Source: Escherichia phage Murica. From it: a stretch of DNA of 64,000 nucleotides. Within the stretch, counting starts at the first letter, position 1; the number at the start of each line of letters is the position of its first letter. Shown here in pieces: positions 1 through 64,000 of the stretch. Location: the sequence record NC_041871.1; one strand, given 5' to 3'. The notes under the pieces are model-generated. The model made no database searches and was not told where the DNA came from. It saw only the letters and a list, made by a program, of their open reading frames with translations. The position numbers and the translations under genes are program-made.

Positions 1-1983
1 TTATTTGGTGTTATTCTTTGCGTCGATCAGTTCACGGTATTCAATCATAGCAGGAGTGTCCCAATATTTCAAGCCCACATGCTTCAAAAGTGGATATTTC
101 TTTTCCAATCTTGCAATATAGGCCTTCCCGCACTTGACTCGGTTGGCGATTAAGATTTTGGCACGATGATTTAGCTCACTGTGCTTCCACGCGGTGTTAC
201 CTTCCCACTTGTGGAAATGTGGCCGATAATTTCCAAAATCTTGCATGGGGATAATTTTCCCTAATTGTCTATACAGGCTGTCATATGAAGTTTCATTTGC
301 TGCGCGAGTCAGTAAGAATTTCCAGGCGTCCTCTTTCAACAAATGTTCCACATTTTTCTCTGTAACATACTGGCAATCAGGATCAGTCCAAAGCAGACGA
401 GATTCTGATACCAGGTACAGATCTTCCCCTTCAGGAATCTGGAGTGCCGCACGCACACGGTCATAATTTTGCTGGTAGATGTTACTTAGCTGTCCCAGCC
501 AACAACTTCCACGTTGGATATCACCCTCATAAGGAATGCAGTGCTTAATCTTCTTGAACTCTGCCTTAGTAATACGTTCACGACGGAAGTAACCATCCTT
601 CTCAAGCTTTTTAACCCAATAACCTGGCTCGTAATGAGTTTTTGTTTCACCTTTCTTCGCAGGTCGGCGAGGGAGCTCTGATAACAATTTGACAGTATCT
701 GCAAAGAACGGATGGTGTGCCGCCTCTTTAAACTCTTTCACCAGATCCGTGTTCCGGCAATAGAAAACGTTGCGTCCGGTGATTTCGCTTAAGTAGTTAC
801 ACTTATTTCGGTTATATTTACCATCTCCGTCGTTAAATACAAGGTATACACCTCGTAAGAACTCCGACTTTCCGTAACGAGCATAGCCTATGCGGCCTTT
901 ATTTAAGCCGCCAGCGAAAATTTCACAATCGCCTAAGTCGCCAAGCCCTGTTTCTTCCCAACGGTTCCACATAAAGTTTTTGCCGAAGATGTGTCCGAAC
1001 ACTCCACTATTCTTCATCATTTCACGTGCTTCTGCGGAGGTTTTTGCCGTCTCCAGTTCTGCAATAACTTCTGCCCCGCGAAGACGTATACCTTCTTTGA
1101 CAAAGGCCTCCAGGCGATCCTGGAATCCACCGTCGTCATGGCCCTCTATGGTCCATTCACGCCCAGGGTTAATATTGCAATCCCCAATAGGAATTTCCAC
1201 GCAGATTGCAGGGTAATCGGTCAATGTCTCCAGGAACTTGGAGCGGTAAGGTTGGTGACCCATCACAACACGGCTCTCATCAGAACTGGTATAACCTTTC
1301 AGGATGGTCATTTTCCAGCCATCCTTCTCGTAATGATACTGTGCCTCAACCTTGTCACCTTCTAACATCTTACTGGTCATAGGATCGGTGACGATGAACG
1401 GAAACTTCGCATAGCGTAAGCACGATGCAATAGCAGTGCGATATTTCAGGACATGCTCTTTCTTAACATGGAACTGAACTTTTACCCCGTTGTGCTCTTC
1501 AGTCTTCCGCTCACGGATCTTGGTAACGTTTGGGATACCCTGATCCAAGAACAATAGATATGTGCTTTCAACACCATTGTGCACACTGATAACATCGAAA
1601 GTGTCCACCATACTGAACGGAGCCTTTGAACCAACACCTTTATTACCTACCAGAGCGTTGCTGTTGCGCTTGGTTGACTCCCCGAGATTCATGAAAGTGT
1701 TGCGGACCATCTCTTCTGACATGCCCAATCCAACGTCCTGCACAAAGAAGTATGGTTCAAGGTCTGTAGGAGAGTGAATGATGATCGGTACATCACCCCG
1801 TCCAGACTCAACATGGGAGTCCACAGCATTGAAGATTGGTTCACGGCAGCTTGCCAGCACCTTATCTTCGTAAATCCCTTTAATGATTAGCCCAAAAGTC
1901 TCTTTGTTCAGAGAAATTGAGCCCCTGGTGACCTCCATATTTCCGGTCAGCACTGCTTTAGTTTCATTACTGTTTACAATCAT
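1..1983 (-). CDS. GHKL-superfamily (Bergerat-fold) ATPase domain protein, 660 aa, large C-terminal region unassigned
   Basis: N-terminal 150 aa carries N-box (REPIFNAVDS), G1 box (VQDVGLGM) and G2 box (GNKGVGSKAPF) in canonical order and spacing. Start overlaps stop of the adjacent SleB-like gene (ATGA). TAA stop at 1-3, so the ORF is complete. Confidence 0.55.
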   Translation of the reverse strand: MIVNSNETKAVLTGNMEVTRGSISLNKETFGLIIKGIYEDKVLASCREPIFNAVDSHVESGRGDVPIIIHSPTDLEPYFFVQDVGLGMSEEMVRNTFMNLGESTKRNSNALVGNKGVGSKAPFSMVDTFDVISVHNGVESTYLLFLDQGIPNVTKIRERKTEEHNGVKVQFHVKKEHVLKYRTAIASCLRYAKFPFIVTDPMTSKMLEGDKVEAQYHYEKDGWKMTILKGYTSSDESRVVMGHQPYRSKFLETLTDYPAICVEIPIGDCNINPGREWTIEGHDDGGFQDRLEAFVKEGIRLRGAEVIAELETAKTSAEAREMMKNSGVFGHIFGKNFMWNRWEETGLGDLGDCEIFAGGLNKGRIGYARYGKSEFLRGVYLVFNDGDGKYNRNKCNYLSEITGRNVFYCRNTDLVKEFKEAAHHPFFADTVKLLSELPRRPAKKGETKTHYEPGYWVKKLEKDGYFRRERITKAEFKKIKHCIPYEGDIQRGSCWLGQLSNIYQQNYDRVRAALQIPEGEDLYLVSESRLLWTDPDCQYVTEKNVEHLLKEDAWKFLLTRAANETSYDSLYRQLGKIIPMQDFGNYRPHFHKWEGNTAWKHSELNHRAKILIANRVKCGKAYIARLEKKYPLLKHVGLKYWDTPAMIEYRELIDAKNNTK

Positions 1984-2480
1984 TTATTGCGCTCCTTGTA
2001 GTAGATATGGCTCCCGAATTGAGCTGTCCTCTGCATCTTTTTTGCCCATTTCGGTCGTACTTTGGTTGTATGGTAGTGTGTTGCTCCACCTGTTATGTCC
2101 ATAGCCATGTATGCAACATGGTTGTTATTATAGACCTTTAGAAGCATCTTTGCAAGACTTTTAGCGTGATCCCATGAATCTTTTTCTGTCACCTTAAAAG
2201 TTTTGCCGTGGTTTGTCCACGAAAACTGGTTAGGTTGGTAGACAATCTTTCTTATAGTGTCTGGGTATTTAGGGTGGGATTTCCTGTTTAGTGTGGCAAA
2301 CCCAGATGCCAGCATACCCATCGTGCCATCTCCTCTAGCTTCCCTGTAGATATTGCATGCCAGAATGTTTTCCTTAGTATCTGATGGCTTGCAAGTATGA
2401 TATACTTTTTGTTTTGGTGCTGCAACAACAGGCAGCGATAAAAGTGCGCTCAAAATAATAGCAAAGATCTTAATTTTCAC
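1980..2480 (-). CDS. SleB-family cell-wall hydrolase with N-terminal signal peptide (candidate secreted endolysin)
   Basis: Motifs NIYREARGDG, LNR, QFSW and GGATHYH match the SleB/Hydrolase_2 pattern. N-terminus MKIKIFAIILSALLSLPVVAAP is signal-peptide-like. GTG start with GGAG 8 nt upstream. Confidence 0.7.
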   Translation of the reverse strand: MKIKIFAIILSALLSLPVVAAPKQKVYHTCKPSDTKENILACNIYREARGDGTMGMLASGFATLNRKSHPKYPDTIRKIVYQPNQFSWTNHGKTFKVTEKDSWDHAKSLAKMLLKVYNNNHVAYMAMDITGGATHYHTTKVRPKWAKKMQRTAQFGSHIYYKERNK

Positions 2481-2500
2481 AATGACTCCAAATAGAAAAT

Positions 2501-2516
2501 CCCCGCCGAAGCGGGG
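2501..2516 (-). terminator. hairpin CCCCGC-CGAA-GCGGGG, minus-strand terminator or attenuator 20 nt upstream of the SleB-like start
   Basis: Perfect 6-bp GC stem with a 4-nt loop, followed on the minus strand by ATTTTCTATTT. The same 16-mer recurs at 28932-28947. Confidence 0.5.
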
Positions 2517-2529
2517 GAGGTCTTAGAAA

Positions 2530-2910
2530 TTAATCGTAGTGTGCCAAAATCTCTCCATCGTTGCAAGTTCCCTCTACAAAGTTATGAAGATTCATGCACT
2601 CATCTTGATAGAAGAATTTACCGCTTTTCAGCCGTAGGCCAAACAACTCCGCATCTCCACGATGGCAAGCCTCTACAAGTTCATAGATTTCATACGGCAA
2701 CTCTCCGTCGTCATGGAAGAATCCAGCCTTATCGTTGACATAAATGAAGAAATAATCACTGCTATCGCAAGCGTCCAATATTTTAAACCAGACTTCATCT
2801 ACATCTTTTTCTCGGATATCGATCACGCAAGTGGAGCTGCATTCGTACTCCTTCTCCGGCTCCTCGGTCAATACCACCAGGTAGTTTCCCCGCTTACCTA
2901 CTTTAGCCAT
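2530..2910 (-). CDS. hypothetical protein (start trimmed to MAKVGKRG)
   Basis: ORF 2530-2958 in track. The ATG at 2908-2910 has a strong SD (AAGGGGGG) and lies 10 nt after the stop of the AAA+ gene; the longer start would overlap that gene. Confidence 0.45.
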   Translation of the reverse strand: MAKVGKRGNYLVVLTEEPEKEYECSSTCVIDIREKDVDEVWFKILDACDSSDYFFIYVNDKAGFFHDDGELPYEIYELVEACHRGDAELFGLRLKSGKFFYQDECMNLHNFVEGTCNDGEILAHYD

Positions 2911-2920
2911 ACAACCCCCC

Positions 2921-4105
2921 TTAAGCTTTAGCCAAAATGGCGCTAAACTCTTCACCAAACTCTTTTACAATCTTCATCAGGTTTGGGTATGCTTTGATCA
3001 GCTGAGCAACAATCTTGTCACGCCCTTTACCGATAAGCAAGGCATTTCCTAAGGCATTAGGTTTCATCATCGCCATAAAGACTGAGAATACAAAATCTCG
3101 GTTCTCGTCCTTGAAGTTTTCCCAAAGGAAATCGAGGAAGTTTGCCACGCAGCTGACAAGATCTTCGTCTGAGATACTTGCATTTTCCATCATATTGCGA
3201 ATAGCGATACAACCTTCAGATCCAAGAATCCACAAAATGTCTGGCTGCTTAGGACCTACGTATTCTTTGCAGCCACCTGCCATAATCCGACCGATTTCCG
3301 GTAAATTACGTTTCTTGGTGTGGTAAGTCCAGATCTCTACCGCTGCAGTGTGACCAATAGCACCTTGTAGAAGAACACGGGCCATAGCGTCAGAAATAAT
3401 ACCGCTGTCAAAATCGTGCAAGATGTCAGATGCAGCAACCCAAGATCGTGGTGTGGCAAAAGATGGACAATTAATCTCAGCCATAGCCTCATAATTATCA
3501 ATAGCTGATGGAACTCTTTTCAGATACCCAATTACAGAGGAGTGAACCCCGTTGAGGAATGCGTAGTCCTCAATAAACACCTCTGCATTGCTTGTAACCT
3601 CTACAATGATAAAACGGTTAGCCAGAGGGGCTTCGAGCGCCGAAAGAACCGCACCATCTGTAGAACGGTTACCCGCAGCCACAAAAACAGAACCCTTAGG
3701 GAATGCATAGGTGCCGCACTTGTGGTCAAGCATAATTTGCATTGCAACCTTTTGCAGGTAGTTATCTGCATGAGTGAGCTCATCCAGAAAGATAATTCCG
3801 CTCCAGTCAGGATCCGCAGGCCAAAATTCTGGAATTGCAAACACTGTACGTGTAGTTCCATCCGCTTCTACAGGGATAGGTAGCCCAGATAAGTCGGCAG
3901 GATCTTTATCTGACAGTCGCACGTCAACAAGGTTGTCATCTCGCTCACCGAACATATTATCAGCGATCTGCTTCATCACCTGGCTTTTACCCACACCCAT
4001 TGGTCCCAAAATTAGGACAGATCGGCTATGACGTTGGGCAAACTGAATAATAGCTGGCAACTCACGGACAGTGATTTGACCACTTTCGAATACGTTTCTT
4101 GACAT
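2921..4105 (-). CDS. AAA+ ATPase, MoxR/CbbQ/CobS-like (AAA_5-type)
   Basis: Walker A GPMGVGKS, Walker B IIFLDEL, sensor-1-like VAAGN. 394 aa. Confidence 0.7.
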   Translation of the reverse strand: MSRNVFESGQITVRELPAIIQFAQRHSRSVLILGPMGVGKSQVMKQIADNMFGERDDNLVDVRLSDKDPADLSGLPIPVEADGTTRTVFAIPEFWPADPDWSGIIFLDELTHADNYLQKVAMQIMLDHKCGTYAFPKGSVFVAAGNRSTDGAVLSALEAPLANRFIIVEVTSNAEVFIEDYAFLNGVHSSVIGYLKRVPSAIDNYEAMAEINCPSFATPRSWVAASDILHDFDSGIISDAMARVLLQGAIGHTAAVEIWTYHTKKRNLPEIGRIMAGGCKEYVGPKQPDILWILGSEGCIAIRNMMENASISDEDLVSCVANFLDFLWENFKDENRDFVFSVFMAMMKPNALGNALLIGKGRDKIVAQLIKAYPNLMKIVKEFGEEFSAILAKA

Positions 4106-4374
4106 TAGTAAAAGTCCTCTACTTGTGTGTAAGTGTTTTCAAAGTTTTCCAAAACAGATATCACATCGAATCTGTCAATATCATACGTGACTCTCCAGTT
4201 GTACGCAACCCTTTCTGCTGTTGCCTCTTCTGGCGCTAGTCGTCTGCTGGCATAAAAGAGTGTTGGAGTACACTTTCTTGCTTGCCCTCTAACTTTCCCA
4301 TAATAATATCTGTGAATATCTTTGTCAAAATTTAACTCTTTTTCTGCACGAAGTTCATATTGCTGGTATAACAT
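4105..4374 (-). CDS. hypothetical protein, 89 aa
   Basis: ORF in operon context; start overlaps the upstream stop (translational coupling). Confidence 0.4.
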   Translation of the reverse strand: MLYQQYELRAEKELNFDKDIHRYYYGKVRGQARKCTPTLFYASRRLAPEEATAERVAYNWRVTYDIDRFDVISVLENFENTYTQVEDFY

Positions 4375-4418
4375 CTCTACTACTCCTTAAGCAGCATCCT
4401 TGCCGCCATTCCTGCCCA

Positions 4419-4799
4419 CTAAAATGCAGTCCGAATCCAGACAAGGTTCTTATCTGCCCAATCATAGAGGCAAGTCATTGCACTATTGAATTGCTCACAC
4501 GGAGGATAATCTTCTTCCATCTGGCGCATAGCAGAGCCTTGTGGGTAAAGCTCCCGTGCTGCAAACCACGCGTCGTAGTCATCAACGGTGTCGAAGTAGT
4601 ATACAACATCCTCTAACTCAGGATCGAACTTTGAACTATCAGGATCCAGTTGTTCAGGGAACTTGGAGCGTAACTTGCCAGCCACAATACTTGCCAACTC
4701 GCTAACATGCTTATTGTCCCACTCCACTAGCTTCCCGTCTTCAGTGATGCGTCCTAACCACTGATCATGAAGGTCAACTGTTGTCTTCCACTGAGCCAT
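4419..4799 (-). CDS. hypothetical acidic protein, 126 aa
   Basis: ORF in a compact early operon; D/E-rich composition. Confidence 0.45.
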   Translation of the reverse strand: MAQWKTTVDLHDQWLGRITEDGKLVEWDNKHVSELASIVAGKLRSKFPEQLDPDSSKFDPELEDVVYYFDTVDDYDAWFAARELYPQGSAMRQMEEDYPPCEQFNSAMTCLYDWADKNLVWIRTAF

Positions 4800-4801
4800 T
4801 A

Positions 4802-5059
4802 TCAGTCCACCTCTTCTTCTCGTTGTAGTTCAAGATACCCGTAGGTCTGGACATCTTGAAGGGTGTGGAACTCCCCCTCTGCCGCTAAGGCACGAACAAC
4901 TTGGCACAAAACCTTATGAGGAACTTCATCCAAACCTAGATTCAGTGCAGGAAACACCTTATCTAAGTCAACAAAATAAACGAACTGTAGCTCACCAGCT
5001 TCAAAAGGTGTATCTTCAATAAACATCTTCTCGGCATTAGTCAAGATCTGCACTTTCAT
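4802..5059 (-). CDS. hypothetical acidic protein, 85 aa
   Basis: ORF, tightly packed; acidic C-terminus (QREEEVD). Confidence 0.4.
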   Translation of the reverse strand: MKVQILTNAEKMFIEDTPFEAGELQFVYFVDLDKVFPALNLGLDEVPHKVLCQVVRALAAEGEFHTLQDVQTYGYLELQREEEVD

Positions 5060-5415
5060 TATTCTACCTCCTCTTCTTTTTCTTCGGCATTAGTTTCATG
5101 GCTACCCCACTCGGGAGTTTCCACCTCGATAGTAAACTCACGCACTACACGGTAATTGCCCATGAAGCGCTCTACTTCGTCAAGGCTTATGGAGAGGCCA
5201 TTGGCAACCAGGTCTGCAGCACCCTCTTCTACCAGGTAGTCCAGATTGGCTTCCAGAGCCTCAGGTTCAAACCCTGTCAATGCAATCAGATAACCTTCCC
5301 CTTCATCAGGGAGGACAATACAGCCCAATTGATTTTCTTTAAAAAGGCAGTGACCATCATTATTGATTGGGTGTTCATTGCAGTAAATAGCTGCACGATA
5401 AGTAACTTTAGACAT
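5059..5415 (-). CDS. hypothetical highly acidic protein (start trimmed to MSKVTYRA)
   Basis: Track ORF 5059-5436. ATG at 5413-5415 has GGAG 9 nt upstream and sits inside the 29-bp repeat. Strongly E/D-rich with a poly-Glu C-terminus. Confidence 0.45.
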   Translation of the reverse strand: MSKVTYRAAIYCNEHPINNDGHCLFKENQLGCIVLPDEGEGYLIALTGFEPEALEANLDYLVEEGAADLVANGLSISLDEVERFMGNYRVVREFTIEVETPEWGSHETNAEEKEEEVE

Positions 5416-5420
5416 CGGTA
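5392..5420 (-). repeat. 29-bp exact repeat, copy A (inverted relative to copy B at 7254-7282), spans the start codon
   Basis: Reverse complement of 5392-5420 equals 7254-7282 (TACCGATGTCTAAAGTTACTTATCGTGCA). Confidence 0.9.
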
Positions 5421-5428
5421 AGGTCTCC

Positions 5429-5707
5429 TTAGGCAATTGTCATTTTACATTCTTGAAATTTTAACACAAGACGGTGATTGTGTCTAGTGTCTAAAAAGAT
5501 TTTTTCAACCATCAGGCACACGGTATAACCGTCCATCTTGTTGACAACAAAATCTCCAGGATGAGGGAGGATGTCTCCCGGATTGGGGAAACATAGTCCA
5601 CTCAGAAAGGCATCGTCAGTGGTGGACTTAATAGATTTCCACACACTGTCTGCCTGAACATGTTCACCGACGTAATATACATTACCACATGCCTTCATCA
5701 TAGTCAA
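5429..5707 (-). CDS. hypothetical protein, 92 aa
   Basis: ORF in operon context. Confidence 0.4.
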   Translation of the reverse strand: MTMMKACGNVYYVGEHVQADSVWKSIKSTTDDAFLSGLCFPNPGDILPHPGDFVVNKMDGYTVCLMVEKIFLDTRHNHRLVLKFQECKMTIA

Positions 5708-6603
5708 ACCCTCGCATAAATTAAACTTGTATCAGTATACTTCTTTAATGGGTAAATATCCTGTCCATAGATGCAATCATTAAACACCTCATCTACCCAA
5801 AGGCTACACTTATATCCCATCATTTCTAAAACACCCATCTCTTCTTCGGTAAACTTATCACCGCTCTTGCAAGATGTCAATACCTCATTCTGAACTCTTG
5901 CTACCTCGAAGCGGTTATTGGCAATATCGCTATTGGCGATCAAATACTCACCTAGAGGGTGTGCGGCATTAAAGATGCACAGTGGACGGCTGACGTAATA
6001 GTCTCCAGGTGTATAAAAATTGTTGAGGTCTTTCACTAGAACATTCTTATCAGTCACTTCATTTATAACATCATGCATATCGCACATCTTTATATGTTTG
6101 AGGATTCCATCCCCCATCACAAAATAAAAACTTGCTGAGACACTTTCGGCATAGATCTTACTAGATCCGTTGTAGTTGTATTTTACTCGGATGCTAACGG
6201 GGGTTTTTCCTGTCGCGTTAGCCATCATCCAAAGAAATGGCAGCTCATACTTCTCCTCTGAGGAAACAAAAGGTGAGGTAGCCAGAGATCGAAAACCTCC
6301 AGAGAAGTTGAAAGTTACAGAACCGCTCCGGCGGTATGATACCGCGTATTCTACTTTTATATCGACATACCCATTGGAATAGGTGTGTCCTTCATTATCT
6401 AAATATGTCCACTTATCAGACCCAGATACCAATCTACGCTCAATAACCTTCATCACTATAGGAATTAATGGGTTGGTACAAACCGCTTTTGAAGTAGCTT
6501 TATCATCTAAAGCCTCGTAAATTGCAGAAAGGATGTCCCCAGCTGAAAGATTGGTTGTTATGTCCTGTTTCCACCGCGTACTAAAACTGTTAAGATTTGC
6601 CAT
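5704..6603 (-). CDS. hypothetical protein, 299 aa (first gene of the minus-strand accessory operon)
   Basis: ATG at 6601-6603 preceded by AGGAG; sits directly downstream of the minus-strand promoter. Confidence 0.5.
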   Translation of the reverse strand: MANLNSFSTRWKQDITTNLSAGDILSAIYEALDDKATSKAVCTNPLIPIVMKVIERRLVSGSDKWTYLDNEGHTYSNGYVDIKVEYAVSYRRSGSVTFNFSGGFRSLATSPFVSSEEKYELPFLWMMANATGKTPVSIRVKYNYNGSSKIYAESVSASFYFVMGDGILKHIKMCDMHDVINEVTDKNVLVKDLNNFYTPGDYYVSRPLCIFNAAHPLGEYLIANSDIANNRFEVARVQNEVLTSCKSGDKFTEEEMGVLEMMGYKCSLWVDEVFNDCIYGQDIYPLKKYTDTSLIYARV

Positions 6604-6643
6604 AAGTAAGTGCTCCTATGTTAGTTTTCTTTCGAATGGGTGC

Positions 6644-6672
6644 ACTATATTGTGGAGTTAGAGTAAAGTCAA
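6644..6672 (-). promoter_or_regulatory. sigma70-like promoter, TTGACT-N17-TATAGT, minus strand
   Basis: -35 is reverse complement of 6667-6672, -10 is reverse complement of 6644-6649, 17-nt spacer; about 40 nt upstream of the 6603 start. Confidence 0.55.
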
Positions 6673-6685
6673 CACGTTTTTGATG

Positions 6686-6714
6686 TTGACATCTGTTGAG
6701 ACAATTGATACGAT
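6686..6714 (+). promoter_or_regulatory. sigma70-like promoter, TTGACA-N17-TACGAT with TG extended -10, plus strand
   Basis: TTGACA at 6686-6691, 17-nt spacer, TACGAT at 6709-6714 preceded by TGA; upstream of ATG 6746. Confidence 0.5.
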
Positions 6715-6745
6715 TTCTTCACTTACAGAGCACGAGAGACGACTC

Positions 6746-7723
6746 ATGAATCTTGAAAAATATTATACACCAGAAGAGTTAGAGCGCTTGCTCAAAAAAT
6801 ATAGACGCAAACAGAATAACGCACGGAAACGAGATATAGAGTTCGACCTGTCATGGGAAGAATACCTCCTATTTGGTAAAAAACTTTTAGGAGATGGAGT
6901 ATGCGACTATACCCTTATACCTTTTGACATGCACACAGATGAAAACGGGCTGGGGAATCCTTTCTACCCATCCCTGGAGCGGATAGATGATGAAGGTCCT
7001 TATGCGGTTGATAACTGTTGTGTGGTGGGATTGAGATGCAACTCTCTAAAGGACTGTCTGGTAGATAAAAAGACTGCAGTCTTGATTAAAGACGAAACTG
7101 ATCGAAAAATTGTCCAGCAGATGATGCTCCACCTGAGCGAAGAGCGTATGGAGAAATTGAAAGGTGATTATACTTTTGAAGATTTCATCTTGCAATATGG
7201 AACGGAAGAGGATAAACTAGCACTCTTTGACGAAGAAGAGGAGGAAGATATGCTACCGATGTCTAAAGTTACTTATCGTGCACCCAAGAAGCACATTTCC
7301 GACATTGTAAACGAGCCTATCACAGAAGAGATTGAAGAAATGACGCAACAGGTGCATGAAGAGGAAAAAGAGACTCAGGAGGTCGAAGAGGAGCTTACAG
7401 AAGAGGTTCCTGCACTACCTGATGATGTTGAGATTGCCAAAGCTTACACTTTCTATTGTCAAACGTTCTACGATGTAGGTATGAAAGTTGATCTGTCGTT
7501 CAGCCAATTTAAGAGTTCGTATATTCGCAAATGCTGTGCTTTAACTGGTGAACGTCTTGGAGCTGGACTTAAACCCCTGTTGGTGACCGACTGGAATAAA
7601 GGTTTCACTAAAGGAAACTTTATGGTAGTATCTCCAATTATGGAGAAAGCTATGACAGATCTTATGAAGACCACCCGCATGACAATGACCGAGTTGGCAG
7701 GTATTTTCAAACACGTTAAATAA
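6746..7723 (+). CDS. hypothetical protein with an internally duplicated Cys-containing domain and an acidic linker
   Basis: Track ORF starts at TTG 6680 inside the promoter; re-called to ATG 6746 (GAGAG upstream). Both halves share the pattern D-x-x-F/L-x-x-S ... G-x-Y ... N-x-x-V. Contains copy B of the 29-bp repeat internally (…MLPMSKVTYRAP…). Confidence 0.5.
   Translation: MNLEKYYTPEELERLLKKYRRKQNNARKRDIEFDLSWEEYLLFGKKLLGDGVCDYTLIPFDMHTDENGLGNPFYPSLERIDDEGPYAVDNCCVVGLRCNSLKDCLVDKKTAVLIKDETDRKIVQQMMLHLSEERMEKLKGDYTFEDFILQYGTEEDKLALFDEEEEEDMLPMSKVTYRAPKKHISDIVNEPITEEIEEMTQQVHEEEKETQEVEEELTEEVPALPDDVEIAKAYTFYCQTFYDVGMKVDLSFSQFKSSYIRKCCALTGERLGAGLKPLLVTDWNKGFTKGNFMVVSPIMEKAMTDLMKTTRMTMTELAGIFKHVK
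7254..7282 (+). repeat. 29-bp exact repeat, copy B
   Basis: Identical to the reverse complement of 5392-5420; encodes the same peptide MSKVTYRA. Confidence 0.9.
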
Positions 7724-7727
7724 TGAC

Positions 7728-7744
7728 AGGGGCCAATGGCCCCT
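7728..7744 (+). promoter_or_regulatory. intergenic hairpin AGGGGCC-AAT-GGCCCCT
   Basis: Perfect 7-bp stem immediately after the TAA at 7721-7723 and before the RBS (GGAG) of the next gene. Confidence 0.4.
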
Positions 7745-7756
7745 TCTGGAGTTTTA

Positions 7757-9217
7757 ATGGATAGCAGAAGTTCAGAAATCATTGCCTCTCAGAAAGATGA
7801 TGCCCTGAGAATGTTGCAGGCTGCACGTATGTATCTCCTTGAAAAGCTGCCGTTTTATGGCACACTACTGTCAGGGTTGCAGTTCGTAGAAAACCACACA
7901 TGGTGCTCCACCATGGCAACCGACCATAAACGCATCTATTACAGTCCTGAGTTCATTATGGGATTGGCTGATGAACGCAAGGCTATTCTTAAGGCTTCTC
8001 TAACTGACGAGCAGTTTGAGATGGCTGAAGTTTTCTATTCCCCAAAATCTGTGAAAGAGGTGGCCTTCCTTCTGTCACATGAGGTGGGGCATATTATCTG
8101 TGATCACCTAGTCCGTGGTAAAAGCTTTGAGCCGGAACTGTTCAATATTGCTTGTGATCACGTTATCAACACAGGCCTTGTGGTTGACTTTAGCAAACCT
8201 CCTTGTGTTTTCTTCCCGAAGGGGAAAAGCACTACGTTCATGAAAGGTAAGCCTTTTGGCTTCTTAGCCAGCTGCTACTGCGACATGAAGTTTCATGGAT
8301 GGATTGCTGAGAACGTTTATGCAGTTCTTGATAAGCAAAGAGATCAGAATAACGGTAAAAGTAAGAACGGTAAAGGTGAGAACTCTCAAAGCGATAAGCG
8401 ACAAACCGATGATCACATGAGTGGGAACGGTGGCACCAGTGATAATCTTGGAAAGGCTATGGGGTATGATCAGCCACAACCTGTAATCAGCCAATCTGAT
8501 AAAGATCAGGCCATGCAGGACTCTGGTGATATGCTGGAGGCAGCAATGCAAGCGTCCGGAGGCCGTTGCCCTGAGGCGGTGCGTGAGTTTGTCAAGAACA
8601 GAGGTAAGCCTGTAATCAACTATATAGACATCATTAAGCAACGTATGTTGTCTAAAAGAAAGGCCGAACTGACCTACAGAAAACCTGGTCGCCGATCTGG
8701 GTCTTTGACCAGCACAATGCGAAAAGTTGGGGCTATAAACAAGAACCAGCACGTTATTGTTCCTGGTCGTAATCCGGAAAACACTATAGATATTGTGGTG
8801 GCTTTAGACGTTTCTGGCTCGATCTCTCAAAGAACTTTAAAGAAAATGTTCAATGAAATCACCGGATTGTGCAATCTGTATAAAGAGTTTAAGGTTACAA
8901 TGTTCTGTTGGTCAACTGAGGTTGGAGAGGTTAAAGTATACACTCGCGGCAACATAGACGAGATGGTCAACTATGAGGTCCACTCAACATGGGGCACAAC
9001 AGCTGCTTGCGTGTTCGAGTATCTGGATGCCAACATACCTAATGCAAAAGATGTCATCGTCCTGACCGACCTATACTTTGAGCATAACTTTGAACAAAAG
9101 GTTGTTGACAACAAGTGGAAAAAGTACGATACTCTATGGGTCCTCACTAAGGGGTATAATAAAAATTATATCCCGAGCTTTGGGAAAACTGTGGAATTAA
9201 TCGAGTACGCTAAGTAA
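7757..9217 (+). CDS. vWA-domain protein with N-terminal HExxH metallopeptidase-like domain (DUF2201-like, usual partner of MoxR ATPases)
   Basis: HExxH in LLSHEVGHIICDHL; MIDAS-like DxSxS in VALDVSGSIS. Start re-called from 7736 (inside the hairpin) to ATG 7757. Confidence 0.6.
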   Translation: MDSRSSEIIASQKDDALRMLQAARMYLLEKLPFYGTLLSGLQFVENHTWCSTMATDHKRIYYSPEFIMGLADERKAILKASLTDEQFEMAEVFYSPKSVKEVAFLLSHEVGHIICDHLVRGKSFEPELFNIACDHVINTGLVVDFSKPPCVFFPKGKSTTFMKGKPFGFLASCYCDMKFHGWIAENVYAVLDKQRDQNNGKSKNGKGENSQSDKRQTDDHMSGNGGTSDNLGKAMGYDQPQPVISQSDKDQAMQDSGDMLEAAMQASGGRCPEAVREFVKNRGKPVINYIDIIKQRMLSKRKAELTYRKPGRRSGSLTSTMRKVGAINKNQHVIVPGRNPENTIDIVVALDVSGSISQRTLKKMFNEITGLCNLYKEFKVTMFCWSTEVGEVKVYTRGNIDEMVNYEVHSTWGTTAACVFEYLDANIPNAKDVIVLTDLYFEHNFEQKVVDNKWKKYDTLWVLTKGYNKNYIPSFGKTVELIEYAK

Positions 9218-9232
9218 GAGAGGAGGTTATTT

Positions 9233-9496
9233 ATGGCAACAGAGTTAAAATTTGCATCAAACCGTAAAACTAAGAAGTATCTGTCCTCAGTAGCTCCAGG
9301 CACTGTGGTGATGTTTGTTGATGAACTTGGGGATGTGAATACAGCACTTGTTGTAAAATCACATCCTGCAAACATATATGTTGGGGTATTTGACCTGTTC
9401 AGAAAGGTGTTTGTAGAACTGCCTCACAGTTTGGTTGTTACAGAAATGGATGCCTGCATAGAAATTCTTGGCGAAGTTATGGTGGAGGAACAATAA
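9233..9496 (+). CDS. small protein, tandem paralog 1 of 4 (87 aa)
   Basis: AGGAGG RBS; shares MAT…K…GTVV…V.K…FDL…LP…VTE.D..I.ILGE with paralog 2. Confidence 0.5.
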   Translation: MATELKFASNRKTKKYLSSVAPGTVVMFVDELGDVNTALVVKSHPANIYVGVFDLFRKVFVELPHSLVVTEMDACIEILGEVMVEEQ

Positions 9497-9759
9497 TGGC
9501 TACCAGCATTGTATTCAATTCTAAGGTGAAGAACAAAAAGCGTGCAGACAGTTTTCCGTGTGGGACCGTGGTAAGTTGCGACGGAGACGGCATTCAAAAC
9601 ATAGTTATGATTGTCAAAACAGGAGAACATTGTGTGTGGGGGTTCGATTTAGAAAATAATGAGTTGTACGATCTGCCGCCAAACATGAAAGTTACAGAGC
9701 TTGACACCAAAATTACCATCCTTGGAGAGACAAGCTATTCAAAAGAAGGAGGAGAATAA
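9496..9759 (+). CDS. small protein, tandem paralog 2 of 4 (87 aa)
   Basis: Start overlaps the upstream stop; alignable to paralogs 1 and 3. Confidence 0.5.
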   Translation: MATSIVFNSKVKNKKRADSFPCGTVVSCDGDGIQNIVMIVKTGEHCVWGFDLENNELYDLPPNMKVTELDTKITILGETSYSKEGGE

Positions 9760-10022
9760 TGACCACAAAAATCACTATCGCAGAACCGAAAGCTAACACT
9801 CAGCCTATCGAAAAGTTTAAGTGCGGTGAGGTGGTAACATTCACACCAGATAATGAAGATGCTAAGATTTTCGCAATGGTCACAGCTGAGTGGATGTGTG
9901 ACAACACCACACAGGTTCTGCGTTTTGACACCTATCTTACCGATGAAATCAGGAACGACAAGATTGTGACTGGTGTGGATACTGAGATTGTTTTCTACAA
10001 GAGCTTTTTAGAGGGTTTCTGA
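9759..10022 (+). CDS. small protein, tandem paralog 3 of 4 (87 aa)
   Basis: Start overlaps the upstream stop; KCGEVVTF and RFDTYL regions align with paralog 2. Confidence 0.5.
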   Translation: MTTKITIAEPKANTQPIEKFKCGEVVTFTPDNEDAKIFAMVTAEWMCDNTTQVLRFDTYLTDEIRNDKIVTGVDTEIVFYKSFLEGF

Positions 10023-10023
10023 T

Positions 10024-10257
10024 ATGGCAAAAATTAGAAAATTATCTAGCAATCAGGTTGTGAAAGACTTCGAATCTGGAGAGATTCTTTATGTTCGTGA
10101 TGCAGATGACGAAGGTGAAGATCTCGTTATGTTGGTGGGGCACGCTGAGGACGGATGCATCCAAGCTGTTTTTCTTGAAACAGCTATGGTGCACTGGATA
10201 GAGCTGGACCTGAAAGCACGAAAACCTAAAGCAGAAATCCTGATTTACGAAGATTAA
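10024..10257 (+). CDS. small protein, tandem paralog 4 of 4 (77 aa, more divergent)
   Basis: Same size class and position in the array; weaker similarity (GEILYV…LVMLVG…AVFLE). Confidence 0.4.
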   Translation: MAKIRKLSSNQVVKDFESGEILYVRDADDEGEDLVMLVGHAEDGCIQAVFLETAMVHWIELDLKARKPKAEILIYED

Positions 10258-10273
10258 CAAAAAGGAGATAGCC

Positions 10274-10723
10274 GTGTTGAGCAAACGTGAATGCGACAGC
10301 ATTAGCCTGAATTCTTATAAGAAACAATGGTTTGGGGTGGAAGTTTGCCGACTGCGGCTAGGCTCCTACCTGAACTTCGTTTATTATGAGAGTGACAGTC
10401 GTATCGTTTCTTATGAAGTGTTCTACACTAAGAACACATTCGAACTGCGCCGTAAAGTAGATGGCGGGAGAACTACCACCCAGAATAATTGGGAAACTAT
10501 TCTGCCTCCAGATGTTATAGGAAGTCCCCTGAATGTATCTGAAGATGAAAATCTTATGGTTCATGCTATGATGGGACTTGACAGCTTAGAGCTGGCAATC
10601 TATGATATGTCCATCGAAGCAGTTAAGCTGGACTACATCGAAAACACTTTAGAGGAAGGTATCAAGAAGTTTCTCAGTGAGAAATTAAAAGACCACTTTC
10701 ATAAGGAGCTATATCTGTTATGA
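10274..10723 (+). CDS. hypothetical protein, 149 aa
   Basis: GTG start with AAGGAG 8 nt upstream. Confidence 0.4.
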   Translation: MLSKRECDSISLNSYKKQWFGVEVCRLRLGSYLNFVYYESDSRIVSYEVFYTKNTFELRRKVDGGRTTTQNNWETILPPDVIGSPLNVSEDENLMVHAMMGLDSLELAIYDMSIEAVKLDYIENTLEEGIKKFLSEKLKDHFHKELYLL

Positions 10724-10965
10724 AGACCCGTAAAGAACGTAACAAAATTTTACCTGGAGCTCTCGAACACCTGATGAAGTGCAGATCTATTTGGCACTCT
10801 GCCAAGGAAGGGCAGAAGGTGGTTGTGGTTAGTGACAATACCAACCCGTTTGGAGATTATACCACCATGATGGCCCCATATGTCCGTGATGGCGTTGTAG
10901 AAGTGGTCCCTTACAACGGTTTGCATGAACGGCACTTTGAAAGCACTTTGCTAGTGGAGCTATAG
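10720..10965 (+). CDS. hypothetical protein, 81 aa
   Basis: ORF coupled to the upstream gene (ATGA overlap). Confidence 0.4.
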   Translation: MKTRKERNKILPGALEHLMKCRSIWHSAKEGQKVVVVSDNTNPFGDYTTMMAPYVRDGVVEVVPYNGLHERHFESTLLVEL

Positions 10966-10967
10966 TC

Positions 10968-11534
10968 ATGGCGGTCAATGTGGCTTACAACACAGGAAAG
11001 CTTGACAGAGACATTGGGTGTCTTGTCCTTTCAGATACAGAAGAGTATTGGGGTTATGGGTTGCTGTCAGACCCACACCCGAGCAACCTTGTATCAACAG
11101 TGCTATACCGCTACGACCCTGTGCCAACGGTACACGACAAAGACATTCACGACCTTCGGATCAAGTGTCTGGAAGATCTGCTGAACAATGGTTGCAACGA
11201 TCTGCGGGTAGCCAAGGAGAAGCTTACAAACATTCACAAAGAGGAAGTGATGAGTACCCTCAGTAAAAGATCAGTGCACAAAAAGATGATGCTGAACTTT
11301 GCAATGGGTATCTACATGGATGGGTATAAGGGAGGGGATCCGATCCTCAAGCTTCGCTGCCCGACACTGTGGGAAAGAGTGGTTGACAGTAAGGACGGTA
11401 CTGCCCTGCTCGAACTCCACACTGCAGGTTGGATTTGGCGGTATGTAGACGGATACCCTCTGTGGGCATGTGGACCTGGGGAATTTGTTGACAGACCTAG
11501 CGCGGTGGTGGACTTACTATTGCAGTTTGAATAA
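10968..11534 (+). CDS. hypothetical protein, 188 aa
   Basis: ORF in operon context. Confidence 0.45.
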   Translation: MAVNVAYNTGKLDRDIGCLVLSDTEEYWGYGLLSDPHPSNLVSTVLYRYDPVPTVHDKDIHDLRIKCLEDLLNNGCNDLRVAKEKLTNIHKEEVMSTLSKRSVHKKMMLNFAMGIYMDGYKGGDPILKLRCPTLWERVVDSKDGTALLELHTAGWIWRYVDGYPLWACGPGEFVDRPSAVVDLLLQFE

Positions 11535-11591
11535 AAAGGTGAGTTATAAGGTATTCATACACCTACCAACAATACAACAGGAGAGACTAAG

Positions 11592-11867
11592 ATGACGAAA
11601 GAAGAGGCCGACGTATTAGATTTTGCACTAGAGGCTACGCAGGAGGCTTTGGTGTTAGCTTGGAAAATGAACCAGCGTGCTGCAGAATGCAACCGCCGCA
11701 TCAATGAGATCTTGGGCATGTCTATGTATGATTTCACCATGCATGCCGGAGAGATTCCTGAATTAACTGCCGAGATGAATGATCTTGACGATAAAATTAA
11801 TATCATTCTGAAGACAGCGGAAACAACTCACCAAACCGCCCGTAAATTTATCAACGAGAAGGTGTGA
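11592..11867 (+). CDS. hypothetical protein, 91 aa
   Basis: ORF with GGAGAG RBS. Confidence 0.45.
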   Translation: MTKEEADVLDFALEATQEALVLAWKMNQRAAECNRRINEILGMSMYDFTMHAGEIPELTAEMNDLDDKINIILKTAETTHQTARKFINEKV

Positions 11868-12334
11868 ATATGGACTACAGCTACTGCGGGGAAGAAGTCC
11901 CTTTTAATTACAGCAATCTTACCACGAGCAATCCATATGAGACTCGCCACGGCACGCACATCATTGCCATCGACTTTGATGGAACGTTTAATGCGAGCCC
12001 TTTCATCTTCTCCCGCCTGATCAGGGATCTGAAGAAGGAGGGGTGGACAGTCTACCTTGTGACTTTCCGATTCATTACTCAAGACAATGTAGACATTGAG
12101 TATTGGCGCAAGGAGCTCGATGTTGGTGTGTTCTACACAGGTGGTGTTCAGAAGGCAGCCTACCTGGCGCAGTTTGATATCTACCCAGATATCTGGATTG
12201 ATGATTCTCCGGCATGTATTCCGGCTAAGAATCAGTTAGAGTTTGCAATGAAGGAGATTGAGTATAAGTCTGAGGCTAAGCGGAACGGATGGCCCTTTAT
12301 TATTGAAGATTACCCAGATCCTGAACCGGAGTAA
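11864..12334 (+). CDS. HAD-superfamily phosphatase (candidate nucleotidase)
   Basis: HAD motif I IIAIDFDGT (DxDxT) and motif IV IWIDDS. Confidence 0.55.
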   Translation: MNMDYSYCGEEVPFNYSNLTTSNPYETRHGTHIIAIDFDGTFNASPFIFSRLIRDLKKEGWTVYLVTFRFITQDNVDIEYWRKELDVGVFYTGGVQKAAYLAQFDIYPDIWIDDSPACIPAKNQLEFAMKEIEYKSEAKRNGWPFIIEDYPDPEPE

Positions 12335-12339
12335 GAGCC

Positions 12340-12510
12340 ATGAGGCGAAGATATCATTACCTGATGTGGAAGTTATATCAAAATGCTGCCAAAGCCTATC
12401 ATACCATGTTTGGCAATGACGATCACTACATCATGTTACATCTCACCGCTATTGAGCATCACAATGAGTGGATTCATGCAATCGTGGCAGGTGATAAAGA
12501 CTTTAAGTAA
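12340..12510 (+). CDS. small hypothetical protein, 56 aa, not in the supplied ORF track
   Basis: ATG 12340 with GGAG 8 nt upstream, open to TAA at 12508-12510; translated by hand as MRRRYHYLMWKLYQNAAKAYHTMFGNDDHYIMLHLTAIEHHNEWIHAIVAGDKDFK. Confidence 0.3.
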   Translation: MRRRYHYLMWKLYQNAAKAYHTMFGNDDHYIMLHLTAIEHHNEWIHAIVAGDKDFK

Positions 12511-12560
12511 AGTATACCTCAAAAACGTATAGTGCGGCTTTCTAGACGGAGACTGATTAA

Positions 12561-12941
12561 ATGTGCAAGTGTAAATCCTATAATTGGAAAGTGAAAGGTG
12601 CCAAGCATCCAAGTGTTATCGTTGATGTGCCTAAAAATCTTCGTGACGGCAAAAAACGTGTGTGCCTTGATAAGTGTATGGCTAAGCCTATCATGAGTTT
12701 GTGGGCAGCAGGTTTGAAAACGCTAAACTGCTGCTGTGGTCATAACAAAGATATTCCAAGCATCATTATCCCAGAAGATGCAGATCCTAAAGCTTATGCC
12801 AAAATACTGACCCGCTATCCCAGCACCTTCCTGATCGGAAAATGGTGTCACGATGAACTCCAATGGTGGATAGCCTATGGTAGTATAGGCACTACTTTTG
12901 GCTTCCCAGCTTTGTCAGAGCGCTATGTCAAAGTGTCATAA
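12561..12941 (+). CDS. hypothetical Cys-rich protein, 126 aa
   Basis: ORF with multiple Cys clusters (CKCK, CLDKC, CCCGH). Confidence 0.45.
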   Translation: MCKCKSYNWKVKGAKHPSVIVDVPKNLRDGKKRVCLDKCMAKPIMSLWAAGLKTLNCCCGHNKDIPSIIIPEDADPKAYAKILTRYPSTFLIGKWCHDELQWWIAYGSIGTTFGFPALSERYVKVS

Positions 12942-12950
12942 TAGAATTTA

Positions 12951-12968
12951 AGGCCTCAAACGAGGCCT
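12951..12968 (+). terminator. hairpin AGGCCTC-AAAC-GAGGCCT after the 12561-12941 gene
   Basis: Perfect 7-bp stem; the downstream T-tract is weak. Confidence 0.35.
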
Positions 12969-13045
12969 GTGCCTTCATAAATTTCTCCACCCTGTGCGAT
13001 TGCCTTCCTGAATAAAATACCCTCTCAGATCTCTTAAAATTAGGC

Positions 13046-13074
13046 TTGACACCACCACCAGATCTATATATAAT
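13046..13074 (+). promoter_or_regulatory. consensus sigma70 promoter TTGACA-N17-TATAAT
   Basis: TTGACA 13046-13051, exactly 17-nt spacer, TATAAT 13069-13074; RBS GAGGAG and ATG 13103 follow. Confidence 0.7.
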
Positions 13075-13102
13075 TCTCACCAACCAAACAGAGGAGATCG
13101 TC

Positions 13103-13510
13103 ATGGATAATCTTGCAGATGTAAATGTCGAAATTGTTAAACTAAAGTTCTTGGGCTTTCGAGACCCTTATTCTTTAACAGCCATACTAATGGATACTCA
13201 CTTCACACCAGGTAAAGAGTACACTGCCTTCCGTTATATTTGCGGAGATCACGAATCAGCTTACAGTGTGAATACAAACCTCGGCGAGGGATATTTCATC
13301 AGAGATATCACAGATCACTTGTGGGGTATGTGGGAGTTGGTGGAGGAAGAGAATAAATCCCTTCCTAAAGAGATTTGGGTGCACACCTTCCACACAGGTA
13401 AGTTTGGAGGTACGGAACATAAGTCTATCCACTATGATGAAGAAAGTGCCATCAAACAACAAGCTGTGCTTGGTGGATCTATAGAAAAATTTGTTAAATG
13501 CGAGGACTGA
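13103..13510 (+). CDS. hypothetical protein (start re-called to MDNLADVN)
   Basis: Track ORF starts at TTG 13046, which is the -35 hexamer; ATG 13103 has GAGGAG 6 nt upstream. Confidence 0.5.
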   Translation: MDNLADVNVEIVKLKFLGFRDPYSLTAILMDTHFTPGKEYTAFRYICGDHESAYSVNTNLGEGYFIRDITDHLWGMWELVEEENKSLPKEIWVHTFHTGKFGGTEHKSIHYDEESAIKQQAVLGGSIEKFVKCED

Positions 13511-13513
13511 GAA

Positions 13514-13714
13514 ATGGCTGATTTTTGTAAAGATTGCTCTGAAGAGTTGTTTGGCTTTGACTGCAAAGATTTGGAAGGTCTGATCACTGAGGATCAGTGG
13601 AAGGAAGGCTATGCAGCACCTGCTATTTGTGAAGGTTGTGGCTATACCTATGTTGACCATAAAGGTAAGCGCGTCAAGCCGTCTGAAGATGGGGCATGTT
13701 GGGAGTATTACTAA
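13514..13714 (+). CDS. small zinc-ribbon-like protein, 66 aa
   Basis: Two CxxC pairs (CKDC … CEGC). Confidence 0.45.
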   Translation: MADFCKDCSEELFGFDCKDLEGLITEDQWKEGYAAPAICEGCGYTYVDHKGKRVKPSEDGACWEYY

Positions 13715-13720
13715 CTATAA

Positions 13721-13748
13721 AAAGAAAGGGGCCGTTTGGCCCCTTTTT
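13721..13748. terminator. bidirectional rho-independent terminator where plus and minus transcription converge
   Basis: GGGGCC-GTTT-GGCCCC stem flanked by an A-tract upstream and a T-tract downstream. Confidence 0.7.
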
Positions 13749-13761
13749 ATTTACCCCCTTG

Positions 13762-16700
13762 TTAACGAGAAAAGGTTGCGTAGGCTTCTAGACGATACTG
13801 CTGGTCACCAGGGAACATAACACCTATAGAGGCTGTCCCTAGAATCCTGCCTTCCTTTCCAGACTCCATTCTGAACCCTACCCATCCTGAACTCCTTGCA
13901 GCCTCGATGTTGTCGCTATACCCGAAAGTGGCAAGATCGTCAACACCAGCCCCAAACAGCAACTGAAGCTGACTTCTCGGAAGCCCTATAATTTCAGGAA
14001 TATACGCACCAAAGTACACCATCTGCCCTACCTTAGGACCGCTGCCGTACTCCATCGGTTTGCTTGTAGAGAAAGTCTTCATACCAGAAGTACCTGCCGG
14101 ATTAGGGTATGCCCCGTTTGTTGCTGTACCTATCCACATTCTCCACTGTGGTGCCATCTGTTTGACAGTAAAAGATGTTGAAGACGTTTTGCGCCCTGCA
14201 TCATCTGTAACTACAAACTTTATGGTGACATTCCCAGTAGCTTTAAATGTTACCAGTCCTGTGGTGGCATCCACTGTTGCAATGTTGGTATTACTACTTT
14301 CCCAAGTCTTTCTAATCCCGGATACGTTGGAAGGGGTAATAGAAGGTTCCTGCATCTGCAGTTTACCACCAACAATCCCTATGCCGTTGCCCGGATTATA
14401 CAGCACACCAACCTCGTCTATAATGTTCCCTGCTTTGAGACTATACTTCCTTGAGAAGTTGTAGGTTCCGTTATAAGTGTGTGTCCCTGAGAAGGTGACA
14501 TCTGCCTTCCCGTAAGAGATGCAAACCAAAGCATACTTCCTGTCAGGCAACGTTTCTCCAGTCTCTGGGTGAGTTTTACCTACCTGGAACACACTCGGGT
14601 CAGTAGAGTCGTGACTATCACTAACGGAGCTTGGACCGCCCATCAACTGTGACAAACAATTCCTTACCCATGTCCAGTTATTATCGCTGGAGAAGTCCAC
14701 AGTCAAATCAAACACAACCCACTCATTTGGCTTCCACACAGGTGTTGTAATGGACTTGCCTACACCACCTCCTTGGAGTGTTGCCGACTGTTCGGTGATC
14801 AGGGCCGCATAGGCCAGAGTTCCTAAACTCAGAGTCTGGCTTGCTGTCCTCACTACCTTAGAATCAGCATCTGTGAAGTTGTTGATGATTTGGAATGTGC
14901 CATAAGTGTTTTTACAGGTAATTCTGGCGTTCAGCGTGTCAATCTTCCTCACATCTGCCATAGCAGTGTTAGACACAGAGAAGTCAGAAGCTTTAGCTGA
15001 GTTTGCCGCAACAGCAGGATCAACGTTAAGAGTTGCGTTGAACTGACAGGCAGGGGTAACCAGCAGCTTGTTATCACCTATTTGCTTCCATGAAATACTT
15101 TGGACAGGTAGATTCCATTTAATACCTGAGAAAACTTTAGCAACCCTTGGCCCCAAAGCTCCAGTCCTGTTGTCTTTACAGCACATAGACATGGTGATCG
15201 TTGACGGAGTTGCCTGACCAAATAATTGCTGTGCTTTTGCAGAGGACATAGTGTAGAAATTGTCCTTAACAAACTCATCAGCGGCTAAAGATCCGTCAGC
15301 CCTCCACCATTGAACCTGATACCCTGTTTTGTCCCAACCACCGACCTGCTTCAGGTCTTCCCAGGAGATTTCCAGATCCCCAGTGGCAGGGTTGATTGCA
15401 GCAGTTCCCGGTGTTCCGGGTGACCACAATGGAATATCGAACCACGCTGGTTTAACCGACTGCACTGCGCTGGGACCTATTGCGGCAGCAAGTTGCTGGC
15501 CCATCAATACGCGAGCATCTTTCACCAGACCCCACTCGATCATAGACCCAGAGTAACCTTCTTTCTTGTAGGCTGAGGATCCGTTCAAATGGATGAGTCG
15601 GCTTGTGCCAAAGTTATGTGCTCCACCACCGTTGTCGTCTGCAAAATTGGTTATGATTCTATCCCTGATATTTTTCCATGCCCTGCCCCCAATCTCATAG
15701 TCATGGTCATAACATCTTTGCAGTGTTGTCCAGCAAATGATCGCCATCCTTCTACCATCGCTGAATCCAAAGGCCTGATCGTTAAGCTCTCTCCACAAGT
15801 AGCAGTTAGTGGTCCACATGGCCCTATGAATGTTAAACCAGTTTATAGATTTGGCTGAGTTGTCCCACTGAGTCCCAGGTAATTCAGGCCATACTGCATT
15901 AACCAGCATGTCTTCTGTTCCTGCATCAACCAAGAACCCTCTTACCTTCTTACCCATGCCTACCCTATCTTTTGCAATCCAGCTGCCAAACAATCTCAGT
16001 TTTGGACCGTAGACAACATCTTCCGGATGCTCAAAAGAAACATATTTTAGGTATATTGTAGGGTCACCATAGGTGCCATCACAAACAGCTTTGTGCATGT
16101 TCTCGCCAAGGTCTAGACGAAGTCCTGTTACAACTTTAGACGTGTCGGTGAATTTGTCTGTTAAATCAAACTCATACCACCACCAACCTGCACCCAACAA
16201 TACTTTCTTACAACGCTGTGCGTCTGTATCAGATATTCTCTTATCCCCTGCAAAAGGTGAGTCAGCAAACTGATAGTGCAGAGCGATCTCAAAAGGATGT
16301 GTGGATGTCCCGTTTTCTGCAAGAACTTGTTTACCTATCAGGTCGCACTTAATGATCATCACAACACGTTTGTATCCGTTTGTTACCGGAATTTGCATGG
16401 ACATGGATGTCCCATCCATGTTTGATCTCAGTGCAGTCATGATGATATAAGGGTCAACTGCATTGCCCAAAGTCTCAGGACCAGGGATTATCTTATACTT
16501 CTTGACCTGCCCCATGATGTAGTCACTTGCGTAAGTTGCCTCATTCAAGCAAGATCCCCCACCAGGTAACTCACCAGGTCCCCAGAAAAATGCGCCGTAA
16601 CAGTTGTAGAACCACTTGTTAGGATCGTATTTATTCTTGAAGGTCTGAACCTCGTTGGCCTGTTTTGTCAAGAAAACCTGCGTGTCTGTGAAGATTGCAG

Positions 16701-19398
16701 GGTTTACTCTCGCCTGTCTTGGAGGGTAACCTGTAGTTTGGTTAAACCACAAATTACAAGAGTAATCCCTCATATAGTCATAATCAGAGTATTTGTTTAC
16801 ATCTTCGTTCCAACACATGTTTAGGTTGGTACCGCCCATGCATACAATATATTCTGCGACATACTTATCACTTCTGGTAGGAATACCTATGAACCATCTG
16901 TTAACAGGCTCATCCCAAGCTGTGCGCTCATCTTTAACGCAGATAGCAATCCAGTCATGTGTTCCTGTTTTCTTGCACACATCTCGCTTCATACCATAGT
17001 AGAACTCTTTAGTATTCGGCTCAGGTGCATTTATCAGGTAACTCCATGCCTGATTTGCATAAGTTCCATTGGTGCGTGGATCATGATCAAAGGCATACAT
17101 GATGATCCTTTCCCCACCAAGATGTTCGCCAAGAGTAACTTTGACATTCACATCGCCGTAACCATTGCGAACAACATCCATATTATCAATAGAGATACCT
17201 CTGGGCGTGTAGGCAATTTTCAGCGAGTTATCTTCACTAGTGCCGCCAAGTGTAATCCCTATGTTGTTTGTTGTCCCGTCGACATATCTTACTGTAGCTT
17301 CCCAGCGTATTCCGAAATATCCTGCATCATGGCTGACAATTTTCAGTGTACGAGCTCCCGGGTGAGGTTTTCCAGGATCAGGCCAAGGGTCTGGGTGTTC
17401 GTGAACAGTCAACGACGTTCCGTTCTGCTCATTAATCTGCAACATTTTACCACCCTTGCCATTAGGATTGAACTCCCACAAGGCTTGTGTTTTCACAATA
17501 TTGTCATACGTGGCGCGTCTTTGATCGTAGATCTCTTGGGTCACATCATAAGTGACTGATCCAGCATCCATTCTGTGGAGTCTGACCATATACGATGTAT
17601 CCCCTTCTACTGCAGGCTGGGTCCCATTCAGCCCAAAGTATACAGTATCGTTAACATGGAACTGCTTGTTTCTACCAACGGTATGCCACTTGCCGTTGGA
17701 CGGATACGCAGGAACTATGGTGTTCCAGTTCAAAGTCCTTGTCGTGTGAGTTCTGCCTGTGCCATGCTTGTCATGATAGGTTATTTTTACAGAGTACAGG
17801 CCACGTCTGTTAACATTTCTGTTATACTGGGTAACAACAACTTCGTTGGCCCCGCCGTGGTTCCAGTTGGTGGAGAATTGGTAATTTGCATCTGTAACAA
17901 CCGTACCTGCAGCATTCACCAGTTCAATCTTGTCAATGATGAACGTAGCTCCCTCTGGCTGAGGCTTCAATTTCATCTTGACCGTGTCACCAATGTAGAT
18001 ATTGCTAACACTGCTAACACCATTAACGTCGAAAATATCATCAACGCCCCAACTGTCTACTGGGACATTTTTATACCAATTCTCAGGAACCTCTGTGAAC
18101 CCCTGACTATTAAGTCTGCCGCCAAACAGGTTATTAGAGCCTGTAAAACTTCCCCTTGGGATACCTGACCACCAAAGTTTACCATTAACAACAGTAAAGG
18201 TCCCTAAGAAACCTTCTCTGTGGATGCCTTGGAAATAAACACTCTCTGTCCAGCTGACTGGCAGGCGTTGCTCAACATATTTAGCTGTAGCAAGAGCTTG
18301 ATAGTGGATAAAATCGGCCCTAGGACTATTGTTTGCAGATTGTGCACCAATATCATTACATAAGTTGCGAGAGAACCCACGATACTGCTTAGTGCCATTA
18401 TTGAAGAAAATGCCACTTGTGCCGTACCCACGAGCCATCATTACCTCATGGGTGTAGGTGATATTCAGTTCCCGCCATGTATCATCTCCCCAAATGTTTT
18501 GACCATAAAATACGTTAACAAGCTGCTGGTCATCGGGTCTATGCATCCTCTGTGTAGCAATTACTGCCCCGTTAGGACCACACATAAACCCTTTCCACTC
18601 CTCATCTGCAGGAATGCCCCTCAAATCGTTACGAGTAACCTGCACAGGAGGCCAAACAAGGTCGTTTCTACTGTTATTTCTCAGAAAGTCGTATCCAGCA
18701 ATCCAGAAACCCCTAGGACCACCGAAAATAACAGAGTTGTCATGCACCTCACAGTTGATGCTTGGATTTTTCCAAGGGCCTGTTTCAGGATTTTCCGATG
18801 TCTCACCAATCTTTACAGGGGTTGCATGCTGATTTTTATCTACATGCAAAGATCCGTAGGTGTTGTTACCAGATCCATACAGGTTAAGTATGCCAGTACC
18901 TTCTGCCTCTGCAATAACCCAGACAGTGTTGTTAATACCGCCCATCACCTCAATAAGGCGTTCTGGGTGGGTGTCAAGGTGCAATCCTTTAACAATCTGC
19001 TCTGGGAGTGGTGTCCACTCGTTTACGCAAACATCATTACCGCCTGCCGCAGTGGATCCGATAAGACCTGCAGTGCAGCCGATGTAGAAAAACTGGTTAT
19101 CAAAAGTCCGGATCACAAACGCGCGGTCTGCTCTCCACACATGATCAACATTCCAGGCTGTTTCGCTCGGATAGTTTATAGGGCTACGATCCCCAGTGCG
19201 GCACTCTCCGAACTTGTTATAGCCAGTAATATTAAGCTGACCATCATCAAAAAGTATAGCTAAGCTATTTACATAGGATACTGTGTTGCTTGTACCATCA
19301 CTGTTGTCTATTGGGTATGACAGAACAGCAAGTTCCTTAATTCCACCCCTCTTATCGAGGAAATGACGACCAAGTTTTAGCAAAGGGATTGGAAGCAT
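13762..19398 (-). CDS. giant tail fiber/adhesin-like structural protein (1878 aa) with C-terminal Ig-like (Big_2-like) segment
   Basis: Very long ORF at the distal end of the structural operon; Gly/Asn/Thr-rich beta-rich composition; Ig-like stretch SNVSGIRKTWESSNTNIATVDATTGLVTFKATGNVTIKF. Confidence 0.45.
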   Translation of the reverse strand: MLPIPLLKLGRHFLDKRGGIKELAVLSYPIDNSDGTSNTVSYVNSLAILFDDGQLNITGYNKFGECRTGDRSPINYPSETAWNVDHVWRADRAFVIRTFDNQFFYIGCTAGLIGSTAAGGNDVCVNEWTPLPEQIVKGLHLDTHPERLIEVMGGINNTVWVIAEAEGTGILNLYGSGNNTYGSLHVDKNQHATPVKIGETSENPETGPWKNPSINCEVHDNSVIFGGPRGFWIAGYDFLRNNSRNDLVWPPVQVTRNDLRGIPADEEWKGFMCGPNGAVIATQRMHRPDDQQLVNVFYGQNIWGDDTWRELNITYTHEVMMARGYGTSGIFFNNGTKQYRGFSRNLCNDIGAQSANNSPRADFIHYQALATAKYVEQRLPVSWTESVYFQGIHREGFLGTFTVVNGKLWWSGIPRGSFTGSNNLFGGRLNSQGFTEVPENWYKNVPVDSWGVDDIFDVNGVSSVSNIYIGDTVKMKLKPQPEGATFIIDKIELVNAAGTVVTDANYQFSTNWNHGGANEVVVTQYNRNVNRRGLYSVKITYHDKHGTGRTHTTRTLNWNTIVPAYPSNGKWHTVGRNKQFHVNDTVYFGLNGTQPAVEGDTSYMVRLHRMDAGSVTYDVTQEIYDQRRATYDNIVKTQALWEFNPNGKGGKMLQINEQNGTSLTVHEHPDPWPDPGKPHPGARTLKIVSHDAGYFGIRWEATVRYVDGTTNNIGITLGGTSEDNSLKIAYTPRGISIDNMDVVRNGYGDVNVKVTLGEHLGGERIIMYAFDHDPRTNGTYANQAWSYLINAPEPNTKEFYYGMKRDVCKKTGTHDWIAICVKDERTAWDEPVNRWFIGIPTRSDKYVAEYIVCMGGTNLNMCWNEDVNKYSDYDYMRDYSCNLWFNQTTGYPPRQARVNPAIFTDTQVFLTKQANEVQTFKNKYDPNKWFYNCYGAFFWGPGELPGGGSCLNEATYASDYIMGQVKKYKIIPGPETLGNAVDPYIIMTALRSNMDGTSMSMQIPVTNGYKRVVMIIKCDLIGKQVLAENGTSTHPFEIALHYQFADSPFAGDKRISDTDAQRCKKVLLGAGWWWYEFDLTDKFTDTSKVVTGLRLDLGENMHKAVCDGTYGDPTIYLKYVSFEHPEDVVYGPKLRLFGSWIAKDRVGMGKKVRGFLVDAGTEDMLVNAVWPELPGTQWDNSAKSINWFNIHRAMWTTNCYLWRELNDQAFGFSDGRRMAIICWTTLQRCYDHDYEIGGRAWKNIRDRIITNFADDNGGGAHNFGTSRLIHLNGSSAYKKEGYSGSMIEWGLVKDARVLMGQQLAAAIGPSAVQSVKPAWFDIPLWSPGTPGTAAINPATGDLEISWEDLKQVGGWDKTGYQVQWWRADGSLAADEFVKDNFYTMSSAKAQQLFGQATPSTITMSMCCKDNRTGALGPRVAKVFSGIKWNLPVQSISWKQIGDNKLLVTPACQFNATLNVDPAVAANSAKASDFSVSNTAMADVRKIDTLNARITCKNTYGTFQIINNFTDADSKVVRTASQTLSLGTLAYAALITEQSATLQGGGVGKSITTPVWKPNEWVVFDLTVDFSSDNNWTWVRNCLSQLMGGPSSVSDSHDSTDPSVFQVGKTHPETGETLPDRKYALVCISYGKADVTFSGTHTYNGTYNFSRKYSLKAGNIIDEVGVLYNPGNGIGIVGGKLQMQEPSITPSNVSGIRKTWESSNTNIATVDATTGLVTFKATGNVTIKFVVTDDAGRKTSSTSFTVKQMAPQWRMWIGTATNGAYPNPAGTSGMKTFSTSKPMEYGSGPKVGQMVYFGAYIPEIIGLPRSQLQLLFGAGVDDLATFGYSDNIEAARSSGWVGFRMESGKEGRILGTASIGVMFPGDQQYRLEAYATFSR

Positions 19399-19446
19399 TG
19401 TGTTCTCCAGATAAGAAAACCGCCCCGTCAGGAGCGGTTAGATATA

Positions 19447-21192
19447 TTAACGTTGTGCAATTACTACGTCTACGATATCACCAACACCACAATACGTTAA
19501 TTGCAGCAAGGTAACACTGTTAGCCCTGTTGTTAATAACAGGTGTTGCCGACAGGATAGCATACTTATCGTGCAAAGTCACGTTGTGACCTACAGCATCC
19601 TGAATTACATAGATAACCGCAGTGAACGGATAAGGTTTATCTTCCGCTGATGTCCCAGGCCACTGCCCTATTGTAAAATCCCCTTTAGCGTGGACAACAT
19701 ACATACTGGCCTGCCCGTTAGGTGTCCATGTCCCACTGGACGCGTCAACCTCCTCTAAATCGAAATCTACCTTCCCTGCGTGGAAAGTAGGGGCAGTGAT
19801 GGTTTTACCAGCCTCAATTTCTTGAGAGGTGGTTATCTTACCACTGGAGTTAATGCCATTACAGACAAAGTTGACATTAGAGAAGTCTGGCAGCCATCCG
19901 GTCACCGTGCCGGATATTTCAAGGTTGTGAACAGAGGTGGTGCCAGTCCCTGCTGCGTTTAAACTGACATCTCCATTTACCTGCAAGTTGCGGGTAACGT
20001 TGCAGTTTTCAGAGTTTGCAGTTGTTGCAGTTAAAGTGGTTGTTGTCAGCTCGGTAATTACACCTTTGTTGGCTGTAAGCCCTTCTCCTTCAAAAGTTGC
20101 ACGCTCATTGACTCTTAAGGTATTCAGAGCTATGTTTTGGATAGAGGCCGTACCTCGAATAACTACAGACCCGCCAACCTCCAAATCACCATTTATTAAT
20201 GCGTCACCCGTGCTTTCAATATAGCTAGGGTAGATCATGGTGCCATCTACAGAGTAGGTTATCCCTGTAACGGTGCCTGTCACCTCAAGGTTCTTAACCC
20301 TGGTGGTCCCATCGACCTGCAATGTCGGTTCGGTTGCTGACTTCATGGCATTACCACGAATGTACACGTAGTCAAAAAAGTTATTACCCAGACCATCAAA
20401 ATGCACATCGTTATTATTAGCCACTGGTTTCCCGGAAGTTATAGTGTCAGCTATAATCCTGTGGGTGGACACTTCATGAGGTTGCAGCTCTGTGCTTCTC
20501 CAGTCTGCATGCTTAGGATCGCTCCACGCAAAAGTGAGTGTAGAAGTATTTGCCGTGAGGATTAGGTTCCTGAAGCGTGCAGTAGAATCTGCTCCATTAA
20601 CAGGCCCATGTAAGGTAAGGGTGCCTCCAACTATGGTGTTGGCGAGTTCTGTAAGACCTTTTACCACCAAAGACCCTACAGTAACTTTCATCCCCTCCAT
20701 GGCTTCAAATATGCTATCAACATAGTCAACAACAAACTCTGTGTTTGCTATAGACTCTGACTTATCGTCCATTGGAGGTGTAGGTACTCGCGGGTCACCT
20801 TCGAACCTTGGGCTGTTAAGTTTTGCGTAATATTTTGCCATTACTGCAGAATCGGTGTATAATCTCCAGTTTGGAGATTGTGAAGGATCTGCTGGCATTC
20901 TAACCGGGTTAGATTTTGATGCTGCGGGAGCGTACCACCACTGAGGGCCTGTGTCCCCTTTAAACTCATACAGCTGGTTAAAAACTGTTGTGGATGCACC
21001 ATACGCCCAAGGGATCGGTGGCGTTTTAAAATAAAGGTTGTCAAGCATGGCTTTTCGTACCGTAGGGATGGTGGTCCCATCCTCTACGACAACTTCATCC
21101 ACAGCGTTACCGTTGACAACCAAGTGCAAACGTTCAGAATCAACAATTACTTGATCTACCGCCTGCTCAAAGCTTGTCATGTCTTGCGCCAT
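19447..21192 (-). CDS. tail fiber-like protein, 581 aa
   Basis: Position in the fiber cluster; Thr/Gly/Asn-rich repetitive composition. Confidence 0.4.
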   Translation of the reverse strand: MAQDMTSFEQAVDQVIVDSERLHLVVNGNAVDEVVVEDGTTIPTVRKAMLDNLYFKTPPIPWAYGASTTVFNQLYEFKGDTGPQWWYAPAASKSNPVRMPADPSQSPNWRLYTDSAVMAKYYAKLNSPRFEGDPRVPTPPMDDKSESIANTEFVVDYVDSIFEAMEGMKVTVGSLVVKGLTELANTIVGGTLTLHGPVNGADSTARFRNLILTANTSTLTFAWSDPKHADWRSTELQPHEVSTHRIIADTITSGKPVANNNDVHFDGLGNNFFDYVYIRGNAMKSATEPTLQVDGTTRVKNLEVTGTVTGITYSVDGTMIYPSYIESTGDALINGDLEVGGSVVIRGTASIQNIALNTLRVNERATFEGEGLTANKGVITELTTTTLTATTANSENCNVTRNLQVNGDVSLNAAGTGTTSVHNLEISGTVTGWLPDFSNVNFVCNGINSSGKITTSQEIEAGKTITAPTFHAGKVDFDLEEVDASSGTWTPNGQASMYVVHAKGDFTIGQWPGTSAEDKPYPFTAVIYVIQDAVGHNVTLHDKYAILSATPVINNRANSVTLLQLTYCGVGDIVDVVIAQR

Positions 21193-21201
21193 GATTTCTC
21201 C

Positions 21202-21468
21202 TTAAGCTTTTTGCTCTTCGTTTTTAACGTGGTCAGGGTGCTGGCAACCCCACCGGAGCGAGATGAATTTGCTAATAAGCTGGGGGCAAGCTACTGAAGG
21301 CGCGTATATCCACGCATACCATTCAGGTAGCGTATCATTATACCCCATATGAATAAACACCCCAGTCATCACCGCCATGCCTATGTTAGACCATAGCTTA
21401 GATTGGGACACTTTCGTAGGGTCATCAGATGCCGCAACCAGTCCCCATAAAAACTGAGTTAGTTTCAT
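21202..21468 (-). CDS. small hydrophobic protein, 88 aa
   Basis: Two hydrophobic segments (NIGMAVMTGVFIHMGY; WYAWIYAPSVA). Confidence 0.3.
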   Translation of the reverse strand: MKLTQFLWGLVAASDDPTKVSQSKLWSNIGMAVMTGVFIHMGYNDTLPEWYAWIYAPSVACPQLISKFISLRWGCQHPDHVKNEEQKA

Positions 21469-21479
21469 TTACCCTCTTT

Positions 21480-22523
21480 TTAAGCATAAGATATAGTGAT
21501 CCATTGACCATTTACAAGTTTTTGGATAGCACCTGTCCAGTAATCACCTTGATAAGGGTGTTTATAAGCGTAGTTACCAGAGCACATCACATGTCCAGGG
21601 TAGACTCTTGACTCTCTGTAGGTGGTTTTGAAACGGTTTGCTATCCTTACGTCATCAACCCCTCTGCTGGGCATAGGGATAGTAAGGTTACCACTACTGT
21701 CTGCGCCGTTACCATTTACCCTGCGGACCACGTTTCTTCCACCAACTGTTGCATATTGACCCCTGACTGTTTCATCGTTACAATCAACTCTTCCACCTAT
21801 TTGAGCGCTTCCGCAGGATTGTTGTCCGTTAACAGTGGCTCTTGGTATCGTGACCGCATTGGCATTTGCAGAGGAACTTTTTGCATCGTTGCATTCAAGA
21901 TTTCCTTGGATAGCCAGTCTTGCACGGTTGGCAGTTATAGCATTGAGCTTCATAGCCGAAAACACAGGCTGCCCACCAGAAGGTTGAAATCTCCAACGGA
22001 ACCCGTCTATTTGGTGAGAAGGATCATCAAGGTCTGTGCCGTCAGCACCACCGATGTTGTCCATAATCCAGAAATCCATCGTCGTCTTGTCTGGAGTTAT
22101 GGTGGTATATATTGCCGCATTGTCTGTTGACGCAGATGCAAACTCGATTCTTTGAAGACCTAAAGTTTGAGTCTGAGTCATTATGTCTCCAGACTTGTCA
22201 ACATACAGATCGTCCATTTCTTCAGGCGAGTATACATTGAGAACTTGACGTGCAGCAGCTTTGTCTGGAACGTCTGCTAGATTATTAGTGACCCTTAAGA
22301 ATCTATTATCCCATCCTGGGACAACATCTTCTGTTAGATGCTTTAACCACGCAGAAAGCATGTGAAGTTCAAAGTTAACAACTTCACATGCCACTCTTTG
22401 TGTCATATCCCAACCTTTCAATCTCTCTTCTTTTTTTGGTTGAGACTTATTCAACTCTCCTGTATTTTCAAGCACAACATCCTGATTGGCCCAAATATCA
22501 AGAGGGATAACTGGTTTAGTCAT
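21480..22523 (-). CDS. tail fiber protein, paralog A (347 aa)
   Basis: Homologous over N- and C-terminal regions to 23538-24578 (N-terminus …PLDIWA…; C-terminus QKLVNGQWITISYA). Confidence 0.5.
   Translation of the reverse strand: MTKPVIPLDIWANQDVVLENTGELNKSQPKKEERLKGWDMTQRVACEVVNFELHMLSAWLKHLTEDVVPGWDNRFLRVTNNLADVPDKAAARQVLNVYSPEEMDDLYVDKSGDIMTQTQTLGLQRIEFASASTDNAAIYTTITPDKTTMDFWIMDNIGGADGTDLDDPSHQIDGFRWRFQPSGGQPVFSAMKLNAITANRARLAIQGNLECNDAKSSSANANAVTIPRATVNGQQSCGSAQIGGRVDCNDETVRGQYATVGGRNVVRRVNGNGADSSGNLTIPMPSRGVDDVRIANRFKTTYRESRVYPGHVMCSGNYAYKHPYQGDYWTGAIQKLVNGQWITISYA
21495..21524 (-). repeat. 30-bp exact direct repeat at the 3' end of the fiber gene (copy 1)
   Basis: AGTGATCCATTGACCATTTACAAGTTTTTG is identical at 23553-23582. 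Confidence 0.85.
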
Positions 22524-22581
22524 CGCGTTCTCCTGAGAAAATTCCTTAGGACTATTTTAACACTTTAGAGAACAAAATGCA

Positions 22582-22603
22582 AGAACGGAGTCCTTTCCGT
22601 TCT
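22582..22603 (-). terminator. rho-independent terminator after the 22613-22927 gene
   Basis: Stem AGAACGG/CCGTTCT with an 8-nt loop, followed on the minus strand by TGCATTTTGTT. Confidence 0.5.
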
Positions 22604-22612
22604 GACCTTTGT

Positions 22613-22927
22613 TTACCTTTTACTATGCTCTACGAGCATGTGCAAAATCTTTTGTACATCGGCTCTGATGCCGGAGACATCTGTCCTGACATCCTGCTTA
22701 AGGTCGTTAATATCGGCCTCTAGCTTGCTTAACCGGGTCTCTATAACGGAATCAAGTTTATCTTTTGTAACCATACTGTTTTTCACTAAGATGAGGTCTT
22801 TCTCCAGCTCATCCAACCTCTTGGAAATGCCTTTCCATTTGGTGTGCCACTGGTTGAAAGCCCATACACAGATCGGGACAACGGTACCCATGCAGATACC
22901 GTACAATGCCGCCAAATCCAACTCCAC
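22613..22927 (-). CDS. small membrane-anchored coiled-coil protein, 104 aa
   Basis: N-terminal hydrophobic segment followed by a heptad-like charged region. Confidence 0.4.
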   Translation of the reverse strand: MELDLAALYGICMGTVVPICVWAFNQWHTKWKGISKRLDELEKDLILVKNSMVTKDKLDSVIETRLSKLEADINDLKQDVRTDVSGIRADVQKILHMLVEHSKR

Positions 22928-22938
22928 AACACCTCCTC

Positions 22939-23523
22939 TTAGAGGGTAGGTCGCTCCGGGAAGAAAATGTCAGGGGCTTTAGATGTATCTATTTCAAGAA
23001 GTTTTACCCTGTACATTTTCAAATCTCTGATGTTACGTTTCTGGTCATCAGTAAGATCATATTCAAGGTCAATCATGTCTTGATAGGCACCAATTCTAGC
23101 AGTAGCCCAAGCAAGTTCTGTCTCTATGACACCCTCTGCCTGTTGAACAAAGAATTCATTGTCTGTGACAAATTCATCACCAACTAAACGCAAAGCGTCG
23201 TGGTGAAGCATAATGTTTTCTGGTACCTCTTCTTTTTTGGCGATAACCACACGAAGACCTGGAGCAGGCCATAAGGCATCAGGTTCTTCTGTAGATGTCT
23301 TAAGAATTCCCTTCTCGTCAACAAGTAGGAAGATACAACCTGGATTTTCTTGTCGTAATGTTCGTGACTGCACATACCAATCACCATCATCATTACGTAA
23401 AAAATACCCAGTGTATGCGGTGTAATCCTCGACCTCTTGAGGGGTCAGCTCCTTGGTTTCCTTGTTGGAGTGGTATTCGCCAGATCCCGGTTGGTAAAGT
23501 TTAAACTCTTGAAGTATTTTCAT
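22939..23523 (-). CDS. tail fiber assembly chaperone (Tfa-like)
   Basis: C-terminal pattern …YRVKLLEIDTSKAPDIFFPERP resembles the conserved Tfa C-terminus (…YR..L..D.S.APDI.WP..P); sits directly downstream of a fiber gene. Confidence 0.6.
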   Translation of the reverse strand: MKILQEFKLYQPGSGEYHSNKETKELTPQEVEDYTAYTGYFLRNDDGDWYVQSRTLRQENPGCIFLLVDEKGILKTSTEEPDALWPAPGLRVVIAKKEEVPENIMLHHDALRLVGDEFVTDNEFFVQQAEGVIETELAWATARIGAYQDMIDLEYDLTDDQKRNIRDLKMYRVKLLEIDTSKAPDIFFPERPTL

Positions 23524-23537
23524 GCTAGTCCTCCGAT

Positions 23538-24578
23538 CTATGCATAATTAACAGTGATCCATTGACCATTTACAAGTTTTTGTAAAGGTCCTGCCCAGTA
23601 GGTTGAACCACGCATCTCTTTTTTGTCACCGAAATGCCAGCCTGTGACAACGTATCCGTTGCGGATTGGAGATTCAGAAACGCCGTCCACAAGTCTTGCA
23701 CCGATTCTGATGTCTTGCACACCTGTCTGCGGGATAGTGATCGTTACATCACCGTTACCGTTAGCCGTCACTCCATTCACGGAGCGCACCACATTTCTGT
23801 TGCCGACAACACAGTGCTGGCTTCTTACAACCATACTGTCACAACTTGCACCACCATTAACATATACTGACCCAGCCGTCAACTGACTGGCCACATTACA
23901 GTTGGTGAATGTTGCTGTATTGCTGATAGTAAGGTTATTGCACCTCATGTTATCAACAACTTCAACATTGCCTACCACTTTCAACAGCGCACGATTAGCC
24001 GTGATCGCGTTAAGGTACATCAAAGTGAACTCTGGATTAATATCCGGCTGAGTTGGCTGGAATCTCCAACGAAACGCATCTACTGTAGATGTACCACCAT
24101 CATCAAACGGCCCGGTATTATCACTTAACCCAAAGTCGAGGGTTGTCTTATCTGGGCCAATAGTTGTCTCTATCCAAGCCTTATCTGTCTCGGCAGCTTT
24201 AAAGTTGATACGTTGCAACCCCAAAGGGCCTGTCATTGTATCACCTGTAACTTTTACATACCTGGCGTCTGCCTCTTCCTTAGTGATAATCCCAAGGTTT
24301 CTACGGGCAACAGGAATGTTCAAAAGATCGCTCAAGTTATTATCACGTACCAGATAACGGCCTTCTTGAGCTGGGATCTGCTCGTCAGCAATGTATTTTG
24401 CCCAAGTCCCGAGCATATTGAAAATATAGTTAAGTTCTTCACATGAGGGCTTTTGACCAAGATCCCAACCTTTTCTCCACAAATCATCAATCGGGCGTAG
24501 CCTGTTCTGTCTGTGGGTGTTAGGCAGAACCTGATCCTCCTCTGCCCAAATCTCTAATGGAAAACTAGGTTTTGACAT
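23538..24578 (-). CDS. tail fiber protein, paralog B (346 aa)
   Basis: Paralog of 21480-22523; followed by the Tfa-like chaperone. Confidence 0.55.
   Translation of the reverse strand: MSKPSFPLEIWAEEDQVLPNTHRQNRLRPIDDLWRKGWDLGQKPSCEELNYIFNMLGTWAKYIADEQIPAQEGRYLVRDNNLSDLLNIPVARRNLGIITKEEADARYVKVTGDTMTGPLGLQRINFKAAETDKAWIETTIGPDKTTLDFGLSDNTGPFDDGGTSTVDAFRWRFQPTQPDINPEFTLMYLNAITANRALLKVVGNVEVVDNMRCNNLTISNTATFTNCNVASQLTAGSVYVNGGASCDSMVVRSQHCVVGNRNVVRSVNGVTANGNGDVTITIPQTGVQDIRIGARLVDGVSESPIRNGYVVTGWHFGDKKEMRGSTYWAGPLQKLVNGQWITVNYA
23553..23582 (-). repeat. 30-bp exact direct repeat (copy 2)
   Basis: Identical to 21495-21524. Confidence 0.85.
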
Positions 24579-24590
24579 TTTATCTCCTGA

Positions 24591-26663
24591 TTATGAGAAG
24601 TCTGGCGGGACAACATCTTCTACATACCCTTTCAGAGCAACCTGCCCCATATGAAGCACGGTAGAATCTCTAGCGGTAACAGTGATGCTGTCAGACATTA
24701 CTTGCGGGTATGCCCACACATACTGTTTTACCTCAGGATATCTATACTCTATAGTTGCCATGTTTCCGCAAATACATCTCCATAAAAATTCTTGGTAATT
24801 CCTGGTTGGGTCGTAACCATATACCGGAGCAAGCTCTTTACTAGGAACGAACCCTGCAAGGTATTGTATTTCAGACGGTTGCCAACCTAACTTAACGATA
24901 GGTATGTTTACAGACTCTTTTGCCTTTTCAATACCTCCCTGCATCACCCAATCGTAGCACTCGGTGCAGAAGAAATCAAGAGCACCTGCTTCCTTTTTAT
25001 ATTGGTCAGCAAGGTTAAGCTTTTGCGTAAGCTCGGTTTCCATAATGGTTGGGAAAAACAGCAGAGCTGTCATCTGAGCTGATGCAGCGTGTGCCTTTAT
25101 TGCCTTTGAAATAGCCGCAATACGAGCGCCAAGCTTACCACGACAAAATGCTACATACTTATCGTAAACACCTCCAGTTTTAGGATCGTCAATAGTCCCA
25201 ATATCTAATGCATACTCGCCTGTCTCATCATAAAACGCCTGTTTTGTAGGGTAATCATAAATACAAGGTCTACGAGTATCGGTATTGTACCACCACCACG
25301 GTTCACCAACCTGCATAATCACTGGCAGGTTGTTTCTCATAGCGGCTGATGCAAAATTCTTAAATACTGCAGTAAGGAAATTCATACCCTCTTCAATGGT
25401 TGGAGACAGGAGGTAGCTACAAGGTGTATACCCTGTTTTAGCGTAGTTATCGTTCCAGTCTCTTTGGGTCCATTCCAACGGGCAGGCATCGCTGAAAAGC
25501 TCAAAACTTACAGATTGCATAACGTCGAAGTTATGTCGTTTGGCATTGTACATAAAATCATCATGCCATTTATAAGCTGCAGCGTTTAGCGCTCCTGTTC
25601 TGTTTATAGACCATTGGGTTCCTGACCATGTGTAGTCATAATAATGACTCATACCAACATAATGGTTTATGGTTCCGGTATAGCCCAGACGCTTGATATT
25701 GTTCAACACCCTTAAAGGAGACACGTTCCACATATCGTCATATGCGGTGCAGATCCCAACATCGTGCTCTCTCACCTGGATATTGTTAAGTTGCATCATT
25801 TTCCAGCCTGTGTCTGGCTGAAGCAGATCTAGGCGCAACTCACACTCTACATTTTCCGTTCTCGGGTCTGTGCTATTACTTACCCAGTCTTTAGGCATAA
25901 GCGGTATTAAAATCCTTCTCACCTGCCGAGGATCAACACCCATCATGTTGTTGTTCTGGTCCATCCCGACGCAGTCCTCAAAATCAATATGAATTTCTGC
26001 AACATTCTTATCCTCTGAGATGCTGACAGCATATTGAGCTAAAGGAACATAGATGATTGTGCCATCAACAAGGTCTACAGTCATAATCATCTTTTCAGGA
26101 GTGGAGAAGTTGCTGGCGTTGGTTATTGACATTCTGAACCAAAGCTTGGTGTTTCTCATCTCATAGTGATCATCAAACCCAATACCGAAATGGTCATACT
26201 TGTCAACTGTTTCCCAAATGCACCCAGCCATACCTCCATATGTTCTTGACACTAAACGGTTAATACAACAGTTGTTATCTGCAACAATACAGGTACTTTC
26301 AGTCTGCTGAGTGGTTGTAACCCAATATCTTGGGTGAAACATTCTCTCCTCAATAGTATCCCAAGATATCCTGTCAAGATTCTCATCTGAAACTATTGTA
26401 CATTTCGCCCTTTGTGTTCCAATCATCACCCCTTGAGATTTTGATGAAAACTCCATAAAGAAGCTTCTTGGCAACCTGTTGGGTAATTTGTCAACAATTT
26501 CCACGGGGATCTCAATACTGGTTGCCCCAACTGGGATAGTTACATCGCCCTCAACATGATCATAATCCCTACCAGGAACGGCAGTATCCTGAACTGTTCG
26601 GTAATGAAACCGTGCAGCCATTGTAGAGTAATCACGGTAAGGTTTAAAAACAGCTGTTGCCAT
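24591..26663 (-). CDS. structural (fiber/baseplate-associated) protein with N-terminal Calx-beta-like domain, 690 aa
   Basis: N-terminal AVPGRDYDHVEGDVTIPVGATSIEIPVEIVD resembles Calx-beta; position between baseplate-like genes and fiber genes. Confidence 0.4.
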   Translation of the reverse strand: MATAVFKPYRDYSTMAARFHYRTVQDTAVPGRDYDHVEGDVTIPVGATSIEIPVEIVDKLPNRLPRSFFMEFSSKSQGVMIGTQRAKCTIVSDENLDRISWDTIEERMFHPRYWVTTTQQTESTCIVADNNCCINRLVSRTYGGMAGCIWETVDKYDHFGIGFDDHYEMRNTKLWFRMSITNASNFSTPEKMIMTVDLVDGTIIYVPLAQYAVSISEDKNVAEIHIDFEDCVGMDQNNNMMGVDPRQVRRILIPLMPKDWVSNSTDPRTENVECELRLDLLQPDTGWKMMQLNNIQVREHDVGICTAYDDMWNVSPLRVLNNIKRLGYTGTINHYVGMSHYYDYTWSGTQWSINRTGALNAAAYKWHDDFMYNAKRHNFDVMQSVSFELFSDACPLEWTQRDWNDNYAKTGYTPCSYLLSPTIEEGMNFLTAVFKNFASAAMRNNLPVIMQVGEPWWWYNTDTRRPCIYDYPTKQAFYDETGEYALDIGTIDDPKTGGVYDKYVAFCRGKLGARIAAISKAIKAHAASAQMTALLFFPTIMETELTQKLNLADQYKKEAGALDFFCTECYDWVMQGGIEKAKESVNIPIVKLGWQPSEIQYLAGFVPSKELAPVYGYDPTRNYQEFLWRCICGNMATIEYRYPEVKQYVWAYPQVMSDSITVTARDSTVLHMGQVALKGYVEDVVPPDFS

Positions 26664-27349
26664 TAACCCTCCTGTCTAGTTGCGTTTACTGTAATACTTT
26701 CACAATAAATGGTTGTGGTGTCCCAATCAGGTCTTACGTCAGGAACATATAGCAAAGTAGCCAGCCCACCAACTCCGAATTGGTTTTCTTCCCACACTGA
26801 TCCGAAGCCAAGAGCTGTAGAGTCCCCTTCAAAACCAAAAGCTTGCCCTTGCGATTCTGTAAGACGCAAATGACAAGGTAATGGTAGCATATCTAAGATC
26901 TGATCGATAGACTGCAATATGTCAAAGCAAGTTTTTCTAATATTTATGTCAAACCTGAAGTTGTCTCCTTTCCACGTATCGAAATTGTCTCTTCCGAACA
27001 ATTGTCGCAAGGTGGAGATGACATCTTCGCGAGTCCCGCCCCTTGATGCTGCGGCCTGCTGAATAATTAGTGTGGCACGAAAATCAGCATCTGAAAGTCC
27101 ATTCCTAAGAATACCAAGTTGATTACCAACTTCGTCAAGGTATCTTCCGCTGGCATTGTTAAGCAATCTTCCTTCAGCCAAACCTACCAGCATCTTATCA
27201 ACATCCTCCAACCTTTTAAGGTATACGGTTAAGAATGTGACTAAATTAACCTTCTCAGCCAGAAAATCTCCAGGCAGGTAGTCAAGACCTCCCTGAACAA
27301 AATCTGGCAGAGTGTGGATGTGATTAACATCCGACTTAATCTCTGCCAT
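26663..27349 (-). CDS. putative baseplate/tail protein, 228 aa
   Basis: Coupled to the upstream baseplate-J-like gene; assigned by gene order only. Confidence 0.3.
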   Translation of the reverse strand: MAEIKSDVNHIHTLPDFVQGGLDYLPGDFLAEKVNLVTFLTVYLKRLEDVDKMLVGLAEGRLLNNASGRYLDEVGNQLGILRNGLSDADFRATLIIQQAAASRGGTREDVISTLRQLFGRDNFDTWKGDNFRFDINIRKTCFDILQSIDQILDMLPLPCHLRLTESQGQAFGFEGDSTALGFGSVWEENQFGVGGLATLLYVPDVRPDWDTTTIYCESITVNATRQEG

Positions 27350-27360
27350 ATCTCGCCGCC

Positions 27361-28851
27361 TTAAATAGTTTGTTGGAAAGTTATATTACTTTCGTCGAGG
27401 TCAAACACCTCGGTCATGTTCGCAACAATATCGTTTGTAGTGTAAGCTTCATCAGAAGCTCCTACGGATTTAACTTGAATTACCAGCCTATTAAATCTAC
27501 CTATTGACACAGCAGCAGATGCAGCACCTACCAATTGGATATTATACAACGTATCTGCAACATCCAGTCCGTTAACAACCTGCAAAAGAGCCTCTATAAT
27601 GGCATCTTTTTCGGTTGTAGAAAGCGCAGCACCGGAGTAGGTAATTCTTACATCTAGGCGGTAGGTGTTTGCCTTGGAGTAATAAATTCTTTCAGTTTGA
27701 CCGTCAGATGTAGTGACATCGTAGAAAATATTACCATAAGTCCTGTTCGTACAGGCTATAGTTTGGTAAAGTGCTTGGCAAATGTCTTCTGTTGCACCAC
27801 CAAACACAACCACTTGGAACTTGTAAGGAGGTATACCTTTAGCATCAGTTTTATCGGTGTTGTTGGAGAACACTCTCACTTTCTCAACACCTTTCACCTC
27901 GCTTACAGCGCTAAGGATTGCAGGACGGGTAGCCTTAGATGTTAACTGTTTTGTGCTGGAAGCTCTTAAGCGATACTCTGAGTCTTTCTCAACATCCCTG
28001 CCCTCATTGAATCTTTCTCGGTTGGTAAGCTTGATAAATCCACTAGGAGTAGGTGACATTGTTGTCACGGTTTCTGCTTCTCTTGACAGCTCACCAGCCT
28101 CGTTAGCGATAACATCCAGTGTGATAGTTCTTTCCCCTACAATCGGGGATACTCTGAAATCTACCCTACTGTTAAGTCCAACTTGATCAAGATTCGAATT
28201 GTACCCTATCCACAACGTTCCTGTCAACATATCGATCTGAATCAAATCGTCGTTCAACAGGGTTGTATTATCGACAATGAATTGCTTAATCTCTCCGTAA
28301 AAGCTTGGCAAATCAGAAGAGTCCAGAGATTTATCTGTTAAAACCAGGCTTTTTGTTTTGATACTTCCATCTGTCTGGTTGGTAATTTGGAAGTTGTATT
28401 TCCCAATCCTTAGGTCTGGAGCATTTATTCTGTGAGCAATAAGATTCCCTGCTACTTGCACATCGTTGCTAAGAACAAAGTTGCCACTGTCCAGCGTATA
28501 AGTTTTGGAATCATAAATCATATTGTACGGCACAGTTGTGTTGATTGTCAACTGGCAGGTACCTGATGATTTAGAACGGCCTCTTCGGTAAATACCCTGT
28601 CTTCCAAGAAGCTCATCTAGGTAAATACCTTCTGCCCCATACAGCGTCTGTGATGCGTATACAGATGCTGCCATAAGAATAAGTTGATACTCTCGCTCGT
28701 TGAAGATAGTGGTCAGCTTATCTGCAACGGAGTTACTCTGTACGTTGAAGTTTTCGCCAAAAGCACGGATCAGGCTTTGCTTAGTTTCAACGATTAGGTC
28801 ATTTAGGGTTGGTATAACGAAACCAGCCTCTGTCAATCCATACTTAGCCAC
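27361..28851 (-). CDS. putative baseplate wedge protein (J/gp6-like), 496 aa
   Basis: Size and position in the tail module; no diagnostic motif. Confidence 0.35.
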   Translation of the reverse strand: MAKYGLTEAGFVIPTLNDLIVETKQSLIRAFGENFNVQSNSVADKLTTIFNEREYQLILMAASVYASQTLYGAEGIYLDELLGRQGIYRRGRSKSSGTCQLTINTTVPYNMIYDSKTYTLDSGNFVLSNDVQVAGNLIAHRINAPDLRIGKYNFQITNQTDGSIKTKSLVLTDKSLDSSDLPSFYGEIKQFIVDNTTLLNDDLIQIDMLTGTLWIGYNSNLDQVGLNSRVDFRVSPIVGERTITLDVIANEAGELSREAETVTTMSPTPSGFIKLTNRERFNEGRDVEKDSEYRLRASSTKQLTSKATRPAILSAVSEVKGVEKVRVFSNNTDKTDAKGIPPYKFQVVVFGGATEDICQALYQTIACTNRTYGNIFYDVTTSDGQTERIYYSKANTYRLDVRITYSGAALSTTEKDAIIEALLQVVNGLDVADTLYNIQLVGAASAAVSIGRFNRLVIQVKSVGASDEAYTTNDIVANMTEVFDLDESNITFQQTI

Positions 28852-28884
28852 GTCACTCCTCCGGTATGAAAATCTCTACAAGGT

Positions 28885-28913
28885 ATTTTACCAAATTTTG
28901 TAACAATAGTCAA
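28885..28913 (-). promoter_or_regulatory. sigma70-like promoter TTGACT-N17-TAAAAT with TGG extended -10
   Basis: -35 is reverse complement of 28908-28913, -10 is reverse complement of 28885-28890, 17-nt spacer; follows a terminator. Confidence 0.55.
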
Positions 28914-28931
28914 TCTGAGCATAAAAATAAA

Positions 28932-28947
28932 CCCCGCCGAAGCGGGG
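28932..28947 (-). terminator. rho-independent terminator, hairpin CCCCGC-CGAA-GCGGGG
   Basis: Same 16-mer as at 2501-2516; followed on the minus strand by TTTATTTTTAT. Confidence 0.65.
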
Positions 28948-28956
28948 CTTTAAAGG

Positions 28957-31900
28957 TTAGTCGTGAGACTCGTTCCAAGGTCCCTGGAAGCTTGAGTTAG
29001 AACGACTAACGATCACAGTGGGACAGGAGATTGTGACACCTGTCACGCTAGACGTTGACCACGGTGTGTAAATCTCGACAATAATGTCTATAGTTTGTTC
29101 ACCTAGACCAGTTATCCCTACCGCACACATGCCGTTGTTGTCGTTTCCGTACTTCTTACCTGCAAGGATTTGATGTCCGGCTATCCAAACGTTAAGCTGG
29201 GAGCCAGACAATGTTCCGTTTAGTTTAAAGAAGAATGTTACGTTCTTACCTTGTCCTGAAACGTTGTCCACATATCTCCACCTCCAACGGCAAACCCTCT
29301 GCTGCGAGTTGTATACTGGAGGACAGTCACCGTAGGTTCTGTGTGCAACTATTGCACCTTCGAACTGGTTAGCACGGATAACAGAAGCTTCTACCCGCCC
29401 ACGGAAGGTACCTCCAGTTGCATCTATGGTACCCCTAAAGTTACCATTATTGGCATAAACATCTCCACGGAAGGTACCACTGGTGGCGTTAACTGCCCCT
29501 GTGAAGTTACCAGAACTGGCGTTGATGTTGCCTTTCACCCACACATCCATAAATTGGGCGTGCCCGTTCTTGTTAATGTACCAACCGTATTTATGGTACC
29601 CGTTGCCATCGTAGTTGTTTGACGAAATTTCTTGTGCGATCTTGGCAGAGGAGATCGTGCCATTCTCTATAAAAGCGTCTTTCAAGAACGCTTGGTTGTT
29701 CTTGATTGCGAAAGCAAGGGTTGCTGTTCCATTTCCAGGGTTGTATACCGCAAAATTGTTTGCACTAACCATGAAGTAGGATTGAACTTGTCCTCCAGAC
29801 CCCTCCATGCCTAGCTGGATACCTGCAACATACTTATTCCCTGCAGAGTCTACCTGAATCTTAGCTCCCCACTGAGCATTTATTTTACCCTCAAGTGTTG
29901 TTACAGCTTTAGAGGTATTAGATACTGTAGCCCTGAGCTCATCAATATTACCCATTTCGTCAACAATTTCTTGTTTTGCAGAGGTAAGTTCTTGACGGAT
30001 CGCTGTGGCTGTATTATTAACAAGATCAACTGTTGTACTATTAGTTTCTTGAATAGATGCTTGCAGATTGGCAACCTCTTTCTGCACATCATCTTCCAGC
30101 TTGGTGATCTTCCCTGTAGCTGCCACCAGATCCTGCTTAATAGCTTCCGTTGTCTTATTTAGCAGATCTGTTGTTGCCTTGTTGGTTTCTTGAATAGAGG
30201 AGTTAAGTTTGCTCTCAGTGTTCTTCAACTCTTCCCGCAGAGTACCTTGAGTTGCAGTTATTTGCTCACTCAATGCTTGAGTTTTACGATTAACAAGATC
30301 AACGGTTGATCTATTTGTTGTCTCGATTAGTGACCCAAGCCTACCAGACTCTGCTGCAAGTTTATCGTCAAATGATTGCTGAGCTGCTACCAGCTTACTG
30401 TTAAGGGCAGAAATTTCTCCATTAACCCCTGTAAATTTTTCTGTCGTCTCTCTGACAACACCCTCTATTGTATCCCCAAGCTCTTCAAAAATGCTAGTAA
30501 CACGGTCATTGACTGCACCAACATTTTTATCCATTTCCTTGACTGCATTATCAAGATTGGCGGTAAGCTCTTTATAAGTCTCTGTCTTTTTGAACTCAGC
30601 ATCAATCTGTGGCATAAGGTCTTCTATGGATGTGTAACAGTGGGCTGCACACTCCACAAAAGCAGATGAACCAAAAGCATTTGTTGTCCTGATATACCAG
30701 TAATAAATCTTATCGTTCTGCAGACCTTCAGATGTCCAAGTTGAACCAACACCCATACGAGTGGCTTTTGAAGTAACGGTTGCATCACTGGTATCTGGCA
30801 ATCTTGTCATCCCAGATGTCCAAAAGTCGTACTGGGTGCTTACACTAGCCAAGTCTCTGCTGTGCGGGATCAGGGTAATAGCAAAGTATCCCTGTTTAAC
30901 CTCCACAGAAACAGGAGCTTCAGGTGCCTGAATGTTGAACTCACAATATGCTTCCGGAGATACGCCACCTTTATAAGATGTTGCAACCACGGTTGCTGTG
31001 TATGACCCTTTTGTCAAACCTTCTACTCTGACAAACTGCTCAACTGTCTGTGCTGTCCAAACAATCTCTCCGTTCTTTCTTACCTGCACAATATTTTGAG
31101 CGTAAGTCCCAACGTTGTCCCAGGCCAAAACACCGTGAGTTACTTCCCCAGCTTGGAGAACGGAGTATCTGAAGTTTTGCGGCTGAGCTACACCGGACGG
31201 GGATATCGGAATATCTACATCGCCGGAATCCGGAAGTTGCCCTGTGGCATCATTCCACTCTTTAGCATCTTGACGAAGTTTTACCTTGACACCGCCCTTT
31301 TTGGTGAACTCCCATTCAAGAACCCTCATTTCTTGGCCCACTATACCAATACTTGGGAGGTCCATTGTAACATAACGGCCAGGCTTAAATTTAAAACCTC
31401 GCATATTGCAGGTGACTTCAATAATCCTGCCAGCTCTAGCACGTCTTAAGAAGATTGCAGAAACACGCTGAGCTTGATAAGGGCTGGTAACAAAGCGATA
31501 GTCTATATCGATTATCTTTCTTTCTCCATCCTTCTCTATCCACTCTGGGACAAACACTGATGGAAAATCTGTTTCAGAATACCCTTTGGTAGGACTGGTG
31601 AATCTGCCAGTTATTGTGTTGGATCTTTTGTCAAATGAGGCTTCCGGATAGATCTTGACCTCACCACAGACACAATCCTCACTCAGTGTCATTGTTGCCG
31701 GGCCATAGTATGCACCAACCAGCAAACCATACTTACCAGCTACATAGCTGAGATCTGCACCACAAGCTTTCAGCATTTCTGCCATAATGCTTGCTGGGGC
31801 CTCATCCATGTCAAACTCACCGTTAATGGTGTAACGTCGCTCACTGGTTCCGTCAGCGTTTTTTACCGCCTCGTCGCATATGTTGGCAGCCTCCTTGAAG

Positions 31901-32556
31901 GACTCCCAGTTAATGGTTTCGTCAGGACATTTGAGGTACGTTCTTAAATAGTCTAGGATCACCAAGGCCGCGTTATTGGTATACACTTCTTTACTGATAC
32001 GAGGATCATAGCATTTTTTACCAACCTTGACAAGTGTAACGTTTGGCAACCCAAAAGGAAACTTGTTAGGGTCAAACCTGAAGCTGGCACGTAGCCAACT
32101 GATCCCTCTACCTATCATGTCGGGTGACCATGATGGGCAGTGTGTACCCATGAAAGGATCAGATGTTTTTCTGTCGTTATGTAGCTCCCACGATACCAGA
32201 TCTCCATACGAGGAAATAGGATTACCGTCGATAAGTATATCTTCTATACCTTCCAGAGGGTGATTGGCAAGAACAATAGCACAATGGAGGGTTCTGTCGC
32301 TATCCTGCTCCAAAAACGCAAGCAATCCGGATGTGCGTGTCTTCCCATACACTACAGAGCAGGGTGCAGCAGAAGATCTGAGAAGCTTTTGTCTATCTTG
32401 CTGACTTCTGTAAGATTTGTTGCCCTCAAAAATCTTATCCAGAGTTCTGGTGGTAACAGTGTTCAGGCTGTCAGCCAGAGCTGCCTTGGATGCGTTCCAG
32501 TCATAACTTGAAGATCTTGCAGAAGCAACGATGTTATCAATCATTGCAATTGGCAT
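28957..32556 (-). CDS. large tail protein (host-specificity/central fiber-like), 1199 aa, with long repetitive coiled-coil and Gly-rich C-terminal repeats
   Basis: Internal repeats (…IQETN..TTDL.N.T..AI.Q.L… several times); C-terminal SGNFTGAVNATSGTFRGDVYANNGNFRGTIDATGGTFRG repeats. Confidence 0.45.
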   Translation of the reverse strand: MPIAMIDNIVASARSSSYDWNASKAALADSLNTVTTRTLDKIFEGNKSYRSQQDRQKLLRSSAAPCSVVYGKTRTSGLLAFLEQDSDRTLHCAIVLANHPLEGIEDILIDGNPISSYGDLVSWELHNDRKTSDPFMGTHCPSWSPDMIGRGISWLRASFRFDPNKFPFGLPNVTLVKVGKKCYDPRISKEVYTNNAALVILDYLRTYLKCPDETINWESFKEAANICDEAVKNADGTSERRYTINGEFDMDEAPASIMAEMLKACGADLSYVAGKYGLLVGAYYGPATMTLSEDCVCGEVKIYPEASFDKRSNTITGRFTSPTKGYSETDFPSVFVPEWIEKDGERKIIDIDYRFVTSPYQAQRVSAIFLRRARAGRIIEVTCNMRGFKFKPGRYVTMDLPSIGIVGQEMRVLEWEFTKKGGVKVKLRQDAKEWNDATGQLPDSGDVDIPISPSGVAQPQNFRYSVLQAGEVTHGVLAWDNVGTYAQNIVQVRKNGEIVWTAQTVEQFVRVEGLTKGSYTATVVATSYKGGVSPEAYCEFNIQAPEAPVSVEVKQGYFAITLIPHSRDLASVSTQYDFWTSGMTRLPDTSDATVTSKATRMGVGSTWTSEGLQNDKIYYWYIRTTNAFGSSAFVECAAHCYTSIEDLMPQIDAEFKKTETYKELTANLDNAVKEMDKNVGAVNDRVTSIFEELGDTIEGVVRETTEKFTGVNGEISALNSKLVAAQQSFDDKLAAESGRLGSLIETTNRSTVDLVNRKTQALSEQITATQGTLREELKNTESKLNSSIQETNKATTDLLNKTTEAIKQDLVAATGKITKLEDDVQKEVANLQASIQETNSTTVDLVNNTATAIRQELTSAKQEIVDEMGNIDELRATVSNTSKAVTTLEGKINAQWGAKIQVDSAGNKYVAGIQLGMEGSGGQVQSYFMVSANNFAVYNPGNGTATLAFAIKNNQAFLKDAFIENGTISSAKIAQEISSNNYDGNGYHKYGWYINKNGHAQFMDVWVKGNINASSGNFTGAVNATSGTFRGDVYANNGNFRGTIDATGGTFRGRVEASVIRANQFEGAIVAHRTYGDCPPVYNSQQRVCRWRWRYVDNVSGQGKNVTFFFKLNGTLSGSQLNVWIAGHQILAGKKYGNDNNGMCAVGITGLGEQTIDIIVEIYTPWSTSSVTGVTISCPTVIVSRSNSSFQGPWNESHD

Positions 32557-32993
32557 TAATACCTCCAGACATCAACAACTATAGAATCTTTCATGTCGAA
32601 CATAAAGACCCCTTTATCACCTTTCGCCAAAATCTGGTTGTTCCAGAACACACCAGCGGTGAGCCCGTTCAGACCTTCGAAGATAACAATATCGCCACGC
32701 TGAACCTGTTTAGGAGTATCTAGTCGAGTCATAAAGAGATCAAAAACAGTAGGCAGGTGTGTGGTTTTGAAACGGAGCATGCACCATCTTTTGCTTTCCA
32801 ACTCTGTTTTATACGTTCCTTCGAAGTTAGAAAGAAAATCTGTTCCGTATTGGGCATCAACACACTTAGCTGCAAAGGTGCAGCAATCGTGGAATCCCCA
32901 TTCAAAAGGTATGGTGGCCTCTTCGTCAAACACTTTCCACAATCTTTCTTGCCAATCCACTAAACGAGGGTGTGTGCTCATTAAACCTCCCAA
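32556..32993 (-). CDS. tail-associated protein, 145 aa, with FHDCC motif
   Basis: Coupled to the 1199-aa gene; the conserved Cys cluster hints at a peptidase-like or assembly role. Confidence 0.3.
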   Translation of the reverse strand: MGGLMSTHPRLVDWQERLWKVFDEEATIPFEWGFHDCCTFAAKCVDAQYGTDFLSNFEGTYKTELESKRWCMLRFKTTHLPTVFDLFMTRLDTPKQVQRGDIVIFEGLNGLTAGVFWNNQILAKGDKGVFMFDMKDSIVVDVWRY

Positions 32994-33547
32994 ATGATCG
33001 GGCGGCTCGCCACCTGATCCACATATTTAAAAAATCTGTCATTATCGTTTCTTGAGCTGTGGCTTTCCTCCGTGTACCGATAAGGAAAACCTCTTAACCA
33101 ACTGTTGAAGATGGAAGAAATGGATATGGACAAAGCACTATTCTCACCCGTCTGAATAGCCATATCTGTTATAAGGCCGTCAAACAAGCCATTGGTTGTA
33201 ACAGGCAGACCATTCTCCATAGCGGTAATGTACAACGTGGCACGACACCCAGAATACTCCGTCTTCAGCAGATCACCCACATACTTAGGATCAAACCCGT
33301 TCAATGTCGCTACCACAGATCCGAAGTTGGTGGCATCTTTCTCAGACACAGCAGTTAATGTTGCTGATCCACCTATCCCTATAAAATGTTGCCCCTCAAT
33401 TACTACAACACCAGTGCCTGAGCACACCCTGACAGTTCCTGTCGGTAGCTCCAGCTTTGCAGCAATTAAGATCTCAACACCATCAAGCTCCAGCTTTTCA
33501 AGAAATAAATTATCTAATGGCGCTCTAATCATCTTAGAAATCCTCAA
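32981..33547 (-). CDS. putative tail protein, 188 aa
   Basis: Overlapping, coupled ORF in the tail module. Confidence 0.35.
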   Translation of the reverse strand: MRISKMIRAPLDNLFLEKLELDGVEILIAAKLELPTGTVRVCSGTGVVVIEGQHFIGIGGSATLTAVSEKDATNFGSVVATLNGFDPKYVGDLLKTEYSGCRATLYITAMENGLPVTTNGLFDGLITDMAIQTGENSALSISISSIFNSWLRGFPYRYTEESHSSRNDNDRFFKYVDQVASRPIIWEV

Positions 33548-34124
33548 AGAAGTTGATAACTATATTATCACCTTTTTGCATAGCATCGACTTTTTGCTTA
33601 ATTTTATAAATATCTCTGATATGAAACCTACCCTTTGGGGATTGAGTTATTATCTCCATAGTATCCCCTGCGGCAATAGGTTTTCTAAGTCTTGGAGATA
33701 TGCTTATAACAGCAGACCCAACACCATCGCTACGCACTGGAGCGGTTACCACTTTCAATTCATCATTGACAGATATTTTATCCCCAGCTCTAGCTATGTC
33801 TCTGTTTGGCTCCCACCCAACCGTCTTCAAAAAATCGTCGTTACCAGTAGGCCCAAGGGCGATTGGCTCATTAGCTGTAACTGAGTGACCGTAAGTTTTA
33901 ATAAGAAAGATGTTTCCATCTTTATACACCTGATCAACAAAGCTCTTAAGCTCTAGCAACTGTGACTCGCTGATATTGGAAACCGTCAAAGTGCCTTTCC
34001 AGTTAGGTGTGGCATAGGTTACTTTTTGCGTTTTACCTGTAAACGGACTTTTAAACGTAACAATATCTGCCAGCAGCTCCAATCTAATATCTGGAAGGTA
34101 TCTAGGCCTTTCCCATAAAAACAT
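33534..34124 (-). CDS. putative tail protein, 196 aa
   Basis: First gene downstream of the 34156-34184 promoter. Confidence 0.35.
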   Translation of the reverse strand: MFLWERPRYLPDIRLELLADIVTFKSPFTGKTQKVTYATPNWKGTLTVSNISESQLLELKSFVDQVYKDGNIFLIKTYGHSVTANEPIALGPTGNDDFLKTVGWEPNRDIARAGDKISVNDELKVVTAPVRSDGVGSAVISISPRLRKPIAAGDTMEIITQSPKGRFHIRDIYKIKQKVDAMQKGDNIVINFFEDF

Positions 34125-34155
34125 TGTGCCTCCAGGTTAAACAATCATGATAGTT

Positions 34156-34184
34156 ATTTTACCAGATTTTAAGTTAATACGCAA
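34156..34184 (-). promoter_or_regulatory. sigma70-like promoter TTGCGT-N17-TAAAAT with TGG extended -10
   Basis: Same -10 context (TGGTAAAATA) as the promoter at 28885-28913. Confidence 0.5.
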
Positions 34185-34193
34185 TACAAACAA

Positions 34194-34220
34194 AAAGCCC
34201 CCGCCGAAGCGAGGGCAAAA
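34194..34220 (-). terminator. rho-independent terminator (variant of the CCCCGCCGAAGCGGGG hairpin)
   Basis: GCCCCCGCCGAAGCGAGGGC stem-loop followed on the minus strand by TTTTTGTTTG; directly after the stop of the fiber gene. Confidence 0.55.
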
Positions 34221-34223
34221 CAG

Positions 34224-37200
34224 TTACTTCAGTTTCTCTTGCAACCCAGTAACAACCTCTGTCAATTTTTTAACCTGCTCCTCAAGGGCGGTTATTTTAT
34301 CGTCCTGTTCCCTGCAAACCTGGACAAGCAAGCCTGTTACAGCTGCGTAGTCAACGTTATAGAACCTTTCTTCTGTTATCAAAGGAGTTCCATCTTGATC
34401 AGGATTTGGGATTTCCTTCCTTTTCACGAAAGACCCTACTGCCTCTGGCAATGCTTCCATGACCTCTTGAGCAATTACCCCCGCGTGAGGCATACCATTC
34501 TCTTTTAAAGTGTAGGTATAGCCCTTCATCTTACGGATAGCTTCCAGCGCGTTAGGAATAACCTCTATATTGTCCTTCAGGTCTCTATCAGAGCTCTGGC
34601 TCACAGTGGTGCACTCTACTACACCGTTGACAGCAAAATATCTTGACTTAGCCTCGTCTGACCTAGTGCCACAGTGGAATACCCAGCTAGCAGATGCAGC
34701 GTTGTCGTTTACCTGAAACTCAAGCACGTTCTTCCTGTCTGCGTTACCCCAATAGAACATTCTACCTGTATTGGTAGGTAAGTTATCGGCGTTGCTAGAA
34801 AGACTATTAGCACCGACATGAATTTCCAGTTGATTACTGGTTTCACCAAAAGTGTAATTAGGTCTTAACTGAATGCCTTTACCAGCATCGTGTCTCCATT
34901 CTTCCCAAGTAAAGACATCGCCAACGTAGTTACCAGCACGAGTATATCTGTCACCAAAATAGGTGATATATTCCTGCACACAACCTTGAGGTCTGTTAGC
35001 TGTGTTTTTGTAAACAAGCAGTGTACCAGCGTACGGAGCAGGGTAGTGGCGATCTATTACAAGTGCGTCAGCGTTTGAACCTTGGTGATAGAAACCTTCA
35101 CGGCTACCATCGTAGGCATTAAGGTCTTCTGTCCCCAGACCTTGACCACGGTGCTGAATAACTTTGTTCCACGCCCTGTGGTTACCACCCTCAATAGATC
35201 TGGTGTATAACTGATCAAGGCGACCAGCCATTTGGAAAGCATAGTTTCCAGAAAACGCCACAGACAGTCCACCAACAACCATCGAACCTTCCGGTCCGTT
35301 GACATTGCCAGCCATTATCTTGGAGGGGTTTGTATTACCAAACTGATTGTTCCAGTCAGCACCTGTCTGGCAAACATAGCCTCCAGGAGGGAAAAATGTG
35401 CCGTCTTTGTTGAAATTGTAGAACTTATGAGCTGTACCTACAACATCGCGAACGATAACTTGACCAGCTTCCGGAGTAGATCTGAACTCTGCCTGGCCTT
35501 GCAGTCTTGCACCATTACCACATTTAGAGGTAAAGGTGTTGTTGATCAGATCCTCTGTTCCTTCCGATGCAGCTTGGAACCCTGCGTTAGAGAACAGTGC
35601 TTTTCTAGTGGTCTGACTACCAGGACAAATGTAGTCAATACCGTCTGCCCAAAGCTCGACTTTAGGCATGTTCATTTTGCTCATCACTGCATAGCGTTCA
35701 GGAGTCCCCAGGTAGTGCCACATAGTTCCACCACCAGTGTAGAAACCTGATGTTCCTTTGAACTCAACCAGAGGTCTGGTGTTTGTTACATCATCACCTT
35801 TGATTGCAAGACTCAAATCTGCAGATTCCAGAGGAGCACAGAACTTGACACCATCTTGGTTACCTGTCACGTTGCCTACCTGCCAATCAGCCTCCCTGGT
35901 TGACACTTCTATTACAGTAGCGCCAGCATATACCGTAACAGGGAATGCACGTGCCTCTACATAGAATGCAACATACTCCTGCTTACCTCTGGTTGGAGAT
36001 ACACATCCGAGGATTGCTCTCTCGTTTTGGTAGAAATTAATAACCCCTTGGAAAGAATCACCTCTGTCTGTCCAGCCACCAGTTCTGTAGTGACACTGTA
36101 GTGTAGCACAGTTCATTGGGTCGCCGCCAGAAGAAGATCTGGTGACAATGGTTAAATCTGTCCCGATAGTTGCTGCAAAGTTGGGGTCAGTTCTGACGAT
36201 AATAGGATAATACTTACCGTCCTGCATAGCTGCAGTTCTAGGCAGGTTTACATATGGTCTAGCACCTGCTGCCAGAGGGATTCTGAATTGTGCTTGAGCA
36301 TCCCCTACAGTCCTGGCACTGGTACCACCACAAGCTATCGGTAGTGGTTCCCATTTGGCTTTCCGGTTGTTATAAACACCCCACTCAAGCGTTCCTTCAC
36401 CTTGCTCGTCCATACCGCCATCCCAAATGACCATCTTGGCGGCTTTCTTAGATCCCCAGAAACCTCTTTCTGCTCCTGAACTGCGGATCCATTCTCCAAG
36501 TCCCCAGTTTGTCAGCTGACCAGTAAGATCCCCAACCTGCATATATTTAGGGCAGTCTAATACGCCGTCTTCGCGGAAACCTAAATATTTATGAGTTTCA
36601 GATCCTTTTGCACCTTTGTGCAGGTGGATTGTCAGCCAAGCCTTATTGTCGTTTCTTACCTCAGAGTAGATCCTATATCCATGCTCAAGAACACCATCGG
36701 TGTTATATTTATCTCCATGGAGAATACCTGAGGCCGATTTAACATCTCCAGAGTATTGAGCTAAGTAAAGGTGCCCAAAGGCTGGCGAGTTGTTTTTACC
36801 AAGGCCAATATGAGATCTGAAGGTATCATCGTTACGAGGTCTGACCATCGGCTGCCATGCAGTCCACTGATTTGTGTTGGCCTGATAGGTTCTCAAATAC
36901 CAAACATCTACGTTAGAGAATGGATAGTATTCCTGACGACAACCTGTACCTCCGTTAGCATTGTTCTGCCAAACAATCAAGTGACCAGCACCAGAACCTG
37001 CAGGGTAACCATTTGCCTCGGTTGCATAAGCAGTCATCGGCTGGTAGTATACACCATCCTGATTACCAGTCAAGTTATTGATATTGAAATTTGACTCAAG
37101 AGCTGCACGTTGCTTATAGAAAGCCCCTAAGTTAATGCGTGCACCTGCGGCATCTCTGGCCCCCGTACCGCCTTGCTCTATAGCAAGAGGCTGCCACGAG

Positions 37201-38036
37201 GCTGTTTGTTGGTTCCACATGCCCCAACGGCCTGTTGCGTCAAGCTGCAAGTACCCTGCCGTGTTTAAATCATCTCCAGCACGGATAACTGTTCTTGTTG
37301 GGTTGTTTGCCTCCAGGCGTTTAAATTCATCACGAAGTGCTATTCTTTTTGTTGTTGCTACACCGTTGGTTACTGCGATGGTATACATGGCTCCGGATGT
37401 AGCGCCACGGAAAATACCATCAACAGTTGTAGTATCACGACGAGATACCACACCGTTCAGAAATTTTTCACCAGCTGCTACAGAAGGGTAGTTGGTGGTT
37501 CTTCCCTCTTCAATAACTGCAGGACCCACAAAGTTATCAAGGTGAATAACATCACCTACAGTGTGCACCGTACCAAAATCTACACGCTGTGCAAGTGCTT
37601 TAGCATCGTTAGCTGTCTGAACAGTAACATCCATTACATCCTGGACAGACTGCCCTTCGGCTGTCATGATCATAGATGCGCCAATGGTAGATTCCAGCTC
37701 CTCCCTTAGGGACGGGTCAGTATATACCATCCATGCAGCGTCAGTAATCCCACCATCGGAGTACGGTGAAGATAGTGCAGGAACAGTGTGTGGAAATTCG
37801 CCTTTCCAACGCAGGTAGAGATCTTCCTCTTCGAAATAGGCAAAATCCATTGGGCCGTTTAACTTACCACCTTCCTTAAAGGAGATTACATGAGAAACAG
37901 TCCCATCCACATGGACAACATCGCCAATTTTTACACGACGGGTCAGGTCTGGTTGTTGAACAACCAGGTAATCATCCTCTGTCACTGCGGTAGTGGCAGG
38001 AAGAGATTCAATTCTGACAACTTTAATATCAGCCAT
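34224..38036 (-). CDS. tail fiber/tailspike protein (1270 aa) with C-terminal intramolecular chaperone (S74-like) domain
   Basis: C-terminal SDRDLKDNIEVIPNALEAIRKMKGYTYTLK followed by a coiled-coil, typical of the self-cleaving chaperone domain. N-terminal 100 aa homologous to the N-terminus of 40671-41339. Confidence 0.6.
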   Translation of the reverse strand: MADIKVVRIESLPATTAVTEDDYLVVQQPDLTRRVKIGDVVHVDGTVSHVISFKEGGKLNGPMDFAYFEEEDLYLRWKGEFPHTVPALSSPYSDGGITDAAWMVYTDPSLREELESTIGASMIMTAEGQSVQDVMDVTVQTANDAKALAQRVDFGTVHTVGDVIHLDNFVGPAVIEEGRTTNYPSVAAGEKFLNGVVSRRDTTTVDGIFRGATSGAMYTIAVTNGVATTKRIALRDEFKRLEANNPTRTVIRAGDDLNTAGYLQLDATGRWGMWNQQTASWQPLAIEQGGTGARDAAGARINLGAFYKQRAALESNFNINNLTGNQDGVYYQPMTAYATEANGYPAGSGAGHLIVWQNNANGGTGCRQEYYPFSNVDVWYLRTYQANTNQWTAWQPMVRPRNDDTFRSHIGLGKNNSPAFGHLYLAQYSGDVKSASGILHGDKYNTDGVLEHGYRIYSEVRNDNKAWLTIHLHKGAKGSETHKYLGFREDGVLDCPKYMQVGDLTGQLTNWGLGEWIRSSGAERGFWGSKKAAKMVIWDGGMDEQGEGTLEWGVYNNRKAKWEPLPIACGGTSARTVGDAQAQFRIPLAAGARPYVNLPRTAAMQDGKYYPIIVRTDPNFAATIGTDLTIVTRSSSGGDPMNCATLQCHYRTGGWTDRGDSFQGVINFYQNERAILGCVSPTRGKQEYVAFYVEARAFPVTVYAGATVIEVSTREADWQVGNVTGNQDGVKFCAPLESADLSLAIKGDDVTNTRPLVEFKGTSGFYTGGGTMWHYLGTPERYAVMSKMNMPKVELWADGIDYICPGSQTTRKALFSNAGFQAASEGTEDLINNTFTSKCGNGARLQGQAEFRSTPEAGQVIVRDVVGTAHKFYNFNKDGTFFPPGGYVCQTGADWNNQFGNTNPSKIMAGNVNGPEGSMVVGGLSVAFSGNYAFQMAGRLDQLYTRSIEGGNHRAWNKVIQHRGQGLGTEDLNAYDGSREGFYHQGSNADALVIDRHYPAPYAGTLLVYKNTANRPQGCVQEYITYFGDRYTRAGNYVGDVFTWEEWRHDAGKGIQLRPNYTFGETSNQLEIHVGANSLSSNADNLPTNTGRMFYWGNADRKNVLEFQVNDNAASASWVFHCGTRSDEAKSRYFAVNGVVECTTVSQSSDRDLKDNIEVIPNALEAIRKMKGYTYTLKENGMPHAGVIAQEVMEALPEAVGSFVKRKEIPNPDQDGTPLITEERFYNVDYAAVTGLLVQVCREQDDKITALEEQVKKLTEVVTGLQEKLK

Positions 38037-38071
38037 TCTTTCTCCTGAAAGGGGGCAAACAGCCCCCTATG

Positions 38072-40669
38072 TTAAAGGTACAATCCACGGTATTGAGCAT
38101 AAAGGCCCAGACCGCGAAGGATTTCGCCAGAGTGATAGCCCACCGGATCAGAAACTGCCCAGCAGCCGTTTAAAACATTATCCCCATTGATGAAGTGGTG
38201 CTTTTGCAGTAGCTTCATACAGGCTTCTACAACAATGTCTATTTGAGGTATTGTCTCTGAATACCCGCACAGACCTAGCCAGCAGCAACCTGCAAGCCAT
38301 TCACCTACCACCCACATCCTGTCCCCTCTGTCTTGATAAGAATATCCCCCAGAGGTGTTAAAGTCTGTAGGCAGATTTCCTGAATGAGATGACTGGAATC
38401 TGTTGAGGAACCATGCCCATTTCTGGCAGAACAGGAATAATCTTTCATCAACAGGTTCTTTATGTTTCTTGAGCTCATAGATTGTGCGGCACGCAGCAAC
38501 AAAAGATCTTGACTGGAGCTTAGAGTTATCTACCATCTCCCACCAACCAGTCAGCCCTTCATTACCTCTCTGCCATACATAACGCGAGGCAACTGGACCC
38601 TCTGTCTTAAATGTATTATTATACCAGACTTGAGCGTCATACAGAAAGCCTATTGTATTTGACAATCTATGGCGATCTATGTTTTCTGCACCCATGCAGT
38701 ATACTGCTGGGTATTGCATGCCAGGGTAGGGCCAATTTGGCTTTTCCTCTAAGAGATAGTTTTCCTTATCTATCACCTTTCCGGCAGGGAACACACCTGG
38801 TGTGTGCCTGTATGCACCTTGCTTGTAGTTTCTGACATAGCAATCACCAACCTTAGCGGTTGATTCTGTCTTGCTTGCCATCCATACGCTAAACCATATT
38901 AGATAAGCATCCCTATCTGCAATATAGAACTGCGGCAGCGTGTTTACGCAGTACAGATCAAACAAGCCATTACCTATCTGCCTGTCGCTTAGGCTGAAAT
39001 CTACAGAGGTGAGCCCCTTAGGATTAGCAAAGAAAGGTTTAATCTCTTCTTCGGTGTGATGAGGTTGTGTCGGATCTAGTTTGAAATCTCCTAGAGTAAG
39101 AGTTTCTGTTATCCATTGTCCATTAGTGGCATATAGATCAGCATACCATAACCACCTATCTTTGTCAAGAAATTTGACCCTTACCATCTCATCATCTGAT
39201 CGATAAGTTACTGAGTTTAAAGAAATCTCTCTACCAAAATTGAAAGTTACTTTACCTCTTGCTATATTACAACGGGTGAAGTTGTCAGAGTGGTTGTAAA
39301 TGTCGGTATCATACTGCATACTAACACTAGCGCCACCGCTTACGACAATGTTTTCCTCTTTAGGTAAGAGATACGGATTACCGTCTTTACCAACTACCTC
39401 TACGAAATCAGTAACCTTGGCAACTATTTCTGTTACCTCTGCCCCTCCAAAAGGAACCCCTATCCTGTACTGTTTTTTGTTATTGTTGCCATCATTAAGG
39501 ATGAAATGTGGCTGGAACAGAACCCCTTCTCCTCCGAAATTCATAACAATTTCAGCATCTCTGCCTATTTTGTATGTAGTCCCTTTTTGAATTATTTCGC
39601 AAGGCTGGCGTGCGTTCATTCTAAAATTGATATACCCGTCACTGTCCCTGCTCATGGCAGGAACTGTTCCTGCAACAAGGCAAGTACCATCTGTAAACGG
39701 TGCCTTAATCAACGTGGTCTTCCTAAACAGTTTGTCGTAGGCGTTTATATCACTGAAATTAAGCAATTTGTTGTAAGACTGTTTAAACGCGGTGTAATAC
39801 TTTTCCTCACCTGTCAAGGTGTAGAGTTGATAACAAGCGTCACACCACATTTCTTCCCCGTCCAACTCTGGGGCCTGATTATCTGCAACCACGTTTATAG
39901 GATTTACAATTACAGGGGATCCTGCAGGTATCACCGATCCGCCCTGCTCTTGAGGTAATCTTACACAATAGGTCACCTTGTGGCTGCCTGTAACACCCTT
40001 ATCTTGTAATTGGATTGTGCCGAACTCTACAGACGTATGACCACTGTCGGCTATGCTACCGTTAGCCCAATAGCGGTTACCATCCCATGCTATGTACCAC
40101 TCAACCCACCAACTTAATCCGGATGTTGTCCAATCTGGGTTAGCATCTGTGCCACCGTAAACATCAGAGTCTACAGTGTTTCTTCCTAACACACCGTTAT
40201 ACGCTTGGAATGCCTTGTCAAGGTATTCCCCCCATGTCGGAGATCCAGCTGGGATTTTTCCTCTACCGTTGGTAAAAGACACCACCACATCTTTAAACCC
40301 ACCATGTGATGGAACCCCATCTGTGGATAGAGGGTAGTGGGACAATCTTTGCATTTTACTTTCTACTGCATATGTACCCAGAAGATGGCTATTGTAAGCT
40401 TCCCAAGCATCTTTTGCCCTATCCAGATAGAAATCGCTTTTCGATGCCCTGTATGCTTCAATGTATCCCAGAATCAACACAGCTTGGGACTCATGCATTG
40501 CCCAATCATTATTTATCTTATTACCTGCCCACCCTGCAGCTATAAGACCATCAGGGTTTACTAGCTTATTTTGTGTAGAGGTGTTGGTAATACCTGTGTT
40601 GTTATCGAGGCACTTCCTGTGCCCCTCAATCATCTGAAATACGTTATCAATGTTATGTTGAATACGCAT
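38072..40669 (-). CDS. large tail-associated protein, 865 aa (possible enzymatic tailspike)
   Basis: Coupled to the anchor-domain protein upstream; Trp/Tyr-rich composition suggestive of a carbohydrate-active fold. Confidence 0.35.
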   Translation of the reverse strand: MRIQHNIDNVFQMIEGHRKCLDNNTGITNTSTQNKLVNPDGLIAAGWAGNKINNDWAMHESQAVLILGYIEAYRASKSDFYLDRAKDAWEAYNSHLLGTYAVESKMQRLSHYPLSTDGVPSHGGFKDVVVSFTNGRGKIPAGSPTWGEYLDKAFQAYNGVLGRNTVDSDVYGGTDANPDWTTSGLSWWVEWYIAWDGNRYWANGSIADSGHTSVEFGTIQLQDKGVTGSHKVTYCVRLPQEQGGSVIPAGSPVIVNPINVVADNQAPELDGEEMWCDACYQLYTLTGEEKYYTAFKQSYNKLLNFSDINAYDKLFRKTTLIKAPFTDGTCLVAGTVPAMSRDSDGYINFRMNARQPCEIIQKGTTYKIGRDAEIVMNFGGEGVLFQPHFILNDGNNNKKQYRIGVPFGGAEVTEIVAKVTDFVEVVGKDGNPYLLPKEENIVVSGGASVSMQYDTDIYNHSDNFTRCNIARGKVTFNFGREISLNSVTYRSDDEMVRVKFLDKDRWLWYADLYATNGQWITETLTLGDFKLDPTQPHHTEEEIKPFFANPKGLTSVDFSLSDRQIGNGLFDLYCVNTLPQFYIADRDAYLIWFSVWMASKTESTAKVGDCYVRNYKQGAYRHTPGVFPAGKVIDKENYLLEEKPNWPYPGMQYPAVYCMGAENIDRHRLSNTIGFLYDAQVWYNNTFKTEGPVASRYVWQRGNEGLTGWWEMVDNSKLQSRSFVAACRTIYELKKHKEPVDERLFLFCQKWAWFLNRFQSSHSGNLPTDFNTSGGYSYQDRGDRMWVVGEWLAGCCWLGLCGYSETIPQIDIVVEACMKLLQKHHFINGDNVLNGCWAVSDPVGYHSGEILRGLGLYAQYRGLYL

Positions 40670-40670
40670 C

Positions 40671-41339
40671 TTAGATAGCTCCTGCGATAATCAGTGCCCC
40701 GTACCAAGTTAACCCGTTGTCGTAGGTTTCCAACTTGAAAATATCTGTTGCACCAGCTGTAAATGTTAGGATAGGATCTCTTCCGTAGGACCATTTAACA
40801 TTACCAGGCCAATAGACTTTGTTGCCGCCAGAGGTCTGAGTAATGCATACGGTTATAGTTCTCGCCACCCCTTCAAGACCTTCTGTTTGATTTTCAAAAG
40901 AGATTGTGGTATTTGAAGTTAGTCGAACCTTAAAGGTATCCGCAACTTCAAGATCCATATCAAGCTGACCACCGATAGATCCGTAATCAACTATTCTGCC
41001 AGAAGAAGTTGCAGCAAGCTCACCAAAAACAGACCAGGCATTTGCAGACACGCCCCCAGCACCCTCTACGGTGGAGTCTGGGAGGATTATTTTAGGATAA
41101 TCCCCGTTCCACGTGTAGTAGCGCTTAGTCTCTGGGTCATAAGCAAAGTCCTTCTTGCTCTTAAGATAACCACCCTCTGTGAAATAGACTATCTTAGTAA
41201 TACTAAGATCGTTGACAACATCGTCAATCTTAGCCTTTCTTGTCCCATCAGTCTGGTTGACAACCAAGAAGTCATCACTCAGGACTGTTTCTGCATCTTC
41301 AAGATCTGGAATTGGTATTGTAGGATAAGCTACAGCCAT
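40671..41339 (-). CDS. tail fiber N-terminal anchor-domain protein, 222 aa
   Basis: Shares DDFLVVNQTDGTRKAKIDDVV…EGG.L…DFAY with the N-terminus of 34224-38036. Confidence 0.45.
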   Translation of the reverse strand: MAVAYPTIPIPDLEDAETVLSDDFLVVNQTDGTRKAKIDDVVNDLSITKIVYFTEGGYLKSKKDFAYDPETKRYYTWNGDYPKIILPDSTVEGAGGVSANAWSVFGELAATSSGRIVDYGSIGGQLDMDLEVADTFKVRLTSNTTISFENQTEGLEGVARTITVCITQTSGGNKVYWPGNVKWSYGRDPILTFTAGATDIFKLETYDNGLTWYGALIIAGAI

Positions 41340-41348
41340 GATTTCTCC

Positions 41349-42065
41349 TTAGTTAACATCAATAGCACGACCAGACTGGTTGGCAATAGCCTCATCATTG
41401 GAGGTAGCAATAACACCAGAGTATTCGCGCTCATCTGGAGCAAGCGTCCAGGTATTGCGGTTAATGGTTTGTTCTGCCTCAGTCATCAGCAGATCTTTAT
41501 CCTGAGTCAACAGAGAGCCTACAGGGATCGGGTTTTCCATCTCAGGGCCAGCATACTGGTTCCACCATGTGGCATCTCCTGTTCTAGGCAATCTGAAGTT
41601 GATCAGATAGTACAGTTTATTAGCCCACTTAATCCAACCCTCATCATCACAGAGAGAGGTTGTCCCAGAATCAGGCTGTGGGTAGGTGAACTGATCAAGA
41701 CCTACGAAAGCCAGCCTTACAATCTCGTTCTCTTTGGTAACAACCTCGAAGAACGCTTGGTATGTTCTCGATCTTCGGTCCATGGTAGACTGGAAGTTTA
41801 TGATGTTTAGCACATCCGGCTCTTGTCTTGCCACTTCCATGATCTTGTTATCAAGAACAGTCTTCATGACCTTCTTGCTGAGAAAGTCCATATAAGGGAA
41901 GCCAAACAGCTCGTCAAAGTACCAGCTCCCCTTCCACGTATTAAACCTCATCCACAAGCGCTGGCGCAGACTTACCTGGTTTGAATCTATCAACTCAAGA
42001 CCTTTGTCTATCGCCAAATCGCCTGTCTGCGGGTCCATCAATATATCACTATAAAGCGTAGCCAT
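41349..42065 (-). CDS. putative baseplate protein, 238 aa
   Basis: Position directly after the spike gene. Confidence 0.3.
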   Translation of the reverse strand: MATLYSDILMDPQTGDLAIDKGLELIDSNQVSLRQRLWMRFNTWKGSWYFDELFGFPYMDFLSKKVMKTVLDNKIMEVARQEPDVLNIINFQSTMDRRSRTYQAFFEVVTKENEIVRLAFVGLDQFTYPQPDSGTTSLCDDEGWIKWANKLYYLINFRLPRTGDATWWNQYAGPEMENPIPVGSLLTQDKDLLMTEAEQTINRNTWTLAPDEREYSGVIATSNDEAIANQSGRAIDVN

Positions 42066-42077
42066 GAAAGCCCTCTA

Positions 42078-42755
42078 TTAGTGCGGTCCACTTGTCTCGC
42101 CATCAGGGCAAGAGTGGGTATGACCTTTATATTCTGCATAGAATGAATCCAAATCCACGCCAGCAGCAGTTATAATTCTACCAGATGGGTCTATTGTAGC
42201 ACCATTCATTCTGATATTCCCATCCACAGCAGCTCGCAAATTGGCAGCCCCGTTAGTGAAAGAAAACTCCCCGCTGCTGTCGCACCGTAATGTCCCACCA
42301 GGTGTTTGAAGCTCAAAATCGCCAGAAGGTGTCAGTTTAAAATAAACCCTATCATTCCATAACTCTACGTTATCAGGATCGATCTGTAAGGCGTTTGAGT
42401 CTGAATGAACAGAGGTGATTGCCCACCCTGGAAACAGGCCGTGAGTTTGTTGATCGTCGTTATTGTTTTCATTTCTCTCTGAAAACTGCAATCCTACAAC
42501 ATCTCCAGCCTTAATAGGGAGTGTTAACCTTGCCTTTCCGCTGTTTGCAGACATCACCTGAATTGGAACGTCATAGATAAGAGGGTATCTCTCCACATCT
42601 CCGTCATCAAACGTAGTTTCAGCTATTGGCTGCACGGCTGCAGAAGGTATACTGTAGTCTACACTGACAACTCTGGCCCTGATACTGGTGTGGTAGTCCC
42701 TCATTATTTTTTCTATAAAAGATCTTACAGCAGCATCTTTCCTATTTATTGCCAT
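42078..42755 (-). CDS. baseplate central spike (gpV/gp5-like)
   Basis: C-terminal apex motif YKGHTHSCPDGETSGP (HxH); size and position. Confidence 0.55.
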   Translation of the reverse strand: MAINRKDAAVRSFIEKIMRDYHTSIRARVVSVDYSIPSAAVQPIAETTFDDGDVERYPLIYDVPIQVMSANSGKARLTLPIKAGDVVGLQFSERNENNNDDQQTHGLFPGWAITSVHSDSNALQIDPDNVELWNDRVYFKLTPSGDFELQTPGGTLRCDSSGEFSFTNGAANLRAAVDGNIRMNGATIDPSGRIITAAGVDLDSFYAEYKGHTHSCPDGETSGPH

Positions 42756-43759
42756 TATACCTCCTCAGTTTTGTCAACAACTCCACCCACTGTTTCCCCA
42801 AGGCCAAGCTCTGTAGTGTAATCACCACCTTCTATGGTGCCCTTATGATGCACCGTGATCACCTTATAGAAGCCTGTATATTGCTTGCTTTTAAGATAAA
42901 TAGTGGACTCTGGGAGGATAGCTCCGTTAAGGCATGTGGTTACAGTAAGGCCAACATCCTCTCTCGGGTTTTTCTTTTTCTTTTTAGATGTCGAACCACC
43001 TTTGGCAGCAGCTTTAGCTTTTCGTTTTTTAGCAGGTTCTGGGTTTTTAGGGGTAGGAGATCCGTGCATCCCAGACTCTGCACTTATTTCAAACACAGAG
43101 TCTTTGAACCTTTTTCCAACCTTGGTCCAATACAAAGCCCCATCCTGAACGCTAAATGTTGAGTTGGTCAGCCTTGCAAACCTGCGGAGGTTCTCTGCAG
43201 TGTTTCCAGAGAAAGCCATAGAGTATTGCAAAGTCTGGTTTCCAAAACCAACAACCCTACCTTTTGGCAAGTTCATATCCTTCAGTAGGTCATTAAGCAC
43301 AGAGTTCAGAGGTGTACCTTTCTGATAAGATCTTGTGCTTTGGCACTTAATGATGTTCTCAGTGCCATCCCCAAAGATGAACTTAGTTTTTCTGGTCGGA
43401 CCTTCCCACCTGTCTTCAACAAACTCCACAGTTCCGGAGAATATCAACTGGTTCTCATTATCATAGCCAGCTTCAAACATAACTGCAAGGGCATCAGCCT
43501 GATGCATATCCAGATAGTTAACTGTATCGTCAGACAGGTTGTAAACTGTCACATAACCTTTGTTTGGCTCTTTGGTATTGTCCTTTTGTATGTCAAACTC
43601 TATATTGGCAGCACCAGTGTCCGAGCTAACTTCATAAACTCCGGAATCACTCTCCCCTTTCTTTTCAACAGATTTTGGGATATTGGTTTTTGATTTACCG
43701 CCATGTTCTACAGGACGACCAAACAATAATCGCCATGTTCTACGTCTGTACTCTGCCAT
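42755..43759 (-). CDS. putative baseplate hub/tail protein, 334 aa, with Lys-rich segment
   Basis: Position before the spike; KKRKAKAAAKGGSTSKKKKK patch. Confidence 0.3.
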   Translation of the reverse strand: MAEYRRRTWRLLFGRPVEHGGKSKTNIPKSVEKKGESDSGVYEVSSDTGAANIEFDIQKDNTKEPNKGYVTVYNLSDDTVNYLDMHQADALAVMFEAGYDNENQLIFSGTVEFVEDRWEGPTRKTKFIFGDGTENIIKCQSTRSYQKGTPLNSVLNDLLKDMNLPKGRVVGFGNQTLQYSMAFSGNTAENLRRFARLTNSTFSVQDGALYWTKVGKRFKDSVFEISAESGMHGSPTPKNPEPAKKRKAKAAAKGGSTSKKKKKNPREDVGLTVTTCLNGAILPESTIYLKSKQYTGFYKVITVHHKGTIEGGDYTTELGLGETVGGVVDKTEEV

Positions 43760-44139
43760 TATTCTAACCCTTGCTGTTCCTTGTAAAGATCAACCGGGGT
43801 GCCGTATACAAGTTGTAGCTCAGATCTCGCCCCAAGGTTATATCTTCCAACTCTACCCCAATATTGATCGTCTTTAAACGACAGCACCATCAGTCTTCCT
43901 TTCGGTAAATCATCTCTGTAATGCAGTCCGTCTAAAATATCTTGACAAGCTGTTACTTTTCTGGTTACTAAAGGGCTATCACCTACTGGACCAAGAGATA
44001 ACCACCAGGACTCATCCCTCTCATTCCATTGCATACGCATTTCATACGTTTCATTGTCTAAAACAACACGCATGGTTTGGTCAGGAAAGCCGTCAATGTC
44101 CCACACAAAGGTGATTATGCACCAATCTTTAAGCTCCAT
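43759..44139 (-). CDS. putative tail protein, 126 aa
   Basis: Coupled ORF in the tail module. Confidence 0.3.
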   Translation of the reverse strand: MELKDWCIITFVWDIDGFPDQTMRVVLDNETYEMRMQWNERDESWWLSLGPVGDSPLVTRKVTACQDILDGLHYRDDLPKGRLMVLSFKDDQYWGRVGRYNLGARSELQLVYGTPVDLYKEQQGLE

Positions 44140-44151
44140 TATACGCTCCCC

Positions 44152-45063
44152 TTATTTCCCGTTAACTTTGTTGTAGTTTCCCTGCTCAGATGGGACTATG
44201 GTAGAAGGTCTTCCATATTCCTGATAATACCAATCCGCAGCCGATTGGGTAACACCGTTTTCATCTGTCCACATCATAGATTTGTATGGCTGCCACTCCT
44301 CTGCAGCGTTTGTGGATGCAGTGTCTGCGAATGCTCCTGTGTCCCTCTTGTTACCTACGTTACTACCATTCTTACAGTCGTTGACAGCGCCTTTTTGTTG
44401 GGTCTTGCCTACTTTCTTAGGATTGCTGTATACAGTTGCATTAACAACCTTATTCAAGTAGAATGTGCGGAACTCTGTAAGTTCTACATCAAACACCATT
44501 GCAGCGCCTTCACCAACAGACTTGTTGGCAGAAAGACTGGTTATGATGTAGTTCTCAAGAAGTCTCTCCTCGGTAACCAAAGAAACCAACTGTCGCTTAT
44601 TGATAATCTCAGTCAAAGCCTCCAATGCAGCGCCTGGTCGCATAGATGCTGCAGGGTTTTTAGAGTCAGTATTCCTATCAATGTAGTTTTGCTCATAGAT
44701 TATGTGTGGGGATGTATTTACCCTACCAGTAAAAGAAAATACACCATCTTTAATTACGGCGTGGTCTGACAGGGTAGATTTATCTTCCACCGCAAACCCA
44801 GTCTTATCAACAGAATGTTTGAAAGAGTAATTCTCAACCTGATCGAAGATAATGGCAAGATCGTTAGTAAAGTTTTTACCCTTCATCTCCGTATTGCGAC
44901 CGCCATAGTTAAGACCGCTGACAAACATAGTGTACTTTACATCGCTTTCAGTTTGCTGCTCTGCCTTTTCAGCCTTTGGAGATTTAACCTCTTGAGGCTT
45001 GTACAGGTCTTTTTCATCAACTATATTGCTTGGCATAACCTCTCCAGGACACTCCGATACCAT
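44152..45063 (-). CDS. putative tail protein, 303 aa
   Basis: First gene after the tape-measure terminator. Confidence 0.35.
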   Translation of the reverse strand: MVSECPGEVMPSNIVDEKDLYKPQEVKSPKAEKAEQQTESDVKYTMFVSGLNYGGRNTEMKGKNFTNDLAIIFDQVENYSFKHSVDKTGFAVEDKSTLSDHAVIKDGVFSFTGRVNTSPHIIYEQNYIDRNTDSKNPAASMRPGAALEALTEIINKRQLVSLVTEERLLENYIITSLSANKSVGEGAAMVFDVELTEFRTFYLNKVVNATVYSNPKKVGKTQQKGAVNDCKNGSNVGNKRDTGAFADTASTNAAEEWQPYKSMMWTDENGVTQSAADWYYQEYGRPSTIVPSEQGNYNKVNGK

Positions 45064-45113
45064 CTAGATATTGTATCATAAAATAGCCGTTTTTACAACA
45101 CCGATAAAATAAA

Positions 45114-45129
45114 GGGGGCCGGAGCCCCC
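45114..45129 (-). terminator. rho-independent terminator GGGGGC-CGGA-GCCCCC
   Basis: Perfect 6-bp GC stem, followed on the minus strand by TTTATTTTATC; just after the tape-measure stop. Confidence 0.55.
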
Positions 45130-45141
45130 CTGCACAGTTTA

Positions 45142-47478
45142 TTACCAAAGGTCGGTAGACATGAAGTTGATATCTTTATTGTTCTCCCACTCAAGTTTTG
45201 CATCAAATATTTTGTTAAACTCACCCTCATCTATTGAAATCGTGATTTTCCCATCACTGATCTCTAAAGGTAGCATTTCCATAGTTCTTAACTGAGAAGC
45301 AAAACCAGGGCCACCCGGCAACGGAAGAGTCCCGCCAGGCAAGGTGTCCAAAGGATTAACAAACCCGTTACCTCCCGATATGATATCTTTGCGAATCATA
45401 TCGCTGATAGTATCCAGCTGCTGATTTCTTTCACTTAGTGGGTTGTAACGGTCATTAAATAATTCCCCGGCGCTTAGTATTGTACCGATAATGCCCAGCT
45501 TACCGAGCAGACCAACTTTGCCACCAGGTGTCTTGAGGCCACCTCCACCTTTTCCTGCCGGAGCTCCACCACCAGATCCTTCTGTAGTAGCGGCACCTGC
45601 TGCTCCAGCTGCACCCCTTAGAGAGTTAAGGAATTTAAAGGTTTTTACAAGCATAGATGCCATGACAAAACCTTTTGTTAGGGCGTTGACGACCAGCATG
45701 ATGGCAGCAGCAAACCCTGCCCATTTAGCATAGCTAAAGGTGTCATGAAGCTCTTCAGAATATTCCTTCGTCTTAGCTGTTATGAACCCCCATTTAATCC
45801 CCCATTCAAGGAAAAACATGCGGATCTTGACTATAGTGTTGTTTAGTTCACCAACTACCCAGTTAAGGCCTCTCACAAACCCGCTAACAAAATCACCAGA
45901 GGCATCCCACACAAATTGCAGAGTCTCGCCCGTGCGGATCAGTGTATAATAGAACTCTGTTAGTTCGTCAGACCAACGGGTGAACAGTTTCTGACGAGTC
46001 AGTTCGATGAAGGTTTTCAGTCTGTTTTCTGCCAGCACGTTAGACTTCTGCATTCTTTCATAACCAGCTGCAGATGCCTCGTTCATGTACTTAGCCACAT
46101 ACTTCATGATCTTGGCTGTTTTAACCTCACCTTTCTTCATCATGTCCATGAACTGATCCATGGAGAGTTCAGAAAGACCAAAAGCCTCTTTGGTGGCCTT
46201 GATAAAAGGTTCGTATGCACCAGGCAATGCTTCGGCAAGTTGTTGCTTCAGTTCTTCGGACATTACTTGTCCTTTCCCAAGCATCTGTTGGATTGCCATG
46301 ATACCACGCTGGTATTTTACCTCATCGGCACCATAAGCAGCAGCATACTGGGAGTATGCAGAGAACAGCTCATGAACCTCCTGATTTGTCATCTGGTTTT
46401 TGGCGTTTACCGACATCTGGGCGTAACCTTGAAGACCAGATTTGAGATCAAAACCAAGACGCATAGCCTCTTGCTGGACAAACGCAACCTCACTGTTGGC
46501 TTTGTTTGGATCTCCAGTAACAGCAGTAAGAGCAGCACTTGCCCCCTCCATCATGTGACCGGATCTGTTAACCGCAGCAAATCCAGAAAAAGCTGTATAC
46601 GCAGCTGTTGCATTAATAACAGATCTACGTAAGTCTCTCATGGCATCGCCTAGTGTAAGCGTTTGGCTGGTGGCGCTTTTAAACCCAGACTGCAGCGCTG
46701 ACAGGTGGGCGTTAAAGGTTGACTTCTTCATCTCCCCGCGAGCAAACCTGGACTCTAACTCTGAGTATCCTGGCAAGCTTCCACGGAATCCGGCCCCATA
46801 CTTGGCAGAAAGTCTTATCGCGGAGTTGTAGAGGTGGGTTCTCCTTGCCTCACGATCCGACATAAGCCTATTATCCATACCAGCTTTACTGTCTCTTCTT
46901 AGCTGTCTATGATAACGATTCATAGCGGCTGTCTGAGCTTTCACAAGGTTAGGGTCGGAAGCCACACCACCCATATTAGGGTTACCGGGGATATATTTGA
47001 AAGATTTGGCATTAGCCAAAACTCTTGCCTTAGGTGCCTTATAACCACCGTAAGACACTGGTGCAGATTTGGCAGCCTTTTTGGCCTCTTTAGCTTGCTG
47101 CTGGTAGAACTTACGCATCCTAGCCATTTCTGGATTTTTAGCGGTAAGATTACCTACAGCTTGTTTACGTCTCGCATTCTCCCTACGTTCTATTGCAGCC
47201 CTTACTGCAGCCTCTTTCTTGGCCTGTGCTACGCTCTCTCTGTGCAGTTTAGCATTTGCCTGAGATTGCTGTCTGGCAACCCTCTGCATTGTCTGCTGGG
47301 TTTTAACAGCTACCGCCTGCCATCTACTCATGGGGTTGGCTGAGTTAAAATCCTCGCCCAGTTTCCTGAACTCCCTCCCAATACTGCGAATTTTCTCTAC
47401 AGCTTTTTTGTAGGAGGAGTTCTCTATCTCAAAGCCAATCTTGTTGACTGTTGTGGCAACTATTTTGTTTGTAGCCAT
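45142..47478 (-). CDS. tail tape measure protein, 778 aa
   Basis: Long Ala/Gln/Lys-rich helical protein with a Gly-rich segment (GAAGAAGAATTEGSGGGAPAGKGGGG); located after the tube and chaperone genes. Confidence 0.7.
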   Translation of the reverse strand: MATNKIVATTVNKIGFEIENSSYKKAVEKIRSIGREFRKLGEDFNSANPMSRWQAVAVKTQQTMQRVARQQSQANAKLHRESVAQAKKEAAVRAAIERRENARRKQAVGNLTAKNPEMARMRKFYQQQAKEAKKAAKSAPVSYGGYKAPKARVLANAKSFKYIPGNPNMGGVASDPNLVKAQTAAMNRYHRQLRRDSKAGMDNRLMSDREARRTHLYNSAIRLSAKYGAGFRGSLPGYSELESRFARGEMKKSTFNAHLSALQSGFKSATSQTLTLGDAMRDLRRSVINATAAYTAFSGFAAVNRSGHMMEGASAALTAVTGDPNKANSEVAFVQQEAMRLGFDLKSGLQGYAQMSVNAKNQMTNQEVHELFSAYSQYAAAYGADEVKYQRGIMAIQQMLGKGQVMSEELKQQLAEALPGAYEPFIKATKEAFGLSELSMDQFMDMMKKGEVKTAKIMKYVAKYMNEASAAGYERMQKSNVLAENRLKTFIELTRQKLFTRWSDELTEFYYTLIRTGETLQFVWDASGDFVSGFVRGLNWVVGELNNTIVKIRMFFLEWGIKWGFITAKTKEYSEELHDTFSYAKWAGFAAAIMLVVNALTKGFVMASMLVKTFKFLNSLRGAAGAAGAATTEGSGGGAPAGKGGGGLKTPGGKVGLLGKLGIIGTILSAGELFNDRYNPLSERNQQLDTISDMIRKDIISGGNGFVNPLDTLPGGTLPLPGGPGFASQLRTMEMLPLEISDGKITISIDEGEFNKIFDAKLEWENNKDINFMSTDLW

Positions 47479-47532
47479 GGTTTCCTCATAATAAAAAGGG
47501 CCAGATCCCAGAAAAGGAATCCGGCCCTTAGA

Positions 47533-47781
47533 TTATCCTCTCCTGCGCTTAGCTTTCGCAGCAGCTGCGGCAGCCTTCTGCTCCCGCTCCATTTCCCTGT
47601 TTTGGACGGTATCTAGGAATTCTTCGATATCAAGATACTCACAGAGCTTCAGGAAATACGCCATATCTGCAAGATTTAGCGATTCAAAATTTTCCCCTTT
47701 GAAATTCTTGAGCACCCTACACCAAAGAAAGTCGAACCAGTTGAGTGAACTGTTCTTGGCTGCCCACTCACTGGCCCTCAC
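47533..47781 (-). CDS. putative tail assembly chaperone, distal ORF, 82 aa
   Basis: GTG start; its frame is open upstream into the end of the preceding ORF. Confidence 0.3.
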   Translation of the reverse strand: MRASEWAAKNSSLNWFDFLWCRVLKNFKGENFESLNLADMAYFLKLCEYLDIEEFLDTVQNREMEREQKAAAAAAKAKRRRG

Positions 47782-47792
47782 AACAACCTTGC

Positions 47793-48266
47793 TTATTCCT
47801 GCTCTTCCGGAGTCTGATCCAGGTTGTTCACCTGCTGAATCATACCCATCTGCTGTAACATCTCCAGAAGGCTTCCTAAACCGTCTTGTGTGAAAAAACA
47901 GCCGTAGTTAACCTCCAGAACCTTACCTGCCAGCTTAATCATCTCCAGCAGATGCCCTGCAAACACAACATCTGGGTTAAGCTTATCCACACCATCTACG
48001 GTAATATCTTCGAACAAGATTTTAAATAACTCTTCAATAGAGCTATCATCAAGTTCTTGGAACAGGTAAGCCAGAGCAGTAGGAAGGACCTCTGCCATAT
48101 TCTGACCACCAGAGATAATAGATCCACCGATAGCACCTAGCGGGACAGCCACAATCTTACCGATTTTAGGCATGTTTTTCATTGCTTTCATCGGTCCCCA
48201 GTGGGTGATCACAAAGTTGTGCCCTGCTAAATCAATCTCTGTTGTAGGTCTAAAGTTTATAGCCAT
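47793..48266 (-). CDS. putative tail assembly chaperone, 157 aa
   Basis: Acidic protein between the tube and tape-measure genes. Confidence 0.35.
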   Translation of the reverse strand: MAINFRPTTEIDLAGHNFVITHWGPMKAMKNMPKIGKIVAVPLGAIGGSIISGGQNMAEVLPTALAYLFQELDDSSIEELFKILFEDITVDGVDKLNPDVVFAGHLLEMIKLAGKVLEVNYGCFFTQDGLGSLLEMLQQMGMIQQVNNLDQTPEEQE

Positions 48267-48309
48267 TTTATAGCATCCTTATTAGTCATGTTGTGCACCA
48301 TATTTGTGT

Positions 48310-48338
48310 ATTTTACCATGATTATGGTGCATTGTCAA
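48310..48338 (-). promoter_or_regulatory. sigma70-like promoter TTGACA-N17-TAAAAT with TGG extended -10
   Basis: -35 is reverse complement of 48333-48338, -10 is reverse complement of 48310-48315; about 45 nt upstream of ATG 48266. Confidence 0.5.
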
Positions 48339-48380
48339 TTTAACCTTTCAAGCAATTCAAGAACGTGTGTCAAAACCATA

Positions 48381-48410
48381 AAAGCAAAAAGCCCCACCCG
48401 AAGGTGAGGC
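48381..48410 (-). terminator. rho-independent terminator after the tail tube gene
   Basis: GCCCCACC-CGAA-GGTGAGGC stem (7 of 8 pairs), followed on the minus strand by TTTTTGCTTT. Confidence 0.5.
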
Positions 48411-48428
48411 TTATGCTAAAGTGTGCCC

Positions 48429-48902
48429 TTAGATAATACCTGCAAGACCTGCGAGGCCAGTAAGAGCACCAGTGATGTTATCACGGTTGAGCCATGCATC
48501 CAGAATACCGATATCCCAGTCCAGCTGACCTACTTCGGTTCCGTAAGTCAGGTCAGGCTGTTTCTGGATCCAACCAATTGTGGAAATACCAGGACCCTGG
48601 CTACCTTCCAGCAGAACTGGGAAGAATACCAGACCAGTAATCGATGCCTGTTTCTGCCAGTCAGAAAGGTAAGCGTTCCATACAGAAGTGTTCTGCAAAG
48701 ATACAGTCATAACACCAGATTGGTTACGAGACAGGGCCGCAGACATTTCGCCATCCACACCAACGTGAGGGTAGATGTTGTCTTCGTTTCTTGAAACAAC
48801 GATCTTGGTGTCAGCAGCGAAGCCAGTGACACGCTGCTGCATCAGGTACAGTTTGACCTTTTTAGGGTCATACGCATAAGGAGTTAAAATTTGAGTTTCC
48901 AT
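48429..48902 (-). CDS. tail tube protein, 157 aa
   Basis: Small protein immediately downstream of the sheath-like gene; high-expression context. Confidence 0.5.
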   Translation of the reverse strand: METQILTPYAYDPKKVKLYLMQQRVTGFAADTKIVVSRNEDNIYPHVGVDGEMSAALSRNQSGVMTVSLQNTSVWNAYLSDWQKQASITGLVFFPVLLEGSQGPGISTIGWIQKQPDLTYGTEVGQLDWDIGILDAWLNRDNITGALTGLAGLAGII

Positions 48903-48912
48903 CTAGTCTTCC

Positions 48913-50289
48913 TTATTCAGTCATTGCAACAGCATTGGTGGATTTAGAACCAACTTTGTCCAGAAGAACGTTGATCCGGATACGAACGAAGTGCAGGGCG
49001 TTGTTATACACCAGTTCTACTTTCACACCTTCCAGAACACGAGCAGCCAACTGATTGGTTGGGATTTCTGCACGTTTAGGAACTGTGATGATCGGGTCGT
49101 AGAATACATTATTGTCTTCGTCGAAACCTGTCAGGATCGCACCATTCTTAATGCCAGTGTTGATTGGGTTGTTCATCAGGACAGACTTGATAACCGGAAG
49201 ATCATCATCAGACATCTTCATGCTTAAACCCATGTTGGAGCGACGATGCATGTACCCAAACATAGATTCTTCAGATCTGAACTTGATCCAGTGTGCAAAA
49301 CGAATAGCGTCTGCATACTGACCTGAAGCACACTTACCTTCCCAGAAAGCGCCAACACCGTTAATCATTCTGTAGAAGTTAACGTGGTTTTCCCAAATAG
49401 CCATACGCTGAGTTAAAGTCAGAGACGGTGCAATCACACCTGGCATCTGTTTTAAGTGCAAGCTGTCGCCGTAAGACGGATCGTTGGATGCCATAGCACC
49501 TATGATACCACCCTCCGGGAAGTCCTTATCTGCACGAGGATCGTACATGCCGACACTGTCATATTGTGCAGCTTTCAGTTTGGTGGCGATGTTATTATCT
49601 TTACCAGTCACATCTTCTGCAGTAGAGTAGACATGCAGCTTGTAGTTAGCCTGAGCCCACTTAGCACATGCTTCAATGTCGGTGTGGTCTTCATGGCACA
49701 GGAAGTACCAATTGTCACGCTCAGCATTGATCTTATCAACTACTGTAGAAGGTTTTTCAGCATTGGCGATATTTTTGATTGTATAGTTACCAGTATGGTA
49801 ACCAACAGTACAGTCACCAGTGATGGTGATAACACCATCAGCAGCCTCTACAGTGATATCGTCCAAGTTATCATCTGCTTCGATTTTAGTCTTCATTGAC
49901 TCTGCAATCTGAGTTGCAGCTGTTCCACCAGAGATAGGGACTATCAAAGAGGTATTGTAGCTACCTTTTGCAATAGTCATTACGACATCGGTATCAGCTG
50001 CGGCAGCAATACCTTTAAAATCTACAGTGGTCTTTTCTTTGGCCTGTCTGCCGATCATAACGTATTGTGGAGGGAATACACCACCAAAAGCTTTTGCTGC
50101 AAACTCATACGCTGCAGAGCCTTGTGCGAAACCATCTTCCACCATCTGATCCAGCTCTGCATATACGCGAGCTCGCTCAGTAAAGTTGTTGTGGATAGCG
50201 ATGAACAGGGGAGTTTCGAAACCTACAGTGTCAATAGGCTGGGTTCCGAGGTTAACTGTAACATCTACCACTTTATCTAAATATGGCAT
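48913..50289 (-). CDS. tail sheath protein, 458 aa
   Basis: Size and position (sheath, tube, chaperones, tape measure); implies a contractile tail. Confidence 0.55.
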   Translation of the reverse strand: MPYLDKVVDVTVNLGTQPIDTVGFETPLFIAIHNNFTERARVYAELDQMVEDGFAQGSAAYEFAAKAFGGVFPPQYVMIGRQAKEKTTVDFKGIAAAADTDVVMTIAKGSYNTSLIVPISGGTAATQIAESMKTKIEADDNLDDITVEAADGVITITGDCTVGYHTGNYTIKNIANAEKPSTVVDKINAERDNWYFLCHEDHTDIEACAKWAQANYKLHVYSTAEDVTGKDNNIATKLKAAQYDSVGMYDPRADKDFPEGGIIGAMASNDPSYGDSLHLKQMPGVIAPSLTLTQRMAIWENHVNFYRMINGVGAFWEGKCASGQYADAIRFAHWIKFRSEESMFGYMHRRSNMGLSMKMSDDDLPVIKSVLMNNPINTGIKNGAILTGFDEDNNVFYDPIITVPKRAEIPTNQLAARVLEGVKVELVYNNALHFVRIRINVLLDKVGSKSTNAVAMTE

Positions 50290-50361
50290 TTGTTTCCTCT
50301 TAATATCTGTGCACGGATATCAAACACGCAGTGTAATCATTACACTACACAATTATAACGA

Positions 50362-50913
50362 TTACTGACCACTGTCTGTAACCGCTTTACCAGAATTGGG
50401 TGAAGGGAAGTGTGTGGTTATTTCAGCCTTAATTCCCTGAAGATCCTCAAAAGCCCCAATGTCTGTTTCAACAAACCTTACGTTAAATGTCAGCATCACA
50501 GTGGCTCTATTTTCATACGTCTGCTTATTCAACGGCACTCTTTGAGGTGAGATTGTTGAATTGTTAGAGTAGGCAAAGCACGATCCCAGAGGGAAATACT
50601 TGTCATAAAACATTGGAAGGTTTATTGCTTGCAATACTCTGCTAAGTGCAGCATATGCTCTGCCACGATAAGCTGTTAGCAGATAGGTAACAGTGTAGCT
50701 GTGGGTGACGTAAGCATTACCCTCCGCATCTTGAAACTCATTATCTTCCCAAGTGGTGGGATTGATCGCCAAGGTTTGTAAGAGTACAAACTCACCTTCC
50801 GGCTTCGGTATGGTAGAGCTTTCTGCCAGAACTACAGTTCTTCCTGTGGCAACCTTGACAAGCTTAGCAATGGTTGTTTCAAGATCAGAAAAAACTTTTT
50901 CGAAAGCTTCCAT
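50362..50913 (-). CDS. putative tail completion/terminator protein, 183 aa
   Basis: Position between head and sheath genes. Confidence 0.3.
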   Translation of the reverse strand: MEAFEKVFSDLETTIAKLVKVATGRTVVLAESSTIPKPEGEFVLLQTLAINPTTWEDNEFQDAEGNAYVTHSYTVTYLLTAYRGRAYAALSRVLQAINLPMFYDKYFPLGSCFAYSNNSTISPQRVPLNKQTYENRATVMLTFNVRFVETDIGAFEDLQGIKAEITTHFPSPNSGKAVTDSGQ

Positions 50914-51338
50914 CAGTTTTCTCCTTCAGGCTCTTCTACCACAAAAAATCTATATCTCCCACCACCAGAGGTAACATATGCATCGCATTTTAAAACAGTA
51001 AACCATTTCAAGTCACCACGGATGTCAGGCAGCTGAATTTGGTCAGCCATTGCATATGTTCCTTCGTCCGGACTATACAACTTGGTTGAGGAGTAAACTG
51101 TAAAAGCCTCGTACTGTCTGTCACCTTCAGGGTTTATTTGAGAGGAGTAATCTTTAGCTGCCCTTCCTGTCAACGGCTGCACAACACACTCTAAGACATC
51201 AAACTCTTCATACTCAAGTTCTAACCCCTCGTTGGCAAAAGGGCCACCAACTGTTTTGTTATACACTCTGTGGCGACCTTTGAATGTTTTACGAGGTATT
51301 AGTCTGTTCTTTCCTATCAGCTTATAACCTGCTGCCAC
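50913..51338 (-). CDS. putative head-tail joining protein, 141 aa
   Basis: Position only. Confidence 0.3.
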   Translation of the reverse strand: MAAGYKLIGKNRLIPRKTFKGRHRVYNKTVGGPFANEGLELEYEEFDVLECVVQPLTGRAAKDYSSQINPEGDRQYEAFTVYSSTKLYSPDEGTYAMADQIQLPDIRGDLKWFTVLKCDAYVTSGGGRYRFFVVEEPEGEN

Positions 51339-51354
51339 TCAACCCCCTTATTTT

Positions 51355-51825
51355 TTACTGTCCGATTTTAAAGGTTGCAGATTCAAGCAGCACATCGTAA
51401 TGCCGCATAGCCTCGTTGAAGCCTTTCTCTTGTGCCCACTGCTCGCTAACAGTAGGATTACTAAACTGCCCAGCCTCAATAACAAACTGGATAGCTTTGG
51501 CCCCTGTGTCCCCCATCTGCTTAAGAATAGCCTCTGCACTTGATCCTCTAGCCATAGCTCTCAACAATTTTTCTGTCAAGGTCTGTAGTTGAGTGCTGTG
51601 AAATGCAAAGGCTGTCTCCATGAAATTGCGAACAGGCAGCCCGTTCCAACCGAAGTTGTGAATGGCTGCCAATGTTGCCATATTTAAGCCTGACGGGTGA
51701 GGTTCATCATAAAAGCCGTAGGTTATTGTTTTACTTTCAAGTCTCACAAGTTCTTTGTAGAAGCTATCTAAACGCTTTAGGTTGAACCTTGTTTGACATT
51801 TAACCTTTAGCATTATATCCCTCAC
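51355..51825 (-). CDS. putative head-tail joining protein, 156 aa
   Basis: Position only. Confidence 0.3.
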   Translation of the reverse strand: MRDIMLKVKCQTRFNLKRLDSFYKELVRLESKTITYGFYDEPHPSGLNMATLAAIHNFGWNGLPVRNFMETAFAFHSTQLQTLTEKLLRAMARGSSAEAILKQMGDTGAKAIQFVIEAGQFSNPTVSEQWAQEKGFNEAMRHYDVLLESATFKIGQ

Positions 51826-51866
51826 TAATGTATTTTACCACAAAGATACATCAAAAGCAACAATTT

Positions 51867-52487
51867 TTAAAAACTGCGTTTGCGTCTTGGGTGGCGGGGA
51901 GGTTGGTTATTTAGACCACTGATAGGTGTAATACCCTGGACATCGAACGGCCCGTTGCTGTTTTCATTAAATTTAACCCGAATTCCTTCATCTACACGAA
52001 CACCACCAATGATAATCATTCTACTGTAAGCATCTAGCTCAGAATCTACATAGTCGGGGTGTGCCAGCAGCCAATCAAGGAAATCTTTCCATTGAGCGTA
52101 GGAAGATCCACCACGAATCTCTATAGTCTCATCACCTATTTTTTCCAGACGGGAAGTTATACTTGCATTACCGCTGGACACTTCCTGCATCATCAGCCAC
52201 CGCACAAGTTGCACAAGCACATTGTACTTAAGCAGAGGTAGCTTATCAGGATCTGCCGGATAATTTAGTTTCAACTTCTCCATGTCAAGGAATGTTTTAA
52301 TTACCTCATCAGGGAGAGTTTCCTCATCAACATTGCCGAGCAACAACCTCATAATATTAATAAGAGGTTGGTCTGGATCAGGTTCCGGAAGTACAGGATC
52401 TTCTTTTGGTGGTTCTTCTGGGGTATCGACTACACCATCATGGTTAGGCGGTGACGGGATAATCTCTTCATCTTCATACCATGCCAT
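51867..52487 (-). CDS. putative head-tail connector protein (start trimmed to MAWYEDEE)
   Basis: Track ORF extends to 52544; an imperfect hairpin lies in 52500-52546 and ATG 52487 follows it. Confidence 0.3.
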   Translation of the reverse strand: MAWYEDEEIIPSPPNHDGVVDTPEEPPKEDPVLPEPDPDQPLINIMRLLLGNVDEETLPDEVIKTFLDMEKLKLNYPADPDKLPLLKYNVLVQLVRWLMMQEVSSGNASITSRLEKIGDETIEIRGGSSYAQWKDFLDWLLAHPDYVDSELDAYSRMIIIGGVRVDEGIRVKFNENSNGPFDVQGITPISGLNNQPPRHPRRKRSF

Positions 52488-52546
52488 TTGAAAATACCTC
52501 GTAAAAATAAAGCCCCATTCCTGATTTGGAAGGGGCCTTAACAAAA

Positions 52547-53392
52547 TTATGCCAGTGCAGCCTCAAAATCTTTCATCATATTTTGGAAAGTTTTTGCCTT
52601 ACTTAAGGTAACACCGTGCTCTTTGGCGAAGGTTTGGAGTGCATCTTTTGAACCACTTTTGTCATCTTCGTTGTTAAGAGCTGCGGCCTGCTGCAGTATG
52701 GCATCAATATCACTGCGAGAAGATCTTGATTCTTGTGCCTGTTCAGGATCCTGCTCAGTGCCTCCCGGTGCAGCCGGATCTGGGGATTCTTCACCGTCAC
52801 CACCAGGTTCAGTAGGACCTACAGGCGGCTCCGGTTCTGGTTCAGGCGGTGGAGCTATTGTAGAAACCAGTCCAAGATTTACAACCTGAGAACGTTTCTT
52901 AGGCCACTCAATGGTGAAAGTTTGGGTATCTTCTTCATAAACAATGTTGCATTGCTCATCGTTTATGGTCACTTTTTTAGGCATCCCTACAGGGTCCCAT
53001 AGATGGCCCTCTGCCACGGAAACTTGGAAAGCAGCATCTACCTCTTTAAACACTGACGGGGTGAGTGTGATATTGACATCCCCGCTTTGCAGTGTTAAAG
53101 TGCTTTCATCAAGGTTCTCTGTGAAGAACAGAAGAATAACACCCATACGGATAGTTGAAATACCAGTATCAATTGGCAGGCCTGTATGTTTTGCAATCTT
53201 CTCGAAGAAGTCTACAATCGTTCTGCACGGATAGTGAACACTGCCAATAACGAATTCTGTTGGTGGCAGCAGGGCTGATAAACCAACATTGATTTCTGGG
53301 TTATATTGTGCTAAAAATTGATAAAAACTTAACTGATTGTTGAAAACTCTTAATAGAGGATCATACTCAACTGGATATACGGCTCTCTTCAC
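52547..53392 (-). CDS. virion protein with Pro/Glu-rich linker, 281 aa
   Basis: PPPEPEPEPPVGPTEPGGDGEESPDP linker; first gene after the capsid terminator. Confidence 0.35.
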   Translation of the reverse strand: MKRAVYPVEYDPLLRVFNNQLSFYQFLAQYNPEINVGLSALLPPTEFVIGSVHYPCRTIVDFFEKIAKHTGLPIDTGISTIRMGVILLFFTENLDESTLTLQSGDVNITLTPSVFKEVDAAFQVSVAEGHLWDPVGMPKKVTINDEQCNIVYEEDTQTFTIEWPKKRSQVVNLGLVSTIAPPPEPEPEPPVGPTEPGGDGEESPDPAAPGGTEQDPEQAQESRSSRSDIDAILQQAAALNNEDDKSGSKDALQTFAKEHGVTLSKAKTFQNMMKDFEAALA

Positions 53393-53425
53393 GGGGCACT
53401 CCTGTTAAACCCTAATAAATAAAAA

Positions 53426-53449
53426 GGGGAGGGGGAGAACCCCCTCCCC
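53426..53449 (-). terminator. strong rho-independent terminator directly after the major capsid gene
   Basis: Perfect 10-bp stem GGGGAGGGGG-AGAA-CCCCCTCCCC, followed on the minus strand by TTTTTATTTATT. Confidence 0.75.
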
Positions 53450-53473
53450 ATATGGGATGAATCACCTTAGTGA

Positions 53474-54481
53474 TTAGTCACCTTTCAGAGTTGCTTTAAC
53501 AACCAGCTCTGGGCGGGTGTTAACTGCCAGCATAGAAGTTTCAGATTCAATCTTCTCTTCACGCAGGTATGCAGAGTGTTTATACCACATGTACAGTTCC
53601 TGTGCTGGAGTGTTTGCTTCGTTAACATCGTCTGCCGGAGCAAAGTGCAGCTGGAACATCTGATCAATACCCATCGGCAGGATGCGGGCCTCTTTCTTAG
53701 GAATATTGCCAGAGATATCTTCGATAAAGGTGATACCTTTATGCTCAAACACACGGTATACGCTGTCTTGACCGCCAGCACCCAGACGGCGACGCAGAGG
53801 TTCCTGAGCAGAGCCGTAATAGGTGTATGCCAGTTCTACCAGCGGGTGATGGGTAATAGCACTGAAGAACTCCGGTGAGCACAGGGCTACGATGCGATAG
53901 CCAGCTGCGTTATCGCCAGCCTGCAGTGCAATGTGCAGACGAGCTTCTTCCAGAACCTCCATGGGATCCTGATCTGCTTTTGCAGGGTCAATTTCAACAG
54001 ATTTCTGAGACACACCCCACAGAGTGTAGTAATCATACTGACAGGTGGTGTCACCAGGTGCATAGGATTTACCCAGAATAGCCTGGAACAGCGCTTTCTC
54101 ACGCAGTGCTTCATGAGAAACACGGATACGGCGAACAACGCGGGTTACTACGTCCTGAACAGTTTTCGGAGCATCAGGAGTGAAGTAACGACGGAAGTTC
54201 TGAACATCTGCGGCAGTGATGCCTTTGTCCAGAGGGAAGAACGGGATGTTCAGGTTTTTAACCTGAGCACGTTCACTACCAACGTAGTTACGCTCACCAC
54301 CACGACGGCGTGCCGGAATGTCGGTTACAACTTCATCAACACGTTCGATCTGAGCAATTGTTGAGGTGCCGAGACGAGTTTCGAACAGATCCATACCAGT
54401 AATCAGGCGGAATTGACGCGGAACAAGGTCCAGAGTAGCACCTAAATCAACAATGCCAAATTCATCTTTACGAGTAATCAT
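53474..54481 (-). CDS. major capsid protein, 335 aa
   Basis: Position after scaffold; locally biased codon usage and higher GC; strong terminator downstream. Confidence 0.65.
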   Translation of the reverse strand: MITRKDEFGIVDLGATLDLVPRQFRLITGMDLFETRLGTSTIAQIERVDEVVTDIPARRRGGERNYVGSERAQVKNLNIPFFPLDKGITAADVQNFRRYFTPDAPKTVQDVVTRVVRRIRVSHEALREKALFQAILGKSYAPGDTTCQYDYYTLWGVSQKSVEIDPAKADQDPMEVLEEARLHIALQAGDNAAGYRIVALCSPEFFSAITHHPLVELAYTYYGSAQEPLRRRLGAGGQDSVYRVFEHKGITFIEDISGNIPKKEARILPMGIDQMFQLHFAPADDVNEANTPAQELYMWYKHSAYLREEKIESETSMLAVNTRPELVVKATLKGD

Positions 54482-54529
54482 TTATTTCTCCAAAATAAAA
54501 CTTAAATATTTTCCCGAACAATTTAGGGC

Positions 54530-54919
54530 TTACTCTTCACCAAGAGTCTGGACCTGAACCTTGTTGCCCAGAGCCTCAAGCTTGTCTAACACAGCCTGTT
54601 CTGCTTTAGCGCCACCAGTTGCCAGCAATTTATCCTTGGCAAAAGTAACACCACGCACAGCAACAACCAGTTTATATTTCTTTGTGCCAAGAGGTTCAGC
54701 GATATGTACTTTACCAGCAGCGTCCGGAATTAAAGCACGATCCACCAGAACGCCATAGGCGTCTGAACCGTCCTGATTGGCAATGCTACCATCTTTGGTC
54801 ACAACCGTGCCAGCATGATGGTGCTCTGTCAGTGTAATTTCCATCTCTTTAAAATTGTAGCCAGCATCGCTAGAATCAACTTTGCCGAGCACGATATCAG
54901 AATATTGAGCGGTAATCAT
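54530..54919 (-). CDS. capsid-associated small protein (possible decoration/accessory), 129 aa
   Basis: Between the scaffold and capsid genes; Gly/Ala/Val-rich. Confidence 0.35.
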   Translation of the reverse strand: MITAQYSDIVLGKVDSSDAGYNFKEMEITLTEHHHAGTVVTKDGSIANQDGSDAYGVLVDRALIPDAAGKVHIAEPLGTKKYKLVVAVRGVTFAKDKLLATGGAKAEQAVLDKLEALGNKVQVQTLGEE

Positions 54920-54939
54920 TTATTTCCCCCGTTAATGTC

Positions 54940-55917
54940 TTATTTGTTAGATTCTGCACGTGCACGAGCAAGTGCTTTTGCAACGTTTTCAGCAAGAATT
55001 TCTTCTGCGGATTTTGCAATATCATCCACAACAGGTTCGCCATCATTACCATGTTCAGTGGTGGCAAACTCTTCTTTGGTTTTATGCACCTCTGCTTCCA
55101 GCTCTTCAATTTTTGCTTGAGCTTTCTCCAGCATAGCTACGATAGGTTCGTTAGCTTTTTCCAGCATGAAGTCAACCAGGGTTGCATGATCTTCTTCACC
55201 AACAAAGCTTAAAGCTTGAGCCTTAGTCAGCATTTTAGCTTTTTCAACTTCAACCTGGGCCTTGATGATTTCTTCAGCTTTACTCTGGGTTGCTTTCAGC
55301 TCTTCTACTTGCTTCAGCAGATCCAGATACTCTTTAGTTTTGGTTACGTCCACCGGATTCTCCTCGGTATTTGCGGATTTTGCAATATCATCCACCTCGG
55401 TAGTTTTATCCACCTCAGCAGGTTCCTGTACCGCCTTGATCAGGTTCCCTTCTTTATCGAAGAGATCAGCGGTTACTTGTTCAAAAATCTGTTGTGTTTT
55501 TAACAGGCTGTACTGATCTACCACACTAAGCTGCTTGCCTTCTTTTGCAGCCTTATGAATGGTCACGTTATCACAACGCTCTTCCAGCCATGCAATACAA
55601 GACTCTGCGTCAGCTTGCGCCCATTCCCAATCAGGATGCTCTTTAGCCCAAGCCTCCTCTTCAATCTCAAAACCAAGAATGTGTGCAAGTGCTTTAGCAT
55701 CATCATACCACATATCGAAGAAACGACGCAGGTATTCTTCAAAACTAAGCTCCACAGTAACTTGGCGAAGTGCCTTAACAATATCGTCTGTTAACTGCTC
55801 CGGCTTAAGATCACTCTTCATCAAAAGAGATACAGGTCTGTTGTTAGCGCTATAGCCTTGCGCCTTATGGCACAGGGCGATCCCCTTCTCTTTAATAGTA
55901 ATCGTTTTTTCAGACAT
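54940..55917 (-). CDS. scaffolding protein, 325 aa
   Basis: Acidic, Lys/Glu/Ala-rich helical sequence; position between protease-like and capsid genes. Confidence 0.5.
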   Translation of the reverse strand: MSEKTITIKEKGIALCHKAQGYSANNRPVSLLMKSDLKPEQLTDDIVKALRQVTVELSFEEYLRRFFDMWYDDAKALAHILGFEIEEEAWAKEHPDWEWAQADAESCIAWLEERCDNVTIHKAAKEGKQLSVVDQYSLLKTQQIFEQVTADLFDKEGNLIKAVQEPAEVDKTTEVDDIAKSANTEENPVDVTKTKEYLDLLKQVEELKATQSKAEEIIKAQVEVEKAKMLTKAQALSFVGEEDHATLVDFMLEKANEPIVAMLEKAQAKIEELEAEVHKTKEEFATTEHGNDGEPVVDDIAKSAEEILAENVAKALARARAESNK

Positions 55918-56348
55918 TATTCATTGCCCTCTTCTACAACACTGATCCCGAAGTTTACGTTGGTAATTTCACCAGTTTCTTCATCAACATTACCTGTTGC
56001 CTGAATGCTTAGGCCACCAACAATGCCAGCCTTCTTAGCTTCCCATAATTCAGGATTATTGTATTTAACTTTAGCAACCCAAGAGCCAGCCTTGATGACC
56101 TGCTCAGTGCCAATTACTACAACATCAAACTCTTCTTGAATCCACGTCTTTTCAATAGTGAAAGCATCTGTAGAGGTCAAGTGGAAAAGGTTTTCAGAAA
56201 CTAGGCCTGCGGCGTATGCTGCGTCCCAGTTATCTTTAGCCTTTTTGATGGTGTCTTTACTCATCCACTCACCGTGAGCATCTTTAGTGTCAGGTTCGTA
56301 GATGATTTCGTAGGAAATCATTTCTTCCTGTGGCATCTTATTCCCCAT
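55917..56348 (-). CDS. putative prohead protease (XkdF-like), start trimmed
   Basis: Track ORF overlaps the portal gene by 89 nt; re-called to ATG 56348 (MGNKMPQEE…). Motif YEPDTKDAHGEWMSKDTIKKA resembles the XkdF-type protease N-terminus. Confidence 0.4.
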   Translation of the reverse strand: MGNKMPQEEMISYEIIYEPDTKDAHGEWMSKDTIKKAKDNWDAAYAAGLVSENLFHLTSTDAFTIEKTWIQEEFDVVVIGTEQVIKAGSWVAKVKYNNPELWEAKKAGIVGGLSIQATGNVDEETGEITNVNFGISVVEEGNE

Positions 56349-56403
56349 GTGGATTATTTTATCACGCCAAAGGAGGTTTTGCAACCCCCTGTGTTGATAA
56401 TTT

Positions 56404-57960
56404 TTAATTTTCCATGTTGGATATGGAATTATCTCTGGTTGATGACATCTTAGAAGTGCCGTTACCAGTGGATCCTGCAGCCATTCCATCACCAGCTCTA
56501 CTGATGTCCTGGCCCAAGAGCTTCATCAGCTCTTCCTGATCCATGTCCTCGTCAAATCTTTCATCAAACCCACCTACTTCAAGAATCTTATTAATTACTG
56601 CAGGAGTTTTTGGCAAGTAACCTACAGCACCGATCCTCTGGACAAACTTGGAGAAGCTCTCCATGTCCACCTCTTCAATCAGACCAGGTTTCAGTTTAGG
56701 CATATCATCATCTTCAAGGATGATACCATTCAATGCCAGAAGTTGTGGAATAAGATCTTTGTTGAAGGCTTCAGTGATAATATCTATATCACGCTGAACA
56801 AAATGACCATGGATAGACTGTTTTGACTCAGACAGAGAGAAGGATCCAACGTTATCGTTACCGAGGTTAATAAAGCCAGCACCGAAACGGTCAAGAATCG
56901 CCTTCTTACGGGCATCAATCAAATCTTTAGTGGAATACTGCTTACCCATACCGTCAACCCCCTTCAGGGTCATGGAGTAAAGCTCTTTACCAGACTTATC
57001 TCTATCAGACGGAAGTATAAAGAAACTTTGCTCACCACTATGGGCGTTTGCTGCGTCAAGCATAAGGTCTGCAACCATTCTCCCCTCCATTGAATTCGGG
57101 TCAATGCTGGCCTTGTTCAAAATATTGGAAGGAATTTTCAGCTCAAGCACACCACCAAGGTCTTTGGAACAGCCAACAACCTCAAGGTTTTCAATCAGAA
57201 CTTTCTCACGGAAAGATCTGTAGCAACCTATCATAGGTGACACACCTGCAGGGTTAGATTCTGTTCCTGACAGGGTCATGAGCATAAGCTTTTTAGCAGG
57301 GATGAAAATTTCAGGCTCATTAAAGCCTTTTGAAGGCATTGCAGCAAGAGGTCCAGCCCAGCGTGCATTCTGAGTGTTTAGAAATGCATTAGGTGACTGA
57401 TAAATACCTGTCAGTGTTCTACTGTTCTTGTCAAAGACAAACGGCTCTGATCTGGACAAACTGGCCTGAGGTCGGAATGCAATTTTATCAATAAGAAGCA
57501 TCCCGGCGTATTTACCTTCTTTCTCTCTGCGGTATACTTTCTCAAACAGTGAAAAACCATACTCGTTAAAGGTAGCTGCGCTTCTTGCAATATCTCGAAG
57601 AGTTTGTTGGTTTGCCAAATTACGCAAAGAATACTCTATAAGCTCTGCAGCTTTCTTAGAGTCTTCACTTTTAACATTATAAAGGATCTTAAAATCATTG
57701 AATGCTTTCGTGATGAAAACATATTTTGTATCTAAGGCAGTAGCAACTGTGGAATCACATTTCATAGTCTCCACTGTAGCAATCAGCTGAGGCCAACGCA
57801 ATTCCTCAACCATCATAGATTGCGATTCTGCCATAATTTGGGAAAGTGCGCCAGAACCGATCTCACTCATACGAACATTATGAGTTGGTGCGCCTGCGTT
57901 CCCAGATTTATTCACAGTTTTGGCTGTGGCGTTGTGTTTCCTGCGGTTCTTTTTGGACAC
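56404..57960 (-). CDS. portal protein, 518 aa
   Basis: Size and position immediately downstream of the large terminase; acidic C-terminus. Confidence 0.6.
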   Translation of the reverse strand: MSKKNRRKHNATAKTVNKSGNAGAPTHNVRMSEIGSGALSQIMAESQSMMVEELRWPQLIATVETMKCDSTVATALDTKYVFITKAFNDFKILYNVKSEDSKKAAELIEYSLRNLANQQTLRDIARSAATFNEYGFSLFEKVYRREKEGKYAGMLLIDKIAFRPQASLSRSEPFVFDKNSRTLTGIYQSPNAFLNTQNARWAGPLAAMPSKGFNEPEIFIPAKKLMLMTLSGTESNPAGVSPMIGCYRSFREKVLIENLEVVGCSKDLGGVLELKIPSNILNKASIDPNSMEGRMVADLMLDAANAHSGEQSFFILPSDRDKSGKELYSMTLKGVDGMGKQYSTKDLIDARKKAILDRFGAGFINLGNDNVGSFSLSESKQSIHGHFVQRDIDIITEAFNKDLIPQLLALNGIILEDDDMPKLKPGLIEEVDMESFSKFVQRIGAVGYLPKTPAVINKILEVGGFDERFDEDMDQEELMKLLGQDISRAGDGMAAGSTGNGTSKMSSTRDNSISNMEN

Positions 57961-58062
57961 AAGCTTTACCCCTCAAAACAGTATAACAAAATAGCCCTCG
58001 TGTTAGAGGGCTAGTATCTCCGATTACTCTATTCTACCACATCTAATTAAGATTGGCAACAC

Positions 58063-59610
58063 TTAGATAAAACGCTTGAACATAGAAGGTGATGAGATTG
58101 ATGGAATCACACAAGGAAGTGCTACCTCCTCTTTCTCCAGGAAATTAATCGCAGAAGCTACACAGTCTGCCCAGTCGTCTTTTCTGTTAAATGTTGATCT
58201 TTCTCCGTTGAATTTTTCAAGTTCAGTCAGAAATGCTTCCAGAGTATCAGGATGGAAACTGGATTTTACAATCCTCACCATTCCTTGTTGTGCAAGATTG
58301 GCAAAAGGTGAGAACCTTGTCAGTTTAGATTTGTTGGAAGGCATTGGGTCTTCTTCAACCCTGAACCCTTCGGCGAGCAAGGATCTGGATGAGGTTAAGA
58401 ACTCACTCTTACCTGCCTGACCAGGGTCCACAGAGAATACGATTATGCAATCATCACCATCAAACTGCGCCTGTTTCCTGATGATCACATCTCGTTCACC
58501 AGCCTTTTTACAGAACTTGCCTTCCAGACCTGTGGAATACCTCCCGTCATCCACGTTCTCAGGACAATAATCACCGGACAGGTAATAAAAGCCGTCGCTA
58601 TCTTTACTTACCTTAATACTGGCGGTAAAGTCAGGAAATTTATTACCGGAAGTTCTCTCGGTTCCTGCCTTATCCCATGCCCTGCAAGATACTGATCCAA
58701 TGGGTACTCTATCGGCATCACGAAGGAAAGATCTTTGAAAATAGTTTGCACCCTCAGGCTTTGCAAACCAGTTACCATGAAGAAGCTGAGCTTTTTCCAG
58801 TTCCGGCAGACCTTCAAGGAAAGCAAGGTATTCTGGGTTGTCTCTTAAGCAGACAGGATTATCGAATATTGTTGCGCCTATAAACGAGAATGACAACGGT
58901 CTTGGCTTGATCTCTACGCCAAGTCCGTTAACCGTGGTGTATTTCTCTATCAACTCTTCTTTAGAGTCTCCCCAGATAAATTCACCGTCGCGTCGGATAA
59001 AATATCTTTTCTTACCGCATTTCTCCGGATCTGGATACCCTTCATCGTCCAACCACCATCTAACCAGTTTGGCAAGCATGTGTTCTGAATCGGGGTTACA
59101 GCTGATAACCATTCTTGATGGATACTTTGACTGAGATCGCAGACGAGACATCAGATAGTCTATCTGCTCCCATTCGAACTGCGTGCCCTCATCGAAGCAA
59201 ACCATGGTGTACTCAAGCCCCTGATGGTTAAGCTTATCTTGTACATACTCCATATGGCAGTATTTTACAACAGCTCCCTTTTTGCTTCTATCCCACTTAC
59301 CAGTGTTCGGATCAAACCGTGGAAAAATGAACTTATGATCCTTCTCTCTGAACTTTGGCTTAATGTTTTCAGGCAGATCACTGTAAATAGCTACTGCTTT
59401 AGGCCATAGTCCACCCTCACCTTCCAACTGTGGGGTTGTTCTTCGGAACATAACCACAGAGCTGTGGGGGTCATCAATAATTTTAAGTGGCATCAACTGC
59501 AAGAGGAACGACTTGCCAGACCCTGCGGCACCGCCGATTACCAAAATATCTGCATCGTTTTCTAGGATCATCTTCTGCTTTTCAGAACACGGTCCGTAAA
59601 TCTTAGACAT
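58063..59610 (-). CDS. terminase large subunit
   Basis: Walker A GGAAGSGKS near the N-terminus, Walker B-like MVCFDEGTQF, C-terminal nuclease-like region with acidic residues; 515 aa. Confidence 0.85.
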   Translation of the reverse strand: MSKIYGPCSEKQKMILENDADILVIGGAAGSGKSFLLQLMPLKIIDDPHSSVVMFRRTTPQLEGEGGLWPKAVAIYSDLPENIKPKFREKDHKFIFPRFDPNTGKWDRSKKGAVVKYCHMEYVQDKLNHQGLEYTMVCFDEGTQFEWEQIDYLMSRLRSQSKYPSRMVISCNPDSEHMLAKLVRWWLDDEGYPDPEKCGKKRYFIRRDGEFIWGDSKEELIEKYTTVNGLGVEIKPRPLSFSFIGATIFDNPVCLRDNPEYLAFLEGLPELEKAQLLHGNWFAKPEGANYFQRSFLRDADRVPIGSVSCRAWDKAGTERTSGNKFPDFTASIKVSKDSDGFYYLSGDYCPENVDDGRYSTGLEGKFCKKAGERDVIIRKQAQFDGDDCIIVFSVDPGQAGKSEFLTSSRSLLAEGFRVEEDPMPSNKSKLTRFSPFANLAQQGMVRIVKSSFHPDTLEAFLTELEKFNGERSTFNRKDDWADCVASAINFLEKEEVALPCVIPSISSPSMFKRFI

Positions 59611-59897
59611 TAACCTCTCTCCTTTGGAAACAGTGTTCTAATATAGTCTTGCAAAATGATCAATTTAGCTCTATCATTGCTACAAGACAGATTATTATCC
59701 CTCATAATGCCAGAATTCACTGCATCTGGCGCACCTTTCTTCAAAGGCATAGCTTTAGCAGGTGGTTTCATGGCACCTTCCGGGGGTTTAACAATCAACC
59801 TTCCTACATCCGGAGGGTCAATCTTGTATTCTCTCTCAACGCTGGTTGCACACCCACATAATAACAAGCACACAATAAACAGTGTAGCAACTCTCAT
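59610..59897 (-). CDS. o-spanin (Rz1-like outer-membrane lipoprotein)
   Basis: Lipobox-like LLLCGCA after a hydrophobic N-terminus; Pro-rich mature region; coupled to the i-spanin gene. Confidence 0.55.
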   Translation of the reverse strand: MRVATLFIVCLLLCGCATSVEREYKIDPPDVGRLIVKPPEGAMKPPAKAMPLKKGAPDAVNSGIMRDNNLSCSNDRAKLIILQDYIRTLFPKERG

Positions 59898-60292
59898 CTA
59901 CCCTCCTGATTAATACTCTCATTATAAATATCTATAAGCTGATCAGGAAGTGTTGACTTCTTACCCTCAGGTGACTGGAGGTAAATAATCTGCTTTTCTT
60001 TACCTGCCTTCTCAGCCATATTTAATTTATCCTGTAGATCAGAAAGGGATTTTTCAAGGTTTTTAACCTCCTCTGCGTGGCCCATTTTAATTTTGTCGGC
60101 CTGCTTTTGTTGCTGATCAAGGATCCGTTCCCACTTTAACTCTGTTGCTGACACACCTTCTTGGTAGGCATCATTAAGCTTAGAGTTAAACCAATACACG
60201 GCCCCAAGATAAGCTGTACCTATCGCAGCTGCAAAAACTAAACCTTTTATGATCCCTCTATACCTGCTCAGCCATGTTAAAACTGAAATCAT
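59894..60292 (-). CDS. i-spanin (Rz-like)
   Basis: Single N-terminal transmembrane segment (IIKGLVFAAAIGTAYLGAVYWF) followed by a charged coiled-coil. Confidence 0.55.
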   Translation of the reverse strand: MISVLTWLSRYRGIIKGLVFAAAIGTAYLGAVYWFNSKLNDAYQEGVSATELKWERILDQQQKQADKIKMGHAEEVKNLEKSLSDLQDKLNMAEKAGKEKQIIYLQSPEGKKSTLPDQLIDIYNESINQEGR

Positions 60293-60309
60293 TTTAAGGC
60301 TCCAGAAAC

Positions 60310-60340
60310 GAAAAAACCCCGCAGCTATACAGCTAACGGG
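60310..60340 (-). terminator. rho-independent terminator after the 60398-60667 gene
   Basis: CCCCG … CGGGG stem with an inner AGCT palindrome, followed on the minus strand by TTTTTT. Confidence 0.45.
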
Positions 60341-60397
60341 GCGGGTTAAAATTGAGTAACCTAAATAGATCGAAACTAACTAAAAGGAGACTAATAC

Positions 60398-60667
60398 TTA
60401 TCGAGGCACTCGGTGGATGATTCTAACAGTAACTGCGTTTTCATTCATCAAGTATGCATCTACATCTCTGTAAATATAAAACTTCTGCTCACTATCAACA
60501 ACACAAGCTACCGCCCCTTCAGAGTTGTCTTCAAAAAAGACCACCACTGCATCGCAGCTGAGTTCATGATATGACTCTCGAAGATTTACAGCCAGAGGAT
60601 TGAAATCGTCACGAAAATCTACGGTATGGGTTGGATTTACACGCTCTACAATTTTAAGTGTATACAT
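60398..60667 (-). CDS. hypothetical protein (start trimmed to MYTLKIVE), 90 aa
   Basis: Track ORF extends to 60757, overlapping tRNA-Pro; ATG 60667 has AAGGA upstream. Confidence 0.4.
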   Translation of the reverse strand: MYTLKIVERVNPTHTVDFRDDFNPLAVNLRESYHELSCDAVVVFFEDNSEGAVACVVDSEQKFYIYRDVDAYLMNENAVTVRIIHRVPR

Positions 60668-60713
60668 TTTAAAGGTTCCTTTTGTTTGTATATGTTTAAA
60701 GTATAACTGAAAG

Positions 60714-60790
60714 TGGTCTCCACGGAGTGATTCGAACACTCGACCTCCTGATCCCAAATCAGGCGCTCTACCAAGCTGAGCTACGCGGAG
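60714..60790 (-). tRNA. tRNA-Pro (anticodon UGG)
   Basis: Hand-folded cloverleaf: 7-bp acceptor, D arm GCTC/GAGC, anticodon loop TTTGGGA, T loop TTCGAAT, encoded CCA. Confidence 0.7.
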
Positions 60791-60801
60791 TATTTATTAT
60801 T

Positions 60802-60876
60802 TGGTGGCCCTGGGTGGAATTGAACCACCGTCTGGCGATTATGAGTCGCTTGCTTGAACCTTCCAGCTACAGGGCC
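60802..60876 (-). tRNA. tRNA-Met or Ile2 (anticodon CAU)
   Basis: Perfect 7-bp acceptor GGCCCTG/CAGGGCC, anticodon loop CTCATAA, T arm GGTGG-TTCAATT-CCACC, encoded CCA; G1-C72 pair argues against an initiator. Confidence 0.65.
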
Positions 60877-60877
60877 T

Positions 60878-60953
60878 TGGTGCTGATGGCAGGACTTGAA
60901 CCTACAACCTATTGATTACAAATCAATTGCACTACCGATTGTGCTACATCAGC
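60878..60953 (-). tRNA. tRNA-Thr (anticodon UGU)
   Basis: Perfect acceptor GCTGATG/CATCAGC, anticodon stem ATTGA/TCAAT with loop TTTGTAA, T loop TTCAAGT, encoded CCA. Confidence 0.7.
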
Positions 60954-60958
60954 AAAAA

Positions 60959-61057
60959 GGTGCTAGGTGATGGAATCGAACCACCTATGTATTCAACGAC
61001 TACCTCGTCTATTTTCAGGATTAAAAATCCTCGCCCTTGCCAAAGGGCTTACCTAGC
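60959..61057 (-). tRNA. atypical tRNA-like element (99 nt): tRNA acceptor, D and T arms, but no canonical anticodon arm
   Basis: Perfect 7-bp acceptor GCTAGGT/ACCTAGC, D arm GCCC/GGGC, T arm GGTGG-TTCGATT-CCATC. The intervening 47 nt form two small hairpins (AGGAT-TTTTT-ATCCT and ACGA-GGTAG-TCGT). A Lys (UUU) reading needs a mismatched stem and a 29-nt variable region. Confidence 0.4.
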
Positions 61058-61154
61058 TCAGTATGTTGACCATGTTGCTAGTCGGCGATGACGACTGTAA
61101 CATTTGATAATCCGGTTCTGCTTCCGGCTTTCGCTTAATTACAAGGTCAACAAT

Positions 61155-61246
61155 GTGGCGGAGAGTAATGGAATCGAACCATCATCGAGTCATCCTCAAC
61201 GGGACGGTTTTCAAGACCGCTTGAGCACCATTGCTCCCTACCCTCC
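61155..61246 (-). tRNA. tRNA-Ser (anticodon UGA), type II
   Basis: 92 nt, acceptor GGAGGGT/ACTCTCC, anticodon stem GCGGT/ACCGT with loop CTTGAAA, long variable arm, T loop TTCGATT, encoded CCA. A TATAAT -10 lies 7 nt upstream. Confidence 0.65.
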
Positions 61247-61360
61247 TTTATAAATTATACTGATAATGACACTGATTTTCGAGCAGTTAGTGACTAGTAT
61301 AAACGACGATAAATATCAATGCCATTATCTGTATTATTTATGCATCTAAAAATATAAATT

Positions 61361-61447
61361 TGGTGGGGAGTGGTGGAGTCGAACCACCCGAGTCGCAATG
61401 ACAATAGATTTACAGTCTACACCGCTACCTCTACGGGATAACTCCCC
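61361..61447 (-). tRNA. tRNA-Tyr (anticodon GUA), type II
   Basis: 87 nt, acceptor GGGGAGT/ACTCCCC, anticodon loop CTGTAAA, T arm GGTGG-TTCGACT-CCACC, encoded CCA. Confidence 0.65.
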
Positions 61448-61451
61448 AATT

Positions 61452-61526
61452 TGGCACCCCGTACTGGACTCGAACCAGTGTCAACGGCTTAGAAGGCCGC
61501 TGCTTTATCCACTAAGCTAACAGGGC
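61452..61526 (-). tRNA. tRNA-Arg (anticodon UCU)
   Basis: Acceptor with two G-U pairs, D arm GCTT/AAGC, anticodon stem GCGGC/GCCGT with loop CTTCTAA, T arm ACTGG-TTCGAGT-CCAGT, encoded CCA. Confidence 0.6.
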
Positions 61527-61622
61527 ACTGGGTGGCTTTCTTTTACACCTTAGCCGCCAGAAAAGGTGGGAGACCATGTTTACAATATTACACTGTTAAG
61601 CAAAGTTTGTCAAGAAAATATT

Positions 61623-61961
61623 TTAGCTATTGCTAACAGGCTGTATTTCTGTAGTAAATGGCATAAAAGGTGCTGGTTTTTCAGCCTCTTCCACTACCAC
61701 CTCTTCCTCTTCACCAAACATCTCATCATATTCTTCCTGCATTCGGTCTGCCTTATCAAGAACATACTCTGCAATGCTTTGACGAATATTTTGTTTGGTT
61801 TTCGGGTCCAACATCAGCTCTCTTAAAACTTTGTGAGCTTCTGGAACCATCGCTATAAAAGATTCCTTCATATCAAGGATGTTCTTCTCTAGCTGAATGG
61901 CGTTGGACTCCTCTTTCAGAGGTCTGCCTCTACGGCGACGCTTTTTAGTTGTATCCGCCAT
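61623..61961 (-). CDS. small protein with basic N-terminus (KKRRRRGRP) and acidic C-terminal region (start trimmed to MADTTKK)
   Basis: ATG 61959-61961 with GGAGG RBS; the track extension upstream runs into a GC-rich noncoding island. Confidence 0.45.
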   Translation of the reverse strand: MADTTKKRRRRGRPLKEESNAIQLEKNILDMKESFIAMVPEAHKVLRELMLDPKTKQNIRQSIAEYVLDKADRMQEEYDEMFGEEEEVVVEEAEKPAPFMPFTTEIQPVSNS

Positions 61962-61989
61962 GTTTCCTCCATTATCACGTGATAGGTGG

Positions 61990-62230
61990 ATTTTATCATA
62001 GCAAATACTGATTGTCAAGTTCGCCGCAGGGTGGTATTCCCTGCGACTTGTCCAGCGTCCTGGACCAGCAAGACCCAACAAGTGGGTTACCAGAGCCCAT
62101 TACCGCACTTTGGCTCGACCTTATTACAGGTTGGCCGGGGTCACATCGTCATGTGCTGGCTGCCCCTACCATTTTAAGTGTGGTGCACTATCAAGCCCTC
62201 TAAGGGGAACTCAGCCTTCTCCGAACCCTG
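61990..62230 (-). other. GC-rich hairpin-dense noncoding island (candidate structured RNA or 5' leader)
   Basis: Perfect hairpins at 62026-62044 (GCAGGG/CCCTGC), 62050-62065 (GTCCAG-CGTC-CTGGAC), 62073-62087 (ACCCA/TGGGT), 62142-62155 (CACAT-CGTC-ATGTG); only short overlapping ORFs in all frames. Confidence 0.35.
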
Positions 62231-62305
62231 TTTCAAAGCATCCGGAGATAAAGCCATCAAATTCATCTTTAAATTGGATATTCATCATGATACACGAAAA
62301 CAACC

Positions 62306-62548
62306 TCATTGTAAAGCACAAATAAATAAAACATACTTAATTTGTTTGTTATCAGGCTCAGGGTAGAAGTAGAAGATCTTGCTATCACCGATCTGAACAC
62401 CACCATCCCAACAGCATAGCCCATAACCAGTATTCATACAAGCTAAGTCGTTGGCAAAATCTATTGCATCATCCAGTGCACGAAATTCACCTTCATCTTC
62501 TAAATAATCCTCATTCATGGAACGAAAAACGAGCTTAACCTTAAACAT
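62306..62548 (-). CDS. hypothetical protein, 80 aa
   Basis: ORF in track; weak RBS. Confidence 0.3.
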   Translation of the reverse strand: MFKVKLVFRSMNEDYLEDEGEFRALDDAIDFANDLACMNTGYGLCCWDGGVQIGDSKIFYFYPEPDNKQIKYVLFICALQ

Positions 62549-62624
62549 AGCATTACCTGTAGACCTCGTAAGTTAAAATTGCATCACATCATATTGCAGA
62601 TCTTATCAGGTAACACTATTTTTG

Positions 62625-62834
62625 TCAACAGATTCCGGCCTTATCCTTCCTGTCTGCGTATTCTTTAATCGCAACCTCATCTGCATTAGTGACCAGGTCT
62701 TCAAAGTAACTCTCAAGCTCCTCGTCAATGTCAGGAGACCAGCTCTTTTTCCTGTCAGTGTGAATTGCAGACTTGTTGAACTTATTACAGTTCTTTGCTA
62801 CCGGGTTGTTCATTAAGCGCTCCTCAGCGTTCAT
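62625..62834 (-). CDS. hypothetical protein, 69 aa
   Basis: ORF coupled to the upstream gene. Confidence 0.3.
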   Translation of the reverse strand: MNAEERLMNNPVAKNCNKFNKSAIHTDRKKSWSPDIDEELESYFEDLVTNADEVAIKEYADRKDKAGIC

Positions 62835-63402
62835 AGTAAATCTTATTTAACATTACCTCATCCTTTGCAGAAAGGATATCAAGATATGCATCACCAAATC
62901 TTCCTGCAACAACCTCTGCATGATACATCACTTCGTTAACATCGTCAAGAGTGATAACCGGATGACCATATCTTTCTGAATATTGTCTCAGGGTGCGATG
63001 TAACGAGTCGTCATCATATGCAGACTTTTTAATATCACAAACACGACGAATAGCCTTGATGTCGAAAAAACCTGTGCGATACCACCCAAGAAAAAGGTTT
63101 CGTGCAGTGTCAACATCTACATTGATACCATCAAGAACCTTATCTACAAGATAGCTGTCATCCTTTGGACCAGCGTCCTTAGTGCGAATGTAGTTGCCAT
63201 CTTTTCCAGGCGACATCTCCTTCTCATCCCCAACATGCATGCCATCATTTGGCGGTGTTAGCCACTTATCCGGATGCTTACGATCACGAGCGTTAGAATG
63301 ATTACGCTGGAAACCTGGCTTCCACTTGAAAGTTTTCTCCATCTGTTCTTCATTCTGATAACGTTTTGCAATCTTTTCACGGTCATCTTTGCGTGGACTC
63401 AT
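62824..63402 (-). CDS. hypothetical protein, 192 aa (first gene downstream of the regulatory region)
   Basis: ATG at 63400-63402 with GAGGAGG RBS; basic, Lys/Asp-rich. Confidence 0.45.
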   Translation of the reverse strand: MSPRKDDREKIAKRYQNEEQMEKTFKWKPGFQRNHSNARDRKHPDKWLTPPNDGMHVGDEKEMSPGKDGNYIRTKDAGPKDDSYLVDKVLDGINVDVDTARNLFLGWYRTGFFDIKAIRRVCDIKKSAYDDDSLHRTLRQYSERYGHPVITLDDVNEVMYHAEVVAGRFGDAYLDILSAKDEVMLNKIYYER

Positions 63403-63422
63403 AGCTGCCTCCTCTTCAAGTT

Positions 63423-63464
63423 ATAGAAAAACTCGCTGTATCGCTTTGTAACGAGCTTTTCTAT
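63423..63464 (-). promoter_or_regulatory. long hairpin in the 5' leader of the 62824-63402 gene
   Basis: ATAGAAAA-A-CTCG … CGAG-C-TTTTCTAT: 8-bp plus 4-bp stem around a 16-nt loop. Confidence 0.4.
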
Positions 63465-63509
63465 CAAACTGGTGCGATTGCCTTACTTGGTATAGTTTAT
63501 ATGGCTGTG

Positions 63510-63750
63510 GAGCGATTTAGGGGCCTCATTGTCCGTTTCCACACATAAACTTTATCCAAACTCGCGCGGGAGGCTCTCAACCGACTCCTTACGGCGCTGG
63601 CAAGCTTTCGTCGGTGGTCCACATTAGTGCTCGGCCTTTGGCCTGCGCCGCTTCGCTCCCACACATGTTAACAGACCTGCATGTGTGCACTATGGAGGCC
63701 CGGCATCTCGCCCCTCGTAGGCGAGTGCCAATGAAGGGCCGACACTACCT
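63510..63750 (-). other. second GC-rich hairpin-dense noncoding island (candidate structured RNA or regulatory region)
   Basis: No ORF of 60 aa or more; hairpins at 63643-63653 (GGCC-TTT-GGCC), 63660-63687 (CACACATG … CATGTGTG, 8 bp), 63707-63725 (CTCGCC-CCTCGTA-GGCGAG). Confidence 0.35.
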
Positions 63751-63772
63751 ATAGAAAGTAATAAATTTAAAA

Positions 63773-63842
63773 CATGGTACTTAGGATCTAGTATATTCTA
63801 CATAAGTTAAGTATATGTACTTAGTACCATAAGTACTAGATC
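63773..63842. repeat. AT-rich cluster of short inverted and direct repeats
   Basis: GATCTAGTA at 63785-63793 and its reverse complement TACTAGATC at 63834-63842; GGTAC/GTACC; TACTTAG twice. Confidence 0.6.
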
Positions 63843-63884
63843 TTTTATTTTTTATTATTTAGTTATTTTAGTTATATTCTTTAT
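63843..63884. repeat. AT-rich tract with short direct repeats (AGTTATTTT x2), candidate DNA-unwinding or UP-like element
   Basis: Near-pure A/T run TTTTATTTTTTATTATTTAGTTATTTTAGTTATATTCTTTAT immediately beside the palindrome array. Confidence 0.5.
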
Positions 63885-63967
63885 GTGTCCGTATCACGGA
63901 CAGTTAGTGTCCGTATTACGGGCAGATGTGTCCGCGTGACGGACAGTGGTGTCCGTATCACGGACAG
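63885..63967. repeat. array of four 19-bp palindromic repeats at 21-22 bp spacing (candidate operator or iteron array)
   Basis: 63885-63903 GTGTCCGTATCACGGACAG; 63907-63925 GTGTCCGTATTACGGGCAG; 63928-63946 GTGTCCGCGTGACGGACAG; 63949-63967 GTGTCCGTATCACGGACAG. Core GTCCGT-N3-ACGGAC is a perfect inverted repeat in copies 1 and 4. Confidence 0.85.
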
Positions 63968-64000
63968 TTAATAGTTTCTGTTCCATGGTGAACATAAAAC

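Follow-up and report, generated by a model that had tools for sequence, protein, structure and literature searches.

The region studied here lies close to the end of the window, by which we mean the whole stretch of phage DNA analysed (64,000 nucleotides). All of the flanking genes are on the minus strand. In order of transcription, genes for an NTPase, a phosphoesterase and the small winged-helix protein gp79, all just past the window end, are followed by a noncoding stretch with a GC-rich island (island A). Next are gp81 and three small open reading frames (ORFs). A second GC-rich island (island B), gp85 and seven tRNA genes come after this, with spanin, terminase and structural genes last. 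Both islands are no more than 3 kb from the tRNA cluster, and on the same strand, while the terminase genes are about 4 kb from island A. The first-pass annotation, which placed island A upstream of the late/structural block, was loosely correct. Immediately upstream, though, are the winged-helix gene, four palindromes and an AT-rich spacer. These features, previously not tied to the island, provide the informative context. Coordinates are listed in Table 1.

Table 1. Features of the locus, ordered from the window end inwards
Feature	Position	Strand	Remarks
NTPase, phosphoesterase and gp79 genes	just past window end	minus	first in order of transcription
Four 17-bp palindromes, TGTCCGTATCACGGACA	63886-63966		21-22 bp spacing; iterons or operators
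AT-rich spacer	63751-63884		GC about 0.23; two GATC sites; inverted repeats rich in GTAC; may serve for unwinding or as a promoter region
Island A, conserved GC-rich element, predicted to fold	63522-63745	minus taken as sense	GC 0.54-0.61; two blocks match the plasmids
Helix domain P1	63697-63740	minus	outer GGCCC/GGGCC; inner GGCA-CUCGCC / GGCGAG-A-UGCC, including CTCGCC/GGCGAG (63707-63712/63720-63725)
Hairpin H2, CACACAUG...CAUGUGUG	63660-63687	minus	arms 63660-63667/63680-63687; 3' arm runs into UGUGUGGG (63665-63658), an rrn boxC-like 8-mer
Mini-hairpin GGCC-AAA-GGCC	63633-63643	minus	invariant in all phage copies
Helix P5 (ACCGAC/GUCGGU)	63580-63615	minus	arms 63615-63610 with 63585-63580, enclosing 24-nt loop GAAAGCUUGCCAGCGCCGNAAGGA
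13-bp A-tract/U-tract hairpin (42 nt)	63423-63464	minus	arms 63423-63435/63452-63464; ends 8 nt before gp81 ribosome binding site
gp81 gene	62824-63402	minus	ribosome binding site GAGGAGG; three small ORFs follow
Island B	61990-62250	minus	between small ORFs and gp85 promoter
gp85 promoter	62018-61990	minus	TTGACA-17-TAAAAT
gp85 gene	61623-61961	minus	112 aa
Seven tRNA genes	60714-61526	minus	
tRNA-like gene, 99 nt	60959-61057	minus	within tRNA cluster
Spanin, terminase and structural genes			last in order of transcription

The 381 bases around island A are 100% identical to those of Escherichia phage vB_EcoM-Pr121LW and have full-length matches in 117 Vequintavirus (rV5-like) records. Judged by its sequence, the window is an rV5-like coliphage (Vequintavirus). 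Note that 18 entries with the label 'Campylobacter phage' (MG0656xx) contain near-identical genomes of rV5-like coliphages, and that CP057073.1, a 137.6-kb E. coli 'plasmid', has the same island in a genome of phage size. These entries are probably mislabelled or contaminants.

Island A is distinct in base composition, as had been claimed. The GC content is 0.54-0.61 over positions 63500-63750, compared with 0.23-0.24 (63750-63900) and about 0.40-0.43 (63400-63550) on either side. The first-pass annotation also saw no credible ORF, and we agree. One open frame (63664-63497, minus strand) would encode 55 amino acids from a GTG codon and is open throughout the genus. Its variable sites are spread 14/16/16 over the three codon positions, with no third-position excess. 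Furthermore, the frame is truncated in L002, a divergent phage from IMG/VR, and lost in plasmid copies of the island, described below. In other relatives, the first hairpin has indels of 1 nt.

The island was present in all 117 Vequintavirus matches, with 88-100% identity. In the comparison with L002, the conserved block extends from about 63745 to 63522 and is ~92% identical as DNA, whereas identity falls to 81% for the gp81 protein. Directly upstream of the island, the AT-rich DNA of the window could not be aligned with that of L002. Island A is more conserved than the neighbouring proteins. It is annotated in none of the records that we fetched, and phage records outside Vequintavirus have no sequence similarity to it. 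In two other Vequintavirinae genera (Seunavirus EC152 and Mydovirus K45PH128C2) synteny is missing, and no deeper covariation was gained. Using a gapped pattern, we scanned metagenomes, where four of six matches were true, and GTDB genomes, which gave only chance matches in high-GC MAGs. Hence, the island family is narrow. A 19-mer match in another IMG/VR locus (L011) was rejected as a chance match inside a terminase gene.

Among complete E. coli genomes, no chromosome contains the island. Matches were instead found in circular plasmids of ~13 kb, and in one of 39.6 kb (NZ_CP043822) that may be a trimer. Further copies came from PLSDB and from a metagenome scan. The ~13-kb plasmids (loci L013-L019, L025 and L026; for example NZ_CP020521.1, 13,689 bp) encode major capsid, tape-measure and baseplate proteins, together with a few DNA-binding proteins. 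No terminase or portal gene is annotated, there are no tRNAs, and about 30% of the DNA is unannotated or noncoding. Two of the plasmid proteins are 48-54% identical to proteins encoded by the window. The island, which is the longest noncoding match between phage and plasmids, is conserved in two blocks at 84-85% identity, against about 50% for the shared proteins. Since the island is common to the phages and to these small phage-like E. coli plasmids, it is probably a shared handle for replication or transcription machinery, and not a gene. We found no paper on the ~13-kb plasmids, the Vequintavirus origin, noncoding RNAs of rV5-like phages, or the island itself.

In plasmids, the element is longer and modular. 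A module has one, two or three short hairpins and then (UC)UGUGUGGG, and the module count is variable. The boxC-like motif is repeated three to five times per plasmid element (four times in L025 and three times in both L015 and L026). Relative to shuffled sequences, the folding z-score of the plasmid element is -3.9, with RNA and DNA parameters alike. The surrounding features occur in the order: seven 19-nt repeats with a 23-bp period, AT-rich DnaA-box-like repeats, the element, strong sigma-70 promoters, two small ORFs, and a gene encoding a winged-helix protein. The latter (303 aa) has weak matches to phrog_428 and phrog_391 'replication initiation O-like'. Note that the sigma-70 promoters are all downstream of the element, with none upstream. 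Hence, the element is not an obvious mRNA leader in the plasmids. On the other side, beyond the plasmid repeats, there are TGTGTGGG motifs that no hairpin precedes. A symmetric, two-sided layout of single-strand initiation (ssi) signals is therefore not supported.

The first-pass annotation had proposed, from a high density of stable stems, that the island is a structured RNA (leader, small RNA or processing site) or a protein-recognised DNA structure. All of the hairpins named at that stage are present: the 8-bp stem CACACATG/CATGTGTG, CTCGCC/GGCGAG, GGCC-TTT-GGCC, and a 42-nt hairpin outside the island with 13-nt arms that are 92% complementary. The third was, however, misplaced by 10 positions (given as 63643-63653). 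The density of stems in the window copy does not exceed chance. Thus, compared with dinucleotide shuffles, the folding z-scores are -0.79 (minus strand) and -1.73 (plus strand) for RNA, and -1.84 and -1.52 with DNA parameters. Our case for structure is built on comparison of copies instead of folding energy.

Two helices show compensated pairing. Across the 15 pairs of P1, every cell (100%) is paired, compared with 35-47% in slid controls, and in plasmid L013 both partners of two pairs have changed (G-C to U-A). For P5, three of the six pairs are changed on both sides between phage and plasmid (A-U to G-C, C-G to U-A and A-U to C-G). Overall, 91.7% of P5 cells are paired, compared with 5-53% when slid, and none of 500 shuffles reached the covariation score. 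P1 and P5 together have five compensatory base-pair changes between phage and plasmid copies. The 24-nt loop enclosed by P5 differs between phages and plasmids only at the N position (U or G) of a GNRA tetraloop. Plasmids L018 and L026 have a different hairpin in the place of P5.

Of the three stems originally named within the island, only CTCGCC/GGCGAG, part of P1, is backed by covariation. The GGCC mini-hairpin never varies among phages and so is uninformative about pairing. The 8-bp stem, in hairpin H2, is only wobble-compatible; phages keep it, and in 9 of 12 one of its positions is U.G. Most relatives have 18 nt extra just 5' of H2, and their version of the hairpin (CAUACAUG/CAUGUGUG) has a U.G pair. 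Hence, the perfect 8-bp stem, which results from an 18-nt deletion confined to the window lineage, is partly a lineage artefact. The 42-nt hairpin hardly varies across all of the phage copies, in either stem or loop; it contains two G.U pairs in the minus-strand sense and aligns partly with plasmid copies. We rejected this hairpin as an intrinsic terminator; our scan of positions 61500-64000 called none, the loop is 16 nt, and the U-run is inside the 3' arm.

Within phages, we counted 45 G.U cells and 3 A.C cells, which favours folding of the minus-strand sense. The G.U pairs are in the weaker helices: H2, a long-range helix (P2), and the 42-nt hairpin. Conversely, pairing in P1, in P5 and in the unvarying GGCC stem is Watson-Crick, apart from the closing pair of P5, which is G.U or U.U in three phages. 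The short plasmid hairpins also read as uninterrupted Watson-Crick helices. The loops of the Watson-Crick stems are mostly 3-4 nt, with repeated C-GAA-G among them. The C-GAA-G loop is typical of very stable DNA mini-hairpins.

No Rfam family matches the island. At the gathering threshold, only tRNAs pass in the window. In a permissive scan, the best result over the island was rli43, with 24 bits against a threshold of 100, and the plasmid copy gave nothing in either mode. ARAGORN detected no tRNA or tmRNA within the island, and we found neither a sigma-70 consensus promoter nor a canonical terminator framing it. The original proposal is thus partly supported, through conserved and compensated pairing in two helices. 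We conclude, from comparison of the sequences, that island A is a real, unannotated and conserved element, likely folded as DNA or RNA.

We turn now to the DNA upstream. The palindromes occur four times, against 0.18 expected, and nowhere else in the window. The order of parts is fixed: winged-helix gene, four cognate 17-bp palindromes, 130-bp AT-rich spacer and island. The gp79 protein matches PHROG 12838 'replication initiation protein' (E = 5e-80), with remoter matches to phrog_8102 and phrog_428. Pfam matches are just below threshold, and PDB matches are to generic winged-helix regulators. The protein has 116 aa and only a DNA-binding domain. Coming from PHROG annotation and weak remote matches, the initiator label is a weak, annotation-level assignment. 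In L002, the protein in the gp79 slot is only 28% identical, while its neighbours gp77 and gp78 are 86-92% identical. Similarly, the palindromes are of the GATACATATTTGTATC type in L002, compared with the TGTCCGT type in other phages. In these comparisons, protein and palindromes are swapped as a cassette, in L002 and in plasmids, while the island stays. A constant part combined with swapped protein/site cassettes is a pattern known from origin or immunity modules.

The gp79 promoter is TTGACA-18-TATTTT, and we found no terminator between it and the island. The spacer has no sigma-70 match of at least 9/12, and one weak 8/12 match. Between 63774 and 63830 it does have two GATC sites and the inverted repeats ATGGTACTTAG/CTTAGTACCAT, which are rich in GTAC. 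Conserved in the genus and absent from L002, these features may be bound by another protein. The phage copy has no conserved DnaA box; a near-DnaA box at 63560 was discounted, since it is not conserved among phages.

Our favoured explanation, with a probability of roughly 0.4, is that island A is an origin-flanking, strand-folded initiation signal, working with a factor common to all of these replicons. In such a model, gp79 would bind the palindromes and the AT-rich spacer would open. The strand with its 5' end nearest the spacer, in the minus-strand sense of the window, would then fold into the conserved hairpins. This strand would be the lagging-strand template of the fork leaving the origin. 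Once folded, it would present the invariant 24-nt loop to a factor common to phage and plasmids. Candidates for this factor are primase, a helicase loader, or another part of the replisome. We infer that the region is an origin and that DNA, not RNA, is what folds.

Several observations favour such a signal. First, the order of parts is constant across three replicon types (the phages with TGTCCGT palindromes, L002 and the plasmids) that differ in DNA-binding proteins and repeats. Second, all copies have the folded strand with its 5' end towards the repeats and AT-rich region. Third, the greater identity of the island core, relative to the shared proteins, points to a partner common to phage and plasmids. 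Finally, covarying stems next to a fixed loop, and Watson-Crick stems with loops of 3-4 nt, also count in favour, as do the initiator matches of gp79 and of the plasmid winged-helix protein and the downstream location of the plasmid promoters. The weakness of the initiator label counts against, as do the lack of a conserved DnaA box in the phage copy, the insertion-free region of phage Bas54 described below, and the four palindromes, which, at 21-22 bp spacing, look equally like lambda-type operators.

The closest parallel is with ssi signals. These adjoin plasmid and phage origins; examples are the G4-type 'G-site' of plasmid R1, ssiA/ssiB of RSF1010 and the PriA-dependent pas of ColE1. In R1 and RSF1010, ssi signals act on the lagging-strand template of the departing fork. 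Like island A, they consist of a few hundred bases of strand-specific stem-loops beyond the AT-rich part of the origin, with the 5' end facing the origin. This geometry holds in both phages and plasmids, given the origin that we propose. Also like island A, ssi signals conserve structure more than stem sequence and serve replicons with differing initiators. The presence of several stable stem-loops kept by compensatory change, a feature of ssi, is matched by P1 and P5, which are 92-100% paired. There are also differences. The island has no match (E <= 10) to phage G4, other microviruses or known ssi elements. The CTG start triplet follows hairpins in plasmid copies only (hairpin-CCTG/TCTG), while the single CTG of the window island is inside the H2 loop. 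With no microvirus match, and no CTG 3' of the first hairpin in the window island, we rejected a G4-type ssi specifically. Furthermore, the host of the island is a large lytic myovirus with its own replisome, and a role for the island is predicted from sequence.

Iteron origins, such as lambda ori with O and RK2 oriV, provide a second comparison. The shared features are an initiator-type winged-helix gene beside at least three phased repeats (here four, and cognate), with AT-rich and then GC-rich DNA adjoining. The protein and its repeats also swap together between relatives. Unlike those of iteron origins, the repeats here are palindromes resembling lambda operators, and the protein has no domain besides that for DNA binding. 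In addition, the GC-rich part, at about 225 bp, is much longer and predicted to be folded, and origin status would follow only from the model above.

A second explanation, which we regard as a real possibility, is that the island acts in cis as a structured RNA within the gp79-gp81 transcript. It could be a leader loading host Nus factors or a phage factor onto RNA polymerase, as in rrn/nut/put-like processive antitermination, or an element for RNA stability or processing. Transcription would then pass the 42-nt hairpin and the tRNA cluster to enter the lysis, terminase and structural genes. The plasmids would copy the element to respond to the same factor. Consistent with this, the sense of the island is that of all flanking genes, and read-through from the gp79 promoter would meet no terminator. 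The dominance of G.U over A.C changes, the UUCG and GNRA loops, and the folded mid-operon island B beside the tRNA cluster, with its own compensated hairpins, all lean towards RNA. The arginine-rich start of gp85 (KKRRRRGRP) fits too. Conversely, the best-supported stems lack G.U pairs, triloops dominate, and Rfam has no match. Nor does a consensus promoter precede the element in phage or plasmids; the promoters of the plasmids are downstream.

The antitermination variant can be examined through its sequence motifs. The rrn boxC is UCUGUGUGGG (PMC10250234), while boxA is UGCUCUUUA in rrn and CGCUCUUA in lambda (PMC2724277). In the window, CAUGUGUGGG matches boxC at 8 of 10 positions, and the contiguous 8-mer, UGUGUGGG, is exact. 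This boxC core next to hairpins is a likeness to the rrn leader, lambda nut (boxB, boxA and boxC) and HK022 put. Note that the 8-mer occurs seven times in the whole window, against 2.8 expected, and that 3 of 100 shuffles reach seven. The plasmids go further, with exact boxC 10-mers and an exact 13-mer of the rrnB leader (CAAUCUGUGUGGG). Next to their boxC-like motifs are boxA-like motifs (GACUCUUUAGGCAAUCUGUGUGGG and ACGCUCUUUGUGUGGG; also CGCUCUUUG and GACUCUUUA). In these copies, CUCUUUA or CGCUCUUU is directly upstream of the boxC-like motif. A similar hairpin, CCACACAG...CUGUGUGGG, is in the promoter-proximal leader of the plasmid capsid operon, ~170 nt 3' of a strong promoter. Unlike rrn and nut, the window copy has no boxA of either type within one mismatch between 63400 and 63800, and no promoter directly upstream. 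In the plasmids, the spacing between boxA and boxC is 0-6 nt, compared with 18-19 nt, and the several boxC-like repeats exceed what a nut site needs. An 11-mer common to the island and rrnB boxB was dismissed as chance, since it is confined to the deletion variant found in the window and Pr121LW. If the island does act as RNA, it would represent a new family of phage RNAs, one that has copied motifs from the antitermination leader of ribosomal RNA.

It is improbable that the island is instead a double-stranded DNA site for phage machinery other than the replisome, such as a pac signal for terminase or a late-activator site. A satellite with capsid, tape-measure and baseplate genes, but no annotated terminase or portal, would need the packaging signal of its helper, and the island is the longest noncoding match between phage and plasmids. 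However, a duplex site gives no reason for compensated stems beside an invariant loop. In addition, the terminase genes are distant, and a second shared block of 24 nt, in an essential noncoding region of ~2.5 kb, is an equally good pac candidate.

Still less probable is an independent small RNA gene acting in trans, for example as a decoy for host defence or for an RNA-binding protein. There is a precedent in the rV5-like phage PhiTE, which has a pseudo-ToxI noncoding RNA locus (PMC3475682). Moreover, the plasmid copies, as arrays of short hairpins with a repeated motif, are sponge-like. Yet the island lacks both a promoter and a terminator of its own, its modules, unlike those of ToxI, are not sequence repeats, and no Rfam small RNA is similar. 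Finally, a decayed or horizontally acquired coding fragment, or a functionless GC-rich patch arising by chance, is very unlikely: the unremarkable folding energy of the window copy and the 55-aa frame that is open within the genus are outweighed by conservation exceeding that of adjacent protein genes, variable sites with no coding signal, the lack of E. coli chromosomal matches and the five compensatory pair changes.

Folded cis elements beside an origin or leader are of a known kind. What is new is the family, the hairpin-UGUGUGGG build, and the sharing between a lytic genus and plasmids. The rV5-like phages are widely used against pathogenic E. coli, and their origin and transcription programme are essentially unmapped. 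The locus is a concrete candidate for an origin or control region, with a modular design in which swappable protein/site cassettes accompany an invariant element that we predict to be folded. It also links the phages to small plasmids that encode capsid and tail proteins, seemingly undescribed as satellites, and so offers a handle on how a large lytic phage may be exploited. Indeed, the ~13-kb plasmids look like undescribed plasmid-borne satellites or mini-phages of Vequintavirus. A bolder version, which we consider doubtful, is that they form an undescribed satellite family of rV5-like phages with island A as the cis link to helper machinery. That machinery might be a priming apparatus of helper or host at the origin, or an antitermination complex, mimicking rrn boxA/boxC, for long untranslated or late transcription. 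If so, the hairpin-UGUGUGGG arrays would represent a new class of signal associated with origins or leaders.

Other noncoding regions deserve mention. The phages have a region of ~2.5 kb, outside the window, between convergent gene blocks (L030 1-1400 and L032 3972-5076; the ends of MH752840). Within it are four copies of the repeat CTCTTCAGG and three of the motif TGTGTGGG, one of which is part of GGCTCTTCAGGTCTGTGTGGG, along with a hairpin module that resembles the plasmid ones. Its 24-nt block is 96% identical to all three plasmids checked. For Bas54, a member of the Vequintavirinae, a HIDEN-SEQ preprint describes an intergenic region of roughly 2 kb, different from that of island A, without transposon insertions (10.1101/2025.11.20.689424). 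The insertion-free region corresponds to the ~2.5-kb region and could be the real origin.

Islands A and B can also be compared with the T4 species 1 and 2 RNAs. These are stable RNAs encoded beside the phage tRNA cluster. As in T4, both islands are GC-rich, structured and noncoding, near a tRNA cluster, and on the same strand. Unlike the T4 RNAs, island A is tied to a palindrome/AT-rich module, shared with plasmids that have no tRNAs, and recognised here by sequence. Island B is 93-99% conserved and absent from the plasmids, with a folding z-score of -2.83 and no match in Rfam. In L002, two of its hairpins are compensated (GUCCAG/CUGGAC becomes GCUCAG/CUGAGC, and ACCCA/UGGGU becomes UCCCA/UGGGA). 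A by-eye likeness to the RNase P specificity domain (GUGCGGUAA and CUGGUAAC) was set aside, as Rfam does not support it. Downstream, gp85 has a near-consensus promoter of its own. The KKRRRRGRP sequence at the N-terminus of gp85 is an arginine-rich motif or AT-hook, and the protein has an acidic tail. Hence, gp85 could be an RNA- or DNA-binding regulator. Within the tRNA cluster, one tRNA-like gene of 99 nt is odd. ARAGORN assigns an anticodon of four bases (atcc), and the Rfam tRNA score is only 35.5 bits. The gene is conserved in L002, and its annotation in relatives is tRNA-Lys, 'OTHER' or missing.

Follow-up and report, generated by a model that had tools for sequence, protein, structure and literature searches.

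A candidate replication origin with four phased iterons in rV5-like phages

Positions 63773-63970 of the window (here, the whole stretch of 64,000 nucleotides that was analysed) are a candidate theta-type replication origin of an rV5-like phage, with a design resembling both ori-lambda and the RepA_N replicons. From the sequence comparisons presented below, we put the probability of this reading at roughly three in four. It is favored by the anatomy of the module, its uniqueness, its conservation, the relationship in fold and sequence between a neighboring gene product, gp075, and known initiators, and the recurrence of the iteron core in the initiator genes of other viruses. A reading made earlier from the sequence alone had already preferred an origin over a repressor array, a preference now supported, by inference, by the match between gp075 and the PLE RepA initiator and by the presence of the core in initiator genes.

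Judging from its sequence, the phage is a Vequintavirus of the rV5 type. Over its final 1.2 kb, the window matches Escherichia phage rV5 (NC_011041; 137,947 bp) at 98% identity, and more than 110 further Vequintavirus records align with this end at 90-98% identity. Phage rV5 encodes a gp4-like primase-helicase (rv5_gp225), an SF1B helicase (rv5_gp232) and a PolA-type polymerase (rv5_gp223), and its replisome is described as T7-like (PMC3606486). No description of an origin or of iterons in Vequintavirus phages was found in the literature searched.

The iteron array and the sequences around it

Four direct-repeat iterons, delineated by a repeat finder and a degenerate search, occupy positions 63885-63970. 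The units (63885-63906, 63907-63928, 63928-63949, and 63949-63970) start 22, 21, and 21 bp apart, and according to the repeat finder they are 77-100% identical to one another. Each carries a 17-bp dyad, TGTCCG-N5-CGGACA (63886-63902, 63908-63924, 63929-63945, and 63950-63966), and these cores lie two helical turns apart. The core at 63908-63924 is degenerate, its right half reading CGGGCA, and the core centres read TATCA, TATTA or CGTGA. The four phased copies at 21-22 bp spacing proposed by the sequence-only reading were thus borne out, with two amendments: the degenerate consensus then given for all four does not fit copy 3 (GTGTCCGCGTGACGGACAG), and the dyad, first described as GTCCGT-N3-ACGGAC, is in fact TGTCCG-N5-CGGACA, the form conserved in relatives and in other phages. 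The iteron sequence taken as the candidate target of a gp075 dimer is TGTCCGTATCACGGACA.

The pattern GTCCG-N4-ACGGNC, with at most one mismatch allowed, is matched 8 times in the 64-kb window, counting both strands, and every match falls inside the array. Shuffled sequence yields a mean of 0.79 hits, and chance is ruled out for the repeats because none of 100 shuffles reaches 8. The 17-mer core itself has no site beyond these four in either the 64-kb window or the rV5 genome, where the next-best sites carry 3-4 mismatches. Since it is confined to four places in the rV5 genome, the core is not a dispersed operator, and the genome-wide search that had been recommended leads to a single locus rather than to a common scattered repeat. 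Iteron origins are recognized in part by three or more dyad-bearing direct repeats at about two helical turns, and four are found here.

The array adjoins an AT-rich tract (63843-63884) which, by composition and stability scan, is a candidate DNA-unwinding element. Although it had been described as AT-only, 39 of its 42 positions are A or T (93%; T30 A9 G2 C1). It is T-rich on the plus strand, hence A-rich along the direction in which gp075 is transcribed. Scanned at 42, 60, and 100 bp, neither the 64-kb window nor the rV5 genome as a whole has a segment richer in AT or less stable than this one, whose nearest-neighbour dG is -48.3 kcal/mol per 50 bp, compared with -52.6 for the next-lowest segment and an rV5 mean of -66.7 (sd 3.8). 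By both measures, therefore, the iterons have beside them the AT-rich unwinding element that is characteristic of iteron origins.

This layout closely recalls ori-lambda, in which four 18-bp iterons with internal dyads cover about 87 bp and are joined to a 38-bp AT-rich sequence where DnaB is loaded (PMC3349717). In the window, four 17-bp dyads extend over 86 bp and are joined to the 42-bp tract, and the order along transcription is the same: coding region of the DNA-binding domain, iterons, AT tract. The two systems nevertheless differ. The iteron sequences are not alike, the lambda iterons lie inside gene O whereas gp075 ends 71 bp before the array, and the phage considered here, a virulent myovirus of 138 kb, brings its own T7-like replisome.

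On the other side of the AT tract lies a nest of inverted repeats (63773-63842), which had also been noticed earlier and is real. It consists of two pairs, ATGGTACTTAG/CTTAGTACCAT and GATCTAGTA/TACTAGATC, with repeated GTACTTA/TAAGTAC motifs: positions 63774-63784 pair with 63820-63830 over 11 nt (91%), and GATCTAGTA (63785-63793) pairs with TACTAGATC (63834-63842), so that the pairs are interleaved and not nested. A loading or cruciform site is a possible role. Between the module and gp073 (62824-63402, minus strand, rV5 annotation) there is a conserved, GC-rich (~55%) non-coding stretch (63420-63750, minus strand), whose membership of the module is uncertain. It is called ORF78/gp074 in rV5 only, most annotations having no gene there, and relatives differ in it by indels of 18, 3, and 1 nt. 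As a known RNA it was rejected, no Rfam family being matched at gathering or permissive thresholds. Its folding z-score is a modest -2.65 on both strands, and covariation is scarce at 90-98% identity.

The cumulative GC skew of rV5, a check proposed by the sequence-only reading, reaches its global minimum at 66.0-66.75 kb, 1.5 kb from the array. In rV5, the counterpart of window positions 63.85-63.97 kb lies at 65.11-65.24 kb. The proximity holds, but the genes change from the minus to the plus strand at the same place, at 66.7 kb, and for that reason the minimum says little on replication; the other inflections also track gene orientation. Kropinski et al. likewise attempted to place the rV5 origin by skew and failed, the changes in skew tracking the direction of transcription (PMC3606486). 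Skew is thus compatible with an origin but uninformative.

A putative initiator encoded next to the iterons

Which protein could recognize these sites? None had been found in the window by the sequence-only reading. A candidate is encoded just outside it: rv5_gp075, on the minus strand at window-equivalent positions 64042-64392 (rV5 annotation and sequence), with its stop codon 42 bp past the window end. The array, formerly placed upstream of minus-strand genes, is indeed upstream of gp073, but it is also 71 bp downstream of gp075, across a spacer whose first part (63971-64000, minus strand) is hypervariable among relatives. A winged-helix initiator gene immediately upstream of the iterons, again a trait of iteron origins, is accordingly present, although outside the window.

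The gp075 protein has 116 aa and a winged helix, and is intact in 117 of 117 matching phage records. RefSeq labels it "replication initiation protein," while most GenBank records call it "putative transcriptional regulator." A protein search of the phage database finds it in Vequintavirus records only, and a word-based protein search likewise returns relatives at the Vequintavirus level only. An exhaustive HMMER search adds a few distant matches, two of them spurious (Ig-repeat and low-complexity proteins), and a protein-pattern scan of IMG/VR gave no match. In Pfam, DUF6945 reaches 27.2 bits against a curated cut-off of 28 and HTH_36/PF13730 24.5 bits against one of 25, both falling just short, and neither RepA_N (PF06970) nor Phage_rep_O is matched at E <= 1; these scores count against an origin. 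Its strongest PHROG match is 12838, with weaker ones to 8102, 428, and 270; each of the four families bears the name "replication initiation protein."

Searched against all PDB sequences, gp075 has a sole significant match, 4RO3, at E 2.5e-6 when its sequence is searched alone and at E 5.6e-11 when a profile of 15 family members is used. An AlphaFold2 model was built from an alignment (pLDDT 79, pTM 0.77; the single-sequence model, at pLDDT 43, was unusable), and Foldseek ranks 4RO3 first for it (E 4.5e-5, TM 0.66, 116 columns), followed by the staphylococcal RepA_N initiators 4PQL, 4PT7, 5KBJ, and 4PTA. The protein in 4RO3 comes from PLE, a phage satellite of Vibrio cholerae, and corresponds to the N-terminal domain of its RepA initiator (Barth et al., PMC7145576). 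PLE RepA was assigned to the RepA_N family by structure, and EMSA and deletion analysis have established that it binds the semi-palindromic iteron of the PLE origin (PMC7145576). The modelled fold of gp075 would thus be the one shared by the N-terminal domains of RepA_N or DnaD proteins.

The best whole-length matches of gp075 are therefore members of RepA_N (PLE RepA and the Rep proteins of pSK41 and pTZ2162), in which a winged-helix N-terminal domain of ~120 aa dimerises and binds semi-palindromic direct repeats; gp075 is similar in size and fold. In pSK41, the 120-residue N-terminal domain of Rep binds four Rep boxes situated directly after its own coding part, and RepA_N domains bend their boxes by ~30 degrees and oligomerise (PMC5703833). 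Four sites likewise follow the coding region of the DNA-binding domain in rV5. On the other hand, the iterons of RepA_N replicons usually converge on a poly-A tract, unlike the centres found in the window. The main difference lies elsewhere: the central, ori-encoded part of pSK41 Rep is dispensable, but its C-terminal domain is essential and binds the DnaG primase (PMC5703833). This genus-specific, essential domain of RepA_N proteins is absent from gp075, and so is any counterpart of the C-terminal domain by which lambda O recruits P-DnaB; gp075 stops before the array, and the combination of iterons within the initiator frame with a helicase-recruiting C-terminal domain is not what is seen here. 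The lack of this domain counts against an origin. Metagenomic homologues of 182-217 aa do carry an additional C-terminal region, and the idea that gp073 might be a detached C-terminal domain was dropped for want of Pfam, PDB or BLAST support. The pPR9 replicon, in which the RepA_N domain and the origin were jointly replaced by a phage-derived Pfam13730 HTH, still works (PMC5703833). By sequence, gp075 is then a member of neither RepA_N nor Phage_rep_O. Its membership of the HTH_36/O-like initiator class is supported, at borderline scores, by the fold and the shared iteron. According to its model, gp075 has the size and fold of the iteron-binding domain of an initiator, followed by four boxes as in those replicons.

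Small winged-helix proteins of the size of gp075 are however also common repressors, and its secondary matches in sequence and fold are CodY, MarR/SlyA, and CRP-type regulators, which weighs against an origin. The protein might instead control transcription, as a repressor or roadblock acting on four operators just after its own gene, in keeping with the regulator label borne by many records. It would then either block read-through from the gp075 promoter (a sigma-70-type TTGACA-18-TATTTT with TG, 35-64 bp upstream of the gene) into gp073-gp069 and the tRNA cluster, or act on a phage-specific promoter, so far unrecognised, in the region of the AT tract and inverted repeats. No terminator-like site was detected at the array or between gp075 and the array, so that a protein roadblock ahead of the downstream genes could matter. 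We nonetheless regard control of transcription as an unlikely main function. A scan limited to sigma-70-like promoters found none on either strand of 63300-64000 or of its rV5 equivalent, and the multi-operator repressor array once offered as the alternative to an origin is thereby deprived of a promoter to act on. The sites overlap or flank no such promoter, they lie downstream and not upstream of the regulator gene, and with no operator copies at other rV5 genes there is no regulon. The extreme AT tract beside the sites would be left unexplained, and the full-length fold matches of gp075 are initiator domains, not regulators. Iteron-binding initiators often double as regulators. This is discussed in connection with pSK639 (PMC5703833), and an operator or roadblock function could coexist with that of an origin.

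The same fold bears on the suggestion that the array handles DNA in some other way, as a pac site or a centromere-like partition site for which gp075 would be the site-specific adaptor. Because the DNA of rV5 is circularly permuted, headful packaging that starts at a pac site is implied (PMC3606486). The large terminase gene is ~4.3 kb from the array, a database entry describes one complete rV5-like genome of 137.6 kb as a circular "plasmid" from an E. coli isolate, and three metagenomic contigs terminate inside or just after the array. Still, this explanation is very improbable. The fold of gp075 resembles that of an initiator DNA-binding domain and not that of a small terminase or of ParB/ParR, on which ground the pac-site/TerS idea was rejected, and according to the rV5 annotation no partition ATPase adjoins the array. 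A circular assembly is to be expected of any circularly permuted phage, and the contigs end at three different positions, for which breaks in the assembly, at repeats or in the 93% AT tract, are the simpler explanation.

Conservation in the genus and recurrence of the core beyond it

Fifteen Vequintavirus genomes and metagenomic contigs were aligned. Variable columns are rare in the half-sites (2 of 48), the inter-site spacers (1 of 13), the AT tract (3 of 45), and the inverted-repeat nest (6 of 75). They are frequent in the five nucleotides at the centre of the sites (7 of 20) and in the 30-nt stretch leading from the array toward gp075 (18 of 30). In the most distant relatives identity is still 97.5% for the array and 94-95% for the AT tract and inverted repeats, against 86-87% for the gp075 coding sequence. 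At the level of an alignment, this pattern is the signature of a presumably protein-contacted dyad inside a selected non-coding module, and it indicates purifying selection on the module rather than decay.

These figures bear directly on the idea that the module is a decaying replicon remnant, left by a temperate phage or plasmid, whose initiator has lost its C-terminal half and whose sites no longer function, rV5 starting its replication otherwise, for example in a transcription- or recombination-dependent manner as in T7 and T4. The T7-like replisome (PMC3606486) would suit such a scenario, as would a DNA-binding domain standing by itself, iterons located outside the ORF, unlike those of most relatives of the motif class, and a module found in one genus and missing from the sister groups sampled. 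Yet the array, AT tract, and inverted repeats are better conserved than the neighboring coding sequence, changes avoid the half-sites across the 15 relatives, and no broken gp075 occurs among the matching phage records. Other viral contigs, moreover, have similarly short initiators (133-225 aa) ending just after four sites. A remnant therefore seems most unlikely.

The sister groups were sampled through GAP31 and phi92, using the neighboring phosphoesterase as anchor. At the equivalent position neither has a gp075 homologue or a repeat array, and the gene order is different; this counts against an origin, and means that the module is not the ancestral origin of these related phages. Taken with the restriction of gp075 to Vequintavirus records, it looks like a genus-specific acquisition. 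In ICP1, which has a related replisome and an origin mapped near 60 kb, inspection of the region revealed no obvious equivalent. At loci L020-L025, the 182-217 aa homologues of gp075 are encoded by the second or third gene after a divergent intergenic region of ~500 bp, which holds an AT tract and a pair of CAGGTACA repeats spaced by 22 bp, and no TGTCCG sites. The 231-bp module has no copy in the E. coli chromosomes (5,426 genomes), and hence there is no resident E. coli satellite with exactly this module among them.

The core itself travels much further. A scan of IMG/VR with the pattern TGTCCG-N5-CGGACA-N(4-5)-TGTCCG returned 35 loci, 21 of which have arrays of 3-7 sites on contigs from outside Vequintavirus (36-70% GC), with spacings nearly all of 19-25 bp and mostly of 21-23 bp. 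These arrays sit within ORFs of 133-532 aa and, wherever an HTH_36 match was found in such an ORF, just 3' of it. Ten of the 12 array-bearing ORFs tested match PHROGs named "replication initiation protein," "replication initiation O-like" (a link to lambda O) or "DnaD-like helicase loader," including PHROGs 270, 8102, and 428, which gp075 matches too, and five of the 12 match Pfam HTH_36. When the gp075 family was compared with these initiators by hhalign, one gave a probability of 87% over the helix-turn-helix and wing and another a weaker one; sequence identity to gp075 is 14-20%.

The resemblance to HTH_36 initiators (pPR9 Rep and the proteins of loci L030, L039, L050, L052, and L054, among others) thus lies in a shared Pfam domain, borderline in gp075, and for the IMG/VR members in an identical TGTCCG-N5-CGGACA core at 21-23 bp spacing in an array 3' of the HTH segment. 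Their arrays are however inside the ORF, whereas that of rV5 is intergenic. The initiator of L052, on an AT-rich contig, is related to the O-like proteins of Vibrio, Stx-converting, and Salmonella phages. Eight loci (L028, L030, L031, L039, L040, L043, L050, and L059) combine exactly four sites with an initiator of 133-225 aa that ends ~25 codons past the array, and the shortness of these proteins means that initiators made of a DNA-binding domain only exist elsewhere. The recurrence of the core in initiator genes is, among the sequence-based arguments, the strongest evidence for the class of element to which an origin belongs, because a motif taken from rV5 led to replication-initiator genes. 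Control of transcription leaves this phased core inside the initiator genes of other viral contigs without explanation.

A possible mechanism and its implications

How might such an origin work? As an early gene, gp075 would be expressed from its own sigma-70-type promoter, and its product would be the equivalent of the DNA-binding and dimerisation domain of RepA_N/O-like initiators. Dimers of gp075 would occupy the four TGTCCG-N5-CGGACA iterons, which their 21-22 bp spacing places on the same face of the helix, and the resulting nucleoprotein complex would bend the DNA and melt the adjoining 42-bp AT tract. The phage replisome (rv5_gp225, rv5_gp232, and rv5_gp223) would then be loaded at the site of melting, and a contribution of the inverted-repeat nest may help to explain how a gp075 without a C-terminal domain recruits it. 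Compared with most of the initiators considered here, such a design would be unusual, in that the initiator is reduced to its DNA-binding domain while the iterons and unwinding element are intergenic.

A DNA-binding domain without a recruiting domain also leaves room for the thought that the module is perhaps not a conventional, self-contained origin. Three further readings, improbable even when taken together, would each give it another meaning. First, it might serve as a replicon of plasmid type or as a copy-control device, by which a "virulent" phage persists in carrier cells; one rV5-like genome is recorded as a circular "plasmid". Second, the TGTCCG-N5-CGGACA code shared by very different phages could be an arms-race interface; if so, satellites or competitors could take over or poison the origins of one another, much in the manner of ICP1 and PLE. 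Third, the conserved 330-nt GC-rich element could be an origin-associated structured RNA, acting as primer or regulator.

Phages of the genus Vequintavirus find wide use in the typing of E. coli O157 and in phage-therapy collections. For these phages, the candidate described here would narrow the rV5 origin, left unsolved by skew analysis, to 200 bp and a candidate initiator. Beyond the genus, a core at two-turn spacing that is common to HTH_36-type initiators in contigs of 36-70% GC would be a usable signature for annotating phage origins, and its sharing raises the possibility of cross-recognition between unrelated elements. Finally, an initiator made only of a DNA-binding domain would pose the question of how a T7-like replisome is recruited.

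Sequences flanking the candidate origin module

Between the minus-strand gene gp073 (62824-63402) and the candidate origin module (63773-63970) lies a conserved, GC-rich (~55%) and non-coding stretch of ~330 nt on the minus strand (63420-63750). An ORF is annotated here in the Vequintavirus phage rV5 only (gp074), and the relatives carry indels of 18, 3 and 1 nt across the stretch. Its folding z-score is -2.65 on either strand, and a comparison with Rfam gave no match. The stretch could be an RNA, or it could belong to the origin region. At its gp073 end, directly 5′ of the ribosome-binding site of that gene, is a hairpin of 13-15 bp (ATAGAAAAACTCG...CGAGCTTTTCTAT, 63423-63464) which is kept in all relatives and may serve as an attenuation or RNA processing element. 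On the other side of the module, the gap of ~30 nt between the iteron array and the gene for gp075, a winged-helix initiator-like protein, is hypervariable (63971-64000; 18/30 columns vary among relatives), and it directly adjoins the near-invariant array.

The tRNA cluster, the terminase gene and the gene-free stretch of rV5

A cluster of seven tRNA genes occupies 60714-61526. Within it, a tRNA-like gene of 99 nt on the minus strand (60959-61057) was assigned a four-base anticodon (atcc) by ARAGORN; it scores 35.5 bits as a tRNA in Rfam, and is annotated as tRNA-Lys in phage Alma. It may contain an intron or an unusual anticodon loop. The large terminase gene (58063-59610, minus strand) is a single uninterrupted ORF of 515 aa in Murica, whereas in rV5 it is found in three segments and an HNH endonuclease gene has been inserted. 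The coordinates of the window and of rV5 are offset by ~1.26 kb, most of which is probably due to this interruption. Outside the window, the plus- and minus-strand gene blocks of rV5 converge at 104,013-106,618 (4013-6618 of the segment L007), a 2.6-kb stretch without any annotated gene, which was labelled “non-coding” in the rV5 paper (PMC3606486) and within which some other AT-rich windows of that genome fall.

Related records and contig ends

The origin module is 96% identical in CP057073.1 (segment L062, 99515-105744), a complete, circular rV5-like genome of 137,565 bp from an E. coli isolate of cattle faeces, deposited as plasmid pRHB39-C03_2. This circular record may stem from a culture in the carrier state, or it may simply be the circle that assembly yields from a permuted phage genome. 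In GenBank, eighteen entries under the name “Campylobacter phage” (MG0656xx series) share 95-96% identity with Murica in the region, and the gp075 that they encode is 98-99% identical; their host label looks doubtful. Three metagenomic contigs of Vequintavirus relatives break off in the iteron array or the AT-rich tract, each at a different position (L017, end 3005; L018, end 3019; L019, end 1839); the ends most likely arose where assembly failed at the repeats or in the extreme AT tract, and do not represent physical termini of DNA.

The iteron core and the longer gp075 homologues

Unrelated viral contigs with GC contents of 36-70% also carry arrays of 3-7 TGTCCG-N5-CGGACA sites, mostly spaced by 21-23 bp, and these arrays lie within genes resembling those of replication initiators (IMG/VR loci L028-L059; for example L037 6316-6460, L032 4906-5071 and L041 2065-2169). 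Diverged HTH_36-type initiators appear to have one recognition core in common. Metagenomic gp075 homologues of 182-217 aa (P0010, P0011, P0014, P0015 and P0021) possess an extra C-terminal region, and several of them terminate in an acidic tail with ...(A/E)PF. Bacterial SSB and T7 gp2.5/gp4 have a similar C-terminal tip, through which they contact replisome partners. The tail offers a lead on replisome recruitment by the longer members of the gp075 family.
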